From: Bacteroidota bacterium
Lineage (GTDB): Bacteria; Bacteroidota; Bacteroidia; Palsa-965
Assembly: GCA_046335555.1 (NCBI GenBank)
Contig: JBKDHA010000210.1
Coordinates: 11,737 to 75,736 of the forward strand
Reading direction: 5' to 3'
DNA: 64,000 nucleotides
This document shows positions 1-64,000 of this stretch, piece after piece (within the stretch, counting starts at the first letter, position 1; each line of letters begins with the position of its first letter). The notes below the pieces were generated by a model. It was not told the DNA's origin. It was given only the letters and a program-made list of their open reading frames with translations, and ran no database searches. The position numbers and the translations under genes are program-made.

Positions 1-77
1 AACAAATCGCTGAAAAGTGTATTTCTGGATGAGGTAAAACGAAATCTTGAGTTACTGGAAAAAGCAGAGAAAATAGT

Positions 78-2039
78 TTAATCCTTCACTACCCGCACAA
101 ACACAGCATTGCTCAGCCTGATGAAATAAACACCGGCCTCAAGCGCACCAAGATTAATCGAAAGCTGTTTGCCTCCGCTTGTAGCCTGTGCAAACACTTC
201 GCGCCCGCGCACATCATACACACGCACAAGTCCGGCTTCAATAGTTGTTGCACTTGTAAGCCAAACAATATCCTGCGCCGGATTCGGATAAACAGTTGTT
301 GTTGCTGCTTCAATTTGTACAACGGAAAGCGGATTACTCATCAGCTCAATTACGTTTAATGCATCTACCGTATCGCCGGCGGCAGTTTTTAGGGTGAGTT
401 TGAGAATATAAGTGCCGGGTTGCAAACCGTTAGTGTTCCACGCAGCAAGTGAGTTGTGGCGGATTTCGGTAAGCGAATCGGTAATAACAGGAAACCATGT
501 TGCCGACTGGCTGGGCAACTGATACGAAAGGCTGTAGCTGCCAAATGCAGTTGGATTTCCGTCGGGCCCTTGATCAATCCATGCCGAGCCGTTTACCTGT
601 AGTATGCTGTTAACCGAAGCCGTATCGGGCTGTTCGAGAGCGGCCATCCACACCACGCTGCCGTTGTAAGGAACAGGATCGGCAGGCAACTGGTTTTGCA
701 CACAGATAAGCGTGCTTTGCTGTATTGCAGAAGCTGTAATAAACGGCAGCCAGCTATAGCCCAGCACAAAGGTCGATTGCTTTTCGCTGCGGCAAGTGCT
801 GTAGCAAATGGTGTTTATGCCAAACACCGTACTCGAATCGGTTGACCAGAAATAACCGCCGCTGCCGTCGAGAATAAAATTTGTAGCCTGTATGCCTGCT
901 GTTTGCTGCGTACCTGCTTCGCCAAACTGACAACTGTCGATAAACAAAAACGAAGAATCAAACACATACATGCTCCAGGTTTCAACACTGGTGTTGTTGA
1001 GTTGCAAGTTGCGGTCGGCAAGCGGTGCGGTGTAATTGCTGTAATTCGAGTTATTAAATACACCGTAAATGGAAGCCACATCGCCCCGCTGAAACCAGCA
1101 GCCGATAAGACGAAGATCAGAATTGCTGATGGTTACATCTGATCCGTTTACCGGCATTAATGCCCATAAAACTTGTGTACACGAATCGGCAATTGCGTTG
1201 TAATTGATTCCTGAAATGCCTGGCAGTGTATTGTTGAAGCTGTAATTATACAATGTATCTCCGGGAGGAAACGTATAATTAATTACAGCATTTTGCGGAA
1301 ACTGATGCCAGAGAATAACTGAATCGGCATGCAGGAGGTTGATAGAAATAGAATCCTGCAAAATGTATTCGCCGGTGAGATTTGAATTTGTAATGTTTAC
1401 AGTTGAAGCTCCAAGCACCGAAGCAGTTGTCCAGTCGCTGTTGTGCACATTGGTCCATTCCAGCACCGGATTACCGGCCATGCCGAGGTAGTGCGACATT
1501 CCGCTGTAGTTGAGCGAACAATTGCGCAAACGTACTTGTGCCTGATTAAAAATGACCAACGAACGTTCGTAAAAATAAGCTTGCGGAAAAGACAGACTCG
1601 ATGAATCGGCCAGCAATTGTCCGGTTCCCCACACATATACATCGCCGGTATCAATTACTGTTGCATTTCTGAAAATCAGCACACCATCATTAAACACCCA
1701 AATCGGACCGGTGTGCGTCCAGTTACCGGTAATGATAAGTGTATCGTTGGGCACAGCGCCAACAATGAGCGTATCCAAACTTAAAAGTTGCTGCGGAGGT
1801 TGCTGCGCGAGAAAAGATTCAATCCCCGCAGTTTCGGCAAGTTCAAGCCGGGTAATCAGCGGAAGATAATGACTGTTAACAGAAGGCTGCGCAACAGCAG
1901 AACGCGGCTGAACCGATTGCTGAGAAAAACCATTGTTCAGCAATTCCGCAACAGAAGTTTGCGGAAATGTGTTTTGCTGTGCCTGCATTGTAAACGCAGC
2001 AAAGCAGGTAAACAGAATAATTAACCCGCGTAAATTCAT
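78..2039 (-). CDS. Secreted T9SS type A cargo protein, probably beta-helix-rich
   Basis: Signal peptide; Asn/Ser/Thr-rich beta-strand repeats; C-terminal VYPNPA...G.Y.I...RVVKD T9SS domain. Confidence 0.8.
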   Translation of the reverse strand: MNLRGLIILFTCFAAFTMQAQQNTFPQTSVAELLNNGFSQQSVQPRSAVAQPSVNSHYLPLITRLELAETAGIESFLAQQPPQQLLSLDTLIVGAVPNDTLIITGNWTHTGPIWVFNDGVLIFRNATVIDTGDVYVWGTGQLLADSSSLSFPQAYFYERSLVIFNQAQVRLRNCSLNYSGMSHYLGMAGNPVLEWTNVHNSDWTTASVLGASTVNITNSNLTGEYILQDSISINLLHADSVILWHQFPQNAVINYTFPPGDTLYNYSFNNTLPGISGINYNAIADSCTQVLWALMPVNGSDVTISNSDLRLIGCWFQRGDVASIYGVFNNSNYSNYTAPLADRNLQLNNTSVETWSMYVFDSSFLFIDSCQFGEAGTQQTAGIQATNFILDGSGGYFWSTDSSTVFGINTICYSTCRSEKQSTFVLGYSWLPFITASAIQQSTLICVQNQLPADPVPYNGSVVWMAALEQPDTASVNSILQVNGSAWIDQGPDGNPTAFGSYSLSYQLPSQSATWFPVITDSLTEIRHNSLAAWNTNGLQPGTYILKLTLKTAAGDTVDALNVIELMSNPLSVVQIEAATTTVYPNPAQDIVWLTSATTIEAGLVRVYDVRGREVFAQATSGGKQLSINLGALEAGVYFIRLSNAVFVRVVKD

Positions 2040-2176
2040 GTGTACTGATGATTGAGTACCTGAATTTAATAATAATATTCAAAAAGGCTGGTGAACTTAT
2101 GTTTCCCGAAAACGAAAGGAGCCGTAAATGAAGTTGATTAATAGTACAGCGCAAGCAGACAATAATGCTGATCAAT

Positions 2177-2572
2177 TTACTTCTTAAACCAGCCCCACTC
2201 TGTTTCTTCTGTACCCAGAAACACACCATCATCGCGCACCTCAACCGGAAAAGCCCGTGCAGCTTCACCTCCACCGTTACGCCGCCTTCCGGTTTTCACA
2301 TCAAACGAATAACGGTGCAGCGGACAAACCAAAGCACATCCGTTTTCATCATGCACAGTCCAGCCTTGAGAAAGTGAAAAACCATTGTGCGGACACCGCT
2401 CTTCAATAGCCGCAAACGCCGCAGCAGCAGAACTCCCGGCAGGATTGGTATTCACAATACACAGCTTGCGGCCAGCAACATATTTCACGAGCAGTTTACC
2501 CGAAGGAATTTGCTTTTCAGCTTCTTCAGCACTATTAAAAATACGATGCCAGCGGATTACAGTTCGAAACAC
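2177..2572 (-). CDS. Rieske [2Fe-2S] ferredoxin-like protein
   Basis: CPH...CPLH Rieske ligand motifs, followed by FDVKTG; GTG start uncertain. Confidence 0.85.
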   Translation of the reverse strand: MFRTVIRWHRIFNSAEEAEKQIPSGKLLVKYVAGRKLCIVNTNPAGSSAAAAFAAIEERCPHNGFSLSQGWTVHDENGCALVCPLHRYSFDVKTGRRRNGGGEAARAFPVEVRDDGVFLGTEETEWGWFKK

Positions 2573-2580
2573 CTGTTTGA

Positions 2581-2610
2581 AAGTGTTGAGTGGAAAGTGT
2601 AAAATGTAAA
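2581..2610 (+). repeat. Degenerate heptamer tandem array (AAGTGTA-like)
   Basis: aagtgttgagtggaaagtgtaaaatgtaaa. Confidence 0.7.
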
Positions 2611-2770
2611 GCGGTTACACTTGCTAAGGTATGATTCATAACTAAATCTCAAAAACTTATTCGCTCCGCTCATAGCTTACGCTATGTTTCCTATGTTTCA
2701 ATGCGTGAAATCAATCCATCGTAAGTAATTCTGTTTGTATTGATGAGTTGAAGTAAATAATTCAGCTAAT

Positions 2771-2900
2771 GTGATTGGAACAATCACGAAACATACATTC
2801 TAGTGAAAGTGATTGGAACAATCACGAGCATACATTCTAGTGAAAGTGATTGGAACAATCACGAGAGTAGATTACAGCTAAAGTGATTGGAACAATCACG
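2771..2900. repeat. Four copies of an 18-bp hairpin repeat GTGATTG-GAA-CAATCAC-G, period 37-38 bp
   Basis: Identical copies start at 2771, 2809, 2846 and 2883; 19-20 nt spacers. Confidence 0.95.
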
Positions 2901-2925
2901 AAAAAACACTTTTAACAGGCAACTC

Positions 2926-2973
2926 CACTTTACACTTTACACTTTACACTTTACACTCTACACTTTACACTTT
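2926..2973 (-). repeat. Heptamer tandem array (CACTTTA)n
   Basis: About 7 near-perfect units, inverted relative to the 2581-2610 array. Confidence 0.95.
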
Positions 2974-3020
2974 GAAAAAGCTCTTTGGCATGCTGAGCAA
3001 AGCGAAGCAAAACAAAGCAG

Positions 3021-4880
3021 CTACTTAGCTTGTAGCAGTCTGTTCCTGTTAGCCACAGCACTTCGCTGTGCAGCCGGATCAGTTCTTACAAAGTGTCTGA
3101 CAAATTCCTCGCGCAGCACAGGAGTTGCCGTAGTTTCATCGTTTCTGTTGCCTCTTACAAAGCGCAGTGTAACCGGCTGATTTTCTTCGGGGTAATAAAC
3201 CGGGTGCATGGCATAATCGAAATTATCAATATCAACGATTACGCCGTTTACACTGAGAATGCGGTCGCCCGAGCGTAAACCGAAAAGGTTATCGGTAAAG
3301 GCAGTTCGCACATAAAACGCATCATTATTTTCGGCGTAGAATAATGTGAATGTTCCGAAACTAAGTACCGAGTCAATTGCATCAGGAGCATAGGCCCAGC
3401 CGATTGTTTCGAGTGAAGTGACTAACGGAAGTTCATTGCAGTTAAGCACGTAGTTATTGAAAAACGGTTGCACATCTGCACCACTGTTTTCACCAATGAG
3501 TTTGGCCAGCGCAATATTATCGCCACCCGGATTTTGGCTGAACAGCGATAGAAAAACAGATTGCAAACCCTCGGCTTTGTTGTTGCCCGAATTGATGAGT
3601 TCAATATCGAGCAGGAAAACGGTTACCAATGCCCGCGCCCGCAGCGCCGATGCCTGATCGGGAGAAGCAAGTGCACGCGCCAATGCTTTCTGGTTGGAGA
3701 AAGCAATTTTGGGTGCTGTTTCCGCTACTGAAATTGCATTGCGCAGACGTTCCATAAATGCTTCTTCACTTATCACCGAATCACGAACGGCACCCAGCAA
3801 ATTCAGGTAGGCGGTCATGCCATTGCCAAACCACCACATTTCGGGTACAAGTGCCGGCTCTCCGAATAGCTGATCGGAATTAAGGGATGCTGTGGCCGAA
3901 AAAGAAGGCAGCATCCTGAACAAACTTCCTTCTGATTGCTGCATGATCATTTGTGCAATATCGTTTTCGTCTTGCAAGTCGGGCAAACAGTAATAGCCGC
4001 TTCCTACATGCTCAACTCCGCTCCAGCGCATTTCTTTGTTATCGGCTTCATCAAAACGATACATCAGAATAACAGAAAACGGCACTGAACCGGCGGTGAG
4101 TTGCTGCAATGCACTCAACTGCGGCGAGAGTATGCGGCGGATGATTCGTGCGCGGCCTTCGTATTTTGAACCGCTTACTGCAATATGCAAATTGATATGC
4201 CCGTAAGCTGTATTCAATGTATCGGGTGTTCCGTAAAGCAGAGGATGATCGATCAGATGTGCATAACCTGAACTAAAAAACTTATCGCGGCTTTGCGTTT
4301 CACTGTTACAGGTTAATGCCGTTGTAACAAAAAGTTTGGGCGAATGCAGAACAGTAACCCGGTAAGCTGCCTGAGAAGCATAACTGAAACGTCCGACCAT
4401 AAATGCTGGTTGCAGCATAAACTCGGTACCTGCTTCAAACCGCGATGCGGCTGCCTGAGGAACAGTCTGATTTGTTGTTGTTGTTTGTTCACCATCAAAC
4501 ACATCATCCACCCAATACTCTATGCGGCGTAAACTATGTCCTTTACGGGGATGAAACCGAAATCCGTTCGCACGGCGCGTTACTCGTACCCGCGAACCCC
4601 GATCATCTGTCGCATAAATTTCATGAATGAATGATACTGCCGACAGCGTTTTATACACTCCGGGTATTGCCGAAGGAAACGAAAAATCAATAACACGACT
4701 AGTTGCAGCCGGCGGTATTACAGTAACCTTAACCCGATCTTTCTCTTTGGTAACATTCTGTAAATCGATTGTTACTTCACAAGTACTGAAACGCATGTCG
4801 GTCTGGGAACAGACATGGAACGGGGCCAAGGCTAACAGCAACACCAGCAGGAGATTGGTGGTCTGTTTGTTCATGGACAC
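3021..4880 (-). CDS. Peptidase M61-like protein with PDZ domain; catalytic motif degenerate
   Basis: Signal peptide; FSFPSAIPGVY N-domain, LIDHPLLYG, SGVEH; PDZ signature GLRSGDRILSVNG; no HEXXH. Confidence 0.7.
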   Translation of the reverse strand: MSMNKQTTNLLLVLLLALAPFHVCSQTDMRFSTCEVTIDLQNVTKEKDRVKVTVIPPAATSRVIDFSFPSAIPGVYKTLSAVSFIHEIYATDDRGSRVRVTRRANGFRFHPRKGHSLRRIEYWVDDVFDGEQTTTTNQTVPQAAASRFEAGTEFMLQPAFMVGRFSYASQAAYRVTVLHSPKLFVTTALTCNSETQSRDKFFSSGYAHLIDHPLLYGTPDTLNTAYGHINLHIAVSGSKYEGRARIIRRILSPQLSALQQLTAGSVPFSVILMYRFDEADNKEMRWSGVEHVGSGYYCLPDLQDENDIAQMIMQQSEGSLFRMLPSFSATASLNSDQLFGEPALVPEMWWFGNGMTAYLNLLGAVRDSVISEEAFMERLRNAISVAETAPKIAFSNQKALARALASPDQASALRARALVTVFLLDIELINSGNNKAEGLQSVFLSLFSQNPGGDNIALAKLIGENSGADVQPFFNNYVLNCNELPLVTSLETIGWAYAPDAIDSVLSFGTFTLFYAENNDAFYVRTAFTDNLFGLRSGDRILSVNGVIVDIDNFDYAMHPVYYPEENQPVTLRFVRGNRNDETTATPVLREEFVRHFVRTDPAAQRSAVANRNRLLQAK

Positions 4881-4974
4881 TCAAAAATAAGAAAATAGGG
4901 ACTACATCAACCTTATTTTCAATTATTATCATAACCAATACAAACAATCTTTCAACATGAATTGATAAACAATC

Positions 4975-5009
4975 AAAAAGCGCATCATGGAAAACCATGA
5001 TGCGCTTTT
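4975..5009 (-). terminator. Intrinsic terminator after obg
   Basis: aaaagcgcatcatgg-aaaa-ccatgatgcgctttt. Confidence 0.85.
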
Positions 5010-5029
5010 AATTATCGGTATCAGAAAAC

Positions 5030-6043
5030 TTAAGCGTTATTCATCAGCTTCCAAAGTTCATCTTTCAGCGCTTGAAGGTTTTTCTGACTTTGCGAGGAGA
5101 AGATAACAAACGGAATACGGTGTTTTTTGCGAAGCTGTTTTTCGAGATCTTTCTTCACTGCTTCAAAAAGTTCATCGTCCAGCAAATCGGCTTTTGAGAT
5201 GCCGAGCAACCTTTTTTTATCGAGCAGTTCGGGATTGTATTGCTCCAGTTCATGGAGGAGTACTTCGTAATCTTTCACAATATCATTGCTGTCGGCAGGA
5301 ATGAGAAACAGCAGCATGGCATTTCGTTCGATATGCCGCAGGAAGCGCACACCGAGTCCACGGCCTTCGTGCGCACCTTCGATAATTCCGGGAATATCGG
5401 CCATCACAAACGAGCGGTGATCGCGGTAGGCAACAACGCCGAGGTTGGGCACGAGTGTGGTAAACGGGTAATCGGCTATTTCGGGCTTTGCAGCGCTAAC
5501 CACCGAAAGCAGTGTAGATTTACCGGCATTGGGGAAGCCCACCAGTCCAACATCGGCAAGAAGTTTAAGTTCGAGAATTTTCCATTCTTCGCGGCCGGGT
5601 TCGCCGGGTTGTGCAAAGCGCGGTGTTTGTCGTGTTGCCGTTGCAAAATGCTGATTGCCTAATCCGCCGCGGCCGCCGGGCACAATAATGCGTTCTTCGT
5701 CGTGCTCGGTAATTTCAAACAGTATCTCTTCAGTTTCGGCATCGCGGGCTACAGTGCCGAGCGGTACTTCAATAACTTCATCGCGGCCTTCGGCGCCGGT
5801 CATATTCTGCCTCCCGCCTGATTCGCCATCCTGAGCAATCACATGCTTGCGGTACTTCAAATGCAGCAAAGTCCAGAGTTGCTTGTTACCGCGGATAATT
5901 ACATGCCCGCCTCTTCCACCGTCGCCACCGTCGGGTCCGCCTTTTGCAGTTTGAGCAGTGCGCAGCAGGTGAACAGAGCCGCCGCCACCTTTTCCTGAGT
6001 GACAGCAGATTTTAACGTAATCAATGAAATTGGAATCAGACAT
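5030..6043 (-). CDS. obgE: GTPase Obg/CgtA
   Basis: Gly-rich Obg N-domain ([12 protein letters not shown]); [21 protein letters not shown]; YPFTT; DIPG. Confidence 0.98.
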
Positions 6044-6047
6044 GGGG

Positions 6048-6055
6048 CAAAAGTA
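6048..6055 (-). promoter_or_regulatory. Bacteroidota -7 promoter element, 4 nt before the obg ATG
   Basis: Minus strand reads TACTTTTG-CCCC-ATG. Confidence 0.7.
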
Positions 6056-6200
6056 ATGATGAATTGTGAATGTTTAATGATGAATGTTTCTTGAGCTGCC
6101 GCTTGGAAGTGGAGAGTGTTAAGTGTTTCTTCGACTATTGCTCAGAAGTGTAAAACGATGTTGTTTGTGAAGGGCTTTGCTCCGCTCAGGCTTTTCCTTA

Positions 6201-6295
6201 CTTCGCTGCGCTCAGTAAATATTTATCTTCGCTGCGCTCAGTACGGTGTTTCTCTTCGCTGCGCTCAGTCTGTTTCGTTGCTTCGCTGCGCTCAG
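6201..6295. repeat. Four direct copies of the 15-mer CTTCGCTGCGCTCAG with 11-12 nt variable spacers (REP-like)
   Basis: Copies at 6201, 6227, 6254 and 6281; degenerate copies near 6129 and 6175. Confidence 0.95.
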
Positions 6296-6307
6296 CGGGG
6301 TAAATGC

Positions 6308-6341
6308 AAAAGCGGCTGTCAAGGTCTTGACAGCCGCTTTT
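6308..6341 (-). terminator. Intrinsic terminator after adk
   Basis: aaaagcggctgtcaag-gt-cttgacagccgctttt. Confidence 0.85.
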
Positions 6342-6357
6342 GATGTGTATCCTGAGA

Positions 6358-7461
6358 TTACTTTTTCTTTCCTTTTGCTTTTGCAGCCGGGCGTTTGTTA
6401 GCTTTTTTAGCTACTGGCTTTGCAGTTTTCTTAGCTACTGGTTTTGCGGCTTTCTTCTTGGCTTGTTTGGCTACGGGCTTTGCTGTTTTTTTAGCTACCG
6501 GTTTTGCGGCTTTCTTCGTGGCCTTTTTGGCTACGGGCTTTGCAGCTTTCTTAGCTACCGGTTTTGCGGCTTTCTTCGTGGCTTTTTTGGCTACGGGTTT
6601 TGCAGCTTTCTTAGCTACCGGTTTTGCGGCTTTCTTCGTGGCTTTTTTAGCTACCGGTTTTGCTGTTTTCTTCGCGGACTTTTTGGTTGCCGGTTTCGCT
6701 TTTGCGGGAGCTTTTTTAGCGGCTTTCTTAGCTGCGGGCTTCTCTGCTTTTTCTGCTGCCGGTTTTTCAACTTTCGCAGCAGCTTTCTTGGTTGCAGGCT
6801 TCGCCGTTTTTTTAGCCGGAGATGATTTTTTTACGGCAGGTGCTTTCGCAGTTTCTGCTGTAACAGATGCAACAGCCTCTTTACGGCCAATTCCGTCGAT
6901 CAGCAAGCTGAGATCATCAAAAACCTGCTCAATAGCATTCATGCCATCGACACCAGTGTACTGGCCGCGGCTTTTGTAAACACCGATAACCGGCGAAGTT
7001 TCTTCGTTATATACATTGAGGCGGTTGCCTACAATTACCGGATCCTGATCGTCGGCACGGCCCGAAAGTTCAGCGCGTTTTACAATGCGGCGCACAAGTT
7101 CTTCTGAGTCCTCCACTTCGAGTGCAATAACACTGTCGAGCTTTGCACCGCGGCGTTCGAGCATTGCGTCAAGCATTGGAACCTGTGCTGTGTTGCGCGG
7201 AAATCCGTCGAAAATAAATCCGTCGGCTTCAGGATGCTTGTTCATTTCATTTTCGAGTACACCCGCAACAAGTTCATCGGGCACCAGCAATCCCTGGTTG
7301 ATGAACTCCTGTGCCTGAACGCCGAGCGGTGTACCCGCCTTTCGTTCTGCACGCAGAATATCGCCGGTAGAAAGATGAACCAGATTGTATTTGGCAGAAA
7401 GTTTTTCTGACTGAGTGCCTTTACCTGCACCGGGGGGGCCGAAAATGATAATGTTGCGCAT
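6358..7461 (-). CDS. adk: Adenylate kinase (short-LID type) with a Lys/Ala/Pro-rich histone-H1-like C-terminal tail
   Basis: GPPGAGKGTQ, HLSTGDILR, FDGFPR, GRADD; about 170 aa of KKAAKPVA repeats. Confidence 0.95.
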   Translation of the reverse strand: MRNIIIFGPPGAGKGTQSEKLSAKYNLVHLSTGDILRAERKAGTPLGVQAQEFINQGLLVPDELVAGVLENEMNKHPEADGFIFDGFPRNTAQVPMLDAMLERRGAKLDSVIALEVEDSEELVRRIVKRAELSGRADDQDPVIVGNRLNVYNEETSPVIGVYKSRGQYTGVDGMNAIEQVFDDLSLLIDGIGRKEAVASVTAETAKAPAVKKSSPAKKTAKPATKKAAAKVEKPAAEKAEKPAAKKAAKKAPAKAKPATKKSAKKTAKPVAKKATKKAAKPVAKKAAKPVAKKATKKAAKPVAKKAAKPVAKKATKKAAKPVAKKTAKPVAKQAKKKAAKPVAKKTAKPVAKKANKRPAAKAKGKKK

Positions 7462-7510
7462 GTTGTCTTGATGATAGAGCGCTAAGTTCGTGTTTTTAAG
7501 GCTTGCAAGA

Positions 7511-7651
7511 GTAGCACAGATTTATTTTTTATGCTTGGTGGCTTAGCTTGGTGACTTTGCATAGTGGCTTCGCATAGTGCTGCAACATCCGGCCGGATGT
7601 TGTTACGGGTGGTTTTGCTTAGCCACTATGCTTCTCGTCTTACTGTGCTAC
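7511..7651. repeat. Nested inverted-repeat element with 13-mer tandem units and a 20-bp central palindrome
   Basis: caacatccggccggatgttg (7583-7602); gcatagtggct/agccactatgc; gtagcacag/ctgtgctac. Confidence 0.7.
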
Positions 7652-7680
7652 AATGCTTCTTGTCCCCCTGAGCCGAGCCC

Positions 7681-8220
7681 TCAATCCTCTTTCACCACAT
7701 ATATATTCCGAAGATTCCGCCCAAGACCATTGTAGTCGAGGCCATAGCCTACTATGAATGCTTCGGGAATTTCGAGGCCGATGTAGTCGATGGGCAATTC
7801 TTTCTTGTAGGCTTCGGGTTTGAACAGTAGCGTAGCCACTTTTACATCGGCTGCTCCCTGGTCTTTTACTTTCTGTACTAATGTTTCAATGGTAAAGCCG
7901 GTATCTACAATGTCCTCAACAATGATTACGGCGCGGCCGACGAGACTTTCGTTCAAACCGATAAGTTCTTTCATCTTTCCGGTTGAGCTTGTGCCGTGAT
8001 ACGAGGCCAATTTCACAAACGAAACTTCACAATCGATGCGAATTTCGCGGAGCAGATCGGCGGCAAACAGAAAAGCGCCGTTGAGTACCACCATAAACAA
8101 GGGATGCCGGCCTTCGTAGTCGCGGTTCATGCGTTCGGCTATTGCCGATACAGATTCAAGCAGGCGTGATTCGGGTATGTAGGGAACAAAGGTTCTGTCG
8201 TCTAAGCGGATAGAGCTCAT
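7681..8220 (-). CDS. hpt: Hypoxanthine phosphoribosyltransferase
   Basis: VLNGAFLF, IIVEDIVDTGFT PRPP-binding motif, FIVGYGLDY; start set at MSSIRL. Confidence 0.95.
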   Translation of the reverse strand: MSSIRLDDRTFVPYIPESRLLESVSAIAERMNRDYEGRHPLFMVVLNGAFLFAADLLREIRIDCEVSFVKLASYHGTSSTGKMKELIGLNESLVGRAVIIVEDIVDTGFTIETLVQKVKDQGAADVKVATLLFKPEAYKKELPIDYIGLEIPEAFIVGYGLDYNGLGRNLRNIYVVKED

Positions 8221-8466
8221 GTGCAAATTATTTGCGCGCAAAGGTATGATTTTCGCCGGGTTTACAGATTGTGCAAAAACTAATCGGCTGATGCTCAAAC
8301 AGGGGGTGAAACTGTTCATAATTAAGGGGATGCAATACGAACATATCCTGTTAAAAAGCCCGTTATTTATATGTAGAAATAAAACTGCACGGGGCTGCAT
8401 TCTATTTTCTACTTTTGATGCCCTTTCGAGAAATTTAAGCGCCCCACCGAAGTAGTTTGACCCGCC

Positions 8467-10041
8467 ATGAGCAAGACCGACGAAAAACGAAATACCAGCC
8501 GCCGCCCCGGCTCACTTACACAAGTATCGCAGCAGCTTTACGAAATCGGTAAGCTGCCCCCCCAGGCTGTGGAACTGGAGGAAGCCGTTTTGGGCGCGCT
8601 CATGCTCGAAAAAGATGCGCTCACAGCTGTTATTGATATTCTTCAGCCCAAAAGCTTTTACAAAGAAGCCCACGGCCGCGTGTTCGGCGCTATACAAAAC
8701 CTGTTTCAGCGCTCCGAACCTATTGACATTCTCACCGTAACACAGGAACTCAAACGCACCGGCGAACTCGAAATCGTAGGCGGAGCTTATTATATTTCTC
8801 AGCTTACCAACCGGGTAGCTTCGGCCGCCAACGTTGAGTTTCACGCCCGTATCATCGCCCAGAAATACATCCAGCGCGAACTGATCCGTATTTCCAGCGA
8901 TACCATTCGCGATGCTTACGAAGATACCGCCGACGTATTCGACCTGCTCGACTCTGCCGAACGCAACCTGTTTTCGGTTGTAGAAGGCAACATCCGCAAG
9001 AACTACGACAAGATGAGCACGCTCATCAGTCAGGCACTCAAGCAAATTGAAACAGCCCGAAACCAGAAATCAGGCGTAACCGGTGTGCCCAGCGGCTTTA
9101 CCGATCTCGACCGTATGACCTCGGGCTGGCAACCATCAGATCTTGTTGTTCTTGCTGCCCGTCCGGCTATGGGTAAAACCGCATTCGTACTCACGCTGGC
9201 CCGCAATGCAGCTGTTGAGTTTGAACGCCCCGTTGCTGTGTTCTCGCTTGAAATGGCCTCTGTGCAGCTTGTACAGCGTCTTATTTCGGCCGAAGCAGAA
9301 CTCTCAGCCGAAAAACTGAAAAAGGGACAACTAGAAGAACACGAATTCCAGCAGCTTCACGTAAAAATTGGTAAGCTCTCCGAAGCACCAATTTTTATCG
9401 ACGATACGCCAGCACTTTCAATCTTCGAGATGCGTGCCAAATGCCGCCGACTCAAAGCGCAGCACGATATTCAGATGATTATTGTCGATTACCTGCAGCT
9501 CATGACTGCTGGTGGCGAAAAAAGTCAGGGCAACCGCGAACAAGAAATCTCAACCATTTCACGTTCGCTGAAATCAATTGCCAAAGAACTCAGCGTGCCG
9601 GTAATTGCACTCTCGCAGTTGAGCCGTGCCGTAGAAACCCGCGGCGGCGACAAACGTCCGCAGCTTTCTGACCTTCGCGAATCGGGCGCTATTGAGCAGG
9701 ATGCCGATATGGTAATGTTCATTCACCGCCCCGAGTACTACGGCTTTACACAAGATGCCGAAGGCAACAGCACACAAGGCGTTGCCGAAATCATCATCGC
9801 CAAGCACCGTAATGGCGCCGTGGGAAGTGTAAACCTCCGCTTCATCGACCGCCTTGCCAAATTCTGCGATCTCGACGGCGGCATAGACAACGGCTACATG
9901 GGCGGCGACAGCAACAGCGGCGGAACCTACAATGCCTCCGCAGGTCTCGGCCCGTCTGATGATTTCAGCACCGGCGGAAACAATAGCGGTTCAATCATCA
10001 GAGGCTCAAAGCTGAATGATATTGAAGAAGATCCGTTCTAG
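8467..10041 (+). CDS. dnaB: Replicative DNA helicase
   Basis: AARPAMGKT Walker A, FSLEM, IIVDYLQL, LSQLSR, SDLRESGAIEQDAD. Confidence 0.98.
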   Translation: MSKTDEKRNTSRRPGSLTQVSQQLYEIGKLPPQAVELEEAVLGALMLEKDALTAVIDILQPKSFYKEAHGRVFGAIQNLFQRSEPIDILTVTQELKRTGELEIVGGAYYISQLTNRVASAANVEFHARIIAQKYIQRELIRISSDTIRDAYEDTADVFDLLDSAERNLFSVVEGNIRKNYDKMSTLISQALKQIETARNQKSGVTGVPSGFTDLDRMTSGWQPSDLVVLAARPAMGKTAFVLTLARNAAVEFERPVAVFSLEMASVQLVQRLISAEAELSAEKLKKGQLEEHEFQQLHVKIGKLSEAPIFIDDTPALSIFEMRAKCRRLKAQHDIQMIIVDYLQLMTAGGEKSQGNREQEISTISRSLKSIAKELSVPVIALSQLSRAVETRGGDKRPQLSDLRESGAIEQDADMVMFIHRPEYYGFTQDAEGNSTQGVAEIIIAKHRNGAVGSVNLRFIDRLAKFCDLDGGIDNGYMGGDSNSGGTYNASAGLGPSDDFSTGGNNSGSIIRGSKLNDIEEDPF

Positions 10042-10080
10042 AATGTTGAGTGATGAATGTTGAGTGATGAATGATGAATG
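10041..10080 (+). repeat. Heptamer array directly after the dnaB stop
   Basis: gaatgtt gagtgat gaatgtt gagtgat gaatgat gaatg. Confidence 0.85.
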
Positions 10081-10166
10081 ATTTTATCATTCATCAAAAC
10101 AAAACTATTCCAGAAATTTATTGTAGTAAATAGAATGCCATTATAATAAACAGAATGCCATTGTGG

Positions 10167-10186
10167 GGCCGCGATGCATCGCGGCC
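10167..10186. repeat. REP-like 20-bp palindrome
   Basis: ggccgcgatgcatcgcggcc. Confidence 0.85.
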
Positions 10187-10228
10187 TAACTTCAATACAT
10201 GTACCTACTGTTTGATACAAATCAATAC

Positions 10229-10678
10229 ATGAATTTTGAAAAACAATTTTCAGGAGCATTCAATCATCTTTATTTATGGCGGATGTTGAGATTGATGGTA
10301 ATGGGATGGATAGTGTCAATTATAATACTTGTTGCATCAAAGTTCAGTTGGGTAGGTATATTGGGAATTCTTCCTTTAGTTATATCATACCTGCACTCAA
10401 AAAAAGTTGGTAAAATTTTCATTACTCATCTTATTATTAATAATGATATTGTTTTTATTGAATGGAGAGATGGTAATCAAACTAAGACACTAAATAAGCC
10501 CGTTAGCAAATGCTCAGTTAATATTCAAAGTGCTAATTTGTATAAAAGCAAACGGCAGATGATGAAGCTTAAAACTGATGAAATTGAAATTCGTCAATAT
10601 GAGATTTTAGGCTGGAGAAAATTGGATTTTGATAAAATAAAAACAAAAATAGATTCGATAAATACGACCAGTTTTTGA
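10229..10678 (+). CDS. AT-rich orphan membrane protein (2 TM plus a soluble beta-rich tail)
   Basis: ORF with two hydrophobic helices; visibly AT-rich; start 10229 or 10199. Confidence 0.65.
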   Translation: MNFEKQFSGAFNHLYLWRMLRLMVMGWIVSIIILVASKFSWVGILGILPLVISYLHSKKVGKIFITHLIINNDIVFIEWRDGNQTKTLNKPVSKCSVNIQSANLYKSKRQMMKLKTDEIEIRQYEILGWRKLDFDKIKTKIDSINTTSF

Positions 10679-10679
10679 A

Positions 10680-10729
10680 TTAATTTACTTGTCGGGACGC
10701 GATGCATCGCGTCCCGACAAGTAAATTAA
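10680..10729. repeat. Perfect 50-bp palindrome with REP-like core; possible bidirectional terminator
   Basis: ttaatttacttgtcgggacgcgatgcatcgcgtcccgacaagtaaattaa. Confidence 0.9.
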
Positions 10730-10758
10730 AACTGTCCCCACTTATAATTTAATACTGC

Positions 10759-13098
10759 CTATTCCCATTTCAGCACCTGCTTCAATTCTGCTACCGGCGG
10801 TGCTTTCCCAAGCTCTTTAACCGTAAACTCATATCGGGCTTCGTGTGTATAGCTTTGGTGTTTATTCAATTCGTTGCTTTCAACAACTGCAACATATCCC
10901 TGTTCGTCAATAAGCACAATTCTCGACGAATCGGTTAGCGAGAAGTTGAGCATAATACCTTTGTTTACATCTATTGCGCCAAAACCAAGTGCCATATTTT
11001 TTCCTTTGGTAATGACATAAGCCGTTATTGCCGGAATAATTTTACCGAGAATATTTTTGCCAACAGCCAATACTTTTGCAGGATTTACAACTCTCGAAGC
11101 CTGATCGCAATTGAAAATTCCGGTTCCGTTCAGGCTCAGTGCACGGGTTACATTTTTAGCACCTTCCGAATCTGTTGTTCCAAACTGGAACTGCCGGAGT
11201 TTAGTATCAGCTACATACTTGTCAACTGCTTCTTTCCATTGACTGAAATCAAGTGTTTTCTCAGCTTCGGTCATTTGCGGTTTTACATTTTTCCAGGTGC
11301 GGAGTGCGAGCAGGCCAAGATTTTTTACGAGCTTATTGTGCTCTTTCATTTCTCCCTGCAGCTTTCTGTTAAATGTTTTTTCGCGCAATTCCCGGTTTGT
11401 GTTATAACGGAAATCCTTCATCTGCAACTCGGCCATGCTTGGTTTATGCAATTTGCCGTTGCGGATGGTAAATGCTGAAACCGGAACTTCGGTAAAACCG
11501 TATTGATTCTTCAGTTTAAGTGTGTAGCGACCATTTTTCCCGATCACCTGAATATCATTGAACGAAACTTTTCTGCCGTAACGCTTTCTGAATTCAGGAG
11601 CGCTTAATTTCTCGTCCATCATCCAAACAATATCTTTATACGCGCGGAGTTCAGGAAACCGCTGATAATTTGTAGGAAGTATTTTAAAACAGGTATAGTT
11701 TTTTGATCCCGAAACGCGGCGCAGTTTCAAGTATCGAGCACCTTTGAGTTCACTTGAATTTGAATCACGATCGCCGATAAACCTTGTATTCAAATATCTC
11801 ATGGATTCGAAACGCTGCTGAAATTTTGTTGTATCGGGCGAACCGGGATTATACTGCCCTCTCATTGCACTCAAATAGATTTCAATAGCAGCAGAGCCGG
11901 TATTATTGCTTTGAGCATTTGAGTTTCGGCCGGGAATAGTGGTAACCATTGCGCCGGGTTTGCCTCTGTACTGCCAGCCTTTCTCTTCATCGAGCCGGTA
12001 GAAATTGTAGCTCGATTCGGTTTTGGTTACGGCAAATTGCATATCGATATTTTTGCCGGGAGCTACAAAAACTTCCTGAGTTCCGGCCGAAGCCGCCAGC
12101 TCAAACATTCCTGCCGATTCGAAATCAATGGTTTGTCCGGCCGAGTCGTATTTCATCGGAATGCCGCTCACAATAATATCAGTTGCATCGCGGAACTCGC
12201 GGTAACTCACAGTTACATCACCGGTAACTATTTTTCCGGAAGCATCCACAAATGCATTTTTAGGAATAAAAATCCGGCTTCCGCTGGGGTAGCTGAACGA
12301 CAAACCATTTTCGGCGCGGAAGGTGTAAAAGCTGCTGGCCACATCAACGCCGGCAATTGGTTTTTTAACGAGGGGATGGCGATAGACAAACAAGTTTCGC
12401 GGTTTGCGCTGTGCGAGTTGCGCTGTAGTTCCGCTAACGCCCTGCAGAAAATCGCTGAGCTGCTGAAGGTGCTGCGCTGTAAATCCTGCATCATACGAAC
12501 CATACACCAGCGCAAGCTGTGAGGCACCCTGCTGTGCATCGGTAAAGCCAAATACAGTTTGCTGTTCGGCATATAATGCGCCGGGCAAATTGTAGTTGAG
12601 CGCATAACCATCGGCCAGCGAAAGATCTGTGTTTACAATTTTGATTTGTTCGAGATGCCTGAGTTTACCCAGCGAAACCGGAAACTGTCCGAGATACGAA
12701 ACAGTAACCGCAATGCTGTTCAGGCTTTCTGTTTCAGCAAATTTCCGGCAGGCATCATTCAAATCAACCGAATCGCAGCGCGCAATACTGATGTGTTTTG
12801 CACCCGAATTTTGAATTGACGCAGGAACTTGCTTTACAGCTAATCCATCTAAAAAAAGAGAATCGGTAATTTGTTTTTTCTGCAAAAAAGCAAACAAGCT
12901 ATTCAAATGAACGGCATCTGTATTGCCGTTAACACTGAGCTTTTGAACCGGTTTTGCTGGCTGTTTCATAAAATGGTCAACTGCTGCATTACCGCTCAAC
13001 GTAATTTCGGAATCAGGCAAACGTGTTTCCGATTGGGCAAAAATTTTTCCCGGAACTGCTGCTAAAGCAATTCCCACAACTAACAGGAGTTGTCGCAT
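10759..13098 (-). CDS. Exported hypothetical protein with degenerate N-terminal LRR-like repeats and an ESAGMF-containing domain
   Basis: Signal peptide; FPVSLGKLRHLEQI LRR-like stretch; IPKNAFVD...V.VSYREF...FESAGMF; late FNCD motif. Confidence 0.7.
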   Translation of the reverse strand: MRQLLLVVGIALAAVPGKIFAQSETRLPDSEITLSGNAAVDHFMKQPAKPVQKLSVNGNTDAVHLNSLFAFLQKKQITDSLFLDGLAVKQVPASIQNSGAKHISIARCDSVDLNDACRKFAETESLNSIAVTVSYLGQFPVSLGKLRHLEQIKIVNTDLSLADGYALNYNLPGALYAEQQTVFGFTDAQQGASQLALVYGSYDAGFTAQHLQQLSDFLQGVSGTTAQLAQRKPRNLFVYRHPLVKKPIAGVDVASSFYTFRAENGLSFSYPSGSRIFIPKNAFVDASGKIVTGDVTVSYREFRDATDIIVSGIPMKYDSAGQTIDFESAGMFELAASAGTQEVFVAPGKNIDMQFAVTKTESSYNFYRLDEEKGWQYRGKPGAMVTTIPGRNSNAQSNNTGSAAIEIYLSAMRGQYNPGSPDTTKFQQRFESMRYLNTRFIGDRDSNSSELKGARYLKLRRVSGSKNYTCFKILPTNYQRFPELRAYKDIVWMMDEKLSAPEFRKRYGRKVSFNDIQVIGKNGRYTLKLKNQYGFTEVPVSAFTIRNGKLHKPSMAELQMKDFRYNTNRELREKTFNRKLQGEMKEHNKLVKNLGLLALRTWKNVKPQMTEAEKTLDFSQWKEAVDKYVADTKLRQFQFGTTDSEGAKNVTRALSLNGTGIFNCDQASRVVNPAKVLAVGKNILGKIIPAITAYVITKGKNMALGFGAIDVNKGIMLNFSLTDSSRIVLIDEQGYVAVVESNELNKHQSYTHEARYEFTVKELGKAPPVAELKQVLKWE

Positions 13099-13159
13099 GA
13101 GATGAGGTATTTTTTACTATAATGTGAAGTCAATAAAACGATACACTTTTAACTAAAAA

Positions 13160-13288
13160 AATGTTGAATGATGAATGTTGAATGAACAATGACAATCATG
13201 AAAAACGTTAATCTGCATCTTATATTTTGCTTAAGCAAAATATAAGACCAGCTTTTCATTCAACACTCATCACTCTTCACTCAACATT
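13160..13288. repeat. Inverted heptamer arrays bracketing a perfect 30-bp palindrome
   Basis: atgttgaatgatgaatgttgaatg ... tcttatattttgcttaagcaaaatataaga (13218-13247) ... cattcaacactcatcactcttcactcaacatt. Confidence 0.85.
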
Positions 13289-13356
13289 TTTTTTACAATG
13301 TGTGTATCTTTCGGGCGTTTGCTGAATTAGGAAGCAGAAAAGACCCGAAAGCATAC

Positions 13357-13926
13357 GTGAACATTCATCACAAAACAGACACTGCATTGCGCACCGAACT
13401 GGCGCAGGTGGAAGCGGCGAAAGCCGATCCGCAGAAGTTTGCTGTGCTGTATGAAGCCTATTACAAACCGGTATTTGTGTTTGTATTCAGGCGCGCCGGC
13501 GATAATGAAGCTACCGATGATATTGTTTCCAATACATTTCTCAAAGCATTACTCGCTCTTCCGAAATATCAGTACCGCGGTGTTCCTTTTTCGGCATTCC
13601 TGTTTCGTATTGCCATGAATGAAGTAAATCTCTACTTCCGCAAAACAAAACGCGAAAGGCTGGTTAGTTTAGACCAAACCGATCTCGGAACAATCATTAT
13701 CGAATCCGGACAAACAGATTCCGACGAACGCCGGAGATTACTGATGCGGGCACTCAGCTTTCTGAAACCCGATGATATGCAACTGATCGAACTTCGTTTC
13801 TTTGAAAAACGTTCCTTTGCAGAAGTTGGACATATTTGCGGAATCACCGAAACCAATGCGAAAGTGAAAACTTACCGCATTCTGGATAAACTTAAACAAC
13901 AACTCCTCCGTTCAGGCGGATGGTAA
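13357..13926 (+). CDS. ECF-type RNA polymerase sigma factor
   Basis: Region 2 (FAVLYEAY, DIVSNTFLKA, FSAFLFRIAMN) and region 4 (LRFFEKRSFAEVG...AKVKTYR); probable GTG start. Confidence 0.92.
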   Translation: MNIHHKTDTALRTELAQVEAAKADPQKFAVLYEAYYKPVFVFVFRRAGDNEATDDIVSNTFLKALLALPKYQYRGVPFSAFLFRIAMNEVNLYFRKTKRERLVSLDQTDLGTIIIESGQTDSDERRRLLMRALSFLKPDDMQLIELRFFEKRSFAEVGHICGITETNAKVKTYRILDKLKQQLLRSGGW

Positions 13927-13929
13927 GCT

Positions 13930-14211
13930 ATGACAAAGTATTCGTTCCATATCAACCCGAACGAGCCCGGTGATGACCGCATCAACCGCCAGAAAGATTT
14001 TGGCCGGGTGATGCAGAACTATCAGCACCTTACTCATCCGCTTTACCGCACGCCACTTTACCGTTACCGCAAAGTATTTCTCTCGCTTCTGCTGGTGCTT
14101 GTTTGTGTTTGGTTAGTCATTGAATTTGGCGATGAGAATGCACCCGATACAAAAAAGCAAAAAACCGACTCCGTTAAACAGGATTCGGCCTTGCATAAAT
14201 CATTGCCTTGA
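13930..14211 (+). CDS. Small single-TM protein, putative anti-sigma factor
   Basis: Starts 3 nt after the sigma stop; cytoplasmic N-terminus, one TM, short tail. Confidence 0.6.
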   Translation: MTKYSFHINPNEPGDDRINRQKDFGRVMQNYQHLTHPLYRTPLYRYRKVFLSLLLVLVCVWLVIEFGDENAPDTKKQKTDSVKQDSALHKSLP

Positions 14212-14221
14212 GAGGCTTTGT

Positions 14222-14914
14222 TTATTCGGTGAACTTGTAGCCAACACCCCGCACCGAATGAAAATGCTGAGGATTGCGCGGATTTTCTTCAAAATATTTC
14301 CTGAAACTGAGAATGAAGTTGTCGATAGTGCGTGCAGTTGGCAGGGCATCATCATTCCAAAGGGCTTCCAGTATTTCATCGCGTGAAACTACCTCGCCTT
14401 TTCGTTCAATCAGCAAACGCAGCAGTTCGGCCTCGCGTTTGGTGATGGCCCAGATTTTTCCGTTGCCGCCAGCTTCGTAGGTCGAAAAATCAATCTGGTT
14501 ATTTCCGAACCTGAACACCGTGAGCGGTTGCGGATCGTTGCTGCTGCGTGTTGAACGTTTCACCAGATTATGAACCCGCAGCAGAAACTCTTCGAGATTA
14601 AAAGGCTTGGTGAGGTAATCATCGGCACCAATTCTGAGTCCCTGAATTTTATCCTCTCCGGAAGATTTTGCCGTTAAAAAAAGTACCGGCACGAGCGTGT
14701 CTTGCAGGCGAATGGCCTGACAAACTTCAAAACCGTTCATCAGCGGCAGCATAACATCAAGGATAATCAGATCAAACTGATTAGGCTCAAATGCCCTCAC
14801 AGCGCTTGATCCGTCGATAACGGCAAGCACTTCAAAACCTTCGAGCTCCAGATTGAGCCTGATTGTTTTGAGCAGGTGTTCTTCGTCTTCAACCAGCAGA
14901 ATTCGCCTTTTCAT
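14222..14914 (-). CDS. OmpR/PhoB-family response regulator
   Basis: ILLVEDE, LDVMLP, GADDYLTKPF, SVRGVGYKF winged helix. Confidence 0.95.
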   Translation of the reverse strand: MKRRILLVEDEEHLLKTIRLNLELEGFEVLAVIDGSSAVRAFEPNQFDLIILDVMLPLMNGFEVCQAIRLQDTLVPVLFLTAKSSGEDKIQGLRIGADDYLTKPFNLEEFLLRVHNLVKRSTRSSNDPQPLTVFRFGNNQIDFSTYEAGGNGKIWAITKREAELLRLLIERKGEVVSRDEILEALWNDDALPTARTIDNFILSFRKYFEENPRNPQHFHSVRGVGYKFTE

Positions 14915-15088
14915 GCCACAAAATTGCAAAACAAATTGCCTCCCCCGATTACTTTAAAAAGAACACCAATTATCGATGTTTTTCAACAATCTGCCGACAC
15001 AGGTTGTTCATACGCCAGATATTCCTGAAATTGCAGCCTCATCACACCAGAAAGCATATTAACTATTTAACTGACCAACGATAAAACA

Positions 15089-17275
15089 ATGACAAAACGA
15101 CTCCTCACCTTTGCGGGTGTCGCACTGTTTGCTGCAACTTCCCTGCAGGCTCAGCACGCACACAAACCGGGTAAACCCGCACATGCCGAACAGGCTCCGG
15201 CTGCACACCGCAGCTGCGGAACAATGGATCATCTGGATATGCTGCTTCAGCAGGATCCTTCACTTGCTTTGCGTATGCAGCAGGAAGAAGCCCGTGTTCA
15301 GAATTTCATTCAGAACCAGTATGATCCAAATACCCGCGTGGTTTATACCATTCCGGTTGTTTATCACGTAGTTTATCAGAATACAACCGAAAACATCAGT
15401 ACGGCAGCACTTAATGCTCAGCTGCAAGTACTTAACGACGATTTCCGCAAGCTGAACACTGATGCCAGTCTCGTTCCCGCTGTTTGGCAAGGCATTGCAG
15501 CCGACTGCGAAATTCAGTTTTGCTTGGCCACAACTGATCCGCAGGGCAATCCAACTACAGGTATTACACGCACACAAACCACAGTAAACTCTTTTAATAC
15601 CAACGATAACGTAAAGTTTGCTGCATCGGGCGGGGTTAACGCTTGGCCTGCCGGTTCTTACCTCAATATCTGGGTTTGTGACCTCGGTGCCCAGCTGCTT
15701 GGTTATGCACAGTTTCCGGGCGGTCCGGCCAATACAGATGGTGTTGTTCTCAACTACCGTTATACCGGAACAACAGCCACAGGAGCACAACCTCCGTTCG
15801 ATAAAGGCCGCACAGCTACGCACGAAGTTGGTCACTACCTCGATCTTTACCACATTTGGGGCGACGATGGTGGCTCTTGCTCTGGCAGCGATCTGGTTAC
15901 TGATACACCCAACCAAGCCGATGCAACAGGCGGCTGCTACAATCCGGGAACTGTTCTCACCGACAATTGTGCAACAAGTTCACCCGGCTATATGTGGCAG
16001 AACTACATGGATTATACCGATGATGCATGTATGTATATGTTTACAAACGGACAAAAAGCCCGTATTGTGGCAGTAATGACAGGTTCACGCGCCAGTTTGC
16101 AAAACTCACAGGGTTGCAGTTCATCATCAGCAGCCAATGACGCAGGTATGATTTCGGTTGTTGCACCAAACGGAGCAATTTGCTCTCCAACTTTTCAGCC
16201 AATTGTAACACTCAGAAACTACGGCTCTGCTACTCTTACCTCAGTAACCATTCAGTATCGAGTTGATGCTGCTGCTTATACCAACTTTAGCTGGACAGGC
16301 TCTTTGGCCTCGGGCGGACAAGTAAATGTAACACTGCCTTCGGTTACAACTACAACAGGTACACATACCTTCACCACACAAACTCAAAACCCGAACGGCA
16401 ATAGCGATGGTAATACCAGCAACGATCTAACCTCCTCAACATTTACTGTTCAGGGAGCTGGTCAAAACCTTCCATATACACAAGGTTTTGAAGCAACCAC
16501 TTTCCCGCCCGCCGGGCACAGTGTGATTAACCCTGATGCAGCTACCACGTGGGAACGCACTACCAATGCCTCCAAAACGGGTATTGCATCAATGTATATC
16601 GACAATGTAAACTACGCTGCAAACGGCGAAATTGACCAGTTTGTACTTCCGGCTGTTAACCTTGCTTCTGTTAACAATCCGGTACTTACGTTTGAAGTGG
16701 CTTACCAGCTTTACACCGATCCGGCCTCAAATCCGAACTACTCAGACACACTGCGCGTTCAGGTTTCAACCGATTGCGGAGCTACATGGACAACCATTTA
16801 CAACAAGTTTGGTACACAGCTGACCACAGCAACACCGGCATTCAGCTCAACGCCGTTTGTACCTACAGCTAATCAATGGCGCCTCGAAACCGTATCACTC
16901 ATTCCTTATGCATCGGCACAGAATGCGCAGTTCCGTTTTGTAAACATTACAGAATACGAGAACAACCTGTACATTGATGACATTAACCTTACCAACAGCA
17001 CAGGTATTTCATCGGCTGCGCTTGGTTCAATGGTTACATTGTTCCCGAATCCGACAAACGGAATGGTAACGCTCAATATCAGTCTCCCCGAGGCCGAGCG
17101 TCTGCAGGTTATTGTAACCAACTCACTCGGTCAGGTTGTTGACCAATTTGAGCAAGGCAGCACCTACGGCGGTCAGTATCAGATCAATCTCGAAACACAG
17201 GCCGAAGGCATGTATTTTGTTCAGATCCGCGCCGGTGAGGCTGTGACAACACAACGCATCGTAATTACACGTTAA
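15089..17275 (+). CDS. M43 (pappalysin/ulilysin-like) zinc metalloprotease with CARDB-like and beta-sandwich domains and T9SS CTD
   Basis: RSCGT pro-region Cys; HEVGHYLDLYH; NYMDY Met-turn; LFPNPT CTD. Confidence 0.92.
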   Translation: MTKRLLTFAGVALFAATSLQAQHAHKPGKPAHAEQAPAAHRSCGTMDHLDMLLQQDPSLALRMQQEEARVQNFIQNQYDPNTRVVYTIPVVYHVVYQNTTENISTAALNAQLQVLNDDFRKLNTDASLVPAVWQGIAADCEIQFCLATTDPQGNPTTGITRTQTTVNSFNTNDNVKFAASGGVNAWPAGSYLNIWVCDLGAQLLGYAQFPGGPANTDGVVLNYRYTGTTATGAQPPFDKGRTATHEVGHYLDLYHIWGDDGGSCSGSDLVTDTPNQADATGGCYNPGTVLTDNCATSSPGYMWQNYMDYTDDACMYMFTNGQKARIVAVMTGSRASLQNSQGCSSSSAANDAGMISVVAPNGAICSPTFQPIVTLRNYGSATLTSVTIQYRVDAAAYTNFSWTGSLASGGQVNVTLPSVTTTTGTHTFTTQTQNPNGNSDGNTSNDLTSSTFTVQGAGQNLPYTQGFEATTFPPAGHSVINPDAATTWERTTNASKTGIASMYIDNVNYAANGEIDQFVLPAVNLASVNNPVLTFEVAYQLYTDPASNPNYSDTLRVQVSTDCGATWTTIYNKFGTQLTTATPAFSSTPFVPTANQWRLETVSLIPYASAQNAQFRFVNITEYENNLYIDDINLTNSTGISSAALGSMVTLFPNPTNGMVTLNISLPEAERLQVIVTNSLGQVVDQFEQGSTYGGQYQINLETQAEGMYFVQIRAGEAVTTQRIVITR

Positions 17276-17295
17276 AACAACAATCCAATAAACAC

Positions 17296-17326
17296 AAAGC
17301 CCCGGAGCAATTTGTTCCGGGGCTTT
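17296..17326 (+). terminator. Intrinsic terminator
   Basis: aaagccccggagcaa-t-ttgttccggggcttt. Confidence 0.75.
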
Positions 17327-17499
17327 GCGTTTTGTATAGGTTAAAGAAGATCACCTGAATTTCCGTTTTGAGTCGCTACTTATTCAGTTCAGCTATAGAA
17401 AAAACAAAAAAACTCCTTAGATTCGTAATCACCAGACCGCGAAATTAATTTCGCAGAAACAGATCAAAAACAAAACCCTCATTCACATCCATAGCGGAC

Positions 17500-18750
17500 A
17501 TGAAGAAATTCTTACTTACAGTATTCTCAGCAGGTCTTTGCACGCTGCTCAATGCACAGGCACCAGAGCGCTGCCACAGTCATGCTTATCATCAGCAGCA
17601 GCTTGCGCAGCATCCTGAGCTTGCGCTTCAGGAAGCTGAAATTAATCGTGCGGCAGAGCATTTTGCCAACGACAATCCAAATGGTTTTGAATCACGTGCA
17701 GTAGTTACCATTCCGGTAATTTTTCACGTTGTTTATCAAAATTCAACCGAAAATATTTCTTCAACACGCATTCTTGAACAGCTTCAGGTGCTCAATGAAG
17801 ATTATCGCAAACTGAATTCTGATCACGTTAATGTACCTGCCGCCTGGGCCGGACTTAAAGCCGATTGTGAAATTCAGTTTTGCCTTGCCAAACGCACACC
17901 TACAAACGGATGGACAAATGGCATTGAGCGTTATTCAACTACAACATCAAGCTTTAGCTTAAATGATGATGTAAAGTTTGCATCGAGCGGTGGAGCTAAT
18001 GTTTGGGATCGTACAAAATACCTGAATATCTGGGTATGTGATCTTGGCGGTGGAATTCTTGGATATGCTCAGTTCCCGGGTGGCCCTGCATCTACTGATG
18101 GGGTTGTACTTGATTACCGCTATACCGGCAAAACAGGTGCTTCTGCCCCATATAACAAAGGCCGCACCGGTACACACGAAGTTGGACACTACTTCGGATT
18201 GTATCACATCTGGGGTGACGACGGAAGCAGTTGTTCAGGTTCAGATCAGGTGATGGACACGCCAAATCAGGGACCCGAAAACTACGGCTGTTTCAATGCC
18301 GGTCAGGTTGTTACTGATAACTGTACAAGCACATCTCCCGGTGTAATGTGGCTTAACTACATGGATTATACCGATGATGCTTGTATGTATATGTTCACCA
18401 CCGGACAAAAAACCCGTATGTGGTCGATTTTGAATGGTTCACGTTCAAGCCTGCTTACCTCCAATGCCTGCACACCTGTTGGCCTTGACGAAATCAATCT
18501 TCTGAACAGTATCAGTGTTTATCCTTCGCCTTCAAACGGTGAAGTTACTATCGACTTCAATGGCAATAATGCAAATGATGTTGATGTAACCGTTTTCAAT
18601 GCAATCGGACAAGCTGTACTTACATCACGTTATGCAGTACTTACCGATTCGCGGATTGTTCTTGACCTCAGCGGTCTTGCTTCTGGTGTTTATGCAATTG
18701 AAATCAGCAATGGTGGCGAGCGCACAACACGCAAAGTAGTGATTGAATAA
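17500..18750 (+). CDS. M43 zinc metalloprotease with T9SS CTD
   Basis: HEVGHYFGLYH; NYMDY; VYPSPS CTD. Confidence 0.92.
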   Translation: MKKFLLTVFSAGLCTLLNAQAPERCHSHAYHQQQLAQHPELALQEAEINRAAEHFANDNPNGFESRAVVTIPVIFHVVYQNSTENISSTRILEQLQVLNEDYRKLNSDHVNVPAAWAGLKADCEIQFCLAKRTPTNGWTNGIERYSTTTSSFSLNDDVKFASSGGANVWDRTKYLNIWVCDLGGGILGYAQFPGGPASTDGVVLDYRYTGKTGASAPYNKGRTGTHEVGHYFGLYHIWGDDGSSCSGSDQVMDTPNQGPENYGCFNAGQVVTDNCTSTSPGVMWLNYMDYTDDACMYMFTTGQKTRMWSILNGSRSSLLTSNACTPVGLDEINLLNSISVYPSPSNGEVTIDFNGNNANDVDVTVFNAIGQAVLTSRYAVLTDSRIVLDLSGLASGVYAIEISNGGERTTRKVVIE

Positions 18751-18769
18751 AAGTTCCAGTTTTCACTAT

Positions 18770-18803
18770 AAAAAGCTGCTTCAGAAATGGGGCAGCTTTT
18801 TTT
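18770..18803 (+). terminator. Intrinsic terminator
   Basis: aaaaagctgcttca-gaaa-tggggcagcttttttt. Confidence 0.75.
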
Positions 18804-18880
18804 GTTGAATTGCAGTTTGTTTTTCAAATTATTTCAGAAAAATGTATTCCTCATTTTGTAGTTTTTGTAAATTACACGGT

Positions 18881-20119
18881 ATGAAAAATTACTTACTTGC
18901 TATTGCCTTTGTTCTTGCTGCAAATATTGTTAGTGCGCAGCAAGCAGATCAGCACTGTCAGGCACATGAGCACCTGCAGAACCAGCTTGCCGATCCGCAG
19001 CAACGTCTGATTTATGAGCAAACACAGCAGCGGATGAATGAATGGCTCTTGCTGCATCCAGAAGGCAATACAACCCGAACTACAGAATATATTCCGGTTA
19101 TTTTTCATGTTGTTTACACAAATGCGGCCGGTAATGTGCCTGTTCAGCGACTTTACGAGCAGATACAAATTCTGAATGAAGATTTCGGCGGATATAATGC
19201 GGATTACACAAACACTCCGGGTGTTTGGCAACCTATATCAGGCAATACAGATATTCAGTTTTGCCTCGCACAGATTGATCCACAGGGCAACTGGACACCC
19301 GGTTATGAATATATTCAGACAACCAGTTCCCCATGTCAGAACTCTATTTTGTTTGCTGCTGCCCCGGGCTGGAACCCGAATGATTATCTGAATATCTGGG
19401 TAGCACAATGTAACAATGGCTTATTAGGTTATGCCTCTTTTCCCGGTTCAGCTTCTGCTACAGAAGATGGTGTAGTAATCATGCACAATTTTATTGGGAA
19501 AACCGGAGCGCAGGCACCCTACAACCTCGGCAGAACCGGCACGCATGAAGTAGGACATTGGTTAGATCTCTACCACATCAGCGGCGACGACGGCAACAAC
19601 TGTACCGGCGATGATCAGGTTGCTGATACGCCTCTGCAAACCGATCAGACCTATGGCTACAATGCACCCAACATAGTAATTACCGATGCGTGCAGCCCTG
19701 CAGCACCCGGAGTGATGTGGATGAACTATATGAACTACTGTGATGATACTAGTATGTATATGTTTACCATGGGACAGAAAGCACGAATGTGGGCAGCTTT
19801 AAACGGACCGCGCTCCGGAATTTTATCGAGCACCAAATGTGTACCCACAAGCGTGCACAATTATACAGACCGTGTACAGCCGGCAGTTTTTCCAAATCCA
19901 ACCGCAGGTATGCTGACCATTGAAGTTCCGGCTGGTTTCGGAGCTATTCAGCAAATCACAATTGTTTCGGTAACGGGTACAAATGTGATGCAAATTGCAC
20001 AGCCGGCAATACGCGAAAACAGGCTGGAACTCAATATTTCACAGCTGAGTGAGGGAATTTATTTCGTTGAGCTTTATACCGCAACAGGTCGCAACGTGAG
20101 CAAGGTTGTACGCAATTAA
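18881..20119 (+). CDS. M43 zinc metalloprotease with T9SS CTD
   Basis: HEVGHWLDLYH; NYMNY; VFPNPT CTD; start set at MKNYLL. Confidence 0.9.
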   Translation: MKNYLLAIAFVLAANIVSAQQADQHCQAHEHLQNQLADPQQRLIYEQTQQRMNEWLLLHPEGNTTRTTEYIPVIFHVVYTNAAGNVPVQRLYEQIQILNEDFGGYNADYTNTPGVWQPISGNTDIQFCLAQIDPQGNWTPGYEYIQTTSSPCQNSILFAAAPGWNPNDYLNIWVAQCNNGLLGYASFPGSASATEDGVVIMHNFIGKTGAQAPYNLGRTGTHEVGHWLDLYHISGDDGNNCTGDDQVADTPLQTDQTYGYNAPNIVITDACSPAAPGVMWMNYMNYCDDTSMYMFTMGQKARMWAALNGPRSGILSSTKCVPTSVHNYTDRVQPAVFPNPTAGMLTIEVPAGFGAIQQITIVSVTGTNVMQIAQPAIRENRLELNISQLSEGIYFVELYTATGRNVSKVVRN

Positions 20120-20216
20120 AAACAGCAAACAAATTCAGTTTTTATCGGGTAAGCTGCCCGAGGCTTCGTAAATTTGCATTCGCAAAGGCACTGTTGCTGC
20201 TGCGAATCTTTTTTCT

Positions 20217-21413
20217 ATGTCTGCTGTTCGTCCGGCCACCGTTGCCGATTTGCTCTCTGCCTCCGGCCATTCCAATGCACTTAAATCTATTGCCGAAAAA
20301 GTTATAGCCGGCGAACGCATTACACCCGCCGAGGGTGAATTGCTTTATACTGATGCTGATCTCGGCTTTGTGGGTTCGCTTGCCAATTATATCCGTCAGA
20401 AGCGTCATGGCGATTACACCTACTTCAACCGCAACTTCCATATCGAACCTACCAACATCTGTGTTTACGATTGTAAGTTTTGCTCCTACTCACGACTGCT
20501 CAAGCAAAAAGAAGGTGCTTGGGAACTTTCGGCAGAACAAATGCTGGACATGGTGCGCAAGTACGACGGGCAGCCGATTACAGAAGTACACATTGTAGGT
20601 GGAGTTCATCCGAAAATGGGGCTTGATTTCTTCGCCAAACTGCTTCAGGACATCAAAAATCACAGACCTGATTTGCATATAAAAGCATTTACGGCTGTAG
20701 AACTTTATTATATGTTCCGCAAAGCGAAAATGACTGTTGAAGAAGGTTTGCAATACCTGAAAGATCACGGTCTTAATTCATTGCCGGGTGGCGGAGCTGA
20801 GATTTTTGATGAAAAAGTGCGTGCAATTATTTCAGAAGATAAATGCAGTTCTGAAGAATGGCTCTATATCCATGAAGCAGCGCATAAACTCGGCATTCCT
20901 TCTAATGCTACGATGCTTTATGGCCATGTAGAATCGTATGCCGACCGCATCGATCACATGGAGCGGCTTCGTCAGCTTCAGGATCGTACCGGCGGTTTCA
21001 ACACATTTATTCCGCTCAAATTCCGCAACAAAGACAACCAGATGTCGCACATCAGCGAAGTATCGGTAGTTGAAGACTTGAAGAACTATGCTGTTTCGCG
21101 CATTTATCTCGATAATTTCGCGCACGTAAAAGCCTACTGGCCCATGATTGGCCGGACAACAACACAACTGGCGCTTTCGTTCGGGGTTGATGATATTGAT
21201 GGTACCATCGACGACTCGACAAAAATTTATACCATGGCCGGCTCTGAAGAGCAATCGCCAAAACTTACCACTGCTGAGTTAGTGAAGCTGATAAAAGACG
21301 TAAAAAGGCATCCTGTTGAACGTGATACACTGTATAATGTGGTGCAGGATTACCTCAATATTGACTTCACTACAAATTCATCAACCGAAAACGAGGCTGT
21401 TTTTTTGAATTAA
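20217..21413 (+). CDS. mqnE: Aminofutalosine synthase (radical SAM, CofH/MqnC/MqnE family)
   Basis: TNICVYDCKFC; VHIVGG; SLPGGGAEIF; NATMLYGH; HVKAYW; FGVDDIDGT. Confidence 0.88.
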   Translation: MSAVRPATVADLLSASGHSNALKSIAEKVIAGERITPAEGELLYTDADLGFVGSLANYIRQKRHGDYTYFNRNFHIEPTNICVYDCKFCSYSRLLKQKEGAWELSAEQMLDMVRKYDGQPITEVHIVGGVHPKMGLDFFAKLLQDIKNHRPDLHIKAFTAVELYYMFRKAKMTVEEGLQYLKDHGLNSLPGGGAEIFDEKVRAIISEDKCSSEEWLYIHEAAHKLGIPSNATMLYGHVESYADRIDHMERLRQLQDRTGGFNTFIPLKFRNKDNQMSHISEVSVVEDLKNYAVSRIYLDNFAHVKAYWPMIGRTTTQLALSFGVDDIDGTIDDSTKIYTMAGSEEQSPKLTTAELVKLIKDVKRHPVERDTLYNVVQDYLNIDFTTNSSTENEAVFLN

Positions 21414-21560
21414 TTGATCTTTTTGGGCACTCCGAAGGAAATTTCATTGTCCATATAAATTAAATAAAACACCTACAAATCAATCATTTAGCAAAAAATA
21501 TACTTAAAACGAGTGTCCCTAATAACACTGTTTCAAGTTTTGTTTCGGAGGGTGTGATTA

Positions 21561-21568
21561 TACATTTG
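21561..21568 (+). promoter_or_regulatory. Bacteroidota -7 promoter element
   Basis: TACATTTG with TTTG upstream at 21539-21542. Confidence 0.6.
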
Positions 21569-21572
21569 TATC

Positions 21573-21742
21573 GTGTGACACCCGAAGAGAAGGTTCAGCT
21601 AATAATCTTATCTCACCATGTTCACAGAGGGGTCCTGTAGAACAGCTTCAAAAAAGGGTTTAGAAGACTTTGGTCTTTGCACATCAGGAAAGTTACCCGG
21701 ATACGCTACTGGGGTTAAAGCGTATCCGGGTTTCCTGTTTTT
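21573..21742 (+). ncRNA. Candidate ~170-nt small RNA (alternatively the mRNA of a 42-aa ORF, 21618-21746)
   Basis: Bounded by a promoter motif and a strong U-tailed hairpin; internal hairpin tgttc-acag...ctgt-a-gaaca. Confidence 0.5.
21685..21742 (+). terminator. Long hairpin with U-tract
   Basis: caggaa-agtt-acccggatacgct / agcgtatccgggt-ttcctg-ttttt. Confidence 0.75.
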
Positions 21743-21744
21743 AT

Positions 21745-22070
21745 AAACTGGAGATTGTCGCGAATCTCTTCGTTGGGCTACTCGCGGAAATCCTCATTTA
21801 CTTAAGTAAACTTCTGATTTCCGCTCGGGCGCCCGCCTCAATCTTCACGACAATCTCCAGTTTAGCATTTCAGTTTTTGTCGCGAATCTCTTCGTTGGGC
21901 TGCTTGTGAAATCTCTTTGTAATTACTCTAATACACGATTTCCGCCCGTGTCTCCCCGCTTCAATCTTCTCGATAACTTTCAACTTAGCATTTCAGTTTA
22001 TTGCTGCAAAATCTATTCGTTGGGCTGCTTGTGAAATCTCTTTGTAATTGCAGCGTATATGATTTCCGCC
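21745..22070. repeat. Three tandem ~122-125 bp structured units, progressively degenerate
   Basis: ttcgttgggc at 21769, 21891 and 22016; gaaatc and gatttccgc in each unit; unit 1 closed by a 20-bp stem with one mismatch. Confidence 0.9.
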
Positions 22071-22175
22071 AAGATTTCGCTTCTTTCTGCTTTGCATTTT
22101 ACTTGTTGTAGATAAATGAAATCAGCAGATCAACCAATTTTCAGCCCATCACTTTCTGATTTACCTTTACGCGAT

Positions 22176-22835
22176 ATGATTACAGGTGTAATATTTGACA
22201 TGGACGGGCTGCTGGTAGATTCGGAACCTTGGTGGCGTGCAGCGGAAACAAATGTATTCGGATCATTGAGCCAGGCTCCTTCTGCAAGCGATTTTAAGGA
22301 AATGATGGGCAACCGAATTGAAGAAGTGATTGCCCGCTGGCGCATAAAACATCCCTGGCAGGGCATGAGCGATGAGGCGGTGAAAGTGGCTATAGTAGAT
22401 GAAGTACAACGCTTAGTCACCACCAATGCCCAACTCATGCCGGGCGTTGTGAACCTGCTTGAGCAATTACAGAAAAAAAAGATGCCTGTAGCACTGGCTT
22501 CTTCCTCGCCGCTGAGATTGATTCGCGGTTTGATGCAGCATTACGGTATCTACAATTACTTTCATGTTGTATGCTCGGCCGAAGCAGAAGATTTCGGGAA
22601 GCCGCATCCTGCGGTGTTTATTACAGCGGCCAAGCATCTCGGTATTGATCCAACCGAACTGCTAGTTATCGAAGATTCGTTCAACGGTGTAATTGCCGCT
22701 AAAGCTGCGAGGATGAAATGCCTTGCTGTTCCGACTCCCGAACACGCAGCACAGCCCCGTTTTGCAGCAGCTGATTTGGTATTGCCTTCGCTGACGATGT
22801 TTGATGATGAAGTTTGGGAATTGCTCTCACGCTAA
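22176..22835 (+). CDS. HAD-superfamily sugar-phosphate phosphatase (HxpB/YniC-like)
   Basis: FDMDGLLVDSE; ALASSS; GKPHP; IEDSFNGVIAAKAARM. Confidence 0.9.
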   Translation: MITGVIFDMDGLLVDSEPWWRAAETNVFGSLSQAPSASDFKEMMGNRIEEVIARWRIKHPWQGMSDEAVKVAIVDEVQRLVTTNAQLMPGVVNLLEQLQKKKMPVALASSSPLRLIRGLMQHYGIYNYFHVVCSAEAEDFGKPHPAVFITAAKHLGIDPTELLVIEDSFNGVIAAKAARMKCLAVPTPEHAAQPRFAAADLVLPSLTMFDDEVWELLSR

Positions 22836-23906
22836 TTCTTCGGGCTTCACATCTTCCTCAAACTTCCGAGCCGACGAATACGTGCGCCATTTTTCAAGCA
22901 CGGCTTTCATATCATCGGGCAATTCAGAATCAAACTGCATCCATTCTTTTGTGCCCGGATGCTGTATTCCGAGCGAACGGGCATGAAGCGCCTGACGCGG
23001 GCAAAGCGCAAAGCAGTTATCAATAAATTGCTTGTACTTGTTGAAACTTGTGCCTTTCACAATGTGCGCACCGCCATAAGTTGCATCATTAAACAACGGA
23101 TGCCCGATATGTTTCATGTGCGCACGAATCTGATGTGTGCGGCCGGTTTCTAATTTGCATTCGACCAGCGTTACATAACCGAAACGCTCAATTACTTTCC
23201 AGTGCGTAACTGCATGTTTGCCTTCGCTTTGGTCGGTGTAAATCTCCATCACTTTGCGATCTTTTCGGCCGCGGCCAATGAAAGCGTCAACTGTTCCTTC
23301 ATTCGCTTCAAAATCGCCCCAAACTAAGGCCAGATAACGGCGGTCGTTGGTACGGTCAAAAAACTGCCGTGCAAGATGCGCCAGCGAATATTCCGTTTTC
23401 GCAATCACCATAATGCCCGAAGTATCTTTATCCAACCGATGCACCAAGCCCGGACGCTGTTCATGCGAACTGGCAGGCAAATTCTCGAAATACCAGAGCA
23501 AACCATTTACAAGTGTGCCTGTATAATTTCCGTAGCCGGGATGCACAACAAGTCCCGGAGGCTTGTTGATAATCATCAGCGTATCATCTTCGTAAACAAT
23601 GTTGAGCGGAATGTTTTCTGCAAGAAGTTCAAAAACCTTGGGCGGATGCGGCAGCAGAATTGAAATACTGTCGAGCGGTTTTACCCTGTAGCTCGGCTTT
23701 ATTGCTTTGTCATTGACAAGTATGTTTCCTGCATCAGCAGCCGCCTGAATTTTTGTACGCGAAACAGATGCCAGTTTGTGCATCAGGTACTTGTCGATAC
23801 GCAGCATCTCCTGCCCCGGATCAACCCGAAAGCGGTGATGCTCATACAATTCCTGTTCGCTGCCGGTTTCAATATCGCCCTCAGGCAGTTCATCTGATAC
23901 GTACAT
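22827..23906 (-). CDS. rluD: RluA/RluD-family 23S rRNA pseudouridine synthase
   Basis: S4 domain; NKPPGLVVHP; VHRLDKDTSG; TGRTHQIR. Confidence 0.93.
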   Translation of the reverse strand: MYVSDELPEGDIETGSEQELYEHHRFRVDPGQEMLRIDKYLMHKLASVSRTKIQAAADAGNILVNDKAIKPSYRVKPLDSISILLPHPPKVFELLAENIPLNIVYEDDTLMIINKPPGLVVHPGYGNYTGTLVNGLLWYFENLPASSHEQRPGLVHRLDKDTSGIMVIAKTEYSLAHLARQFFDRTNDRRYLALVWGDFEANEGTVDAFIGRGRKDRKVMEIYTDQSEGKHAVTHWKVIERFGYVTLVECKLETGRTHQIRAHMKHIGHPLFNDATYGGAHIVKGTSFNKYKQFIDNCFALCPRQALHARSLGIQHPGTKEWMQFDSELPDDMKAVLEKWRTYSSARKFEEDVKPEELA

Positions 23907-23910
23907 GCCG

Positions 23911-23918
23911 CAAAGGTA
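23911..23918 (-). promoter_or_regulatory. -7 promoter element, 4 nt before the rluD ATG
   Basis: Minus strand reads TACCTTTG-CGGC-ATG. Confidence 0.7.
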
Positions 23919-23934
23919 CGGTTATGCTGGCGAT

Positions 23935-24576
23935 CTACTCTACCGTTTTTCCGAATCTCCAGATCAAACCGGCTTCGGCAAGGCTGCTAAAGCCACCCCA
24001 TGTGTATCGATTTATATTTGGATCAATAAGAATAGGAATCGAAAGTCCACAAGAAAGTTTCAAAGCAATACGTTCCGACAAATCTGCAATTAAACCAGCT
24101 CCAAATGTACTTTCGAGCGAAAGCACAGGTTTTTGCGAATAGTTATATTCATCATATGAGTAGTAAATTACTGTTTGTTGAGGAAAATTAATTGTATCAT
24201 ACCGAAGGACTTGTGAATTTCGTCTGAGTGAGGCTCGCGTTTGCTGCACTTGAAAAAAAACAAATGGCTTTATACAACTCTGCTTTAGTGCAAACTGCCG
24301 CTCGGCTCCAAGTCTAACGCCAAAATGCTCAGCCGCAGTACGTGCATAAAACCGGTGTTTGTATATATAATACTGGTTATCTGTTATTACTCGATTGTTT
24401 AGATAATGAATTCCGCCGTAAAAGGTAAATTTGGACGAAAGTGAATAACGGAAGTCAGCACCAACATGCAATCCGCTGTGCGCTTCATTCACAAAAACCT
24501 GAACCGAACGCTGGTTTGCTTGCGCATAAACTATACATGGAGCAGCAATCAAAAACGCAAAAAAGAAAAAACGCAT
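23935..24576 (-). CDS. Putative outer-membrane beta-barrel protein
   Basis: Signal peptide; alternating aromatic/Gly beta strands; AGLIWRF near the C-terminus. Confidence 0.65.
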   Translation of the reverse strand: MRFFFFAFLIAAPCIVYAQANQRSVQVFVNEAHSGLHVGADFRYSLSSKFTFYGGIHYLNNRVITDNQYYIYKHRFYARTAAEHFGVRLGAERQFALKQSCIKPFVFFQVQQTRASLRRNSQVLRYDTINFPQQTVIYYSYDEYNYSQKPVLSLESTFGAGLIADLSERIALKLSCGLSIPILIDPNINRYTWGGFSSLAEAGLIWRFGKTVE

Positions 24577-24644
24577 AGTTATGTGGTTTAATTCGACTTA
24601 CTTAAAAATTAGTCGCTAAACAACTCAAAAGGTTGCTTAATAAA

Positions 24645-25373
24645 CTACGCTTTAAACGCTTTGTAAATGGTAGAAATCCCTTTCGATTGCGGCAATACTT
24701 CAACCTGTGTATACCCTACACCTTCGAGAATTGCTTTGAGTTTTGCGCCGTAAGGAAAATTAATTGCCGAAGAAGATAAATACGAATACGCTCGTTTATC
24801 TTTTGAAAACAAACGGCCAATAAGCGGAAGAAAAACTTTTGTGTGAATGAAATAACCTTGCCGGAACGGAAATTTTTCGGGAACAGAGGTTTCCAAAATC
24901 ACAAAAATTCCGCCGGGTTTGAGTACGCGCAGAATTTCGGCCAAACCTATTTCAAGATGCTCGAAATTCCGGATGCCGTAGGAAACAGTAACTGCATCAA
25001 AGCTGTTGGTTTCAAAAGGCAAACTTTCGGCATCGGCAATTTTGAGTTCAATAATATCGGATAGATTTTGGGCTTTCACTTTTTCGCGGGCAACCGAAAG
25101 CATACCATCTGAAATATCAACGCCAACAATTTTTTTCACGTTAGCTCCCGAAAACAAAATGACCATATCACCGGTGCCGGTTGCAATGTCAAGAAGAGTT
25201 TCAGGCTTTCGGTTGGCTACAATGTTCAGCACATTTTCGCGCCACTTCACATCCATTCCAAATGTAATTACACGGTTCAGCTGATCGTAGTTCGACGATA
25301 CATTGTCGAACATTTTGCTGACCTGTGTTTTTTTCGAATCGTTCGACTCTCGGTAAGGTACTATCGGTTCCAT
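24645..25373 (-). CDS. ubiE: Demethylmenaquinone methyltransferase (UbiE/MenG)
   Basis: MFDNVSSNYDQLN; LDIATGTGD; LPFETNSFD; YGIRNF; VLKPGG. Confidence 0.93.
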   Translation of the reverse strand: MEPIVPYRESNDSKKTQVSKMFDNVSSNYDQLNRVITFGMDVKWRENVLNIVANRKPETLLDIATGTGDMVILFSGANVKKIVGVDISDGMLSVAREKVKAQNLSDIIELKIADAESLPFETNSFDAVTVSYGIRNFEHLEIGLAEILRVLKPGGIFVILETSVPEKFPFRQGYFIHTKVFLPLIGRLFSKDKRAYSYLSSSAINFPYGAKLKAILEGVGYTQVEVLPQSKGISTIYKAFKA

Positions 25374-25434
25374 AATTTCCTTCTTACGCTGCAGTTTGCC
25401 TGAGTTCCTGTTGTATGTTAAACAAACAAATCGT

Positions 25435-26019
25435 TCATTTTCCTTTCCGGTCGGGAAAAATTGATCTCACCAGATTGAGTTTTCGTTGGCTGTTGCGGAA
25501 AACACCGTGGTGGGCATTGCGCACATCTTCGACCGAGAAAAAAGCATTGGGCTGATGTTGTTCGAGTATGGCGATGACATCAGGAACACTGGTGCGTTTT
25601 ACAACAGTAAAAATCATTTTCACCGGGCCTTTTGAGCCTTCGGCATCAACTACAGTGATACCGTGATTGGCTGCCCGAAGTGCGGCTATGAGTTCAGGGC
25701 TAAGCTGGTTGGTGATAATCCGGATTACCTGCGTTCCCAAAGCAAGCCGCTCCTCAATCCGCATTCCGACATACGTCCCTGCCGAAAAACCGCCAGCCCA
25801 GGCAACATAAGACAGCACATTATCAACGTGACTCATTACCTGTTTCATGGCAATGAGCCAGATAAGCACTTCAAAAAAGCCAATAAACGGTACTATTTTC
25901 CGAAACCCTTTGGAAATAAAAATGTTCCGCAATGTGGCCAGCGTAACATCGCCGAGACGTGAAATAAAAATGAGGAGCGGGATGATTACCCAATTAAGCA
26001 GATCGTCGCTGATGTGCAT
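25435..26019 (-). CDS. UPF0316/DUF2179-type membrane protein
   Basis: DVTLATLR; GFFEVLIW; GMRIEERLALG; PNAFFSVEDVR. Confidence 0.85.
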   Translation of the reverse strand: MHISDDLLNWVIIPLLIFISRLGDVTLATLRNIFISKGFRKIVPFIGFFEVLIWLIAMKQVMSHVDNVLSYVAWAGGFSAGTYVGMRIEERLALGTQVIRIITNQLSPELIAALRAANHGITVVDAEGSKGPVKMIFTVVKRTSVPDVIAILEQHQPNAFFSVEDVRNAHHGVFRNSQRKLNLVRSIFPDRKGK

Positions 26020-26124
26020 GAGAGCTATGCAATACTTTGTTACGCTGCTGCAAATTATTTACAAAGCAGCAGCGGGCTCAAAGATAGCTGAAAAACGGGC
26101 GCTGAACGATTAATCGCTTTTGTT

Positions 26125-28632
26125 CTAACGGATAACCGTTACGTGACTACGGCGGATAATTTCCCGGCTATCATCACAATTCAACCGATACGTTGCCACC
26201 CACACATAAACATCTTCCTGAACTAATTGCCCGTTTTGTTTTCCATCCCATTCTGCATTGAAATTGTCGGTATGGAAAATTCGTTCGCCCCAGCGATTGA
26301 AAATCTGAAGATCATATTCCAAAACACCTTCTCCGTAACCTTTAAATGTCTCGTTTACCCCATCGTTATTGGGAGTAAAGCTGTTCGGGAAATAAAGCGC
26401 CGAACTTCCTGTAAAATCAGGAATCAGAAATGTATCAGCAAATAAACAACCTTCATTGGATACAAGAACAGTGTATTGTCCGGGCGCATTAGCAGAAAGT
26501 GTTGAAACAGTATCGCCGGTTGACCAGTGGTATGTAGAGCCGGAAGATGCGCTAACTGTAATTTCGGCTATGCCGGTTTCGCAAAGCGAGGGAACACTGC
26601 CGGAAACCGGCTGCGGAATAAATCTCACCAACATCGAATCGGTATCGGTACAGATGCCGGATGTTGCCGAAACACTGTAGATGCCGCTTTGCGTAACAGT
26701 AATGGCCGTAGTTGTTTGTCCGGTTGACCAGAGATAATTTGCGGCGCTTCCTGTTGCCGAAATTTGCAACTGATTTTCAAAGCAAATTACCGTATCGCTT
26801 CCTAAGCTGATTTGCAGTGAATCGGCAAGCAGCACAACAGCAGTATCGCTGTTTGAACAGCCCGAAGCATCTGCAACGGTTACAGTATATGAACCCGGAG
26901 CTAAACCTGTTGCTGATTGCGATGATGATACTGCAGGCTGCCACACATACGTATAAACACCCGAACCGCCGCTGGCCGCAACTGTTGCGCTTCCCGAAGC
27001 AACACACATCGACGGACTCACAGTTGTTTGCAGTGTTATTCCGGGCTGCACGGTAATCTGCACCAAAGCTGTATTAGTTCGGCCCTGACAATCGGCAGCA
27101 ATTAAAGTTGCGGTGTAAGTTCCGGGGCTGCTGTAAAGATGTGCCGGCTGCAAAAGCAACGAAGTATCTGCACTTCCTGATGCCGGGTCGCCAAAAGTCC
27201 AGTGCAAATTGCGGAGAGAACCACAGCCCTGAACCGCAGGAGTAAATCCCACCTGCAGCGGAGCACAACCACTGAGCGGTGTTGCCGTAATCTGTACCGA
27301 AATTGTATCAGGTGTATAAAGCCACAGATCATTGTATTGCCCGGCCGGGGCTTCGCCGCCAAACAACCAAAGACCATCAGCATTGCCCCAGCTTACATTG
27401 CCGGCACGTCCGCCCGGAACATTGGCCGGAGCAGCCAGATTTTGCGTTCCGTAAACACCGGCCTGATTGGGAGTGTTTGCTCCGCTCATCCATGTCCACA
27501 GCCCCGTTGCAGGTTCGTATCTCCACAAATCATTAAACAGATTTATGTTCTGATCGCGTCCACCGAAAAGCCAGAAATTACCGCAGCTATCCGTCCAGCA
27601 GGCGCGTGTTTCTCCTCTGCCTCCGGGAATATTTCCCGCAGCCGGAATACACTTCGTTCCATAAACACCGGGCTGATTGGTTAACTGTGAACCACCTTTC
27701 CACGTCCACATATTTGTGGCAATGCTGTACATCCACAAATCATTATAAAAATCCATGAATATCGGACTCAATGCCGTGATACCGCCAAACATCCAAAGGT
27801 TTCCGGCATTGTCGGTCCAGCTTGTATAGCACCATCTTGCTCCGGGCGTGTTTGCGGCTGCGGCAACATTAAGTGTTCCGTAAACCGGTGAAGCATTTGC
27901 CGCCGAAGAACCTTTCATCCACGTCCACATATTTACAGCAGGATCATACATCCAGAGCGCATCATAAGCCACACCAATTCCCGACGGTGTTCCGCCAAAC
28001 AGCCAGAGTCTTCCGGTTTGATCGACCCAGGTGCAGGCTGTTTCTTCCAATGCTCCGGGCGTATTGGCAACCGCGGCTATCAGCTGTGTTCCGTAAACTG
28101 GCAAAGCTCCGGGTGTTCCCGGACCTTTTACCCAAGTCCACATATTGGTTGAGGGATCATACTTCCACAAATCACTGTACGGAGCAGTTGTACCATTATC
28201 TCCGCCGTACAGCCATAAATTTCCTGCGGGATCTGTCCACGTGCAAGCCCCGAAACCAACACCGCCGGGTGTATTGGCCGGAGCCGGAATGCCTTGTGTT
28301 CCATAAATTGGAGCCGAGTTGGATACATTGCTGCCGTGCATCCATGTCCATTCGTTCAGCGCGGGATCATACTTCCAGAGGTCGCTGTAACGCTGCATTC
28401 CGAAGCCTCCGCCATACATCCAGAAATTTCCGTTTACATCAGTCCATTGCGCAGCTTCGTAACGCGCCGGAGGTTCATTGAATGGTGAACCAATTCCCTG
28501 AACACCATAGCTGCCATTGCTGTTCATGGCACTGCTGCCTTTTTTCCATGTCCACATGCCCGCCTGCGCTGCCGCATCTTGCAGAAACACGACTGAAAAG
28601 AGGAATCCGATAAAAGCAAATCTGAATTTCAT
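26125..28632 (-). CDS. Kelch/galactose-oxidase-like propeller protein with PKD and SprB-like repeats and a gliding-motility (T9SS type B) CTD
   Basis: Repeated W.D..GN.W.FGG...DLW.Y; WTFGD PKD motif; FPNSFTPNNDGVNE...IFNRWG. Confidence 0.88.
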   Translation of the reverse strand: MKFRFAFIGFLFSVVFLQDAAAQAGMWTWKKGSSAMNSNGSYGVQGIGSPFNEPPARYEAAQWTDVNGNFWMYGGGFGMQRYSDLWKYDPALNEWTWMHGSNVSNSAPIYGTQGIPAPANTPGGVGFGACTWTDPAGNLWLYGGDNGTTAPYSDLWKYDPSTNMWTWVKGPGTPGALPVYGTQLIAAVANTPGALEETACTWVDQTGRLWLFGGTPSGIGVAYDALWMYDPAVNMWTWMKGSSAANASPVYGTLNVAAAANTPGARWCYTSWTDNAGNLWMFGGITALSPIFMDFYNDLWMYSIATNMWTWKGGSQLTNQPGVYGTKCIPAAGNIPGGRGETRACWTDSCGNFWLFGGRDQNINLFNDLWRYEPATGLWTWMSGANTPNQAGVYGTQNLAAPANVPGGRAGNVSWGNADGLWLFGGEAPAGQYNDLWLYTPDTISVQITATPLSGCAPLQVGFTPAVQGCGSLRNLHWTFGDPASGSADTSLLLQPAHLYSSPGTYTATLIAADCQGRTNTALVQITVQPGITLQTTVSPSMCVASGSATVAASGGSGVYTYVWQPAVSSSQSATGLAPGSYTVTVADASGCSNSDTAVVLLADSLQISLGSDTVICFENQLQISATGSAANYLWSTGQTTTAITVTQSGIYSVSATSGICTDTDSMLVRFIPQPVSGSVPSLCETGIAEITVSASSGSTYHWSTGDTVSTLSANAPGQYTVLVSNEGCLFADTFLIPDFTGSSALYFPNSFTPNNDGVNETFKGYGEGVLEYDLQIFNRWGERIFHTDNFNAEWDGKQNGQLVQEDVYVWVATYRLNCDDSREIIRRSHVTVIR

Positions 28633-28811
28633 GGTCTGTACAACATGAAGAAACGAAATACAACAGCAGTTTCAGTCTTCTTTTATTTGTCTGTCAAAAA
28701 TAAGTAATGCTGCTGGTCAAAATTTCTAACTTCGGGTTTAAATCAAATCTGATTTTTAATAAAAATTTTTCAATCAATTGACTTTCATTATTTTACTAAA
28801 TAATAAATAAG

Positions 28812-30293
28812 ATGGGAAAAACAAGTTCTGATCATCTTTTTCAGTTAATACATTCGCTCAATTCTGCTGAAGAAAAGCATATCGAATTATTTTTCTCGCA
28901 GCTTCCGGGTGGCGCAAAAAACAGTGCACGTTTATTTGCCGCAATTCAAAAGCAAAAAGTATATGATGAAAATGCACTTCGGAAATCAGAGAATTATGTA
29001 TCCGGTTTTGCACAACAAAAACAATTTCTGAACCGGCTTATTCTTCGTGCACTTCGTTCATATCCCGAAAAAGAAACGAAATATTCTCTGACAAAAAATT
29101 ATTTGCAGGATGCGGAAACACTGCGCAAAAAGCGATTCTACATCCAGTCAATTGCATTACTCGAAAAAGCATTGCTGTTAGCAAAAGAAATTAATGATCC
29201 GCTTTTGCTGCTCGAAATTTGCGGAACAAAAGATGATGTTCATTTTGAATCAAATATTGTGAATGAAGATGCCGGACAATTAGAAACTGAATTGAAATGT
29301 ATTACCCGGATTTCGGAGACTGTAAATGCAAAGTGGTTAGCTAAAGAAATGCATCGAATTCATATTCTGGCGCATAACATACCTGATAAAATTGCATTTT
29401 CAGCTAAACACAAAAAAATGCTGAAAGCCTTGCCCCCGGAGTCATTCAGAGCCAGATTCTATTTTGAAAAAAGCCAAACGACCTATCACTTCATTCAAAA
29501 AAATCTTGAAGAAGCATACAGACATGCACTTAGCTGCGCCGAACTACTTGAAAGAAATCCGGCTCATAAAGAAGCTGCGCCACATGAATATCTCCGGGCA
29601 CTGAGTACAATTCTGGTTGTTCAGGAAATCAATCAGCTTGCGGATGCTGCCCGGGAAACCATACAACAAATGCGGAAACTGATGAGCGATTATCCGGAAC
29701 AACTGCATTCGTATGCCGGACACACATTTATTTATACCTACACAACTGAGTTTAATATCAATTGCATCAGCGGTAATTATACAAAAGCGATACAACTGAT
29801 TCCAGATATTGTAAACGGTTTGAAACATTACCGCTCACAACTTCAGTATGCCGAAGAAGTTGTGTTCTGGTATAATTTTGCCCAAGCTTATCTCTGTATT
29901 GGTGATTACAAAAATGCTTTCCGCTGGGCAAATGATGTATTTATAAAAGGAGCCGGACACCGCGAGGATATTGTGTTTTCGGCAGGATGGATTTTATTGC
30001 TGGCTGCAATGAAACGGCTTGACAAAGCGGCATTTTCAAAACTCAGCAAGCAAGTTTTGGAACAATTGCACGAAGCTAAAATTGCGGAGGAACTTACTGC
30101 CGAATTTGCAGCATGGATAAACGCAATGACTGCTGCCGAAACAGTACGTCAAAAGCATTCAATCATGAAGGCATTTCATGAAAAACTATTGAACGAGAAT
30201 TGGAATGAACAAGCTGTGTATGTGATAAACAGCTTCAACTTTATTCCTTGGCTGGAGGCCGAACTTTCGGGCAAGACAGTAAGCAACCTTTAG
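28812..30293 (+). CDS. Cytoplasmic helical/TPR-like hypothetical protein
   Basis: 493-aa ORF, no signal peptide, all-helical pattern, N-terminal DHLFQLIHSL..E. Confidence 0.7.
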   Translation: MGKTSSDHLFQLIHSLNSAEEKHIELFFSQLPGGAKNSARLFAAIQKQKVYDENALRKSENYVSGFAQQKQFLNRLILRALRSYPEKETKYSLTKNYLQDAETLRKKRFYIQSIALLEKALLLAKEINDPLLLLEICGTKDDVHFESNIVNEDAGQLETELKCITRISETVNAKWLAKEMHRIHILAHNIPDKIAFSAKHKKMLKALPPESFRARFYFEKSQTTYHFIQKNLEEAYRHALSCAELLERNPAHKEAAPHEYLRALSTILVVQEINQLADAARETIQQMRKLMSDYPEQLHSYAGHTFIYTYTTEFNINCISGNYTKAIQLIPDIVNGLKHYRSQLQYAEEVVFWYNFAQAYLCIGDYKNAFRWANDVFIKGAGHREDIVFSAGWILLLAAMKRLDKAAFSKLSKQVLEQLHEAKIAEELTAEFAAWINAMTAAETVRQKHSIMKAFHEKLLNENWNEQAVYVINSFNFIPWLEAELSGKTVSNL

Positions 30294-30300
30294 CGATTGC

Positions 30301-31266
30301 TTACAGCATGTTTTTGATAATGTCGTCCACCTTCACACCTTCGGCCTCGGCCTTGTAATTACGCACAATACGGTGACGCAAAATAGGTGCTGCAACGGCG
30401 CGCACATCTTCAATATCGGGCGAGTATTTTCCGCTCACTACTGCATGACATTTTGCTCCGATTATCAGGTACTGCGAGGCACGCGGACCGGCTCCCCACG
30501 AGAGCAAACGGTTTACATCAGGTGCGGCATTGGCGGTGTTCGGGCGTGTGCCGGCTGCCAGTTTTACAGCATACTCAAGCACATTATCAGGCACCGGAAC
30601 ACGACGCACTAACTGCTGCAAATATGAAATCTCCTCGATGCTCAGTACTTTATTGAGTTGCGGTGTTTGGCCGGATGTGGTTTGGCGAACAACTTCAATT
30701 TCATCGCTCAGCTTCGGATAATCGAGCCAAACGTTAAACATAAAGCGGTCGAGCTGTGCTTCGGGAAGCGGATACGTTCCCTCCTGCTCTATCGGGTTTT
30801 GTGTAGCCAGTACAAAAAACGGCTGATCGAGTTCGTAGCGCTTGCCGGCTGCTGTTACAGCACGTTCCTGCATAGCTTCGAGCAAAGCCGATTGTGTTTT
30901 GGGCGGTGTACGGTTGATCTCGTCGGCAAGAATGATATTGGCAAACAGCGGGCCTTTGATGAAGCGGAACTGACGATTTTCATCCAGAATTTCGGAACCG
31001 ATAATATCGCCCGGCATCAGATCAGGTGTAAACTGAATGCGGTTGTAACTCAGGCCAAGCGATTGCGCAATTGTATTTACCAAAAGTGTTTTTGCAAGAC
31101 CCGGAACACCTACCAGCAAACAATGGCCGTTGCTGAATATTGAAATGAGTACATCACGCACTACATCCTCCTGCCCAACTATTACTTTGCGAATTTCGGC
31201 AGTAAGACGGTTGTAACGTTCCCGGAAATAATCAACGGCCTCTACGTCAGATTTGAATTCAATCAT
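30301..31266 (-). CDS. MoxR-family AAA+ ATPase
   Basis: GVPGLAKT; RIQFTPDLMP; LADEINR; ATQNPIEQEGTYPLPEAQLDRF. Confidence 0.96.
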   Translation of the reverse strand: MIEFKSDVEAVDYFRERYNRLTAEIRKVIVGQEDVVRDVLISIFSNGHCLLVGVPGLAKTLLVNTIAQSLGLSYNRIQFTPDLMPGDIIGSEILDENRQFRFIKGPLFANIILADEINRTPPKTQSALLEAMQERAVTAAGKRYELDQPFFVLATQNPIEQEGTYPLPEAQLDRFMFNVWLDYPKLSDEIEVVRQTTSGQTPQLNKVLSIEEISYLQQLVRRVPVPDNVLEYAVKLAAGTRPNTANAAPDVNRLLSWGAGPRASQYLIIGAKCHAVVSGKYSPDIEDVRAVAAPILRHRIVRNYKAEAEGVKVDDIIKNML

Positions 31267-31290
31267 AATGTGTGTGCGGTGTGAAATAGA

Positions 31291-32673
31291 TTACTGTGCA
31301 TACTTCAGCCAGTCGTAACGGAACGCATAGTTCTTGCAATCGGGCGAAAGACGAATGTAGGTAGTTGTAAGTTTTTTATCAACCCAGGTGTTCAGTAAAT
31401 CGTCCTGCTTTTTGGCTAGCGTCATATCCTGAATCATCTGGTAATCGTCTTTAAGATTTGCACGATGCGGTTCTGAGCGCGATTTCAGCCAGAGCACACG
31501 GTAAGCTTCTTTCGACTGGCGTGTAAGAGTTGGTGTAGCTGCTGTGTAGTTCCCTACTTTCATCTGGCTGATGGTAAGCGGAAAACTGGGATCAGGATCA
31601 AGCTGACCAAGCATATCCACTTCAATGCGTGAGTTACCGGTGAGCGGATTGATGATGAGTCCGCAGCTGTATTTTGATTCATCATCCGTTGAAAATTTGG
31701 CAGCGGCCTCGCAGAAAGTAAGTGAATCAAGGCGAACGAAACGCATGATGGAATCGAGGCGAACTTTGCAGTATTTCAGGTCTTCGGGCGAAGTAGGTAC
31801 AACGCGAAGAATGTGACGTACTGTAACTTCTTCACCTTTTCGCGAAATCACCTGAAGAATGTGATAGCCGAAATCGGTTTGAAATACTTCCGAAATTTCG
31901 CCTTCTTTCATGGTAAACATCAGTGCTTCAAACTCAGGCACAAAACTGCCGCGGCGGATATTTTCATACGTTCCGCATTTTTGTGCCGAGCCGGGATCCT
32001 GCGAATACAATGCTGCTGCTGTGCAGAAATCGAGTTCGCCGCTGATAATGCGCTTTCGGATGTTGCTCAGTTCCTGCTTGGTATATTCAATGAGTTCAGG
32101 ATTCGGTGCCGGACTCAATACAATTTGTCCGACTTCAACCGTAGAGCCAATAAGCGGCAAACTATCCTGAGGCTGTCCATTGAAATAGGTTTTTACATCA
32201 GCCGGAGAAACAGTTACGTTTTGCGTTATTTGCTGCTGCATACGTTGTGCAAGCAGCAGATCACGAACCTTATCATGCAGCTCGAACTTGAACGCATCAA
32301 CTGTTTTTCCGTAAAATTTCTCGAATGCTTCAATTGATCCGAATGTTTGGAGATAATACCTCATCCGGCGATCCATTTCCTGCTGAATATCAGCTTCACC
32401 AACTGTAATACTGTCCCGGGCAGCCTGAGCTACAAGGAGTTTCTGAAACAGGAGTTGTTCAAGTACGGCTCCGCGCAAACTGTCGGTAACAGTAATGCCT
32501 TCGAGTTTGTACTGCTGCAATACATTTTCAATTTCAGATTCTTTTACGATCTGACTTCCGACAACAGCCACAACACGGTCGATACGGGTTCCCGCATCCT
32601 GTGCATAAACAGTTGCCGAAGCAAAAACAATCAGAAAAAACAGCACAAAACGGCTGGGCAGAATTCGGTTCAT
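31291..32673 (-). CDS. SurA-like periplasmic parvulin PPIase/chaperone
   Basis: IDRVVAVVG N-domain; YSQDPGS...FQTDFGYHI; start set at MNRIL. Confidence 0.9.
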   Translation of the reverse strand: MNRILPSRFVLFFLIVFASATVYAQDAGTRIDRVVAVVGSQIVKESEIENVLQQYKLEGITVTDSLRGAVLEQLLFQKLLVAQAARDSITVGEADIQQEMDRRMRYYLQTFGSIEAFEKFYGKTVDAFKFELHDKVRDLLLAQRMQQQITQNVTVSPADVKTYFNGQPQDSLPLIGSTVEVGQIVLSPAPNPELIEYTKQELSNIRKRIISGELDFCTAAALYSQDPGSAQKCGTYENIRRGSFVPEFEALMFTMKEGEISEVFQTDFGYHILQVISRKGEEVTVRHILRVVPTSPEDLKYCKVRLDSIMRFVRLDSLTFCEAAAKFSTDDESKYSCGLIINPLTGNSRIEVDMLGQLDPDPSFPLTISQMKVGNYTAATPTLTRQSKEAYRVLWLKSRSEPHRANLKDDYQMIQDMTLAKKQDDLLNTWVDKKLTTTYIRLSPDCKNYAFRYDWLKYAQ

Positions 32674-32677
32674 GTGG

Positions 32678-33616
32678 TTATTTGGTATAAATCTCAATAT
32701 CATCACCCTCAACAGCTTCACGGTACAGATCATCGCGCATACGGTCGATGAGTTCACGTTTTCGTTTATTGATCAGGATGTTTTTGATGTTTACTTTTTC
32801 AAAGGTCAGCGGCGAACGACTGTCGCGTGTCATGTACCCTTTAAAGTTGATGAGATAAATGCTTGACGAGTCGTTTACCTCAATATAACGGTTATTTTTA
32901 AGAAAGAGTTCTTTATCGTCGGTTGAAATCGGAATTTCTTTCAGCAAATCATCAAACAGCAGCCACGATTCATCGTCGAGATAAAAGTTGGTAGCAAACT
33001 GGCTGCAGTAACTTGTCAATTCTTTACGATCCTGTGGCTTTTCTGAACGCATCCAGTTGCGGAGTTTTGCAAGATTAGGCGCATTCTTGTTCACTTTTAC
33101 GTAAATCACTTTCACAATATTATCGCGGAGCGCAAAATCGCCGGGATGTTCATTGTAATATTTTTCAATATCGGCATCGGTAACAACTGTATCGAGTTGC
33201 TGATCGACAAGTGCTTTTTCGTATTCGTAAATGATCAGCGAATTGCGATAGGCTTTAAGTTGTTTCTCTACGTTTTTCTGTCCGGCATTCAGGTTTTGCT
33301 CGGCTTTGTGTACGAGCAGGATTTCACGCACCCAGGCATTAATAAAGTTTCCGGCCATGCGGATACTGTCGTCTTTGGGTGTGCCTGCTGGAATCACTTC
33401 GCGGAGTTCGGAACTGTAAAGTTTATAATCGAACACCCGTGCCACTACTTCGCCCGAAGGCTTTTCGGTTTCAGCAACCTGCTCGCGGCACGAGGCCGAA
33501 AACAAGAATACCAACAACGGCAGCAGCCGCGCACAGGTCACTGGAATGACGTGTACACGGCTGAAGCGTTGCCTGATGTAGCTTAGTTTCTGATGCATTG
33601 GCCCCATTTCGGGCAT
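32678..33616 (-). CDS. SurA/PrsA-like lipoprotein
   Basis: Lipobox SASC; VVARV...DADIEKYY; lies between two PPIase genes; start uncertain. Confidence 0.75.
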   Translation of the reverse strand: MPEMGPMHQKLSYIRQRFSRVHVIPVTCARLLPLLVFLFSASCREQVAETEKPSGEVVARVFDYKLYSSELREVIPAGTPKDDSIRMAGNFINAWVREILLVHKAEQNLNAGQKNVEKQLKAYRNSLIIYEYEKALVDQQLDTVVTDADIEKYYNEHPGDFALRDNIVKVIYVKVNKNAPNLAKLRNWMRSEKPQDRKELTSYCSQFATNFYLDDESWLLFDDLLKEIPISTDDKELFLKNNRYIEVNDSSSIYLINFKGYMTRDSRSPLTFEKVNIKNILINKRKRELIDRMRDDLYREAVEGDDIEIYTK

Positions 33617-33620
33617 TGTG

Positions 33621-35732
33621 TTATTTGCGCGGAAGTACATCACGGTTAATAACAACCGGATACTTTTTGCGGAGACTTTCAACCCATTCTTTCTCAAGCT
33701 GGGTTTGATAATCGTTGGTAATCAGTCCGCGTGCTTCCTGCAGTGATTTTGGTGTTGGCGGCATTACTTTGCGGGTTACCACAAACATTACGCGGCCATC
33801 TTTTACTGTATTTGCCGAAGTACCTTCTTTCCAGTTCTGGTCAACAAGTGCATTGTCGCCTTTCTGGTAAAGTTTAGTTTCTGCCTGTACGTTCAGTTGC
33901 GAATTTTTGTTCAGTGTTTCAAGAATTTCTTTTTCGCTTTTGCCTTTCTTCAGCATTTTGCGAACCGCTTTGGCTGTCTTTTCATCAGCACATGAATACA
34001 CTGTTGCATCAGAACGCTCGGGCCAGAGGTAATTGTTTTTGTTGGCTTCGTAGAAGTTGCGGAGTCCGGTCGAATCGGTTACAGCTTTCGACCATACTTT
34101 TTCATCCTGCAAATCAAACAGCAAAATACCGTCGCGGTATTCCTGCATGAGGTTGCGGAAATCAGGGTATTTTTTCTCCAACTGGCTGTCTTCGTAAGCC
34201 ACACACATTTCTTCTACCATCTGGTTATAGCCCTGATCAACAATGTTTTTCACATCGCCTTTTCCGCCGCGGCGAACCTGACGGGTTTCGAGCCATAATG
34301 CAAAGTCATTCTGGGTATAAACTTTTGCGCCAATGGTGAAAAGTTGCTTTGAAGCATCTTTGGCTTTTGAAGCAGCTGTCCACTGTCCGGTAAAATAGGT
34401 GCTGTCCACTAATTTGTAAAACTCATCGCGGGCAGCGAGGTTTTGAGTGAAGCCGTACTCTTTTTTCACGCGCTCAACCAAAGCTGTGCGGCCGCTGAGT
34501 GCGCGCTGATCTTTGTTTACTTTTCCTTTGATTTCGTTTTTCACGCTTTCGTAGGCGGGTACACCGCGGCGGTCGATGCGCTTGATGATGTGCCAGCCCC
34601 AGGCTGTTTTGATCGGCTCAGAAATATCGCCGTTGTTCTGAAGCGCAAAAGCTGCTTTCTCAAAAGCCGGCGGCATTTTGTAAAGGCCAAACCAGGGCAG
34701 TTCGCCGTTTTTGGCTGCAGAACCTTTATCGTCAGAGAATTGCTTTACAAGTGTTCCGAAATCTTCACCGGCTTTGGCCTTAGTATAAATTTCATCTGCT
34801 TTCTGGCGAGCATTTAATGAATCGGCAGCCGGCATTCCTTCGGGAGCTTTAATCATAATATGCGCAACTAGTACCTCACCCTGTGCTTTGCGTTTATCGG
34901 CAACCTTTACAATATGGTAGCCGAAACGTGTGCGGATCGGGTTGCTGATTTTTCCAACGGGTGTGTTGTAAGCAACATTTTCAAACGGATAAACCATTGA
35001 AAATGCAGTGAAATAACCGAGATCACCGGCATTCTGCGCCGCCGAAGGATCTTCAGAAATAAGGCGGGCAACTTCTTCAAACGGAACCACTTTGCCTTTG
35101 TATCGGCGGTCGAGCTGACGGAATGGGTTAACCAGATTGAAGATTTTCAGCGTATCAGCAGGAGCCAGTTTGGGCCAGGCCGGGTTGGTTTTGCGAAGCT
35201 GTGTTTCATATTCAGCAATCAGCTTGGTAGCCGGTTTGCCGTTAACCATTGCCTGAGCAATATTGATACGCATCCAGGCCAGCATGGTGTCTTTCGGGAG
35301 TGCATTTTCATCTACCCGAATCAGAACGTGACTGGCGCGTACATCATACTGCATACGGTCGTAAGCCTCGCGGAGCAGGCTATCGTTTACACGTTTATCA
35401 GTAAGATATTGCTGTGCAACCTGACGGCGGTAACCGCCAAGCTCGGTGCGGAACTTCTCAACAGTATCGCGGCTGAGGTCTTCCGCTTCCTTGACTTTCA
35501 TTTTGAAGGTAACGAAGAGATCAAGATAGTTTTCTATCGCCTTGGGATCATTGCCCTGATCTTTATTGTTCTTCTTATATACATACATAAACTCAGAGAG
35601 CCGAACCGGCGTTGAGCCAATAGTCATAAGCACCGGATCGTTAGGATCATTGGCAACTGCGGCCGGAGCTTGAGCAGAGAGTGTTGTACAAAGGGCGAGT
35701 GCCGGCACAACCAAAAGCAATAACTTTTTCAT
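33621..35732 (-). CDS. Parvulin-type PPIase with two PPIase domains (SurA-like)
   Basis: VRASHVLI, SEDPSA..NAGDLG, TRFGYHI; VAHIMI, KTAWGWHI. Confidence 0.92.
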   Translation of the reverse strand: MKKLLLLVVPALALCTTLSAQAPAAVANDPNDPVLMTIGSTPVRLSEFMYVYKKNNKDQGNDPKAIENYLDLFVTFKMKVKEAEDLSRDTVEKFRTELGGYRRQVAQQYLTDKRVNDSLLREAYDRMQYDVRASHVLIRVDENALPKDTMLAWMRINIAQAMVNGKPATKLIAEYETQLRKTNPAWPKLAPADTLKIFNLVNPFRQLDRRYKGKVVPFEEVARLISEDPSAAQNAGDLGYFTAFSMVYPFENVAYNTPVGKISNPIRTRFGYHIVKVADKRKAQGEVLVAHIMIKAPEGMPAADSLNARQKADEIYTKAKAGEDFGTLVKQFSDDKGSAAKNGELPWFGLYKMPPAFEKAAFALQNNGDISEPIKTAWGWHIIKRIDRRGVPAYESVKNEIKGKVNKDQRALSGRTALVERVKKEYGFTQNLAARDEFYKLVDSTYFTGQWTAASKAKDASKQLFTIGAKVYTQNDFALWLETRQVRRGGKGDVKNIVDQGYNQMVEEMCVAYEDSQLEKKYPDFRNLMQEYRDGILLFDLQDEKVWSKAVTDSTGLRNFYEANKNNYLWPERSDATVYSCADEKTAKAVRKMLKKGKSEKEILETLNKNSQLNVQAETKLYQKGDNALVDQNWKEGTSANTVKDGRVMFVVTRKVMPPTPKSLQEARGLITNDYQTQLEKEWVESLRKKYPVVINRDVLPRK

Positions 35733-35861
35733 ACGTGTTTGCTGATCAGATCAATTTGATAAGCAGCAAAAATAACCAATTCCTTTTGTCAGACGAAAAT
35801 GAAACCAAATAAACTCGATTACGTATATTGCGAGCCTTACCAGTAAAACGCGACCCTAACC

Positions 35862-36752
35862 ATGAAACGAACACCGATTTACCTGAAAACCGCTCTCGTT
35901 GCAGCGGCTGCCGCGCTTTTGGCCGGACAGTTCTCTTGCAGCGGCGATTCCGGTGCAGGCTCTTCCGACACTCTGGCAAACGATACCATAACCGCCCCTG
36001 CCGAGGTTTTAACCGATGATGATGAAGGCGGAATGCTGCCCTCGCCCCTTCAGGTTGCCGCAATTTTTAAGTCTTCCGGACTGAAATACTTGCCGGGAGT
36101 TACCAGTCCGGCCGATAAAGCAGCCTCATACAGCACCACCTACACCCGTGCCTGGAGTATGGGAGTTTACAGCGCTGATATGGCTTACTGCGTACTCAAC
36201 AAACAAACTCAGCCTGCTCAGAACTATCTTAAAGTAGTTCGCAGTCAGGCAGATCTGATCAATCTGGGTAAAGTTTTTGCCCAAACAGCTCTTTTCGACC
36301 GGTTTAACAATAATCTGGGCAACGAAGATTCGCTTCAGAGCATTTTGGCCGGAATCAAAGAAGAAACTGATGCCCAGCTTGTTAACAACGAACAAAGTCA
36401 CCTGTACGGCGTAATTTTTGCCGGTGCGTGGATCGAATCGCTGCATATTGCCGGCGAAGTATATAAGCAAGAACCCAGCGATCAGGTATTGGTAAAGTTT
36501 TTCGAACAAATGATTATTCTCGAAAGCATTACCAAGGAACTTGAACGCCATAAAGACAAAGACGAGGCCATTTCTGCACTCATTGCCGACCTCAAAGGAT
36601 TGCAGGACACCTTTAATACTTTGGCTTCAGTAAAGAAAATGAATGAAAATCCCGACCTCGGATTTTCAGATGTGAAACCCACCAAGGAGGAAGTATTAAT
36701 CCTCATCAAAAAAGTGGACGAGATACACGCCAAAACAGTAACCAAAGCCTGA
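35862..36752 (+). CDS. Helical lipoprotein of unknown function
   Basis: Lipobox FSC; LPSPLQVA; GVYSADMAY; GAWIESL. Confidence 0.8.
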   Translation: MKRTPIYLKTALVAAAAALLAGQFSCSGDSGAGSSDTLANDTITAPAEVLTDDDEGGMLPSPLQVAAIFKSSGLKYLPGVTSPADKAASYSTTYTRAWSMGVYSADMAYCVLNKQTQPAQNYLKVVRSQADLINLGKVFAQTALFDRFNNNLGNEDSLQSILAGIKEETDAQLVNNEQSHLYGVIFAGAWIESLHIAGEVYKQEPSDQVLVKFFEQMIILESITKELERHKDKDEAISALIADLKGLQDTFNTLASVKKMNENPDLGFSDVKPTKEEVLILIKKVDEIHAKTVTKA

Positions 36753-36773
36753 TTACCCCAAATCTAATCATCC

Positions 36774-37244
36774 ATGAAATCATTGTCAAACGCCTTTGTT
36801 ATTCTGCTGCTGCTTGGCTGCGCCTTTGCCGGTGCTGCATTTCAGACAGCAGAAACCTGCAACAGCAGTATGCTCAAACAGAAGGCCAAACAAGCTCTGA
36901 ATCCGTTTAAGTACGATTCAGGTAAAGTGACCCGCGTGCTTTACAAACCCAAAGCACAACTCAAAGAAATTGAAGTTCCCGTATTTATCGGTGAGAAGTA
37001 CAGAATGGTGTTCAACACCGAAGCACTTTCGCAGAATGTGGTAATTTCAGTTTACAACAAAGACAAAGAAAGTACCAGTCGCAAAGTGCTGTTTACTACA
37101 AAAAATGCACAGGCCGGCAAAAAGATTCATGTTTATGAACCTGAGCAAGCCAAGTTTAAGTTTTATGTGGACTATGAAATTCCCGCAACCAAAGATTCGG
37201 TATCAACACCCGAATGCGTGATTTTCATGCTCGGTTATCGCTGA
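36774..37244 (+). CDS. Exported hypothetical protein
   Basis: Signal peptide; two Cys in the mature part; co-oriented with the lipoprotein. Confidence 0.75.
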   Translation: MKSLSNAFVILLLLGCAFAGAAFQTAETCNSSMLKQKAKQALNPFKYDSGKVTRVLYKPKAQLKEIEVPVFIGEKYRMVFNTEALSQNVVISVYNKDKESTSRKVLFTTKNAQAGKKIHVYEPEQAKFKFYVDYEIPATKDSVSTPECVIFMLGYR

Positions 37245-37275
37245 TCGGATCAGCAAAGCACAGTTTTTCATTCTG

Positions 37276-37311
37276 AAAAAAGAGACTTTCCAGCCGAAAG
37301 TCTCTTTTTTT
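37276..37311 (+). terminator. Intrinsic terminator
   Basis: aaaaaagagactttc-cagcc-gaaagtctcttttttt. Confidence 0.85.
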
Positions 37312-37599
37312 GTTGTTTACAATGAATAAATAGTTAGATGTTGATAACTTATTGAATGCGTAAATCAGGATGGATATTAACATAAAAACGCGCTATTCTG
37401 ATAAGTCCCTCAAAGCCATATACAGAAAGCGATACAGCACAACCGTACAGCAACATTAATCGGGCTTATCAACAATAAACAAATTCGGGTTTTATTGGAA
37501 TAAACAAAACAATGTAGAAAACTTCGGAAGTATTTTTCGGGTACGTAAAGCTCTGCCACATACTTTTGGCAACACAAGAAGACCGATAAAAGCTCGCCT

Positions 37600-37914
37600 A
37601 TGTTCATTCCCGCACTCGAAACCTCTACTGGTATCCGGATTATTCCGGTAAATGCGGAGCGTATGCTCAACGGCACGCACGGTCACGAAAATGCCGAGCT
37701 TGAACTCTGGGCTCAGTTTAAATTTACTGAGATCACAGAACCTCTTGCACAAGTCTGGACCGGCATCCCGCACCGTTACATTTCAAGACTGGAAGACCTC
37801 AACGAAGGCCGCCCCGTTCGCAATTACGCCCTGCTTCAACTCATGGAAGCCATTCAGGAACAAGAACCCGCCTTCGATCCGGCACACGATTACGTTTACG
37901 TTTGCGCCTGCTAG
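37600..37914 (+). CDS. Small acidic hypothetical protein
   Basis: Codon style like neighbouring core genes; TACTTTTG at 37561; terminator downstream. Confidence 0.65.
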   Translation: MFIPALETSTGIRIIPVNAERMLNGTHGHENAELELWAQFKFTEITEPLAQVWTGIPHRYISRLEDLNEGRPVRNYALLQLMEAIQEQEPAFDPAHDYVYVCAC

Positions 37915-37917
37915 ACC

Positions 37918-37985
37918 GCCGGAGGCGGAATGTAAAGTGTAAAGTGTAAAGTGTTGAGTGTAAAATGAAATTTTCTGCCTCCGGC
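37918..37985. repeat. 13-bp inverted repeat enclosing a heptamer array
   Basis: gccggaggcggaa-(tgtaaag)n-ttctgcctccggc. Confidence 0.8.
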
Positions 37986-37998
37986 AGATTTCATATAT

Positions 37999-38034
37999 AA
38001 AACGTCCGTCTCAACAAGTTGAGACGGACGTTTT
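37999..38034. terminator. Bidirectional intrinsic terminator
   Basis: aaaacgtccgtctcaac-aa-gttgagacggacgtttt, between convergent genes. Confidence 0.85.
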
Positions 38035-38161
38035 TAGTTTGTTGAGGATTTGTAGTGCTAATTATGATTGCCTGTCAATACTGAGCGAAGCGAAGTCAAC
38101 CCATTTTACAATTGCAGCAGAGGAATCGTTACATTCATCACTCATCATTGAACATTCAACA

Positions 38162-38842
38162 TTATTTTTCCGCGCTTCCCATCATCGCATACTGCACCAA
38201 ATTGGCTCCCATTTTCAAAGCCTTCAGTCTTGCTTCGGGTGAATCTTTGTGTACTTCGGCGCTTTCCCAGCCATCGCCAAGATCGCATTCGAAATCATAG
38301 AAACAGACCAAACGGCCTTGCCAGATCAATCCGTAACCTTTAGGGGCTTTTCCGTCGTGCTCGTGTACTTTGGGGAGTCCGTTCGGGAAATCAAATTTCT
38401 GGTGATAGACGGGATGCGAAAAAGGTAATTCTACAAAATCAAGCTCCGGAAATACTTTCTTCATCTGCGGACGCATGAATTTATCCATACCGTAGTTGTC
38501 TGAAATATGCAGAAAACCGCCTCCGGTAAGGTAATTTCTGAGATTGGTGGCTTCCTGCTGCGAGAAAATCACGTTGCCGTGCCCGGTCATGTGGATGAAC
38601 GGATAGCTGAAGAGTTCCGAACTGCCGGCTTCGGTTATGCCCTGTTCTGGATTAATCGATGTTTTCAACTGTTCGTTGCAAAACTTGGAGAGGTTGGGCA
38701 ACGAGGTTTCCAGATTCGCATACCAATCGCCGCCGCCGTTGTATTTGAGCAGGCCAAGTTTACAACTCCATGTTTCGGGAGCACGGAAAGAAGTGGTGAG
38801 TGCAAAAACACAAATAAACAGCAGTGCCGGAACTGATTTCAT
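38162..38842 (-). CDS. DUF4159 domain protein
   Basis: LKYNGGGDWY; YPFIHMTGHG; GGFLHISDNYG; DLGDGWE. Confidence 0.88.
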   Translation of the reverse strand: MKSVPALLFICVFALTTSFRAPETWSCKLGLLKYNGGGDWYANLETSLPNLSKFCNEQLKTSINPEQGITEAGSSELFSYPFIHMTGHGNVIFSQQEATNLRNYLTGGGFLHISDNYGMDKFMRPQMKKVFPELDFVELPFSHPVYHQKFDFPNGLPKVHEHDGKAPKGYGLIWQGRLVCFYDFECDLGDGWESAEVHKDSPEARLKALKMGANLVQYAMMGSAEK

Positions 38843-38884
38843 ACTGTAAAAATAAGAAAGTGTTGAGCTGTAAAACGCTTCTGT

Positions 38885-41800
38885 TTACGAAATACGCAAA
38901 CCAAGCACGCAAATATCATCTGTTTGGCTGCCTTCACCCATCCAATTTGTTATGTTTTGAGTAAGCTTTTCTCGCTGCTCAATGGCCGGGAGATGAGATA
39001 TGCTGATGAGCAAATCCCGGAAATGACGGTAAGAAAGTTTGCGGTCGAAACTTCCGCCAAACTGATCGGGATAGCCATCTGTAAAGAGATAAATCATATC
39101 GCCCGGCAGAAGTTCTATTTCCTGATGATCGAACGGACGGAGTTTGAAATCGAAGTAGCTGCCAATGGAGAAACGATTGCCTTTAACCTGAATCAGTTCT
39201 CCGTTGCGAACAATGTACAGCGGGTTGATTGCGCCCGAAAACATAACAGTGCGGCTCTTTTTCTCAAACACGCAAAGTGCAATATCCATTCCGTCGTGCA
39301 GTTCGCCGGCTTCTTTGTATTGATTAAGCGTTTGCTGGATGCTTACATTCAGGAAGTCGAGAATTGCTGCCGGGCGCGAGAGCTGTCGTTCACGAATAGC
39401 CTGATTGAGCAGATTGTGCCCCATAAGACTGAGCAACGCACCTGGAACACCGTGGCCGGTGCTGTCGGCAACTGCAATGAAAGTATAATCACCACGAGTT
39501 TCTGCCCAATAATAATCGCCGCACAGCACATCTTTCGGACGATACAGTACAAACATATCGCCGAGTTCTTTACGCAGCACTTCTTCGGGCGGAAGAATAG
39601 CATTCTGGATGCGGCGTGCATAAGCAATGCTCGATGAAATATCGTTGTTCTTCTGCTGAATGATTTCACGGTAACGAATTTGCTGAACGGCATTAGCCAT
39701 TACTTCGGCTACTTCTTCCATCAGATCAATATCCTTCATATCAATACCATCCGGCAAATCAGAACACAGCGTAATAAATCCGCTTGAGCGCCCCTCGGTT
39801 TGAAGTGAGGATGTTAGATAAGATCTGATTCCGGCATCAAACAATTTTTTATCGAATTCCGAAAGCGTACCGTCATCAATTATCCCTGATACTAATCTGT
39901 ATCTCGAAACCTGAAGTTGCTCAAGGCGAATAAAATTCTCCTGTGGCAGCAATGTAAGTTCCGGTTTTGAATTATTATCTTTTGTAAGCGAATACACTTC
40001 AATCAGATCATGGTAAGCATCAGTAAGTCCTAACATAACCCTGCTTACATCCTGGATGTGATCGAGATAAATTGGCAAAACACCTGTTACAATCATATCT
40101 ACAGATGTGGCATCAAGTAATCGCTGGCGTGTTTGATTGAGCAATTCCAAATTTTTAGAATATCTGCTCAATTGTAATTCGTATCGTTTCTTCTCAGATA
40201 TATCGGTAAAAATTTCGATTTGCTTCAGCAGTCGTCCGTTTTCATCTACAATAGGCGTATTTGAAACAGAAATCCATATTTCATTACCATCTCGGTTATA
40301 AACGAGGAGTTCAACCTCAAATCCCTCACCGGTTCTCACTTTTTCGCGAGCCGAGTAGATGATTGCCATGTTAGTTTTTTCACCTTTCAGCACATCGCCT
40401 GCTCGCTGATTTCGCACTTCAGCAAGAGAGTAACCGGTGATTCGTGTGAATCCTTCATTTACCCATTCAATATTACTGTCGGGATCACAAATGAGTACAC
40501 CGTTAATTGTTTCGCTGGCTACAAGTGAGAGTTTTTCAAGCTCTTCTTCATACTGTTTCTTTTCGGTAATATCCCGGGCTATAGCCTGAAATCCGCGAAT
40601 ACGGCCAGGTTCAAGATCATCAAAAATAACCCGAACTGTTTGACCGAGCCATACAATGCCTCCGTCGCCGGTAATAACCGGAAACTCAAGATTTGTAGAA
40701 ATCAGTTTGCGCTGAAACTGTTTGGCATAAAATGTAGTTACTTCCTTAATCCAGTCGGGATGAATAAATTCTGTGAAATGACGGCCAAGTAATTCTTCCA
40801 GCGGATACCCGAGAATTTTCACAGCAACATCATTCGTGTATGTAAAAAAGCCACCAAAATTTGCCGTGTAAATAATATCTGATGCCGACTCAACAATATC
40901 ACGGTAACGTTCTTCAATCTGGTGTCTGTCGGTAACATCGAGGCCAATTCCTACTTTAATATCCCCTTCCATTACCGTATCCTGCCACTGTATCCAGCGG
41001 ATAGAACCATTCTTGGCACGAATAGGCACAACATAGGTTTCATTGGCATCTTTATCAGTAAGAACCAACTTTTTTCGTTCAGCATTTTCTTCCTGATTTT
41101 CGGAACGCACATTCCACCAGCCTTCGCCCAAAACTTCTTCTGATGTGTAACCAAGCACAGAAGTAATACTGCGGCTGGCAAAAACTACATTGGCTTTTTT
41201 ATCAACTGCCAGTACTATGCTTCTGGAGTTGTTAATAATGGTATCCGCAAAAACAAGGCGGTTAAACAGATTAAGCCGGATAAGAATGGTGATGAATGAT
41301 ATCACCAATGTTACAATAACTGCAAGAAGAAACATCCATCTGTTATACTGATGTAACTCTTCAGGAAGTACTATAATAATTACAATCGAAAGGGTAATGA
41401 TTAAAAATGATAATATGAGCAGATCTCGCATTTTATCATACCCCCCCCCTATACAACTCATTCCCACTATAAGAGCCAATACAGTAGTAACGGCTAAATT
41501 ATTGTGATAAATAAGAAAGAGTAAGTGCGTGATCAATAAACCAATATTCAAATGAGAAATTAATGTTATTTTCTTTTTTATTAAATTATTTGAATAAGAT
41601 AGCGCTCCCAAAACCAGCATGATAAATCCATGAATTATGGCCAGAATCATATTCATGTCAATAGATACCACGAAAATTTCAATCAGACCTAATGCAAGCG
41701 GATAGATAACACCGGCAGCAATAAGAATATATCTTCCTGAAGTAAGATTATGAGATTCAAGTGTGTTCTGGTCTTTAACAAAGTCAGCCTTATAATTATG

Positions 41801-44149
41801 ATATACTGTAAAAAGAATATAAGTAATACCAATAATTACAAGTATTACAGATATGAAAAACCAACTTGTGTTCCAGAAAGGCTTACTCACAGTAAATGCA
41901 AATGTGCGCTGCGCACTCATAAATCCATTACTGTTTCTGGCGCTTAGTTTGAATACATATTCCCCCGGCTCTAATCCCTGAAAATTAACAGAATTGCCAC
42001 TTGCAAGTTTGATCCAACCTGTATCCAACCCCATCAACTGATACTCATAACTAATATTGATACCGGCTCCAAATTGAATGCCGGTAAAAACAAATGTCAG
42101 ATTATTTACATCGTATGGAAAAACTGGGTGATCCGGCAAACCGTCGTTCATCAATCCTGATGAGGTATAGTCAGACCAGTCCTCCACAGACTGATTGAAA
42201 AGTAGCAGTTCTTTAAATTCAAGTCGCGGTGTAAGGTTTTTCTCTTTTGCTTGCGCAGGCGAATAGATCACCACACCATCAACAGAACCCAACCACAAAC
42301 GCCCTTTTGAATCTGTTGTAAGAGCTCCCGGTGTAAAGTTGGATGTGCCTATACCATCACTTTGCCAGAAATGCTGAATCAGTTGATCGTTTTCACGAAA
42401 AATAATTCGGTCTAACCCGAGCATTGTGGTAACATACATCAGGTTGATTCCTGAATTGTAGTGGATACCACGAACAAAATTGGAACCTAATCCTTCTTTT
42501 TTATTTAATATCTGATACTTCTGTTTGCTGCGGTGATATCGCCCGATGCCACTTCTGTGTGTAGCGAAATAAATATATGTTTCATCCCCGTCAATATCAT
42601 ATATAGCCTGTTCAGGGTCAATCGTTTTTTTATTATTTGATGCTACCGGCCGAACCAGATTGCCATTATCGAGCTTAAATAATCCGCGGGCTGTACCTAA
42701 CCAAACTGTCCCCTCAACATCTTCATATATTGACCAAACCGGGTTCATCAAAAGTTCGTTGCCAACATTAACATATATAATTTCCCCGTTATTCATTCTG
42801 AACAAACCTTTTGATGCGGAGCCAATCCACAAAGCTCCATCAGAAGCGCAGCACAGACTTAAAATTTCACCGGGATTATCTTCAGGTTTGGTGGAATAAA
42901 CAGCGGGCTTTTTTACATTTCCATCAAAAACATTTATTTCGCCACTCATTGTACCGGCATAAATTTTACCGTTACGGTCAGTTGCAATCGAGCCAATCCG
43001 ATTGTTACTTAATCCATCATTAACAGTCCAGCTTTTTATTTCACTTCCATCAAACATGGCTACACCGCCAAGCGTTGCCATCCAAATATTACCATTAATA
43101 TCAGTTACTAATGATCGGACATTATTATCAGGTAAACCATCTTTAATTGTGTACGAAACGAACATTTCGCCATAAAAAAACACAAGACCGCGCTGATAAG
43201 TACCTAACCAAATATTTCCCTGCACATCGCTGAATAACGATAAAATAACATCATCACCTAAACCATTTTTTTTGGATAATTGCTGAAATATTCCATTGCG
43301 GTAATGAATAAGTCCGTTACCCCAGGTACCTAACCAAATATCTCCTTTCTGATCCCGAAGCAAGGAAGTATAATGTGGAGTACTGATTTCGGAAGGAAGC
43401 GATACGGCAATCATCGACTGGCCGTCATAACTCATTAAGCCATTATCTGAAGTTGCAATCCACAACAATCCGTTTTCAATTTCACAAATCCCACGTATTT
43501 GAGAGATTGCGAGTTTACCCTGATCGGGGAATGGTATGTTTGTGTAATCAGTTTTTCGTTTCTCGAGGCAGAATAAACCATTGCGTCCGCTGCCAATCCA
43601 AAGTTTTTTTTGCGAATCAAGATATGCTGCGCGAATTGAAAGCTGATCGAGCGGTGTGGATGTTTTAATAAAACGATACTTGCCCGATTCAAATTTCCAT
43701 AAACCCTGATCTGTACAAAGAATCAATTCCCCGTCAACACCTTTCGTGAATAAATTAATTTGCTTGAAAGGTGAATTTTCAGGGAAAAGATGAATGGTGA
43801 AACGCCCGCCGCTGAAAACAGCAATGCTTTTGTCTGTAGCAACTACAACACCTTCCTTAATTTGACTGATTGCCGTTACCTGATGTCCGGGTATTTCCTC
43901 GCCACATGCAAATACTTCAAACGTTTTACCGTCGAAACGACTTACACCTCCTTCAGTACCGACCCAAATATATCCTGAGCTGTCTTGAAATACAGCATTC
44001 ACCTGCGAATGCGGTAATCCGTTTTCTACCGAGTAATAATTAAAATTATACTGCTGCGCCGATAATTGCTCCTTTGAGAAAAGCAGCATTATCAGCATCA
44101 CCAGAATATAGGGTGTTGCAAAAAAACAGTTCAGATAAGGGATTCGCAT
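38885..44149 (-). CDS. Sensor phosphatase: two-component-regulator propellers, Y_Y_Y, multi-TM region, 3 PAS, GAF and SpoIIE/PP2C
   Basis: GL....V..I.QD..G.IW.GT repeats; YEYQLMG...GEYVF; PAS/PAC DITEKK motifs; GDYYW, VADSTGHGVPG, GMDIAL, FTDG, QTDDI; start uncertain. Confidence 0.9.
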   Translation of the reverse strand: MRIPYLNCFFATPYILVMLIMLLFSKEQLSAQQYNFNYYSVENGLPHSQVNAVFQDSSGYIWVGTEGGVSRFDGKTFEVFACGEEIPGHQVTAISQIKEGVVVATDKSIAVFSGGRFTIHLFPENSPFKQINLFTKGVDGELILCTDQGLWKFESGKYRFIKTSTPLDQLSIRAAYLDSQKKLWIGSGRNGLFCLEKRKTDYTNIPFPDQGKLAISQIRGICEIENGLLWIATSDNGLMSYDGQSMIAVSLPSEISTPHYTSLLRDQKGDIWLGTWGNGLIHYRNGIFQQLSKKNGLGDDVILSLFSDVQGNIWLGTYQRGLVFFYGEMFVSYTIKDGLPDNNVRSLVTDINGNIWMATLGGVAMFDGSEIKSWTVNDGLSNNRIGSIATDRNGKIYAGTMSGEINVFDGNVKKPAVYSTKPEDNPGEILSLCCASDGALWIGSASKGLFRMNNGEIIYVNVGNELLMNPVWSIYEDVEGTVWLGTARGLFKLDNGNLVRPVASNNKKTIDPEQAIYDIDGDETYIYFATHRSGIGRYHRSKQKYQILNKKEGLGSNFVRGIHYNSGINLMYVTTMLGLDRIIFRENDQLIQHFWQSDGIGTSNFTPGALTTDSKGRLWLGSVDGVVIYSPAQAKEKNLTPRLEFKELLLFNQSVEDWSDYTSSGLMNDGLPDHPVFPYDVNNLTFVFTGIQFGAGINISYEYQLMGLDTGWIKLASGNSVNFQGLEPGEYVFKLSARNSNGFMSAQRTFAFTVSKPFWNTSWFFISVILVIIGITYILFTVYHNYKADFVKDQNTLESHNLTSGRYILIAAGVIYPLALGLIEIFVVSIDMNMILAIIHGFIMLVLGALSYSNNLIKKKITLISHLNIGLLITHLLFLIYHNNLAVTTVLALIVGMSCIGGGYDKMRDLLILSFLIITLSIVIIIVLPEELHQYNRWMFLLAVIVTLVISFITILIRLNLFNRLVFADTIINNSRSIVLAVDKKANVVFASRSITSVLGYTSEEVLGEGWWNVRSENQEENAERKKLVLTDKDANETYVVPIRAKNGSIRWIQWQDTVMEGDIKVGIGLDVTDRHQIEERYRDIVESASDIIYTANFGGFFTYTNDVAVKILGYPLEELLGRHFTEFIHPDWIKEVTTFYAKQFQRKLISTNLEFPVITGDGGIVWLGQTVRVIFDDLEPGRIRGFQAIARDITEKKQYEEELEKLSLVASETINGVLICDPDSNIEWVNEGFTRITGYSLAEVRNQRAGDVLKGEKTNMAIIYSAREKVRTGEGFEVELLVYNRDGNEIWISVSNTPIVDENGRLLKQIEIFTDISEKKRYELQLSRYSKNLELLNQTRQRLLDATSVDMIVTGVLPIYLDHIQDVSRVMLGLTDAYHDLIEVYSLTKDNNSKPELTLLPQENFIRLEQLQVSRYRLVSGIIDDGTLSEFDKKLFDAGIRSYLTSSLQTEGRSSGFITLCSDLPDGIDMKDIDLMEEVAEVMANAVQQIRYREIIQQKNNDISSSIAYARRIQNAILPPEEVLRKELGDMFVLYRPKDVLCGDYYWAETRGDYTFIAVADSTGHGVPGALLSLMGHNLLNQAIRERQLSRPAAILDFLNVSIQQTLNQYKEAGELHDGMDIALCVFEKKSRTVMFSGAINPLYIVRNGELIQVKGNRFSIGSYFDFKLRPFDHQEIELLPGDMIYLFTDGYPDQFGGSFDRKLSYRHFRDLLISISHLPAIEQREKLTQNITNWMGEGSQTDDICVLGLRIS

Positions 44150-44243
44150 AACCGGTATTAATAAAGGTAGTGAAACCTCCCTTTCGATAAATAAATTTCG
44201 ATAAAGTCCATTCCCTGCCCGATTACACTCCAATAATCTACGC

Positions 44244-44870
44244 TTACTGCCCGATATTCTTACGGGTCAGCTGATCATAATCCTGAATGCTTCTGATAAT
44301 GACCTCATGCGCCTCTTCCCTTCCGTATATTGCTGCCAGTTCAATTGGTGCCCGTGCTTCTCCCGGAATTAGCTTGTACGTGAGAAAATAATGCCTCAGT
44401 CGGTTAATGAGTTCGGGCGGGCATTCGCTGATGTCTTTGTAAGCTCCGAAAACAGCATCCGATTTTAAAACGGCAATGATTTTATCATCAGCCTCATTTT
44501 TATCAATGAGCCTGAAACCGCCAATAGGAACAGCAGTAACGAGTATATCTCCGTGCGTAACCGGTCGTTCACTCAACACACAAATATCAAGCGGATCGCC
44601 GTCGCCCGCAGGTACAAGTCTTCCACTGCGCTCCGAACAATAAGCAGCGGTTTCATTTCCGCAAAAAGTTCGCGGCACAAAGCCATATAAAGCAGGTACA
44701 ACATTTGAAAACAGCTGCGGACGGTCAACTTTCAGATAACCGCTTTCTTTATCAATTTCATACTTGATTGTGTCTGTCGGTACAATTTCAATAAAAGCAG
44801 TTACAATTTCGGGAACCTGAGGCCCGGAAGAAATACCATGCCAGGGATGTGCTTTTTGTTGCGGATACAT
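44244..44870 (-). CDS. ppa: Soluble inorganic pyrophosphatase (family I)
   Basis: HPWHG; KYEIDK; YGFVPRT; GDGDPLDI; DDKIIAV. Confidence 0.93.
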   Translation of the reverse strand: MYPQQKAHPWHGISSGPQVPEIVTAFIEIVPTDTIKYEIDKESGYLKVDRPQLFSNVVPALYGFVPRTFCGNETAAYCSERSGRLVPAGDGDPLDICVLSERPVTHGDILVTAVPIGGFRLIDKNEADDKIIAVLKSDAVFGAYKDISECPPELINRLRHYFLTYKLIPGEARAPIELAAIYGREEAHEVIIRSIQDYDQLTRKNIGQ

Positions 44871-44999
44871 GGGGTAAATGTAGGTGGTTTGAAGCAAAAT
44901 ATTTATGCATACAGAACCTAATTAAAACAACTGTTCAAAAAACAACACACAAATCCTTTTCTTGCTTCGTGCTTGTTATCCACCACCTATATTTGCAGT

Positions 45000-47438
45000 A
45001 TGTCCTTCAAACCTTTTGAAGTTGCTGCAAATTGGATCAAACCTGCATTGCAGCGTACAGTTACCTTTCTGAAATCAAAACGCGGCCGGCATACCGCTGT
45101 TTTGGGTATTATCTGCCTCACCTACTCATTTTGTCTTCCCCGAAATTTATTTGATGACCCCGAAAGCACTGTGCTGCTTTCGGCCGACGGGCAGTTGCTT
45201 GGTGCACGTATTGCGGCCGACGGGCAATGGCGGTTTCCGGAACGTAACGCCGCTCCCGAAAAATTTGCTCAATGCCTCATTCAATTTGAAGACCGCAATT
45301 TTCGTCAGCATCCCGGTGTAAACCCGCTGGCCTTGGGTCGTGCGCTGAGACAAAATATGGGTGGCGGAAAAGTTATCAGCGGAGGCAGCACAATTACGAT
45401 GCAGGTCATTCGTATGTCGCGCAAAAATCCGCCACGAAACCTTTGGCAAAAAGGCATCGAAATAATTCTCGCAACGCGGCTCGAATTGCGTTACAGCAAA
45501 GACGAAATTCTTGCGCTTTATGCAGCTCATGCGCCTTTCGGCAGTAATGTTGTAGGCATTGATGCAGCTGCCTGGCGATATTTCGGCCGCACACCCGAAC
45601 AACTTTCGTGGGCCGAATCGGCTACGCTGGCTGTGCTGCCCAACAGTCCGTCGCTTATTTATCCCGGCAAAAATCAGTTGCGGCTGAAAGCGAAACGAGA
45701 CAGGCTGCTCGACAGGCTTTTTGTTGCAGGAATCATCGACCGCAGCACATGTGATCTGGCGAAACAGGAACCGCTGCCCGGTGCGCCGTATCCGTTGCCG
45801 CGCATTGCTCCTCACCTGCTTCAGCGTGCAGCCGCGGAAGGACTTGCAGGCACAATAATTTACAGCACACTTGATCTCAGTTTGCAGGAGAAAACCGGAA
45901 ACATTGTAGCCCGGCATACACGCACGCTGCGCACAAACGAAATCCACAATGCAGCTGCACTCGTGCTCGATGTGGAAACCGGTAATGCACTTGCTTATGT
46001 GGGCAATTCGCCTGCACCGCTCACTACCGATCTTGCAGGCGATGAATACGGTAACGATGTGGATGTAATTACAGCACCGCGAAGCACCGGAAGCATTCTG
46101 AAACCATTTCTTTACGCGGCAATGCTTACCGACGGCGAACTCCTTCCGAATACGCTTATCGCAGATATTCCCACAGACCTCTCAGGTTACTCGCCCGAAA
46201 ATTTTAACCGCACTTACGATGGTGCAGTTTCTGCTCACCGGGCATTGGCACGTTCGCTCAACGTTCCTGCTGTTCGTATGCTGCAGCAGTACAGAGTTGA
46301 ACGCTTTCACACCTTGCTTCGGCGCAGCGGACTTACAACAATAACAAGGCCTCCCGATGATTATGGTTTATCACTCATTCTTGGCGGTGCCGAAGGAAAA
46401 CTCTGGGATCTTGCAGGAGCGTATGCGTCGATGGCACGCAACCTTAATCATTACAACAAAACAGGCCGCAACCAGCGCAGCGATTTTCATGCAGCAAATT
46501 ATCTCCGTGAACGCACACACAATGATACTGCACTGATTCCGGCTCAGGCGCGTGCTCCGTTTGATCCGGCGGCAACATGGCTCACTTTTGAAGCGATGGC
46601 CGAACTCACTCGTCCCGATGATGAAGCAGCATGGATTCAGTTCAGTTCATCGAAACGGATTGCATGGAAAACCGGCACCAGCTTTGGCTTTCGCGATGGA
46701 TGGGCGATTGGCGTTACACCCAAATATGTGGTTGCCGTTTGGGTAGGAAACGCTGATGGTGAAGGCCGGCCGGGGCTTACAGGCATTGCCACAGCCGCAC
46801 CGGTGATGTTTGACATTTTCAGTTTGCTAAGCACCGGCGAATGGTTTGAACAACCGCAAACTGATATGCAGGAAATTGATGTTTGCGCTGAAAGCGGACA
46901 TCGTGCTTCTGATATTTGTCCGAAACAAAAAATGCGCGTGCCTAAAGCCGGACTCAAAACAGCACCCTGTCCGTATCACCGTACAATACATCTAAGCTCA
47001 TCAGGTTTGTACCGTGTAACGAGCGATTGTGAATCGACTGCGAATATGCTTCACGTTACATGGTTTGTACTTCCGCCGGCAATGGAATTTTATTACAAAA
47101 CAAAAAATCCATCGTATCGTGCAATACCACCGCTTCGCAGCGATTGTGCGGGTTCGGGCGGAACTTCGAGAGCAATGGAATTTGTTTATCCGCGCGATGA
47201 AACGCAGTTGTATATTCCAACTGAGCTAAATGGCCGGCCGGGAAAAGTTGTATTTGAAATTGCACACCGCCGGCCGGGAACAAAAGTTTTCTGGCACCTG
47301 GATCAGGAATATGTTGGCGAAACAAAAGACATTCATCAGTTTGCTTCCGCCCCGGCCGAAGGCCAGCATGTACTTACTGTTGTTGACGAAAACGGCGAAT
47401 CACTCACTATGAAAATTGAAATTGTGAGTAAAAAATAA
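45000..47438 (+). CDS. pbpC: Penicillin-binding protein 1C
   Basis: EDRNF..HPGVN, GGSTITMQ transglycosylase; SILK, SLN, KTGTS; PBP1C C-domain; TATATTTG-N4-ATG start. Confidence 0.93.
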   Translation: MSFKPFEVAANWIKPALQRTVTFLKSKRGRHTAVLGIICLTYSFCLPRNLFDDPESTVLLSADGQLLGARIAADGQWRFPERNAAPEKFAQCLIQFEDRNFRQHPGVNPLALGRALRQNMGGGKVISGGSTITMQVIRMSRKNPPRNLWQKGIEIILATRLELRYSKDEILALYAAHAPFGSNVVGIDAAAWRYFGRTPEQLSWAESATLAVLPNSPSLIYPGKNQLRLKAKRDRLLDRLFVAGIIDRSTCDLAKQEPLPGAPYPLPRIAPHLLQRAAAEGLAGTIIYSTLDLSLQEKTGNIVARHTRTLRTNEIHNAAALVLDVETGNALAYVGNSPAPLTTDLAGDEYGNDVDVITAPRSTGSILKPFLYAAMLTDGELLPNTLIADIPTDLSGYSPENFNRTYDGAVSAHRALARSLNVPAVRMLQQYRVERFHTLLRRSGLTTITRPPDDYGLSLILGGAEGKLWDLAGAYASMARNLNHYNKTGRNQRSDFHAANYLRERTHNDTALIPAQARAPFDPAATWLTFEAMAELTRPDDEAAWIQFSSSKRIAWKTGTSFGFRDGWAIGVTPKYVVAVWVGNADGEGRPGLTGIATAAPVMFDIFSLLSTGEWFEQPQTDMQEIDVCAESGHRASDICPKQKMRVPKAGLKTAPCPYHRTIHLSSSGLYRVTSDCESTANMLHVTWFVLPPAMEFYYKTKNPSYRAIPPLRSDCAGSGGTSRAMEFVYPRDETQLYIPTELNGRPGKVVFEIAHRRPGTKVFWHLDQEYVGETKDIHQFASAPAEGQHVLTVVDENGESLTMKIEIVSKK

Positions 47439-47462
47439 GCATACTAATCAGCACTGATTGCC

Positions 47463-48029
47463 TCAGCCAATTCGAGTATGCACTTCTCTTTCCACAGCTT
47501 TAAATAACTGCCGCGGTTTAAATGTGCGCCACGGCATATCATCAAGCGTGCCGCCCCAATGCACATACCAGTCGATACGCGCATGCTTCATTTCACGCAG
47601 TACATGTTCGCGGAAATCAAGAAATGCAATCCATCCGTCTTCCACTTCTTCAAACCATTCTTCATAATAACTATCATCTGAATAGTGAAAGTTGAGTACG
47701 TTTTCTCCGATAAAAATAAATCTGGTAATACCTTCCTGCATGAGTATTTCGGCAACATCTCGCTTCAGGATCATAATATCATTGTACAGCGCATCATTCC
47801 ATTCACCAATCAGTTCAATTATACAGTAGCCTTCTTCATAATCCGCAAAAAGCAGTTTCATGAAAAGCGTTGACGAACCAAACTCATCCCACTGCGGATG
47901 CAGCAAATAATTATATACCTGATTGGTAAACTCAAACTCACTGTACTCACGTCCGTAAAACGGAGAGCGTTCATCTTCTTCGGCCATGTACAAATGGCGC
48001 CAGTTAAAGAAAGGTTCTATTTGATGCAT
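47463..48029 (-). CDS. Acidic, aromatic-rich hypothetical protein
   Basis: HPQWDEFGS; IELIGEWND; FIGENVLNFH; TAAATTTG upstream. Confidence 0.8.
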   Translation of the reverse strand: MHQIEPFFNWRHLYMAEEDERSPFYGREYSEFEFTNQVYNYLLHPQWDEFGSSTLFMKLLFADYEEGYCIIELIGEWNDALYNDIMILKRDVAEILMQEGITRFIFIGENVLNFHYSDDSYYEEWFEEVEDGWIAFLDFREHVLREMKHARIDWYVHWGGTLDDMPWRTFKPRQLFKAVEREVHTRIG

Positions 48030-48098
48030 AATCAGGCAAATTTACAGCTTGAATTTAAGCTGCAATCAAATCCCGCATTAATACTTATCCTGATTTAT

Positions 48099-49181
48099 TT
48101 ATTCAGCTACAATTTCAATCACAACCCTTCGGTTGAGTAATCTTCCGCCCTCAAGATTATTCGGCATGATGGGCTGTGATTCACCCTTACCATCGGTTTG
48201 CATTCGGTTTTTACTGATTCCTTTTTTAATGAGATAATTCTTTACACTTTCAGCTCGTTCTTGAGAAAGTTTTTCGTTGGAAAGCGAATCACCAACATTA
48301 TCAGTATGTCCGGTAATTAAAATTTTCTTTGTCGGATTTCTTTTCAGATATAAAGCGAGTTGATCCAAATCTTTCGTTGACTTCAAATCAAGTACTGATT
48401 TGTTTGTAGCAAAATTCAGGTTTCTAAGAACCAGCGAATTTCCGGAAGTAAAAACAGAATCTATATTCACAGCGCCTTTAATCACAAGTTCACGCAAACG
48501 AAGTGCAACACCGTCAATGTAATAATGCGCATTAGTTATTCCAGTTAAATCGCCGTGCAGTATTCCGGCTTGTTTTTCTTTCCAGAGAAATGAACCAAAC
48601 AATAATACCTGCTCAGTTCCTTTTGCTTTGTAGGTTTTTGTAAGTGTAGTCCAGTTATCCCGGTCGTTATATCCTGAAGCATTGTGCCACCATAAATCCG
48701 GCTCTTTATCAAGCAGTTTATTTCCATCGTAAACAGGTACAGCAGCATCCGAAAAAACAACTCCAAAATCGTTGAGAAAATCATTCTGCAATACATTATC
48801 TGCGCAACTGATATGTATTGTAAATACATATACACTATCGCGAACAAGAGGTGCGATTAATTTCACCTGCAGATATTCTTTGAATCCGGTGTAATTGCAA
48901 ATCGCAGTCATTGCAATACCATCGTATGCACGTTGCACACCGTAACTGTTTCCTGACGGACGATAACCGCGCACACCATTTTCATGGTAATAATCGCCTC
49001 GACCGCTGCCGCCAATCGGAACTGTCCAAGTTTTCAGGCATTGTTTGCCAAAATATTCACCATCGGGCAAGTGAACATATTCCTCAAAACCCGGGTTGGG
49101 AATAAGGTTTAGATTCTGAGCAGATGCCGGCTGTGCAAGCATTACAAAAGAAACAAGAAGAAAAGAAATTATACTTTTCAT
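48099..49181 (-). CDS. OmpA-family protein with an N-terminal carbohydrate-binding-like domain
   Basis: Signal peptide; NLIPNPGFE; ITGHTDNVG...LSQERAESV...NRRV. Confidence 0.9.
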   Translation of the reverse strand: MKSIISFLLVSFVMLAQPASAQNLNLIPNPGFEEYVHLPDGEYFGKQCLKTWTVPIGGSGRGDYYHENGVRGYRPSGNSYGVQRAYDGIAMTAICNYTGFKEYLQVKLIAPLVRDSVYVFTIHISCADNVLQNDFLNDFGVVFSDAAVPVYDGNKLLDKEPDLWWHNASGYNDRDNWTTLTKTYKAKGTEQVLLFGSFLWKEKQAGILHGDLTGITNAHYYIDGVALRLRELVIKGAVNIDSVFTSGNSLVLRNLNFATNKSVLDLKSTKDLDQLALYLKRNPTKKILITGHTDNVGDSLSNEKLSQERAESVKNYLIKKGISKNRMQTDGKGESQPIMPNNLEGGRLLNRRVVIEIVAE

Positions 49182-49411
49182 TTCATAAAATTAATTGAAA
49201 CTTCTCTGCGCATTCAGTTCATTACAGAGTTAATAAACGCAAAAAAAGTCCCATTTATGATTTATTACCTATCTTTGTAACAGATTTCAATTTATATCGT
49301 TTCTGTTTATCTCTGCCTCAAGGCATATCAACAGCCTCGCGTCCCCGAAATCACTTTCATAGTTTCACTGCCAAACGAACTGACGCACGGGGCAATCAAA
49401 TTTTATTAGAA

Positions 49412-50815
49412 ATGCAATTTCATGAACTTGGGATCAATGCCCAACTCGTGCAGAATCTTCATAACGAAGGTTATGTACAACCCACGCCTATTCAGCAACA
49501 GGCTATTCCTCATGTGCTGAACCGAAAAGATGTATTCGGGATGGCACAAACCGGCACCGGCAAAACTGCCGCATTCGCTTTGCCAATTATTCAACTTGTT
49601 TCGGGCGAACATCAGAACCCGCAACACCGCAAACCTGTAGTGCTTGTTCTTGCACCAACACGTGAACTGGCTTCACAAATCAATGAAAGTTTTGTTGCTT
49701 ACGGAAAAGGTGTTGGACTTCGTTCAGCAGTAATTTTCGGAGGCGTATCACAACGTCCGCAGGAAGAATCGCTTCGCCGCGGTGTTGATATTGTTGTGGC
49801 TACTCCCGGTCGTTTACTTGACCTTATGAATCAGGGCGTAATTAAGCTCGACACTATTCGTTACCTCGTGCTTGATGAAGTGGATCGTATGCTCGACATG
49901 GGCTTCATTCACGACATCCGCCGCATTCTGCCCAAGCTTCCGGTAAAACGCCAAACACTGTTTTTCTCAGCTACTGCTCCAGATGAAATCATCAAGCTTT
50001 CATCAGCATTGCTGCAGAGTCCTGTGCATGTTCGTGTAGCTGCAGTATCTGCACCAGCCGAAACTGTTCAGCAATCGTTCTTTTACATTCCGAAAGCTGA
50101 TAAACCGAAGCTGCTGCTTCACCTGCTTCAAACCGAAGTGCTGGAGCGCGTACTTGTTTTCTCGCGCACCAAACACGGCTGTGATCGAATTGCCCGCGTA
50201 CTTACACGCGCCGGAATTACAGCAGCACCTATTCACGGCGATAAATCTCAGAATGCGCGCGAACGTGCGCTCGACGGATTCAAGAAAAGCACAGTTCGCA
50301 TTCTTGTAGCCACTGATATTGCAGCTCGCGGAATTGATATTGATGAGTTAACGTATGTCATCAACTACGACCTTCCCGAAGTAGCTGAAACGTATGTACA
50401 CCGCATTGGCCGCACAGGCCGCGCAGGTACAAGCGGAAAAGCAATTTCGTTTTGTTCGGATGAAGAAAAAGACTACCTCACTGATATTCGTAAGTTGGTT
50501 GGTAAAGAGAAAATTGCCCTCCGCGCAACTCCCGAAGTTTCAGGCGTAGATGTGCCTTCATCAAAACCGGCAGCAGCTCACACCTGGGCTCCCGGCCGCG
50601 AACGCAAAGCATCACGTTTTGGCAAAAAGCCCGGAAACAGCAACGGCGGCGGCGGAAACCGCACACGCATCAGCCGCAATGATTCTGCAGCACCAAACAC
50701 ACAACAGCCGAAAACACAGCAACGCTCACAAAACAGCGGCAGCTCTGCACAACCCGGCAAAAAACGAAACCGCAACCGGAATCGCAGTAAATTCAGCAAG
50801 CCGGTTGGTGTTTAA
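49412..50815 (+). CDS. DEAD-box RNA helicase (RhlE-like) with basic C-terminal tail
   Basis: Q motif; AQTGTGKT; PTRELA; TPGRL; DEVD; SAT; HRIGRTGRAG. Confidence 0.95.
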   Translation: MQFHELGINAQLVQNLHNEGYVQPTPIQQQAIPHVLNRKDVFGMAQTGTGKTAAFALPIIQLVSGEHQNPQHRKPVVLVLAPTRELASQINESFVAYGKGVGLRSAVIFGGVSQRPQEESLRRGVDIVVATPGRLLDLMNQGVIKLDTIRYLVLDEVDRMLDMGFIHDIRRILPKLPVKRQTLFFSATAPDEIIKLSSALLQSPVHVRVAAVSAPAETVQQSFFYIPKADKPKLLLHLLQTEVLERVLVFSRTKHGCDRIARVLTRAGITAAPIHGDKSQNARERALDGFKKSTVRILVATDIAARGIDIDELTYVINYDLPEVAETYVHRIGRTGRAGTSGKAISFCSDEEKDYLTDIRKLVGKEKIALRATPEVSGVDVPSSKPAAAHTWAPGRERKASRFGKKPGNSNGGGGNRTRISRNDSAAPNTQQPKTQQRSQNSGSSAQPGKKRNRNRNRSKFSKPVGV

Positions 50816-50835
50816 GTTTTAGAATAATTAAATAG

Positions 50836-50874
50836 AAAAAGAGGGAATGAAGCAAAGCTTCATTCCCTCTTTTT
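50836..50874. terminator. Bidirectional intrinsic terminator
   Basis: aaaaagagggaatgaagc-aaa-gcttcattccctcttttt. Confidence 0.9.
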
Positions 50875-50876
50875 AG

Positions 50877-50918
50877 TTTACACTTTTCACTCATCACTTT
50901 ACATTCATCACTTTACAT
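50877..50918 (-). repeat. Heptamer array running out of the murQ stop codon
   Basis: tttacacttttcactcatcactttacattcatcactttacat. Confidence 0.8.
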
Positions 50919-51722
50919 TCCGGCGAAGCCGGCAACCGCTTTTCGCACACTGCCTTGTTCTTTCAGCAGCTTCGCAGCCGCTTCATACTCCAAACCAGTT
51001 GCATCCATCACCATGCGTACCCCGCGGTCAATAAGTTTGTTGTTGCTGAGTTGCATATCTACCATGCGATTGCCTTTTACACGGCCAAGCTGAATCATGG
51101 TAGCGGTTGAAATCATATTCAGAATCAGCTTTTGTGCTGTGCCTGATTTCATGCGGGTGCTGCCGGTAACGAACTCAGGACCAACAACAGCAACTACCGG
51201 AAACTTTGCCGTTTGTGCCAGCGGACTATCGGGATTGCAGGTAATGCAGCCGGTTATGATTCCTTCTGAATTGCATTTCTCCAATGCGCCAATTACATAA
51301 GGCGTTGTGCCCGATGCGGCAATTCCGATGACCACATCATTTGCATTAATCAAATGTTCCTGCAAATCTTTCCAGCCTTGTTCGCGGTCGTCTTCGGCAA
51401 ACTCAACGGCTTTGCGAATTGCAGTATCTCCGCCGGCAATTAATCCGATTACCAGACCATGCTCAACACCAAATGTTGGCGGGCATTCCGAAGCATCAAC
51501 AATGCCGAGTCGTCCGCTAGTTCCTGCTCCCATGTAAAACAAACGTCCGCCCGATTTCAGTTTCTGCACCACCTGTTGGGTAAGTGCTTCGATTTGCGGA
51601 ATTGCTTGTGCAATGGCTTGCGGAACGGTTTGATCTTCGCGGTTAATATTGACCAGCAACTCTTGAAGCGATTGTTCTTCAAGATTGCTGTAATGCGATT
51701 CTGATTCGGTGATGCGTTTCAC
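50913..51722 (-). CDS. murQ: N-acetylmuramic acid 6-phosphate etherase
   Basis: GAGTSGRLG..DASECPPTFG; GPEFVTGSTRMKSGTAQK. Confidence 0.97.
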   Translation of the reverse strand: MKRITESESHYSNLEEQSLQELLVNINREDQTVPQAIAQAIPQIEALTQQVVQKLKSGGRLFYMGAGTSGRLGIVDASECPPTFGVEHGLVIGLIAGGDTAIRKAVEFAEDDREQGWKDLQEHLINANDVVIGIAASGTTPYVIGALEKCNSEGIITGCITCNPDSPLAQTAKFPVVAVVGPEFVTGSTRMKSGTAQKLILNMISTATMIQLGRVKGNRMVDMQLSNNKLIDRGVRMVMDATGLEYEAAAKLLKEQGSVRKAVAGFAGM

Positions 51723-51794
51723 GGCAATGGTTTAAAATGCTTTGGAAAAGAAAAGAGCCGCCGGTTGCGGCGACTCTCTCAATATGGATTCAGT

Positions 51795-54224
51795 TTAATA
51801 CAGCGAAGGCCACTTTACAGGATTCGACTCGTGCATCATTTCATACACTGCTTCGTAAATATCTTCGGTAGAAGGCTTGCTGAAATAATCGCCATCTGAT
51901 CCGTAAGCCGGACGATGCTCTTTAGCTGCCAAAGTACGCGGATTGCTGTCGAGCCAGCGGAATGCGCCTTGTACTTCCATAACTTGCTGGAGAATGAACG
52001 CACTTGCTCCGCCGGGTACATCTTCATCAACCACAATAAGGCGGTTGGTTTTATTCACTGACTCGGCAATGCGGTGATTGAGATCGAACGGCAGAAGTGT
52101 TTGTACGTCGATGATTTCAACATTTATATCCGCTTCTTGCAACTGACGGGCAGCATCCGCAGCAAGACGCAGCGTTGGGCCGTAGCTGACAAGTGTAATA
52201 TCGGTTCCTTCGCGGAGCACTTCGGGCTGACCGAGCGGCACGCAGAAATCGCCCATGTTTTCGGGCTGCTTTTCTTTAAGGCGGTAAGAGTTGAGCGGCT
52301 CAACTACAAGGCCCGGATCATCGCTGCGAAGCAGTGTGTTGTAGAAACCCGCAGCCTGTGTCATGTTGCGCGGAACGCAAACATGAATGCCGCGAACAGC
52401 ATTTATTATCATGCCCATCGGTGAACCCGAATGCCATACACCTTCCAAGCGATGCCCGCGAGTGCTGATAATTACAGGCGCTTTTTGTCCGCCCATAGTG
52501 CGCCACTGCACAGTAGCCAGATCATCGCTCATAGCTTGCAGTGCATACAGCAAATAGTCGAGGTACTGAATTTCTGCAATCGGTCGTAAACCGCGCATAG
52601 CCATACCTATAGCCTGACCGAGGATTGTTGCTTCACGAATGCCGGTATCAAAAACGCGAATCACTCCGTATTTTTTCTGCAAACCTTCGAGGCTTTGATT
52701 TACGCCGCCAATTCCTCCGGCATCTTCACCAAAAATGCAGACTTCGGGATAGCGTTGCAGGATGGCATCAAAATTATCGCGCAAAATTTCGTAACCGTTG
52801 CTCATTTTATCATCGGCACTGTACTTCGGAGCAACCGGTGTTACGGCTGTTGCAGCATGAGCGCTCTGACTGGTGAGTTGTGAGCTGTAGCGGTTAAAAT
52901 TTGTAGCCGTATTTTGTTTTATCCATTCGGTAAGACGTGTGCGCGATGCAGAATTTTCGTTTCGGACATAGCGCAGTGCTGCACGGGCTGCGGTAAAAAT
53001 ATCGCGGCGAATTGGTTCTGATGTTTCTGCAAGTGTGTTGCGAAGCTTGGTAATAAATACACCGTTTGCGCTTTCGGCGGCAAGTGCGTCAAGCAAAGCA
53101 AGCACTTCTTTTACTTCGGCAGTTAACGGCGTTGTAAAAGCGTCCCACGCAGCGCGACGGGCATTGCGCACCATCTCTTTTGCATTTTTCTCAATGGCAT
53201 CAAGTTCTTCGTTTGTGGCTAATGCATTTGAGGCAATCCACTCACGGAACTTTGCAATACAATCGAAATCTTTTTCCCACTGCAAACGTTCCGGCGATTT
53301 GTATCGCTCATGCGAACCTGAAGTGGAGTGCCCTTGCGGCTGACATACCTGCTCTACGTGAACGAGAACCGGAACGTGTTCTTCACGGCAAATTTTTGCA
53401 GCTTTTTCGTATGTTTCAACAAGATGAGCATAGTCCCAGCCACGGGTTTTCAGAATTTCGTAGCCGGGTTTTTCAGCAGTGCGCTGAAAACCGGATAGTG
53501 CTTCTGAAATACTTTCTTTGGTTGTCTGATATTTTTTGGAAACAGAAATTCCGTAGCCATCATCCCAAACCGAAACGAGCATCGGAATTTGCTGCACACC
53601 GGCGGCATTAATGGCTTCCCAAAAATGACCTTCAGAGGTTGACGCATCGCCAATGGTTCCGAATGCTATTTCGTTGCCTTTATCAGAAAAAATGCTGTAC
53701 TGCGGTGCATGCAACAGTTCGTTATGGCGATACTGTTTTGATGCAAGTGCAAGACCAACCAGACGCAGCATTTGTCCGGCAGTCGGAGAAATATCTGACG
53801 ATGAATTTTTAATCTCCATCAGGTTCTTCCAGCTTCCGTCGGCATTGAGGCTGCGGGTTGCATAGTGGCCATTCATTTGCCGCCCGGCCGACGAAGGTTC
53901 GGCTTCAACATCAGTATGTGCGTAGAGTTGAGCAAACCACTGTTGCACATTCAGGTTTCCGGTGGCAAACATGAATGTTTGATCGCGATAATAGCCCGAG
54001 CGAAAATCTCCGTTGCGGAAAACTTTTGCCATTGCTACCTGTGCGAGTTCTTTACCGTCGCCGAAAATGCCAAACTTGGCTTTACCGGTGAGTACTTCTT
54101 TACGGCCGGTTAGACTTGCTTCCCGGCTTTCAACAGCAATGCGGTAATCGTTCAGCACAATATCGCGGAAGTTTTTTTCGGCTTCAGAAAGTTTAACCGT
54201 TTGGCTTGCAGCAGCGTTACTCAT
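51795..54224 (-). CDS. 2-oxoacid dehydrogenase E1, fused alpha/beta (branched-chain type)
   Basis: GDASTSEG TPP-binding motif; GHSTSG; FGED; DTGIRE; EIQY; EIIDVQTL. Confidence 0.92.
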   Translation of the reverse strand: MSNAAASQTVKLSEAEKNFRDIVLNDYRIAVESREASLTGRKEVLTGKAKFGIFGDGKELAQVAMAKVFRNGDFRSGYYRDQTFMFATGNLNVQQWFAQLYAHTDVEAEPSSAGRQMNGHYATRSLNADGSWKNLMEIKNSSSDISPTAGQMLRLVGLALASKQYRHNELLHAPQYSIFSDKGNEIAFGTIGDASTSEGHFWEAINAAGVQQIPMLVSVWDDGYGISVSKKYQTTKESISEALSGFQRTAEKPGYEILKTRGWDYAHLVETYEKAAKICREEHVPVLVHVEQVCQPQGHSTSGSHERYKSPERLQWEKDFDCIAKFREWIASNALATNEELDAIEKNAKEMVRNARRAAWDAFTTPLTAEVKEVLALLDALAAESANGVFITKLRNTLAETSEPIRRDIFTAARAALRYVRNENSASRTRLTEWIKQNTATNFNRYSSQLTSQSAHAATAVTPVAPKYSADDKMSNGYEILRDNFDAILQRYPEVCIFGEDAGGIGGVNQSLEGLQKKYGVIRVFDTGIREATILGQAIGMAMRGLRPIAEIQYLDYLLYALQAMSDDLATVQWRTMGGQKAPVIISTRGHRLEGVWHSGSPMGMIINAVRGIHVCVPRNMTQAAGFYNTLLRSDDPGLVVEPLNSYRLKEKQPENMGDFCVPLGQPEVLREGTDITLVSYGPTLRLAADAARQLQEADINVEIIDVQTLLPFDLNHRIAESVNKTNRLIVVDEDVPGGASAFILQQVMEVQGAFRWLDSNPRTLAAKEHRPAYGSDGDYFSKPSTEDIYEAVYEMMHESNPVKWPSLY

Positions 54225-54298
54225 ACGTGGCGCAGGTTGAAGTGAATGATTCGTAATTATGTTCTGCGAATTTACGGAAAAGCCGCCATCTTTGCAGT

Positions 54299-55255
54299 AT
54301 GTCTGTCCCAGCTCTTCGCAAACGTTTTGCCTTTACCGGTCACAGCGGGGCTGTTTATGCCCTGTCGCCCGGTTTTTCAGCACAACAAATTCTCAGTGGC
54401 GGCAGTGATCATTTTATTGCTTCGTGGAATCTGGAAACTGGTGAGCAAGACGGATTTACGGCTCAGCTTCCTGCTCCGGTGTATAGTTTAATGCAGCTTC
54501 CGGGAGGGCAATTTTTACTGGCCGGAACAGGTGCCGGCAGTCTTCATATTATTGATATACAGCAGCGCCGAGAGGTAAAAATTCTTCAATTGCATACTGC
54601 TGCGGTTTTTGATTTAGCCGTTGCTCCGGCTCATGGTCTGTTTTTTACCGCCGGGGGCGACGGGCAGTTGGGCGTTTGCGATGCAGATACTCTTGAACTG
54701 CTTAAAATTAGAAAGCTGTGTACCGGCAAAGTCCGTGGCCTGGCAGTTCACCCTTCCGGCAATTTATTGGCTGTAGCTTCGGGCGATGGAAATGTTCGCA
54801 TTTTTGAATTACCCGCTGTTACAGAAATTGCCTGCTTCGCTGCTCATGCTCAATCGGCCAATTGCGTTAGCTGGTCGCCCGACGGCAACATACTGCTCAG
54901 CGGCGGAAAAGATGCCCATCTGAATGTTTGGAATGCCGCGGAAAACTTTGCACGCATAGAATCTATTCCGGCTCATAACTATGCTATTTATAGTATAGTT
55001 TGGTCGCCCGACGGAACTTATTTTGCAACAGGCAGTCGCGACAAAACCGTGAAAATCTGGGATCCGGAAACCCGAAATGTATTGCTGCGAATTAATCGTG
55101 AACGCTTTAATGCGCATCATAATTCGGTAAACCGGTTGCTCTGGACTGATTATCAGGATTTATTAGTTTCAACCGGCGATGACCGGGCTGTTTTGGTTTG
55201 GGAAATACACGATGAAGCGCGGAATGTTTTGAAAGCATTAGGGCTGCGCAAATAA
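54299..55255 (+). CDS. WD40-repeat protein
   Basis: About 7 GH/AH...SGG.D...IW repeats. Confidence 0.9.
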   Translation: MSVPALRKRFAFTGHSGAVYALSPGFSAQQILSGGSDHFIASWNLETGEQDGFTAQLPAPVYSLMQLPGGQFLLAGTGAGSLHIIDIQQRREVKILQLHTAAVFDLAVAPAHGLFFTAGGDGQLGVCDADTLELLKIRKLCTGKVRGLAVHPSGNLLAVASGDGNVRIFELPAVTEIACFAAHAQSANCVSWSPDGNILLSGGKDAHLNVWNAAENFARIESIPAHNYAIYSIVWSPDGTYFATGSRDKTVKIWDPETRNVLLRINRERFNAHHNSVNRLLWTDYQDLLVSTGDDRAVLVWEIHDEARNVLKALGLRK

Positions 55256-55396
55256 CGATCAGCAAAGGCAAATGAATAAATGACAGATAAAACATTGAGC
55301 CATACACTGGGTTAATTTCCAATGACTTTTACAAATAATAAACATAATTTCTGCCAATATATTTGAAATGATTTAGGTTATCTATATTTATAACCT

Positions 55397-56467
55397 ATGA
55401 AATCTGTCAAAAAATCGCCCAAGCTCATACCCGGGACTTCTCTGCTCTATAAATCCATTCGTCAAATGGTGCTTGAGAGTCGAAATTCCGTTGCATTAGT
55501 AGTTAATCAGCAACTCACACTTTTATACTGGGGCATCGGGAGTGCAATACGATCTGAAGTATTAAAAAATAAACGCGCAAATTATGGAGATCAAATTATT
55601 GAAAATATATCATTGAAATTAACTCGTGAATTTGGCAGAGGTTGGAGTAAACAACAACTTTGGAATTGTCTCTACACTGTAGAGACTTTTCCATCAAAGA
55701 AGATTCTCTCTACACTGTCGAGAGAATTAAGTTGGTCTCATATTAAAGAGCTGGTCTATATCAAAGATCAAATTCAAAGAGAGTTTTATCTTCAAATGTG
55801 CCGTCGTGAAAACTGGAGTGTACGCCAACTGAGAGAACGTGTAGATAGCATGTTATTTGAAAGAACAGCACTTTCAAAGAAACCAACAAAATTAATTAAA
55901 CAAGAACTAAAGTTATTAAATACCAATAAGGCAAAATCTCCTGATACATTTTTCAGAGATCCTTATTTTCTTGATTTCCTTGGCTTAAAAGATACTTTCA
56001 GTGAGAAAGATCTAGAAACTTCAATAATTGTGCAGTTGCAGCAATTTATAACTGAAGTGGGAACAGATTTTGCATTTCTTGCCCGGCAGAAAAAAGTGCA
56101 GATCGACGGGGAGGAATATTATATCGACCTTTTATTTTATCACCGTCATTTACAACGGTTAGTAGCAATAGATCTTAAACTCGGGAGATTTAAAGCAGCG
56201 TACAAAGCACAAATGGAGCTTTACCTGAACTGGCTGAATAAATATGAACGTAAAGAAAATGAAGCTGAGCCTATCGGATTAATTTTATGTGCTGATAAAT
56301 CACAAGAGCATATTGAATTGCTGGAGTTGAATAAAGGCAATATTCGGGTGGCTCAATACTACACTGCATTTCCAAATAAGCGATTACTTAAACAAAAGCT
56401 GCAGCAAGCTATTGAAACAGCCAAGAACAGAACCGTTAAGAAAAGAAGTGTAAAAACAACAAAATAA
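55397..56467 (+). CDS. YhcG/DUF1016 PD-(D/E)XK nuclease-domain protein
   Basis: LYWGIG; LSWSH; WSVRQL; RDPYFLDFL; IDLLFYH...IDLKLG; PIGLILC; AT-rich. Confidence 0.9.
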   Translation: MKSVKKSPKLIPGTSLLYKSIRQMVLESRNSVALVVNQQLTLLYWGIGSAIRSEVLKNKRANYGDQIIENISLKLTREFGRGWSKQQLWNCLYTVETFPSKKILSTLSRELSWSHIKELVYIKDQIQREFYLQMCRRENWSVRQLRERVDSMLFERTALSKKPTKLIKQELKLLNTNKAKSPDTFFRDPYFLDFLGLKDTFSEKDLETSIIVQLQQFITEVGTDFAFLARQKKVQIDGEEYYIDLLFYHRHLQRLVAIDLKLGRFKAAYKAQMELYLNWLNKYERKENEAEPIGLILCADKSQEHIELLELNKGNIRVAQYYTAFPNKRLLKQKLQQAIETAKNRTVKKRSVKTTK

Positions 56468-56474
56468 TCTAAAA

Positions 56475-57239
56475 CTACTTCTTCTCCTTCGCTACATGCT
56501 CCCAGGTACGAAATTGCTCTTCTGCTTTAAAATGGCAAGTACTGATACCGGTTTTGTATTCAACTATTGCTGACGAATAATTGTACCGATAGATATTATA
56601 CATAATACCAACTGTTGGCATTTTTTCTTTGATGTAAAAGTGCGGAATACCGTCAGTAACATTAATTGCATATATTCCGTGGCGAATAATTTTTGAAGTT
56701 ACCAGACGAGTCCCGTCGGCCGAAAACCACCAGCTGCATTCATCGTCGTATTCAACACGTTTTGCATCTTTCATTTCTGTGAATGCAATTACTTTAATGG
56801 TAAGATCAGTATTGGTTTGTACGTAGAATCTTTTCTGTTCAGGTCGTTCATACTTCAGGCTTAATTTTTTGGCATTCCAGAGTACACGGGCAAGTGCATC
56901 GCATTGTGTTGTATCGCCGGTTTTGGCCTGCTTTTCGGCTTTCCCTTTTTCATTTACGGTATAACGCACCTGACGAAAAAGGCCGTTTGAATCGAGTTTG
57001 CCGGCAAAAACCTGCCAGCTTTGGCCTTTGGGATTTTGTATGCAGATCAGTGTTTTGTTGCGCAGGGAGGAGTCGAGACCATTTACAACCATTGCAGCAG
57101 TATCGCAATCAAGCATCCACTGCACCTGCTGTTCGGTTTGTTTAAAAGCTTTGATATCAAAACCCGGCGGCAAGCCAAATTGTGCATGAACTGCATTTAC
57201 AGCAAGAAAGAGGAATAGGATGAGTATGTGTTTTTTCAT
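56475..57239 (-). CDS. Exported hypothetical protein
   Basis: MKKHILIL signal peptide; TAACTTTG upstream (57279-57286). Confidence 0.7.
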   Translation of the reverse strand: MKKHILILFLFLAVNAVHAQFGLPPGFDIKAFKQTEQQVQWMLDCDTAAMVVNGLDSSLRNKTLICIQNPKGQSWQVFAGKLDSNGLFRQVRYTVNEKGKAEKQAKTGDTTQCDALARVLWNAKKLSLKYERPEQKRFYVQTNTDLTIKVIAFTEMKDAKRVEYDDECSWWFSADGTRLVTSKIIRHGIYAINVTDGIPHFYIKEKMPTVGIMYNIYRYNYSSAIVEYKTGISTCHFKAEEQFRTWEHVAKEKK

Positions 57240-57323
57240 CGGCAATCAGACAAGGCAAGGATTGTGCCAGCACCCGCACAAAGTTAAAAATACCTGAAAA
57301 CCACACAAATCCATCAAAAACAT

Positions 57324-59114
57324 CTATTCCTTAATCAAACGTGAGGGTTTTAGGCGCCACCCGTTTTCACCCTCCACTGATACAAAATAGGTTCCCGGCG
57401 AAAAATCGGCTACATCAAGTACCACTACATTTTCGCCCTTCTCAAACAGACGATGCTGGATATACACTATTCTTCCTGCATTATCTGAAATAGTAACTAC
57501 TCCATCATTTTCAAACGAACTGTATAACTGAAGCACCACACTCTGTCGGGCTGGATTAGGAAAAACCGCCGGCGACTGCCCATAACTATTGCAGTTATTT
57601 CGGTTAAGTCCGCGTATGGGGAATACTTCGGTTTGTCCGTTATAATCGGTTTGGCGAAGTCTGTAATATACTACAGATAGCAGTTCTTCGGAATCAGAAA
57701 ACGCATAACGAACGGGCTGTGACGTAGTACCCGAACCTTCTATACGAGCTACAGGATAAAAATTGAAGCCGTCGTTTGATCGCTCTACGGTAAAGAAATG
57801 ATTGTTGGTTTCTGAAGCGGTTTCCCATTGCAGATCTGCTCTGCCATTATCCCCACAACTCACCGAAAAGTAATTTAATTCAACAGGCAATACCTGATTT
57901 ACTAAGCAACAATTACCACCTGCACTCATCAGATAAGTTCCCGACCAGCAACCATATTGCGTATAATGGTAACGCATAGTACCGCCAAACTGTGTAAGAA
58001 AATAATGTGCAACCTGTCCGGCAGTATTGCACCCGCCCTGATATCCTGTTCCGCAACTGTAGCCGCACACCATGTTGGAACTGCCATTTGGATCAGACAT
58101 TGTAGCTGCCGGATAAAAGCTTACAGAAGTGGTGGCCGAAGGCACTCCGTTTATGGAAGTATTTATGATTCCACTGCAGTGAGCGTTGCCCGCATTTGAA
58201 CCAACATAGCGTACTTCGGTTACATTTGCCACAAACGCACCGCTGATATTTATAGTAACACCCTCGTAAGTACAAATGCCGATTTTAATATTGGGTACAT
58301 TCTGATCAATGTTGATGTTTAAAACTCCTCCGTCGTAGTTAGAGTAAATTAGAACATTACCGGCAGGATCGCAGGCGCTAACGGCCAGTGGTGGTGACCA
58401 GATAAACGTTCGTCCGGAAGGCGGCAGTGCTGTAGCCCGACTAAGTACTGTGTGCGTATTAAGCGTACCGGCAATGGTGCTTACTGCCCATGAAGATGCG
58501 GTGGTTTTACGGCGGTTTTTAAAATCAGTATTGGCCGCTCCCCTCAGTCCTATTTCAGATACAATTGTGTTTGTGGCATTGGTGGCGCCACAGGCTCCAT
58601 AGCGCACCTGAATAATATTGGATGTTTCAAGCAACCTGATCTGAAAATTCCAGTCGGTACCTGAATTATTATCGGCCACACGGCGGCAGTTGCTCCATTG
58701 TACAATAAACACGCGGTTTGGCGAAGTTCCGGTTGTGGTATATTGAACGGTAGAACTGTTGCTGATAAGATCAATTCCCATAGCCGAAACAGCACCGGCA
58801 TAACCTGTTGCCGAAGAAATAGGAGTTGTGCTTGTGGCAACCGAAACTGAAGAACCAAATGTGATATATCCGTTTCCATTTACACTGCACGAAGTGTAAC
58901 CTACACTATTAAATGTAAATGTAAACGGAATGGGAACAGTTACCGGAGCCGGATCGTTCCAGCCTGATGCATGTATTACCGTTCCTGTAATTGCAGTATA
59001 GGTAGCTGCATTTTCTGAAAACGAATAAAGGCTTACCTGTGCAATTAGCGGCAAACCGATACTCTGGATTATCAGTATTACAGAAATCAGAAAAATATTA
59101 TTTCTCGGAAACAT
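57324..59114 (-). CDS. T9SS type A cargo with an NIDO-like N-domain and a Cys-rich central domain
   Basis: PIPFTFTF...NGYITF; LPVELNYF...WETASETNN.FF..ERS; VFPNPA CTD. Confidence 0.85.
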   Translation of the reverse strand: MFPRNNIFLISVILIIQSIGLPLIAQVSLYSFSENAATYTAITGTVIHASGWNDPAPVTVPIPFTFTFNSVGYTSCSVNGNGYITFGSSVSVATSTTPISSATGYAGAVSAMGIDLISNSSTVQYTTTGTSPNRVFIVQWSNCRRVADNNSGTDWNFQIRLLETSNIIQVRYGACGATNATNTIVSEIGLRGAANTDFKNRRKTTASSWAVSTIAGTLNTHTVLSRATALPPSGRTFIWSPPLAVSACDPAGNVLIYSNYDGGVLNINIDQNVPNIKIGICTYEGVTINISGAFVANVTEVRYVGSNAGNAHCSGIINTSINGVPSATTSVSFYPAATMSDPNGSSNMVCGYSCGTGYQGGCNTAGQVAHYFLTQFGGTMRYHYTQYGCWSGTYLMSAGGNCCLVNQVLPVELNYFSVSCGDNGRADLQWETASETNNHFFTVERSNDGFNFYPVARIEGSGTTSQPVRYAFSDSEELLSVVYYRLRQTDYNGQTEVFPIRGLNRNNCNSYGQSPAVFPNPARQSVVLQLYSSFENDGVVTISDNAGRIVYIQHRLFEKGENVVVLDVADFSPGTYFVSVEGENGWRLKPSRLIKE

Positions 59115-59313
59115 ATCTAAATATAATCCGAAATAAATAGTCGATTCAAAAAAATATGTCCGTATTCTTTTGTTTGCAATCTGATTGTAAAATCCTAATT
59201 ATCGTCTGTAAATACCGTATTTATTGCATTTTTTTAATCAAAAAACAGGTTATTATTCGCTTAGCAAAGCAAAAATTTTATTCATTGAATAGGGTTTTCT
59301 TGTTTCGCAATAA

Positions 59314-59946
59314 TTATCCCGGAATTTTATTGGACTTGACCATACACTTAGGCACGTTCCATTTCCCTTTATATTCTGTTGCCGATATAATTTTTTCGTC
59401 GCAAGTAAGAAAGTTACCAGCAGTATCTTTTTTGAGTATGCGAAGCTGACCTGTGTTTATTGCCGCAACTATTCTGCTGATTAATGATTGCTTTTTTGCA
59501 GAAGTATCATTTTTCCAAGCGAGGCCAATAGCTATTCCGGTGCTGTTGTTAAACAAATCCATTACTGAAGCCATTGAATCTGGCACTACACCGTCTTCGT
59601 TTTTACTGCGGCGGAATTGTTTGTAGTTTGATTTCTCGTGAGCCTGTCCGAGTTGCTCTGCGCGCACCGGCGAAGTTTTTTGCACCATGAGTGCCATCCA
59701 ATAAGCATGTCTGAATGCGTCAAGTTGTCCGCCATTTCCGTCGCGCAGAATACCTGCTTTTTCGAGCGAGTCTGTTACAAACCGGGCACGCAGAGCGCAT
59801 TTCCAGCCAATATTTCCGGCTTTCGGATGCAGCAGTGTCCAGCGCAGTTCAGGCCCTTTTGCTCCGCTGAAGCTGCGCACTGGTTGTGCAAACAGATAGG
59901 CTGCTGAAAAAAAGCAGCACAGCAGCAGCAAACATTTCTTTATCAT
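59314..59946 (-). CDS. Exported protein with DAFRH.YW...AHE...MDLFNN motif (DUF6973-like)
   Basis: Signal peptide MIKKCLLL; motif visible. Confidence 0.75.
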   Translation of the reverse strand: MIKKCLLLLCCFFSAAYLFAQPVRSFSGAKGPELRWTLLHPKAGNIGWKCALRARFVTDSLEKAGILRDGNGGQLDAFRHAYWMALMVQKTSPVRAEQLGQAHEKSNYKQFRRSKNEDGVVPDSMASVMDLFNNSTGIAIGLAWKNDTSAKKQSLISRIVAAINTGQLRILKKDTAGNFLTCDEKIISATEYKGKWNVPKCMVKSNKIPG

Positions 59947-59969
59947 AGCTGTTGTGAAAATACGCGAAA

Positions 59970-60569
59970 ATGTTTGGAGACTGGCCTTTACATATTCTAA
60001 AAGATGCTGCTGTACACTATCAGGAGCAGTGGATTGCAGACGGAGATGCAACAGCACTTTTTGCAGAGTTGCGTGCTTCGCTGCACTGGCAGCAGCAGCC
60101 CATCCGTATGTTTGGCCGTATGGTTATGCAGCCGCGCCTCACGGCCTGGTATGGCGATCCGGGAGCGGCTTATACCTACAGCGGGCTAAAACATGAACCG
60201 CTGCCGTGGACTGATGAACTCAATGCACTGCGGCAAAAATTAGAAACGGAAACAGGCTTTCGTTTCAACAGTGTGCTTTGTAATTGCTACCGCAGCGGCA
60301 CCGACAGCATGGGCTGGCACAGCGATAACGAACCCGAGCTCGGTTCTGATCCGGTAATTGCTTCGGTAAGTCTCGGACAGCCCCGGCGATTTTTACTCCG
60401 GCATAAAAACAACCATTTACAAAAACACACTTTACTTCTCGGACACGGAAGTTTGCTGCTGATGCACGGCGAAACTCAACAGAACTGGCAACATAGTTTG
60501 CCCCGAACTGCTGCACATTGCAATGAACGAATCAACCTCACTTTCCGCCACATACAAACAATATCTTGA
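59970..60569 (+). CDS. AlkB-family 2OG-Fe(II) dioxygenase
   Basis: QPRLTAWYG; NCYR; MGWHSDNE; WQHSLP; RINLTFR; start uncertain. Confidence 0.92.
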   Translation: MFGDWPLHILKDAAVHYQEQWIADGDATALFAELRASLHWQQQPIRMFGRMVMQPRLTAWYGDPGAAYTYSGLKHEPLPWTDELNALRQKLETETGFRFNSVLCNCYRSGTDSMGWHSDNEPELGSDPVIASVSLGQPRRFLLRHKNNHLQKHTLLLGHGSLLLMHGETQQNWQHSLPRTAAHCNERINLTFRHIQTIS

Positions 60570-60653
60570 CTTTCGCTTCCGTTTGTTGTAAATTATTAAT
60601 CGGTTTTAGTTAATCGGCTTTTTAAAACACATCAGTACATCACATTCAAACAT

Positions 60654-60669
60654 TGGCACAGATTGTGCA
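60654..60669 (+). promoter_or_regulatory. Candidate sigma-54 -24/-12 promoter
   Basis: TGGCACAGATTGTGCA (GG-N10-GC), about 35 nt before the ORF at 60704. Confidence 0.45.
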
Positions 60670-60703
60670 TTTACAGTATTAACATTGATAAATACTTCAT
60701 CAA

Positions 60704-60937
60704 ATGGACACGCAACAGATTCCCGCTATAGCGGAACGTATCAGCAACAGCATCCGTTCCAGTTGTTCACTTTTACAGCTTGAAACCACAGAGCGTTTAC
60801 TCAATCTTTTCTGCGCACAACAAACAACACATCCGGAACTCAACGAAAAGCTCCGCGCCGAATTTAGCCGCAAAGCGGAATCTGTACATTATTTTGAATG
60901 GAAACGATTCAAAGAATTTGAGGCCGATGCGGCATAA
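60704..60937 (+). CDS. Small helical hypothetical protein
   Basis: A-rich ATG context; fills the gap; terminator follows. Confidence 0.6.
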   Translation: MDTQQIPAIAERISNSIRSSCSLLQLETTERLLNLFCAQQTTHPELNEKLRAEFSRKAESVHYFEWKRFKEFEADAA

Positions 60938-60958
60938 TTCGGCTCTTTTATAAAAGTC

Positions 60959-61001
60959 AAACGGGTGCTTTGTTTGCACATAGCAAACAAAGCACCCGTT
61001 T
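60959..61001. terminator. Bidirectional intrinsic terminator
   Basis: aaacgggtgctttgtttgc-acata-gcaaacaaagcacccgttt. Confidence 0.9.
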
Positions 61002-61017
61002 TAGTTATACAGGCAAA

Positions 61018-63228
61018 TTAGTTACCGAATTCGCTGATAAATTTGATGCGCACAAGACGAATTTCTTCTTCCGAAAAATCGTCTTCACCAAGTTCTTTAA
61101 TAGCATCCGAAATAGAATCATTATCTGATTCGCGGAAGTAGTCAACTATTTCACCTTGCTTTTCGCTGTCAACAACCTGATCAATGTAGTAGTTAATGTT
61201 TACGCGAGTGCCGGAGTGAACAATGCTTTCGATTTCAGAAATTACGTCATCAATTTTAAGTCCTTTGGCACCTGCAACATCAACAAGATCAAGCTTGCGG
61301 TCGATGCTTTGAATGATATGAACTTTCAGGCCTGATTTGTTGACGATTGATTTCACCACCAAATCCTGCGGACGTTCTATTTCATTTTCTTCAACATATT
61401 TGGCAATAAGTTCGATGAAAGGTTTACCGAACTTGGCAGCTTTTCCGGAACCCACACCTGTAATGCGCATGATTTCATCCATGCTGGTGGGATACTGAAT
61501 AGCCATTTCCTCAAGTGAGGTTTCCTGAAACACCACATACGGCGGAAGGTTTTTCTGACGTGCAATTGTTTTGCAGAGATCTTTGAGCATGCTGTAAAGC
61601 TGTGTATCGGCTCCGCCTCCGCTTTGTTTGCCTCCTGCTGCAATTACATCATCGTCGTCGGTTTCGGTATCTTCATACGAATGATCTCTCGAAACCATTA
61701 TTTCGTATGGCTTTTCGATAAATGCTTTACCGGCTTTGGTAAGTTTCAGCAGTCCGTAATTTTCGATGTCTTTGCTGAGCAGATTTTCAACAACGGCAGT
61801 GCGGATTACTGCATTCCACCACATTTCATCTTTACCTTCTTCAACACCTTTTCCAAACTCTTCGAGTTCGTCGTGCTTGTATGATTTTACGGTTGCAGTT
61901 GTAATGCCGAGAAGTATCTGTTCAATGTGTTTGGCTTTGAACTTTTCTTTAACGGCTTTAACTGTTTCTACAACCAATGCAACATCATCAGTAGCATTTA
62001 CTTTTACTTTCGGATGGCGGCAGTTGTCGCACATTCCGCTGCAATTTTCTTCTTTGTAATCTTCACCGAAATAGTGCAGAAGAATTTTGCGGCGGCACAT
62101 GGATGTATCGGCATAGGCAACGGTTTCGAGCAGGAGCTGTTTGCCGATTTCCTGTTCTGCAACAGGTTTGCCTTTCATGAATTTCTCAAGCTTCTGAATA
62201 TCATCAAAGCTGTAAAAAACGAGGCAATTTCCTTCTCCGCCGTCGCGGCCGGCACGACCGGTTTCCTGATAATAACCTTCGAGACTCTTCGGAATATCGT
62301 GGTGAATTACAAAACGAACATCGGGCTTGTCGATACCCATTCCGAATGCGATTGTAGCTACAATCACATCAATATCTTCCATCAGGAATTTATCCTGTGT
62401 GGCTGCGCGGGTTTGGGCATCAAGTCCTGCATGATAAGGAAGTGCTTTAACGCCGTTTACTTTGAGTGTTTCGGCAAGCTCTTCTACTTTTTTGCGGCTC
62501 AGGCAATAGATAATTCCTGATTTCCCGGGCTGTTTTTTAACGTAGCGGATAATTTCTTTTACAACATCTTTTTTCGGGCGCACTTCATAATAAAGATTGC
62601 CCCGGTTGAAAGATGATTTAAAGATATTGGCCTCCGTCATGCCCAAAGTTTTCACAATGTCTTGCTGCACTTTGGGAGTAGCTGTTGCTGTAAGTGCAAT
62701 AATGGGTACCTGCCCTATTTCTTCAATCATAGGACGAAGGCGACGGTATTCGGGGCGGAAATCATGTCCCCATTCCGAGATACAATGTGCTTCATCAATA
62801 GCGAAGAAGGAGATCTGTATATCGCGCAGGAAACTGATATTTTCTTCTTTGGTAAGCGATTCGGGAGCTACATACAGCAGTTTGGTGATGCCGGAAGTAA
62901 TGTCTTTACGCACCTGAGCTATTTCGGCTTTGCTGAGCGAAGAGTTCATGAAGTGTGCAATGCCTTCTTCGGAGCCAAAATTGCGGATTGCATCAACCTG
63001 ATTCTTCATTAACGCAATAAGAGGCGACACTACAATAGCGGTGCCCTCGCTCATTAATGCCGGTAATTGGTAGCAAAGTGATTTACCACCACCGGTGGGC
63101 ATAATCACAAAGGTGTCTTTACCGTCGAGAATGCTGTTGATGATAGCTTCCTGGGGCCCTTTGAACTTCGTGAATCCGAAAAACTTTTGTAAGTATTCGG
63201 AAAGGGCTGGTGCTGCTGTTTCAATCAT
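61018..63228 (-). CDS. recQ: ATP-dependent DNA helicase RecQ
   Basis: MPTGGGKSLCYQ; DEAHCISEWGHDFRP; QETGRAGRDG; Zn-binding Cys; RQC and HRDC domains. Confidence 0.97.
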   Translation of the reverse strand: MIETAAPALSEYLQKFFGFTKFKGPQEAIINSILDGKDTFVIMPTGGGKSLCYQLPALMSEGTAIVVSPLIALMKNQVDAIRNFGSEEGIAHFMNSSLSKAEIAQVRKDITSGITKLLYVAPESLTKEENISFLRDIQISFFAIDEAHCISEWGHDFRPEYRRLRPMIEEIGQVPIIALTATATPKVQQDIVKTLGMTEANIFKSSFNRGNLYYEVRPKKDVVKEIIRYVKKQPGKSGIIYCLSRKKVEELAETLKVNGVKALPYHAGLDAQTRAATQDKFLMEDIDVIVATIAFGMGIDKPDVRFVIHHDIPKSLEGYYQETGRAGRDGGEGNCLVFYSFDDIQKLEKFMKGKPVAEQEIGKQLLLETVAYADTSMCRRKILLHYFGEDYKEENCSGMCDNCRHPKVKVNATDDVALVVETVKAVKEKFKAKHIEQILLGITTATVKSYKHDELEEFGKGVEEGKDEMWWNAVIRTAVVENLLSKDIENYGLLKLTKAGKAFIEKPYEIMVSRDHSYEDTETDDDDVIAAGGKQSGGGADTQLYSMLKDLCKTIARQKNLPPYVVFQETSLEEMAIQYPTSMDEIMRITGVGSGKAAKFGKPFIELIAKYVEENEIERPQDLVVKSIVNKSGLKVHIIQSIDRKLDLVDVAGAKGLKIDDVISEIESIVHSGTRVNINYYIDQVVDSEKQGEIVDYFRESDNDSISDAIKELGEDDFSEEEIRLVRIKFISEFGN

Positions 63229-63538
63229 ATTTCGGGAGAATATGTATGCTTTGATTGGGATAATTTGGTTTCCCCTGTTTTTGCTACGTAAAGATATAAT
63301 GAATTTTTTGTTGCCTCGCCAGTTTTTCGGGAGTTTTTTTCAGCAGATCTATGAACGCAAGCTATCAGCCGACGAACGGCAAAAACGAGCCATAGTATTG
63401 ACAAAGAGATGATTTGAACTTCATTTTTTTAGCGTCAATCTGATTAATATGTGCAAATGAACGGTTAAAATAGGCTTATTATTCAGAAGCAATGGTTGTA
63501 AAATCAATCAGCCGGTTGATTGGAATATTCCTGAAAAT

Positions 63539-63925
63539 CTAAAAAAAGAGCAGCAGCAGAGCTAAAATTCCGGTTACTCCCCCAAGTGCAACGGTAACCG
63601 TAAATGCTATTTTTCCGATGCCATGATAACCGGCAATGCGCCGGGAAGTAAGTCCGAGGACGATATAAACATTGAGCAGAAAACTAATAATTTGAACAAG
63701 CAAATACAGACTAAAACCGATATAACCGTACCCTTCTAACAAAATGTCTATTTCTCCTTGATTAAACCAATAGGTCAATTCAAGAATATTAGATACTACT
63801 TCGAAAATAAAGCCACCAAAAAAAAGAAATGTAAGCACGATCCACGACCACCAATGACGCTTACGGAAAGTGAAAATCCGAACGATCAAGTAACATATAA
63901 GTATTAAAGGGAGATACACAATCAA
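63539..63925 (-). CDS. Hypothetical ~4-TM membrane protein
   Basis: Hydrophobic ORF at the window end; start uncertain. Confidence 0.5.
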   Translation of the reverse strand: MIVYLPLILICYLIVRIFTFRKRHWWSWIVLTFLFFGGFIFEVVSNILELTYWFNQGEIDILLEGYGYIGFSLYLLVQIISFLLNVYIVLGLTSRRIAGYHGIGKIAFTVTVALGGVTGILALLLLFF

Positions 63926-64000
63926 ATCAGCGCCACTTGGTAAAGCAAATTCCTCTGTTAAAATGAATAGTATGATACAAAAAAACAGAAGCGATAAAAG

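Follow-up and report, generated by a model that had tools for sequence, protein, structure and literature searches.

The locus raises a simple question: what lies in the long stretch between mqnE and the phosphatase gene that follows it? In the window (the whole 64-kb stretch of DNA that was analysed) mqnE, encoding aminofutalosine synthase, occupies 20217..21413 on the forward strand, which also carries the other features described below (NCBIfam TIGR03700, 446.5 bits against a cutoff of 434.55; Pfam Radical_SAM and CofH_C). It is followed by the gene of an HxpB-like HAD sugar-phosphate phosphatase at 22116..22835 (NCBIfam NF008087, 228.1 bits against a cutoff of 191; Pfam HAD_2). The true start of the phosphatase is most likely the codon at 22176, 21 nt 5' of the DMDG motif; the proteins of relatives are 217 to 226 aa long and start at the equivalent codon. 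The gap between both genes is thus 702 nt long if counted to 22116, the first possible start, and 762 nt if counted to 22176, the likely one, close to the 750 bp mentioned in a sequence-only reading of this DNA. That reading proposed a hidden transcription unit, being either an unannotated non-coding RNA, a dual-function RNA that also encodes a peptide, or a translation-coupled attenuator. Judged by comparison with related genomes, the element at 21573-21742 is shown to be a conserved, structured, non-coding RNA with a conserved predicted promoter and terminator. The first of the three proposals is thereby borne out, and the two others are taken up below where the relevant evidence appears.

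The predicted RNA is about 170 nt long (21573..21742), its start being placed by the -7 box of a putative promoter and its end by a U-tract. A 181-nt stretch has a minimum free energy (MFE) of -54.8 kcal/mol, against -42.5 +/- 4.0 kcal/mol for 200 dinucleotide shuffles (z = -3.07), none of which folded as well. The 5' part (21573..21684) is predicted to form a multi-helix domain closed by the 5-bp helix P1 (21573-21577 with 21680-21684). This domain holds P2 (21580-21583 with 21656-21659), a variable P3 (21587-21614) and the two hairpins P4 (21619..21644) and P5 (21663..21678). P4 corresponds to the internal hairpin that had been noticed in the single sequence; it carries a near-invariant core, CAG-N2-5-GGGUC-CUG, and has a 7-nt loop, AGGGGUC (21628-21634). 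Directly behind the domain lies an intrinsic terminator (21685..21742), composed, as the sequence-only reading described it, of a 6-bp outer and a 13-bp inner stem (21685-21737) with the U-tract UUUUU (21738-21742). Its loop comprises 11 nt and contains GGGG (21708-21718).

The terminator hairpin has a free energy of -29.5 kcal/mol here and of -17.5 to -24.4 kcal/mol in 11 other members of the family of RNAs described below. A GC-rich hairpin with a U-tract was found in all members, the free energy having been computed for 12 of them. A simple terminator scan returned nothing; apparently it missed the hairpin through its loop limit of 3 to 8 nt, against the 11 nt present here. When 18 members were folded as single sequences, most of them showed the same plan, namely a P1-closed domain with P2, a variable P3, P4 and P5, and then the terminator.

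The element does not belong to a catalogued family. None of the 4227 models of Rfam 15 matched at its gathering threshold in the whole 64-kb window. With matches up to E <= 10 allowed on 21380-22130, only mir-5 appeared, at 19.3 bits against a threshold of 75 and on the opposite strand of the terminator. A search at E <= 1 of the loci of six other members yielded only noise from miRNA models, located away from the RNA. The earlier impression that no known family fits therefore stands, also for 6S and 6S-Flavo, neither of which gave a match.

Homologues were found in several steps of increasing sensitivity. In its own genome the RNA stretch is single-copy and not dispersed. BLASTN yielded homologues in three of 26 same-genus genomes, with identities of 88, 87 and 74% (the close relatives G026, G017 and G021). 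A covariance model (R1) built from four sequences, our own and those of the three BLASTN relatives, matches 17 of the 35 genomes of the family, counting G000. Weak R1 matches at L021, L022, L023, L025 and L027 were left uncounted, as they consist only of a terminator-like hairpin without the GGGUCCUG core. A second model (R2) covers the 3' core and is based on 12 sequences, without the unpublished genome G013. It matches 16 of the 35 genomes, and its match in G007 was left uncounted as well (terminator only, without the GGGUCCUG core). R1 and R2 combined give 15 credible genomes out of 35. Unfiltered searches of the mqnE locus add G011, G012, G008 and G015, all with the core in the expected place. 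The credible total hence amounts to 19 of 35 family genomes plus one metagenome contig (L064); G013 is included in this total. By genus, the RNA is present in 15 of 27 genomes of g1 (counting G000), in both genomes of g2 and in none of the six of g3, in one of which the locus itself was inspected. With the query used, mqnE was not recovered in G022 and G025.

The order contains the same 35 genomes as the family. Among 150 further Bacteroidia genomes that were sampled, of which 147 lie outside the family and three are RNA-less members of g1, none matched under stricter filters. A pattern scan of the genomes of 185,579 species returned three loci: two that are equivalent to G017 and G021, and a contig of Lachnospiraceae, which was rejected as a chance match with no similarity outside the pattern. 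The same kind of scan on metagenomes returned 25 loci with one true member, L064 (50.1 bits); L051 (22 bits) and L059 (18.5 bits) were rejected, having neither terminator nor context. The RNA is restricted to one uncultured family of Bacteroidia.

Evidence for selection on the fold comes from alignments of these members. On the four sequences behind R1, RNAalifold predicts 49 pairs, 10 of them with compensatory change. The alignment A7 was made with MAFFT from the 3' core of 12 sequences (G013 left out) and fitted to no structure. In A7, 82.3% of the cells are paired, against 33.8 to 46.3% with slid partners; both partners change in 17 of 33 pairs, and none of 500 shuffles reaches the observed covariation score. 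Change on both sides is seen in 9 of the 13 inner pairs of the terminator and in four of the six pairs of P5. A 14-sequence alignment fitted to the model (A6, including G013) leans to structure by construction, and gives 87.8% paired cells, against 36.6 to 43.2% with slid partners, and 36 of 49 pairs with change on both sides. The covariation of P1 (four of five pairs) and P2 (four of four) rests on this model-fitted alignment. When 14 full-length sequences were aligned with MAFFT and given to RNAalifold, only P4 and the terminator were recovered, because the 5' part aligns poorly by sequence.

The loops behave differently from the stems that surround them. In A7 the loop GGGUC of P4 is invariant in all 12 rows, and four of the eight P4 pairs never vary. 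The core CAG-N2-5-GGGUC-CUG is found in every member except the second copy of G027 (it is also present in G010, G014, G012, G011, G008, G015 and the metagenome contig L064). Likewise the terminator loop contains GGGG in all members, as UGGGGUUAA, CGGGGUAA or AUGGGGGAAA. Loop variants include AGGGGUC, UUGGGUC and loops of 10 nt. Given the observation that the loops are invariant and the stems covary while the flanks have diverged beyond alignment, selection appears to act on the RNA itself and not just on the terminator.

A second question is whether the unit encodes a protein. An open reading frame of 42 aa, containing Cys, does span it (21618..21746), with the translation given in the sequence-only reading, and this had suggested a dual-function RNA or a small-protein gene. 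The frame matches no Pfam family. Its ATG is absent in G026, and a 4-nt deletion breaks it in G026, G017 and G021, the latter with a 1-nt insertion in addition; such frame-breaking indels had been named beforehand as a sign of a non-coding RNA. In G017 a stop codon ends the homologous frame after 13 aa. Over this stretch the longest frames that begin with ATG measure 4 aa in G026, 18 aa in G017 (in a different frame) and 10 aa in G021. Neither the reading frame nor the start codon, which a small-protein gene should keep, is thus conserved across these three relatives, and the substitutions track base pairing instead of codons. There is next to no probability left for a translated product. By this comparison the 42-aa ORF is an accident, a chance frame that should not be annotated as a gene.

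Upstream of the RNA, the proposed promoter consists of a -33-like TTTG (21539..21542), read from the sequence, and, 18 nt from it, the -7 box TACATTTG (21561..21568). The latter is of the TAnnTTTG type, which we take to be the Bacteroidota consensus. Both elements had been pointed out in the sequence-only reading and are present. G026 and G017 have the TTTG as well, and G021 has TTTA in its place. A box TAnnTTT(G/A) lies 3 to 12 nt 5' of helix P1 in 17 of 18 homologous loci (scored by eye). The full pattern TTTG-N17-21-TAnnTTTG occurs three times in the 64-kb window against 2.54 expected, so that the pattern alone is at chance level. We therefore credit the predicted promoter because the box is conserved across loci at a fixed place relative to P1, as one would expect of a stand-alone sRNA gene, and not because the pattern matches.

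Other upstream signals are less easily interpreted. The motif TTTCATTGTCC (21442..21452) stands out as invariant columns in A1, the 4-sequence alignment with the three closest relatives. A further motif, AACGAGTGTCC (AACGAATGTC-like; 21508..21518), lies about 55 nt 5' of the predicted start of the RNA; its TGTC core recurs at the same distance in all 18 loci compared by eye, 13 of which have GAATGTC. An A/T-rich hairpin 3' of mqnE carries the motif in its loop in several genomes. As a signal of a wider regulon it was rejected, since AACGARTGTCY has four sites in the own genome and its reversed control has 15. The IHF-like WATCAANNNNTTR reported earlier does exist at 21478-21490, but its significance did not hold up: it is one of three in the window, where 4.46 are expected, and is only partly kept in relatives. 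An IHF site at this position was rejected as a chance-level match.

In all 19 genomes and on L064 the RNA is flanked by mqnE and the HxpB-like HAD gene and has the same orientation as both. Strict synteny is also expected of a cis element, and the family is narrow, so the arrangement could be inherited by descent. The distance to the HAD gene varies. The start codon is found about 16 to 75 nt 3' of the U-tract in six genomes (G003, G014, G012, G021, G010 and G011), and 190 to 610 nt separate terminator and gene in at least nine others. The inserts at this place are a dispersed repeat in G000 and G017, an ORF of 92 to 96 aa with a T9SS sorting domain in G023, G001, G009, G020 and G013, and a second RNA copy in G027. 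The two RNA copies of G027 are arranged in tandem, the second being divergent and having its own -7-like box. As to the six short spacings, they leave little room for a separate HAD promoter and fit a 5' leader.

In the present window the insert consists of three tandem copies of a dispersed palindromic repeat (21754..22049; TRF, period 123, 2.4 copies). The 123-nt unit has 28 matches in the own genome and a palindromic core of approximately 82 nt. The repeat is REP/MITE-like and lies outside the RNA. Metagenome contigs over this region show raised depth and loose ends.

Nine loci were examined that have no RNA (G002, G004, G005, G006, G007, G016, G018, G019 and G028). Here mqnE and the following gene either overlap, by up to 14 nt, or are at most 166 nt apart, and in these relatives mqnE and the HAD gene have the look of an operon. 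In RNA-bearing loci the HAD gene may have a start of its own. In the window a -7-like box, TACCTTTA (22162..22169), is located 6 nt 5' of the probable start codon at 22176. Of 16 RNA-bearing loci read by eye, seven have a box of this kind in its strict form TAnnTTT 3 to 8 nt 5' of the HAD start, and eight have it with one letter changed. It suggests, as a hint only, that the HAD gene could form its own transcription unit from this box, possibly with a leaderless mRNA; A/T-rich sequence 5' of start codons is usual in Bacteroidota.

With this layout in mind, one may ask whether the element is a cis-acting 5' leader of the HxpB-like HAD gene, that is, a riboswitch or an attenuator controlled by a protein or RNA. 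Transcription would then begin at the conserved promoter, the multi-helix domain would sense a signal and the terminator would decide on read-through into the phosphatase gene. A closed multi-helix domain running directly into a terminator is what such a leader would look like, as is the constant position in 19 genomes and one contig, 5' of the same gene and co-oriented with it, with the start of the HAD gene as near as 16 to 75 nt in six of them. The RNA-less relatives point the same way, since a HAD gene that overlaps or closely follows mqnE normally depends on upstream transcription. The switch itself, however, is not apparent. When 12 members were folded without the 3' strand of the terminator, its 5' strand was left unpaired or locally paired, with no partner shared among the members (MFE folds only). 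In addition, the terminators are unusually strong and their loops conserved in sequence, neither of which a mere expression platform needs, and the conserved nucleotides of the element are situated in hairpin loops, not in junctions. In at least nine genomes 190 to 610 nt separate the terminator from the HAD gene and hold repeats, a second RNA copy or the ORF with a T9SS tail, and a -7-like box (strict in only 7 of 16 loci) is found directly before the HAD start. We consider a cis-acting leader unlikely. Its translation-coupled variant, which had been put forward before, fails on two counts: no conserved ORF is available for coupling, and no conserved alternative pairing with the terminator was found.

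The distribution of the RNA suggests yet another reading, in which promoter, hairpins and terminator form a cassette without a function of its own, either as the harmless relic of an inserted element or as a mere insulator between mqnE and the HAD gene. Presence within g1 is indeed patchy (the 15 of 27 genomes given above). In the eight g1 loci examined without RNA, being the nine listed above except G028, mqnE and the HAD gene are close together or overlap. Moreover, dispersed palindromic repeats accumulate directly beside the RNA. Against this reading, the RNA occurs in single copy per genome and is not dispersed; and invariant loops and covarying stems across members whose flanks have diverged past alignment indicate that selection acts on more than a terminator. 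This makes a functionless cassette quite improbable.

In the explanation that we prefer, 21573-21742 is the gene of a stand-alone regulatory small RNA that measures about 170 nt, has a promoter of its own and a strong terminator, and acts in trans through its two G-rich loops; we would give this a probability of roughly 55%. The stand-alone part of this reading is favoured because the terminators are strong (-17.5 to -29.5 kcal/mol) and their 5' strand has no conserved alternative partner. It is also favoured by the sequence selection on the terminator loop, as suits a mature RNA and not a disposable expression platform. Finally, the tandem paralogues in G027 and the long unrelated inserts before the HAD gene in most members speak for it. 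Transcription of the RNA, the position of its ends, its action in trans and the role of the loops as its active parts are what we infer from the sequences. A search of sequencing runs returned no RNA run with this stretch, and the contigs of the single run labelled RNA-Seq, which is probably DNA, leave 21282-21751 uncovered.

Accordingly worded as a model, the small RNA would be transcribed from its own Bacteroidota-type promoter, would be ended by the strong intrinsic terminator and would presumably be released as a stable molecule standing on its own. The two exposed G-rich loops might then bind either a protein or other RNAs, the latter at C-rich stretches. The terminator of the RNA could, as a side effect, keep mqnE and the HAD phosphatase gene apart in transcription.

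Candidate partners were looked for in the own genome. When both loops were scanned for duplexes with 3884 crude gene starts, no outlier emerged: the best values are -24.9 and -27.9 kcal/mol, with means of -13.0 and -14.0 kcal/mol and standard deviations of 2.6 to 2.7. The hairpin core itself occurs three times in the own genome, namely in the RNA, at one intragenic site and in an intergenic hairpin at C196 (around 24500-24519). The latter has the loop GACCCAA on the coding strand and shows 9-nt complementarity to the invariant GGGUCCUGU. It is found 25 to 45 nt 5' of a gene for an AAA ATPase, located where a contractile-injection-system cluster (CIS_TMP) ends. Among six other genomes with an orthologue of this AAA ATPase the hairpin is kept in two (G025, and G017 with a changed stem), altered in G026 and absent in G021, G027 and G029. 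It was rejected as a conserved target, not being kept across relatives, and is treated as a coincidence.

Should the partner of the loops be a protein, the RNA might serve as a decoy or scaffold for an RNA-binding protein of this lineage that is so far unknown, the GGGUC and GGGG loops forming paired binding sites much as CsrB and RsmZ titrate CsrA. In that case the CAG/CUG top of the P4 stem, which is invariant and does not covary, would be read by its sequence. This idea is speculative and in our view rather improbable. A reading of similar novelty would be a new class of riboswitch that controls a sugar-phosphate phosphatase.

Whichever partner is involved, the small RNA that we propose would come from a group in which few are available for comparison. 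To our knowledge, Bacteroidota have neither CsrA nor Hfq and mostly do not use Shine-Dalgarno pairing, and nearly all of their known regulatory RNAs come from Bacteroides and a few Flavobacteria. The lack of Hfq and the rarity of Shine-Dalgarno pairing bear on how small RNAs find their partners in this phylum. To this picture the present locus adds a well-supported RNA family from an uncultured lineage, having a fold backed by covariation and two invariant G-rich loops. Its natural on/off distribution, with 19 genomes carrying the RNA and nine examined ones in which the flanking genes look like an operon, could help to infer its role. Since the RNA occurs in one family only, for which a cultured host is lacking, its reach is narrow and its practical value modest.

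It remains to compare the element with systems that are known. The portions available to us of the literature on Bacteroidetes small RNAs and on aminofutalosine describe no such RNA, and on the side of riboswitches and HAD genes these sources are general motif-discovery papers only. By size, the housekeeping 6S RNA would be a candidate, as it is similar to the approximately 170 nt found here, and it had been named in the sequence-only reading. 6S RNA is a rod with a central bubble, however, whereas the present RNA is branched and absent at nine related loci. Given the branched four-helix domain followed by a terminator, and no match at E <= 10, both RF00013 (6S) and RF01685 (6S-Flavo) were rejected.

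Riboswitches and leaders with a terminator platform share more with the element: a P1-closed domain of several helices, a terminator, and one constant gene downstream. They differ from it in that no conserved antiterminator was found here, the terminator loop is conserved, no riboswitch model of Rfam matches and, in most members, long variable inserts precede the HAD gene.

A different likeness is offered by SgrS of enterobacteria, a small RNA of sugar-phosphate stress that encodes the protein SgrT and activates yigL, the mRNA of a HAD phosphatase. Both RNAs are similar in size, both contain an ORF of about 40 codons and both are associated with a HAD sugar-phosphate phosphatase, in our case by position. 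The ORF is not conserved here, though, there is no Rfam match, and the link to the phosphatase consists of neighbourhood only.

In design the predicted RNA resembles RsaE and RoxS of the Firmicutes, which are trans-acting small RNAs with C-rich motifs in several loops. Such RNAs likewise have their own promoter and intrinsic terminator and a length of 100 to 200 nt. Common to both is also a short motif that recurs in at least two hairpin loops, the terminator region among them, with stems that covary around the loops. The motifs themselves are opposite: C-rich in RsaE and RoxS and G-rich here (GGGUC and GGGG), with no relationship by sequence or Rfam. The G-rich motif would therefore not allow a targeting of Shine-Dalgarno-like sequences as in RsaE and RoxS. 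Set beside these systems, the element is a new RNA family of a familiar kind.

On the upstream side of the RNA, mqnE is preceded by an M43 (pappalysin-like) metallopeptidase that carries a T9SS sorting domain (window 18842-20119), and orthologues of approximately 414-462 aa are also located upstream of mqnE in relatives. On the other side lies the HAD phosphatase gene. In three relatives without the RNA (loci L044, L045 and L073 of genomes G004, G006 and G005, respectively) this gene and the 3' end of mqnE overlap, which suggests that the sugar-phosphate phosphatase and the futalosine pathway are functionally linked. In the relatives the HAD gene begins at the ATG corresponding to 22176, and the initial 60 nt of the ORF that can be annotated here (window 22116-22178) are probably non-coding. 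This ATG is preceded by TACCTTTA (window 22162-22169), and the phosphatase mRNA may be leaderless.

In five genomes an ORF of 92-96 aa begins approximately 40 nt past the RNA terminator (L018 1705-1986, L020 1704-1988, L016 1118-1408 on the minus strand, L017 1107-1385 and L019 1710-1988). A T9SS C-terminal sorting domain is the sole NCBIfam match in the three ORFs that were run (L018, L020 and L016); those of L017 and L019 are known from the ORF listing alone.

In genome G027 a divergent second copy of the RNA (L013 1177-1350, minus strand) follows the first at a distance of approximately 150 nt. In this copy P1, P5 and the terminator are present, with a different hairpin in place of P4. Rfam yields miRNA-model noise on another long palindrome of this genome (L013 1070-1177). 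A mirror image of the P4 hairpin, with 9-nt complementarity to it, is found elsewhere in the own genome: the intergenic hairpin CAACAG-GACCCAA-CUGUUG (contig C196, 24490-24520; L081 about 4491-4521) lies 25-45 nt upstream of an AAA ATPase gene, on its coding strand, and this gene forms the end of a contractile-injection-system cluster. The hairpin is retained in G025 and G017, and not in G026, G021, G027 and G029.

In the region 3' of the RNA a 123-nt unit is present in three tandem copies (window 21754-22049; unit 21749-21871), and the metagenome contigs show raised depth and numerous loose ends there. The core of the unit (approximately 82 nt) is an imperfect palindrome with 28 matches across many contigs of the own genome. 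Given this genome-wide dispersal, the unit is a REP/MITE-like element, also located 3' of the RNA in G026 and G017.
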